NCBI GenBank assembly: GCA_947627485.1
Contig: CANQWF010000039.1
Coordinates: forward strand, 1-11,512
DNA from: an uncultured Clostridia bacterium
Lineage (GTDB): Bacteria > Bacillota > Clostridia > TANB77 > CAG-508
DNA: 11,512 nt
Direction: 5' to 3'
The notes under the pieces are model-generated. The model was not told the origin of the DNA. It saw only the letters and a list, made by a program, of their open reading frames with translations, and ran no database searches. Below, piece by piece: positions 1 to 11,512 of this stretch. Position 1 is the first letter of the stretch. Each line of letters opens with the position of its first letter. The position numbers and the translations under genes are program-made.

Positions 1-2162
1 CTCAAGATTTTTCTATGAGATACATGATGATTGATGGACATGGAAACTTTGGATCTGTAGATGGAGATCCACCAGCTGCATATCGTTATACAGAAGCAAG
101 AATGTCTAAAATAGCTTTAAATATGCTTACAGATATAGAAAAAGATACTGTAGATTTTATGCCAAACTTTGATGATAGACTTCAAGAACCAGTTGTATTA
201 CCAGCAAAAATACCAGCATTACTCGCAAATGGATCATCTGGAATTGCTGTTGGTATGGCTACAAATATACCACCACATAATTTAAGCGAATTAATTGATG
301 GTGTAATTAAAATAATAGATGAAGATGAAGTTTCAAACGAAGATTTGATGTCTGTTATAAAAGGGCCAGACTTTCCAACGGGTGCAACAATTTTAGGTAG
401 AGAAGGTATAAAACAGGCATATACAACGGGTAGAGGAAAAATAACTTTAAGAGCAGAAGCTGAAATTGAAGAAATGAGTGGAAATAAACAAAGAATAATA
501 GTTTCTTCACTTCCATATCAAGTAAATAAAGCTAAATTAATTGAGCATATTGCAGATCTTGTAAAAGAAAAAAGAATAGAAGGAATATCTGCGATAAGAG
601 ATGAATCAGACAGAGAAGAAAAAGTAAGAATAGTTATAGAATTAAAAAGAGATGCAAATCCACAAGTAGTTTTAAATCAATTATATAAAAATACACAAAT
701 GCAAGACACATTTGGAATTATAATGCTTGCATTGGTAGATGGAAAACCTGAAATACTAACATTAAGGCAATGTTTAGACCATTATATTGAGCATAGAAAA
801 GTAGTAGTTTTAAGAAGAACAAAATTTGAACTTGATAAAGCAGAAGCAAGAGCACATATTTTGGAAGGATTAAAAATAGCATTAGACAATATTGATGAAG
901 TAATTAATATTATTAGGTCAGCCTATGATGATGCAAAAGAAAGGTTAATGGAAAGATTTGGTCTATCTGAAATACAAGCACAAGCAATTCTTGATATGAG
1001 ATTAAAAACATTATCAGGTCTGCAAAGAGAAAAAATAGAAGAAGAATATAAACAGTTAATGGAATTAATAGCTCATTTAAAAGAAATTTTATCTAGTGAG
1101 ACTCTAGTTTATGGAATAATAAAAGATGAGTTATTAGAAATAAAAGAAAAATATGGAGACGAAAGAAAAACAAAAATCATTGCAGCAGAAGGTGAAATAG
1201 ACATAGAAGACTTAATAAAAGAAGAACAAACAGTAATTGCTTTAACACATTTTGGATATATAAAAAGAATGCCTATTAATACATATAGAAGTCAAAAAAG
1301 AGGCGGAAAAGGAATTACGGGAATTGCTACAAGAGAAGAAGATTTTGTAAAACAAATATTTACAGCTTCTACACATGATACAATTTTATTCTTTAGTAAT
1401 AAAGGAAAACTATATAAATTAAGAGGATATGAAGTTCCAGAAGCGGGTAGAACAGCCAGAGGAACAGCAATTGTAAATTTATTAAGTTTGGATGCAGGAG
1501 AAAAAATTTCAGCTATAATACCAATTCAAAACTTTGCAGAAGGTAAATACTTATTGTTCTGTACAAAAAATGGTATTATAAAGAAGACTGCACTTTCTGA
1601 ATATAATTCTGCAAGAAAAACAGGTTTATTATCTATAACATTAAAAGATGAAGATGAATTAATAGATGTAAGATTAACAGATGGAGAAGATAATATAGTT
1701 TTAGTTACAAGAAAAGGACTTGCAATTACATTCGATGAAAAAGACGTAAGACCTATGGGAAGAACATCTCAAGGAGTTATAGGAATAAGACTAAATAAAG
1801 ATGATTATGTTATAGGAATGGAATCAATAATCTCTGGAAGTACTGCAACACTTCTTGCAATAACAGAAAATGGATTTGGAAAAAGAACAGAAGTAGATGA
1901 ATATAGAGTTCAAACAAGAGGAGGAAAGGGTGTAATTACATATAAAATTACACCAAAAACAGGAGATATTGTTGGAATCAGAATAGTTGTTGATTCAGAT
2001 GATGTAATGTTAATTACAGATACAGGAACAATAATAAGAATTAGTGCAGCAGATATTAGTATACTTGGTAGATCAACACAAGGAGTTACTTTAATGAGAA
2101 CAAATGAAGGAAAAGTTGTAAGTATAGAAAAAGTACCTGAAGAAAAAGAAGTAGAAGAATAA
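1..2162 (+). CDS. gyrA: DNA gyrase subunit A, 5'-truncated by the window edge (last ~720 codons present)
   Basis: The frame is open back to nt 3 (QDFS precedes the ORF-track Met), so the Met at 15 is internal. The conserved block FSMRYMMIDGHGNFGS is present, as is the catalytic-Tyr motif AAYRYTEARM. A GyrA-box QKRGGKG at about nt 1290-1312 distinguishes GyrA from ParC. The C-terminal half has repeated beta-pinwheel blades and a short acidic tail. Stop is TAA at 2160-2162. Confidence 0.95.
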   Translation, partial: QDFSMRYMMIDGHGNFGSVDGDPPAAYRYTEARMSKIALNMLTDIEKDTVDFMPNFDDRLQEPVVLPAKIPALLANGSSGIAVGMATNIPPHNLSELIDGVIKIIDEDEVSNEDLMSVIKGPDFPTGATILGREGIKQAYTTGRGKITLRAEAEIEEMSGNKQRIIVSSLPYQVNKAKLIEHIADLVKEKRIEGISAIRDESDREEKVRIVIELKRDANPQVVLNQLYKNTQMQDTFGIIMLALVDGKPEILTLRQCLDHYIEHRKVVVLRRTKFELDKAEARAHILEGLKIALDNIDEVINIIRSAYDDAKERLMERFGLSEIQAQAILDMRLKTLSGLQREKIEEEYKQLMELIAHLKEILSSETLVYGIIKDELLEIKEKYGDERKTKIIAAEGEIDIEDLIKEEQTVIALTHFGYIKRMPINTYRSQKRGGKGITGIATREEDFVKQIFTASTHDTILFFSNKGKLYKLRGYEVPEAGRTARGTAIVNLLSLDAGEKISAIIPIQNFAEGKYLLFCTKNGIIKKTALSEYNSARKTGLLSITLKDEDELIDVRLTDGEDNIVLVTRKGLAITFDEKDVRPMGRTSQGVIGIRLNKDDYVIGMESIISGSTATLLAITENGFGKRTEVDEYRVQTRGGKGVITYKITPKTGDIVGIRIVVDSDDVMLITDTGTIIRISAADISILGRSTQGVTLMRTNEGKVVSIEKVPEEKEVEE

Positions 2163-2194
2163 TGGAAAAGATATAAATAAACTTATAAAAACTA

Positions 2195-2223
2195 TTGATT
2201 TAATTATAAAAAAATGTTAACAT
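2195..2223 (+). promoter_or_regulatory. Candidate sigma-A promoter for the ileS leader
   Basis: -35 TTGATT (2195-2200), 17-nt spacer, then an extended -10 TGtTAACAT (2215-2223). It lies about 58 nt upstream of T-box stem I. Recognised by eye in AT-rich DNA, so false positives are easy. Confidence 0.4.
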
Positions 2224-2280
2224 AGTAAAATAAGATAAATAAAAACAAAGAAAAGGACAAGGCAAATAATAGTAAAACTA

Positions 2281-2480
2281 ACAGAGAGTTAAACAAATGG
2301 TGAAAGTTTAATTAGAAAATAGATTATTTTGTTATCACCTTGGAGTTGCTTAAGTGAATAAAAGTAATTTAAGTCGTAAATCTGCGTTAAAGATAAAAGA
2401 GATGTATAAATTAAAAAATTTATATAAATTAGGTGGTACCGCGTGTAAAAACCTCGCCCTATGTTATGGGCGAGGTTTTT
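2281..2480 (+). promoter_or_regulatory. T-box riboswitch leader, isoleucine specifier (AUC)
   Basis: AGAGAG at the stem-I base (2283-2288). Distal-loop GGTGAAAG (2299-2306). Specifier ATC followed by a purine A (2334-2337). F-box-like GCGTTA (2394-2399). Stem III hairpin TATAAATT/AATTTATA (2405-2424). Conserved T-box sequence AAATTAGGTGGTACCGCG (2427-2443) directly precedes a terminator hairpin. It sits immediately upstream of ileS. Confidence 0.88.
2447..2480 (+). terminator. Intrinsic terminator of the T-box leader (attenuator)
   Basis: Perfect 13-bp stem AAAAACCTCGCCC (2447-2459) / GGGCGAGGTTTTT (2468-2480) with an 8-nt loop, ending in a T5 run. Its 5' half can alternatively pair with the T-box sequence to form the antiterminator. 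Confidence 0.85.
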
Positions 2481-2542
2481 AGTTAAGGTTAAAAGCGAGT
2501 ACTATCTAATTTAACTTAAAAACATTTAAGGGAGGAATAAAT

Positions 2543-5320
2543 ATGAGTGAAGAAAAAAAGGACTATGGAAAAACACTGAATTTACCAAAAACAGATTTTC
2601 CAATGAGAGCAAGCTTGCCAGAAAGGGAGCCAGAAATTGAAAAAGAAATTTTTGATAACGATTTGTATGAAAAAATACTAAAGAAAAATGAAGGACATGA
2701 ACATTTTGTATTACATGATGGACCTCCTTATGCAAATGGTGAAATTCATATTGGCCATGCTTTAAATAAAATTTTAAAAGATACTATCATAAGATATAAA
2801 GCATTAAAGGGATATTATACTCCATATGTACCTGGATTTGATACACATGGTATGCCAACAGAGAAGAAAGCGATTGAAAAATTAGGATTAGATAGAGATA
2901 AAATTTCAGTGTCTGAATTTAGAAATACATGTTTAGATTTTTCAAAAAATTATATAAAAAAACAAATTGAAGGATTTAAAAGAGTCGGTGTATTAGGTGA
3001 TTGGAAAAATCCATATATTACATATGATCCAAGACTTGAAGCAAGACAGATTGGTGTATTTTTTGATATGTATCAAAAAGGGTATATGTATAAAGGATTA
3101 AAGCCTGTTTATTGGTGTACAGATTGTGAAACAGCACTTGCTGAAGCAGAGATTGAATATCAAGATGTTGATACAACATCTATATATGTTAAATTTGAAG
3201 TGTTAGATAGCAAAGATAAATTTGATAAAGAAAATACATATTTTGTAATATGGACTACAACACCATGGACATTGCCAGGAAATGTTGGAATAACAATTGG
3301 TGGAGAATTTGAATATTCAATTGTAAAAACAGAAAATGAAAAATTAATAATTGCTACAGAATTAGTAGATAACGTAATGAAAGAAGCAGGAATAGAAAAA
3401 TATGAAACAATTCAAACAATATCAGGATCTGAATTAGAAGGTGTTATTTGTAAACATCCATTCCTAGATAGAGAATCAAGAGTAGTTCTCGGAAGTGATG
3501 ATACAATTGTTGTTGATTTAGGAACTGGTACAGGTGCAGTTCATACAGCACCAGGATATGGTAAAGAAGACTATTTATGTGGTATAAAAAATGGTTTAGA
3601 CATAGTAGTAACTGTTGATGGAAAAGGTTTCCAAACAGAAGGTGCTGGAATCTTTGCAGGACTTAAGTATGATGAATCTAATGACAAAATTATAGAATGG
3701 TTAGAAGATAATAAATATTTATTGCATAAACAAAAATTAAATCACTCATATCCACATTGCTGGAGATGTAAAAATCCTATTATATTTAGAGCAACAGAGC
3801 AATGGTTCTGCAGTGTAGATAAATTTAGAGAAAAGGCAGTAGAGGAGTCACAAAAAGTAGAATGGATTCCAGGTTGGGGTCTAGACCGAATAGCAAACAT
3901 GATAAGAGAAAGAGTTGATTGGTGTATATCAAGACAACGTACATGGGGTGTTCCAATTCCAATTTTCTATTGTAAAGAGTGTGGAAAAGAATATGTAACA
4001 GATAAAACTATAGAGAAACTTAAAGAAATATTTAAAGAAAAAGGCTCAAATGCATGGTGGGATTTAAGTGTACAAGAATTAATGCAAGAAGGAGCAAAAT
4101 GTGAAAAGTGTGGTTCTACAGAATTTGTAAAAGAAACAGATATAATGGATGTATGGTTTGATTCTGGTTCAACACATCAAAGTGTATTGGTTGAAAGAGG
4201 AATAGATTACCCTGCAGACCTTTATTTAGAAGGTGCAGACCAATATAGAGGATGGTTTCAATCTTCACTACTTACATCAGTTGCAACAAAAGGAATTGCT
4301 CCATATAAACAAGTGTTAACACACGGATGGACGGTAGATGGAGAAGGCAAAAAAATGTCTAAGAGTTTAGGAAATGGAATTAGCCCACAAGAAGTTATAA
4401 AAGAATATGGGGCAGACATATTAAGGCTTTGGGTCCTTTCATCAGATTACCAATCAGATGTAAGCTTATCTAAAGATATATTAAAACAAATAACCGAAGT
4501 ATATAGAAAAATTAGAAACACAGCAAGATATATATTAGGAAATATATCAGATTTTGATCCAAATAAAGATATGGTAAAATATGAAGAATTAGAAGAAATA
4601 GATAAATATGCATTATTGAAATTAAATGATTTAATTAGAAAATGCACATCAAGTTATGATAAATATGACTTCCATGAGGCATATCAAGCAATTAACATTT
4701 TCTGCGTTACTGATATGAGTAGTTTTTATTTGGATATAATTAAAGATAGATTATATAGTTCAAAAGTAGCTTCTAAGGCCAGAAGAGCTGCACAAACAAC
4801 AATGTATATTATATTAAGTTCATTAGTAAAAATACTTGCACCACTTACAGCATTTACAGCTGAAGAAATTTGGAAATATATGCCTAAAACAGAAGATATG
4901 AATGTAGAAAGCGTAATGCTTACAAATTATCCAACTGTAAATGAACAATATGAAAATAAAGATCTAAGAGAAAAATGGGAAAAAATAGTTGATATTAAAG
5001 AAATCGTTTCAAAAAAATTAGAAGAAGCTAGAGCAGAAAAAATAATAGGACATTCATTAAATGCAAAAGTTGTACTTTATGCAGAAGGGAATTTATATAC
5101 ATTTATAAAAGAAAATTTAGAATTATTACAAACCGTATTTATAACATCTGGACTAGAAGTAGAAGAAAATAGTAGAGCAGATGAGATAAAATTAGGTGTA
5201 AAAATAGAACAAGCCGAAGGTGAAAAATGTGAAAGATGTTGGAAATATTCTACTACAGTAGGAGAAGACAAAGAAAATCCAAGTATCTGTCATAGATGCA
5301 GTGAAGTTTTAAACAAATAA
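2543..5320 (+). CDS. ileS: Isoleucine--tRNA ligase (type 1, bacterial)
   Basis: 925 aa. RBS GGGAGG lies upstream of the ATG at 2543. HIGH motif at nt 2747-2758 (PPYANGEIHIGHALNK). KMSKS at nt 4352-4366. CP1 editing-domain signature GTGAVHTAPGYG. WCISRQRTWG block. C-terminal zinc motif CERCWKY...CHRC. The Ile-specific T-box upstream agrees with the call. Confidence 0.97.
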   Translation: MSEEKKDYGKTLNLPKTDFPMRASLPEREPEIEKEIFDNDLYEKILKKNEGHEHFVLHDGPPYANGEIHIGHALNKILKDTIIRYKALKGYYTPYVPGFDTHGMPTEKKAIEKLGLDRDKISVSEFRNTCLDFSKNYIKKQIEGFKRVGVLGDWKNPYITYDPRLEARQIGVFFDMYQKGYMYKGLKPVYWCTDCETALAEAEIEYQDVDTTSIYVKFEVLDSKDKFDKENTYFVIWTTTPWTLPGNVGITIGGEFEYSIVKTENEKLIIATELVDNVMKEAGIEKYETIQTISGSELEGVICKHPFLDRESRVVLGSDDTIVVDLGTGTGAVHTAPGYGKEDYLCGIKNGLDIVVTVDGKGFQTEGAGIFAGLKYDESNDKIIEWLEDNKYLLHKQKLNHSYPHCWRCKNPIIFRATEQWFCSVDKFREKAVEESQKVEWIPGWGLDRIANMIRERVDWCISRQRTWGVPIPIFYCKECGKEYVTDKTIEKLKEIFKEKGSNAWWDLSVQELMQEGAKCEKCGSTEFVKETDIMDVWFDSGSTHQSVLVERGIDYPADLYLEGADQYRGWFQSSLLTSVATKGIAPYKQVLTHGWTVDGEGKKMSKSLGNGISPQEVIKEYGADILRLWVLSSDYQSDVSLSKDILKQITEVYRKIRNTARYILGNISDFDPNKDMVKYEELEEIDKYALLKLNDLIRKCTSSYDKYDFHEAYQAINIFCVTDMSSFYLDIIKDRLYSSKVASKARRAAQTTMYIILSSLVKILAPLTAFTAEEIWKYMPKTEDMNVESVMLTNYPTVNEQYENKDLREKWEKIVDIKEIVSKKLEEARAEKIIGHSLNAKVVLYAEGNLYTFIKENLELLQTVFITSGLEVEENSRADEIKLGVKIEQAEGEKCERCWKYSTTVGEDKENPSICHRCSEVLNK

Positions 5321-5329
5321 TTAAAATTT

Positions 5330-5366
5330 AAAGACGTAAAATAATAAATTGTTATTTTACGTCTTT
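5330..5366. terminator. Bidirectional hairpin terminator between convergent ileS and the helicase-loader gene
   Basis: Perfect 15-bp stem AAAGACGTAAAATAA (5330-5344) / TTATTTTACGTCTTT (5352-5366) with a 7-nt loop. A/T runs are built into and flank both arms. It sits 10 nt after the ileS stop and about 40 nt after the minus-strand stop at 5405. Confidence 0.7.
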
Positions 5367-5404
5367 AATAATATCAGTATAAAAAATATAGAATAATTTA
5401 TATA

Positions 5405-6403
5405 TTATTTTTTTAATCTTATATCATCACCATAGAATCTATATATATCGTAATAACCAATAAATCTTGAGACTAGACGTTCATCATAAGTATTAAACAA
5501 CCCTTTTAAATCTAAATTAGTAGATATAATTGTTTTTAATGGGTTATTATTTTGGCTTAGAAGTCTAGTATTTATTATTTTATATAATTCAGTAAATTTC
5601 ATGCTATTCATAGTTTCTGTACCTAGGTCATCTATTACTAATAAATTGGCTGTTAGTAAACTGTTAGAAATTCCAGTTTGATTTTCAGGTTTAGCAAATA
5701 AATCTGAGATTAAATTATCAAGCATTACTGGTGCTGTTTGATACATAACTGTTTTTCCCTGTTTTATTAATTCATTAACAATACAATTAGAAATAAAAGT
5801 TTTACCAAGACCAGTACCACCTGTAAAAATTAAATTTTTAGTATCACTATTCTCAAAATTGAGTATAAAATTTTCTGCAGCTTTTTTTATATCAATAATA
5901 TTTTCTCTAGGTGATATAGGTGAATTATATTTACTTTCATCGACTTTATCAGAGAAAAGATTAACATTAAAATTATTAAATGTTTGATTATCAATATTAT
6001 TTATATTTTTTTGGTTATATTCTAAATTATATAGTTTTTGTTTTAGACAATTACACATTATAGATTTTCCATTTTCAAAAATATAACCAGTATCTTTGCA
6101 AATAGAACAATCATATTTTACAGATAAATAATCTTTAGGAATATTAATAGAATTTAATATTTTTTCTTTTTCCTTTTTTAAAGATTCAATTCTTTGTTTT
6201 AAATTTTCTAGAGATTCTTTAGAATTATTTTTTAATATTTCTTTTGCAGTATTTATAGAAATATTACTTAACTGCTCATCTAATTTTTCTAATTTAGGAT
6301 TAGACATATATAATTCTTTTTTTCGATTTTCTGCATCTCGTAGATGTATTAGTCTTTTTTGCTCATATTGTTTTAATAAATCATTCAATATTAGAGTATT
6401 CAT
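5405..6403 (-). CDS. AAA+ replicative helicase loader, DnaI/DnaC (IstB-like ATPase) family
   Basis: 332 aa. Walker A GGTGLGKTF. Walker B LLVIDDLGTE. Sensor-like ISTN and the C-terminal RL.SR motif typical of DnaC/DnaI/IstB. N-terminal coiled-coil followed by a Cys4 motif CSIC...CNC, as in the DnaI zinc-binding N-domain. The start overlaps the upstream stop (ATGA at 6400-6403). RBS GAAGGTG. Confidence 0.8.
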   Translation of the reverse strand: MNTLILNDLLKQYEQKRLIHLRDAENRKKELYMSNPKLEKLDEQLSNISINTAKEILKNNSKESLENLKQRIESLKKEKEKILNSINIPKDYLSVKYDCSICKDTGYIFENGKSIMCNCLKQKLYNLEYNQKNINNIDNQTFNNFNVNLFSDKVDESKYNSPISPRENIIDIKKAAENFILNFENSDTKNLIFTGGTGLGKTFISNCIVNELIKQGKTVMYQTAPVMLDNLISDLFAKPENQTGISNSLLTANLLVIDDLGTETMNSMKFTELYKIINTRLLSQNNNPLKTIISTNLDLKGLFNTYDERLVSRFIGYYDIYRFYGDDIRLKK

Positions 6404-7374
6404 CTATTCACCTTCTTATTAGCATATAAGTCATCTAGATTATCATAGTTTCTTTGTTCATAGTTATTATAATTAGTTTGTTTTTCTAACTGTTTAATAT
6501 TTTTCTTTTTTTGTTTTATTTCTATTAAGAAATTATTTACATCAGTTTCAGTTTTTAGATTTCTATCATGCCAATCAGATATTAATTTATCTAAATAATC
6601 AAAACTAGGATTAGCTTTTGATGTAGTTTTTTTAAGAGCTATATTTATTACTTTTAAATCATAGCCATATTCTAATACCCATTTTTCAATATATGCTTCC
6701 TCAAATTGAGTAAGTGGCGAATATCTTCCTAGTTTTTTTGCTATATCTTTTTTAATCTTATTTAAAGATTCCTGCTTTGACGAGTAAACTTCTAAATCCT
6801 CATAAGTTTTTACATTACATTTACTCCAAGCTTCAGCAACGGTTTTTACATAGTTTTTATGAAGAGCAGATTTATTAAAGCAGTAATCAAAAAGTGAAAT
6901 CATTACTTGCTCATCAAATTCATATTTTTTAAACCATAAATCAATATCACTGTACCAAGCAGGAGACATTACACCTTGAAAATACATGTTATTAATACAC
7001 TCAATTGCTTTTGCTCGATACTGACTATCTTCATTTTTTTGTATATCATCTTTAGATAGAGTAAGATTTGGAGAATATAATTTGTGCAGTTCAATTTCTC
7101 TTAAATCATTTAAAATATATCCATTTGCTTTTTTTATTAAAACACCTTTTTCTTCCCAATAGCTAAGAGCTACTTGAATAGTTTGCAAAGGTATATTTAA
7201 TTTTTTAGATAAATCGTTAAGTTTTATATCTTTTTCATATTTACTTAAGAAAACAAGGCATAAATACACCTTAATAAAATCACCATTTGCTTCACTTATA
7301 TATTCAGTAAAAAAAACATCTGGAATTTCAGTATAAGAAAAAAGCATAGAGCTATCTTTATTTTCAAGTTTCAT
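6400..7374 (-). CDS. DnaD-domain replication initiation / membrane attachment protein (B. subtilis DnaB/DnaD-like)
   Basis: 324 aa. N-terminal winged-helix-like region. Two tandem DnaD-type C-terminal repeats (YFQGVMSPAWYSDIDLWFKKYEF...YVKTVAEAW and LTQFEEAYIEKWVLEYGYDLKVINIALKK...SFDYLDKLISDWHDRN). Translationally coupled to the downstream loader, which is the classic Firmicute pairing. RBS GGGGGA. Confidence 0.8.
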   Translation of the reverse strand: MKLENKDSSMLFSYTEIPDVFFTEYISEANGDFIKVYLCLVFLSKYEKDIKLNDLSKKLNIPLQTIQVALSYWEEKGVLIKKANGYILNDLREIELHKLYSPNLTLSKDDIQKNEDSQYRAKAIECINNMYFQGVMSPAWYSDIDLWFKKYEFDEQVMISLFDYCFNKSALHKNYVKTVAEAWSKCNVKTYEDLEVYSSKQESLNKIKKDIAKKLGRYSPLTQFEEAYIEKWVLEYGYDLKVINIALKKTTSKANPSFDYLDKLISDWHDRNLKTETDVNNFLIEIKQKKKNIKQLEKQTNYNNYEQRNYDNLDDLYANKKVNR

Positions 7375-7404
7375 AGTATAATTCCCCCAAAATTTAGTAT
7401 ACCA

Positions 7405-7433
7405 ATTATACCATTTTAATTAAACTATTACAA
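7405..7433 (-). promoter_or_regulatory. Candidate sigma-A promoter for the DnaD-like/loader operon
   Basis: Read on the minus strand: -35 TTGTAA (7428-7433), 17-nt spacer, extended -10 TGgTATAAT (-10 hexamer at 7405-7410). It lies about 30 nt upstream of the ATG at 7374. Confidence 0.5.
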
Positions 7434-7472
7434 CCAAGAAATATAAAAATACATTATTTTTAATTAAAATCA

Positions 7473-7760
7473 TTACTTATCCTTACTATAGAAATAAATT
7501 TTAGGATTCTTGATAAATTTAAAAAGATATATTAATACATATACAAAGTTTTCGTGATTAAATCCTATAAGACTAAACAAAAGAAGAGGAAAACAAAAGA
7601 TAATTAAGAGTGATATTTTAATTGATAAATTCGAGATAAAAATGTCAAGCAAACAAAAAACAAATGCATCCCATATAATATTAAGTGCTAATGTGGAATA
7701 GTCTATAATTCCAAATAATTTATTTTTAAATGTATAGTTTTGTGGAAAAGTATATTTCAT
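7473..7760 (-). CDS. Small two-TM membrane protein, possibly TcpE/PrgI (VirB3-like) conjugation family
   Basis: 95 aa. RBS AAGGAG lies 10 nt upstream of the ATG. There is a short polar N-terminus (YTFKNKLFGIIDY), two hydrophobic helices, and a basic tail (FIKNPKIYFYSKDK). From memory, this resembles Tn916 ORF17/TcpE-type proteins. The family call is tentative; coding status is likely. Confidence 0.45.
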   Translation of the reverse strand: MKYTFPQNYTFKNKLFGIIDYSTLALNIIWDAFVFCLLDIFISNLSIKISLLIIFCFPLLLFSLIGFNHENFVYVLIYLFKFIKNPKIYFYSKDK

Positions 7761-7817
7761 TTTATAAAGTCTCCTTTATCTGTAATTAGTTATATAAATT
7801 TCAATTTGTTTTTTTAA

Positions 7818-7963
7818 GTTCTTTAGGAAAGGTTATAATTATTTGTTTCCAACGCGAATTCCGTTACTGAAACTGTAAGTTGCTAAAAGCAACAACAGTT
7901 TCATGTAACGAAAGCTGGATCGCGTAACTGAGAAACAAATAATTATTAACCTTTCCTACGAAC
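7818..7963. repeat. ~146-nt nested imperfect inverted repeat (extended hairpin) in an intergenic spacer
   Basis: Outer arms are 7824-7849 TAGGAAAGGTTATAATTATTTGTTTC and 7932-7958, giving 26 bp with one bulged T. GTTC/GAAC (7818-7821 / 7960-7963) extends them. Inner helices are ACGCGA/TCGCGT (7852-7857 / 7920-7925), CGTTAC/GTAACG (7862-7867 / 7905-7910), TGAAACTGT/ACAGTTTCA (7868-7876 / 7895-7903) and GTTGCT/AGCAAC (7879-7884 / 7888-7893), with an AAA apical loop. That is about 57 bp in total. The core is clearly more GC-rich than its surroundings. Confidence 0.85.
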
Positions 7964-7990
7964 TAATTAAACATTTCTATAAACAACAAT

Positions 7991-11512: not shown

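Follow-up and report, generated by a model that had tools for sequence, protein, structure and literature searches.

The closest analogues of the element described here are the Correia and ERIC-type MITEs and the small repeats of Firmicutes, and it fits no named family. Correia elements (CREE) of Neisseria are MITEs of about 100 to 155 bp with 26-bp terminal inverted repeats. The window, meaning the whole stretch of 11,512 nucleotides from an uncultured Clostridia bacterium that was analyzed, contains a hairpin-forming element that resembles them in its similar size, its 26-bp terminal inverted repeat, its intergenic location within an operon, and its presence or absence from strain to strain. 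Correia elements reach >100 copies per genome and duplicate a TA, in contrast to the window element, which is without a second copy in the collections searched and has a candidate duplication of 9 bp. The two show no sequence similarity, and the window element is a continuous rod throughout rather than at its ends only. The original Correia element was described as 204 bp long, and Correia hairpins contained in mRNAs are cut by RNase III when the paired repeats are transcribed (PMC10969869). ERIC elements alter mRNA decay through RNase E (PMC10969869). Like the ERIC/IRU elements of the Enterobacteriaceae (about 127 bp), the window element is an imperfect palindrome over its whole length, similar in size and situated in intergenic DNA that is probably transcribed, including intra-operon spacers. 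ERIC elements are a conserved multi-copy family of Proteobacteria with 30 to >700 copies, whereas the window element is a singleton in the scanned data and shares no sequence with them.

REP dimers are known inside larger target palindromes (PMC3733652), an arrangement resembling the shared outer stem around variable inner hairpins at the present locus. REP dimers and REPINs are GTAG-tagged palindromic repeats that RAYT transposases mobilize. As in these repeats, a long hairpin is built from two inverted halves, and one end reads GTAG on the minus strand. The halves of a REPIN are short palindromes of 20 to 40 nt each, whereas those of the window element do not self-fold; folded alone, they reach z-scores of −0.6 to +0.4, compared to −2.3 and −3.0 for the GTAG-bearing, GC-rich monomers of locus L012 used as a control. 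Further differences from REPINs are the other end of the element, which reads TTAG, its AT-rich composition outside the core, and the lack of a RAYT gene in the window. With halves that are not palindromic alone, GTAG at a single end, and no CGTC, an assignment as a REPIN or REP dimer was rejected.

RUP, BOX, and SPRITE of Streptococcus pneumoniae and bcr1 of the Bacillus cereus group are small repeats of Firmicutes. The window element shares with them a non-coding length of about 100 to 200 bp, a low-GC Gram-positive host, a stable stem-loop, an intergenic or intra-operon position, and variability among strains. These repeats are defined multi-copy families with a consensus, to which no similarity of the window element is shown, nor is multiplicity. 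The unusual aspect of the present locus is that unrelated hairpins occupy the same few bases of near-identical strains inside a shared outer palindrome.

Genomic setting and architecture of the hairpin

The plus strand of the window carries gyrA, whose 5' end is cut by the window start, a T-box leader (positions 2239 to 2464; 94.9 bits in Rfam), and ileS. The minus strand carries, in order of transcription, a 136-aa open reading frame (ORF), a 436-aa ORF, a gene for a 110-aa protein, the 294-aa gene, the hairpin, the 95-aa gene, a DnaD-like gene whose product contains a DnaB_2 domain, and a DnaC/DnaI-like gene. The hairpin lies in the spacer between the 294-aa stop codon and the 95-aa start codon (7761 to 7990), which measures 230 nt, in agreement with the original prediction. 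The flanking features and the parts of the hairpin are as follows.

7473 to 7760, minus strand: downstream gene, 95-aa membrane protein, no family match
7771 to 7776, minus strand: AAGGAG ribosome-binding site of the 95-aa gene, read from the sequence and kept downstream of the insert
7818 to 7963, no strand assigned: hairpin, a 146-nt near-perfect palindrome (rod) with 62 pairs, 61 of them Watson-Crick on either strand
7824 to 7849, no strand assigned: left arm of the basal stem, 26 bp, candidate terminal inverted repeat TAGGAAAGGTTATAATTATTTGTTTC, containing TATAAT at 7834 to 7839
7850 to 7931, no strand assigned: GC-enriched core (41% GC) with the inner helices, asymmetric loops, and an AAA apical loop at 7885 to 7887
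7932 to 7958, no strand assigned: right basal-stem arm, containing a single bulged base; the minus-strand reading starts with GTAG (7959 to 7956)
7991 to 8875, minus strand: upstream gene, encoding a polytopic membrane protein of 294 aa without a match in Pfam or NCBIfam

The 294-aa protein has >1500 homologues, and nearly all of the 120 that were listed are 293 to 297 aa long. The two flanking genes had been labeled VirB6-like and TcpE-like; these labels are not supported, as neither protein matches any family in Pfam or NCBIfam. Together, the 136-aa and 436-aa ORFs show weak homology to coupling proteins of the VirD4/TrwB/TraD type. The match to TrwB_AAD_bind of Pfam passes narrowly (22.7 bits, with a cut-off of 20.5), and that to TraD of NCBIfam, at 21.4 bits, lies far under the cut-off. 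The match of the 110-aa protein to a T4SS pilin is sub-threshold, and the window contains no relaxase, VirB4, or Rep gene. The coupling-protein gene shows a +1 frameshift inside its Walker A motif, which is conserved in all relatives examined except L045. Among 3376 codons counted, CGG occurs only at the frameshift site. This frameshift is the most interesting thing in the window and is unrelated to the hairpin.

The order of the 294-aa, 95-aa, dnaD-like, dnaC/dnaI-like, ileS, and gyrA genes is kept in uncultured low-GC Clostridia. Many metagenome-assembled genomes share a larger neighborhood consisting of VanW, LexA-like, tRNA genes, DUF1858, the cluster, dnaD, dnaI, ileS, and gyrA, with protein identities ranging from 68% to 99%, and in one locus (L013), parB, parA, gidB, and gidA lie near the cluster. 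By its conserved surroundings, the gene cluster belongs to the core chromosome and not to a visible mobile element.

As plus-strand RNA, positions 7818 to 7963 fold into one unbranched rod with 62 pairs at −67.3 kcal/mol (z of −12.8; RNAfold), and the minus strand also gives a single unbranched rod at −70.7 kcal/mol (z of −13.7). None of 200 shuffles folds as stably, and the energy computed for DNA is about −47 kcal/mol. The rod that had been predicted is present (z of about −13), with 62 pairs instead of the proposed 57 or so. The other predicted parts are found in the fold as well, namely, the 26-bp basal stem with one bulge, its 4-bp outer extension (7818 to 7821 paired with 7960 to 7963), the inner helices, the asymmetric loops, and the AAA apical loop. 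The terminal inverted repeat can be extended to arms of 40 nt with 75% complementarity, pairing 7810 to 7849 with 7932 to 7971. The arms are not an identical mirror image of each other, as they contain bulges and an asymmetric loop. Since either strand forms 61 Watson-Crick pairs out of 62, together with a single G-T pair, the pairing is that of a DNA-level inverted repeat and not that of an RNA fold maintained on one strand.

The higher GC content of the core relative to its surroundings, also part of the original prediction, is confirmed, with 41% in the core compared to 26% in the whole window and 15 to 16% in the remaining spacer. Only 1.4% of the 82-nt windows reach 41% GC, and the core is foreign to the other intergenic regions of the window, which show 12 to 25% GC. 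ORFs inside the element, whose size of 146 to 180 bp falls in the MITE range of about 50 to 500 bp, comprise only 15 to 24 codons and lack a clear ribosome-binding site. Among them are a 24-codon ORF starting with TTG at 7938, 12 nt past an AGGAAAGG stretch, and a 21-codon ORF, MKLLLLLATYSFSNGIRVGNK, on the minus strand from 7904, which lies inside the hairpin and also has no clear ribosome-binding site. The element has no convincing coding capacity.

Variation at the stop codon of the 294-aa gene

Spacer length, counted from the 294-aa stop codon to the start ATG of the 95-aa gene, was determined for every fetched locus, which yields 13 distinct haplotypes. The loci, designated by their L numbers, are distributed over the spacer lengths as follows.

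9 nt: L027 to L029, L031, L033, L035, and L036
11 nt: L008
12 nt: L030 and L034
18 nt: L011 to L014
20 nt: L019
21 nt: L045
31 nt: L009 and L010
At least 59 nt (contig ends): L020
116 nt: L037 to L044
142 nt: L032
143 nt: L015
230 nt: the window and L001

Short spacers of 9 to 31 nt occur in 8 of the 13 haplotypes and contain the ribosome-binding site as their sole content. The expanded spacers are mutually unrelated apart from a 12-nt common start, ATTGTWDTTTRT, found in four of them. No other lineage examined has the hairpin in its orthologous spacer. A covariance model of the hairpin, run over 24 sources (256 kb of related loci), recovers the window itself alone, and blastn with word sizes of 7 to 9, comparing all inserts with the fetched loci, detects nothing related to the window element. 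All copies of the hairpin that were found are identical in sequence. A dedicated, conserved structured RNA had been among the proposed roles, and its absence from orthologous spacers was set beforehand as a check counting against it. With no hairpin in the orthologous spacers, of which 8 of the 13 haplotypes are 9 to 31 nt long and the others are unrelated, the conserved-RNA reading does not hold.

In the tree built from the 294-aa gene, L019, a locus with a short spacer, falls between L020 and L037, both with expanded spacers. This placement implies that the site has gained and lost DNA repeatedly. The insert in L032 comprises 142 nt and forms multiple hairpins; on either side of it lies a perfect direct repeat of 9 bp, AATAAGAAA, which overlaps the stop codon. 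Its closest sampled relatives, L030 and L034, which are 95% identical in the 294-aa gene and have an identical 95-aa protein, show a spacer of 12 nt. Including that of L032, unrelated inserts lie at the same spot in three other lineages (L032, L037 to L044, and L020). The comparison of filled and empty sites, with 230 nt in the window versus 9 to 31 nt in 8 other haplotypes, shows that the insert is strain specific and lies at a hot spot directly downstream of the 294-aa stop codon. The features of the window that define the insertion site are listed below.

7802 to 7810, minus strand: AACAAATTG, imperfect (8/9) direct repeat of the stop-codon 9-mer and candidate target-site duplication, abutting the boundary of the variable segment
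7811 to 7980, no strand assigned: 170-nt variable segment, replaced in L015 by an unrelated 83-nt hairpin-forming segment (L015 3716 to 3798)
7987 to 7995, minus strand: AATAAATTG, 9-mer overlapping the TAA stop (7991 to 7993) of the 294-aa gene and partner of 7802 to 7810

AATAAATTG and AACAAATTG match in 8 of 9 positions, and AACAAATTG lies at a boundary defined independently by the comparison with L015. Such 9-mers are common in AT-rich DNA: allowing up to one mismatch, 18 matches occur in the window where 24 are expected. The pair is suggestive of a 9-bp target duplication.

L015 shows 99.65% identity to the window over positions 1 to 7810 and 99.4% over 7981 to 11512. Its 83-nt segment folds strongly (−57.5 kcal/mol; z of −9.7). 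Single-nucleotide differences between the two loci cluster near the spacer, with 10 in 7643 to 8247 and none in the 1.6 kb from 8248 to 9828. This clustering suggests that the alleles are older than their genomic background and have been exchanged by homologous recombination. The window allele is found under accessions ERZ27249xxx and ERR10663714, and the L015 allele is found under ERZ27060145 and ERR10663690-693; the similar numbering suggests that both could come from a shared study.

Origin of the palindrome

Many metagenome contigs break at or within the spacer, which would be in line with an artifact of assembly or amplification, such as a snap-back or an inverted chimera. De Bruijn graph assembly is expected to break contigs at palindromes. 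In the window, the hairpin is internal and is bordered on either side by the genes expected from synteny. L001 (ERZ27249013), an independent assembly, matches the whole spacer with 100% identity, and five more contigs from other samples (L002 to L006), which cover window positions 7761 to 7883 at most, start inside the arm nearest the 95-aa gene and are all identical. Because of this agreement of the complete spacer in L001 and of partial arms in five other samples, the hairpin is not an assembly artifact, an explanation that is scarcely credible. Among the loci compared, the window's own strain alone carries the hairpin, which independent assemblies of several samples recovered there.

Neither the 294-aa protein nor the IleS of the window has an exact match on record. 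Further copies were sought in DNA collections that exclude the window's own genome. A blastn search of the spacer against plasmids and phages gives no match, and three patterns, the terminal repeat (exact or degenerate) and two derived from the core, have 0 matches in IMG/VR. With the terminal-repeat pattern, one single-arm match is found among the GTDB species representatives, in a Flavobacteriales MAG, and five single-arm matches are found in the JGI metagenomes, in both cases with no similarity beyond the pattern. A parent insertion sequence is not indicated, as the terminal-repeat pattern has no genuine match in the scanned collections, which do not include the host genome. No transposase was seen.

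The hairpin is best explained, with a probability of roughly 0.6, as an orphan MITE-like palindromic insertion at a hot spot, about 146 to 180 bp long and bounded by terminal inverted repeats of 26 bp (up to about 40 bp). The insert is extra non-coding palindromic DNA in a spacer that normally holds a ribosome-binding site only. A MITE with 26-bp terminal inverted repeats had been one of four proposed roles. It fits best of the four through its inverted repeats, its polymorphism in presence or absence and by allelic replacement, its little coding capacity, and its possible 9-bp duplication; the lack of a second copy in the scanned collections counts against it. The element would have arrived by a transposition-like event duplicating about 9 bp (AATAAATTG), and homologous recombination would later have carried alleles from strain to strain. 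In bacteria, hairpin formation on the lagging strand and cleavage by SbcCD make long palindromes unstable. Such instability could explain the gains, losses, and replacements at this site.

The single copy in all accessible data, the almost perfect Watson-Crick complementarity of the arms, and the lack of a visible transposase or parent element are also what would be expected of a palindrome made locally, by inverted duplication or template switching in replication or repair, that was never mobile and persists as a neutral polymorphism. Against such a local origin, nothing similar to either arm is seen elsewhere in the window or in the L015 allele, leaving no visible source, and the core with its 41% GC is unlike the 15 to 16% of the surrounding spacer. 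The bulges and the asymmetric loop do not correspond to a fresh perfect duplication, and several unrelated inserts lie at the same point elsewhere, one of them between perfect direct repeats of 9 bp, a pattern more like insertion than duplication in place. A local origin is thus rather unlikely. It is more doubtful still that the few bases following the 294-aa stop codon serve as a dedicated landing site at which unrelated hairpin cassettes are swapped. Cassettes would possibly be placed there between the imperfect 9-bp direct repeat and the shared outer palindrome, even in strains that are 99.5% identical. If true, this would represent an undescribed palindrome-targeting or site-specific mobilization of orphan hairpins in uncultured low-GC Clostridia, with a mechanism distinct from classical multi-copy MITEs and REPIN/RAYT systems.

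A single-stranded-DNA element of a transfer module, in the form of an oriT, a single-strand origin, or a single-stranded-DNA promoter, had also been proposed. The neighboring genes include the weak VirD4/TrwB-like homologue and the sub-threshold T4SS pilin-like protein, and the palindrome would fold well as single-stranded DNA at −47 kcal/mol. The cluster, however, keeps its chromosomal neighbors (ileS, gyrA, and tRNA genes) across 68 to 99% protein identity, nearly all orthologous clusters lack the hairpin, and the window contains neither a relaxase nor a Rep gene. An oriT was rejected on the basis of the missing relaxase, the core chromosomal setting, and the missing hairpin in orthologous clusters. 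The CS-6 motif (TAGCGW), which ssoA-type single-strand origins of rolling-circle replicons carry in the terminal loop of a long palindrome, is absent from both strands; with this, the chromosomal context, and the lack of a Rep gene in the window, an ssoA-type origin was rejected. The stem has no −35 box at the right spacing from the TATAAT, whose frequency is at chance level. With these findings and the lack of conservation, the transfer proposal fails and is highly improbable in all three forms. An integron attC site was likewise rejected, as RYYYAAC and GTTRRRY, which delimit such sites at their 5' and 3' ends, are both absent from 7761 to 7990 on either strand.

Expected behavior in the operon transcript

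No terminator-like site is found on either strand in 7400 to 8200, and the sense strand past the hairpin shows a run of A. An intrinsic terminator, which requires a stem-loop with a T run, was therefore rejected, as the original prediction had already stated. The perfect TATAAT at 7834 to 7839 named in that prediction is present and has no apparent promoter role: the window contains 47 copies of the hexamer where 43 are expected, and in the promoter scan no listed site falls within the hairpin or uses this TATAAT. A sigma-70 promoter in the hairpin was rejected on these grounds. The sole promoter-like match between the two genes is weak (9/12) and lies on the minus strand from 7786 to 7759, ending at the ATG of the 95-aa gene.

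Because the two genes share a strand and the DNA between them offers no terminator and no promoter-like match other than this weak one, the hairpin is probably part of the operon mRNA. Transcribed in this way, the element would form a 62-bp duplex, which could act as a substrate of RNase III and as a barrier to exonucleases. RNase III needs roughly two helical turns, a length surpassed by the 62-bp duplex and its 26-bp basal helix. By analogy with the Correia hairpins, it is plausible that the hairpin is an RNase III target. The duplex would uncouple the 294-aa and 95-aa cistrons as a by-product and not as a conserved function. The downstream replication genes should not be endangered by the insert, since they have a good promoter-like site of their own on the minus strand from 7433 to 7405 (TTGTAA-17-TATAAT with an upstream TG; 10/12).

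A stronger claim would be that the hairpin is a functional cis-acting RNA for processing, stability, or insulation, or a small RNA, recruited to set the ratio of the 294-aa to the 95-aa product. In line with this claim, the hairpin lies on the sense strand inside an operon, in a spacer that contains no terminator and a single weak promoter-like match. As RNA it folds with extreme stability, and the L015 allele is also a strong hairpin, so that some hairpin might be favored in the sub-lineage. All other lineages lack the hairpin, however, most of them with a spacer of 9 to 31 nt, and it has no homologues, the covariance model recovering the window alone. The pairing is symmetric between the strands, with one G-U each, as for a DNA repeat. 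No promoter site lies in the hairpin, and its TATAAT is at chance frequency. In a cmscan of the whole window against Rfam at E values up to 1, the T-box leader is the only match and the hairpin is unmatched, consistent with the earlier statement that no named RNA family was recognized in it. A recruited RNA function is accordingly improbable.

The locus provides a caution, in that a statistically extreme hairpin beside secretion-like genes is here strain-specific inserted DNA and not a conserved RNA or a transfer origin. If transcribed, it offers a natural series of three alleles (230, 143, and about 20 nt) for the effects of an intercistronic duplex on tightly spaced genes. The very AT-rich and poorly known Clostridia lineage has spacers of fast turnover with palindromic inserts, which fragment metagenome assemblies. 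Dispersed GC-rich palindromic repeats are also found in other spacers of related genomes, at the following positions.

L012: 9692 to 9764
L013: about 9620 to 9701
L014: 5456 to 5525, 10380 to 10575, and 11390 to 11450

Some of these repeats are GTAG-tagged dimers.

The secretion-like cluster in its chromosomal setting

The secretion-like cluster comprises five genes and has counterparts in loci L008-L045, the orthologous contigs of relatives and other samples.

5405-10972, minus strand: five-gene secretion-like cluster with the split coupling protein and the 110-aa pilin-like, 294-aa and 95-aa proteins
8893-9225, minus strand: 110-aa pilin-like gene

The cluster adjoins dnaD and dnaI, and this chromosomal neighbourhood is retained in many uncultured low-GC Clostridia (L008-L045). 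Neither VirB4 nor a relaxase or integrase is seen with the cluster at window 5405-10972 or in these loci; the cluster therefore belongs to the core genome and is not a conjugative element. The gene calls for the pilin-like protein differ among relatives: its counterpart is called as two ORFs of 70 aa and 44 aa in L009, L011-L014 and L032, and no ORF is called in other relatives (L027-L031).

The coupling-protein gene split at Walker A

10972-10562 and 10551-9241, minus strand: VirD4/TrwB-like coupling-protein gene, two ORFs
10562-10570, minus strand: frameshift site TCA CGG TAA

A +1 frameshift splits the coupling-protein gene exactly within the Walker A motif (GTIGS/GKTSSVMYP). The split site, TCN-CGG-NAA-RAC with one additional C, is kept in all relatives examined, which show 68-99% protein identity in the neighbouring 294-aa gene, except L045. 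This locus alone contains the unbroken TCC GGA AAA ACT and a fused 574-aa ORF. The CGG at the frameshift site is the only such codon among the 3376 counted over the nine ORFs of the window. Because the split arrangement is conserved and CGG occurs only here, the site is a candidate for programmed +1 ribosomal frameshifting at a rare ("hungry") codon rather than the mark of a pseudogene.

SNPs that distinguish the window from L015, a 99.5%-identical strain, are clustered a second time in the N-terminal coupling-protein ORF, with 11 in 245 nt (10690-10934); this may be another recombination tract.

Variable spacers, REP-like repeats and contig breaks

A second site that varies among the window and its relatives is the spacer between dnaD and dnaI.

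L011 10239-10701; L012 9651-9817; L013 8830-9701: variable dnaD-dnaI spacer
L012 9692-9764; L013 about 9620-9701; L014 5456-5525, 10380-10575 and 11390-11450: GC-rich REP-like inverted dimers in intergenic spacers other than the one between the 294-aa and 95-aa genes

The two genes overlap in the window and are separated by 31 nt in L008, 463 nt in L011 and 167 nt in L012 and L014, where the spacer contains a GC-rich hairpin. In L013, dnaD is followed by two tRNA-Ser genes, and dnaI is not among the called genes. The REP-like dimers of the relatives have GTAG-type ends, e.g., CGTAGGGGCGGGCCC...GGGCCTGCCCCTACA, and sit at several sites within one genome; every unit tested from L012 folds by itself. 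Proteobacteria are the best-known hosts of GTAG-type REP repeats.

Across many samples, metagenome contigs break off at the spacer between the 294-aa and 95-aa genes or within it, at differing positions: L002-L006 begin inside the 146-nt hairpin, and L016-L018 stop 23 nt past the 294-aa gene's stop codon. De Bruijn graph assembly over a long palindrome is expected to give such breaks, and elements of this type will break up assemblies of the window's lineage.

The T-box leader of ileS

2239-2464, plus strand: T-box leader (Rfam RF00230; 94.9 bits, E 2.9e-20)

This leader precedes ileS and is accompanied by a terminator/antiterminator region, a strong one, at about 2400-2540.
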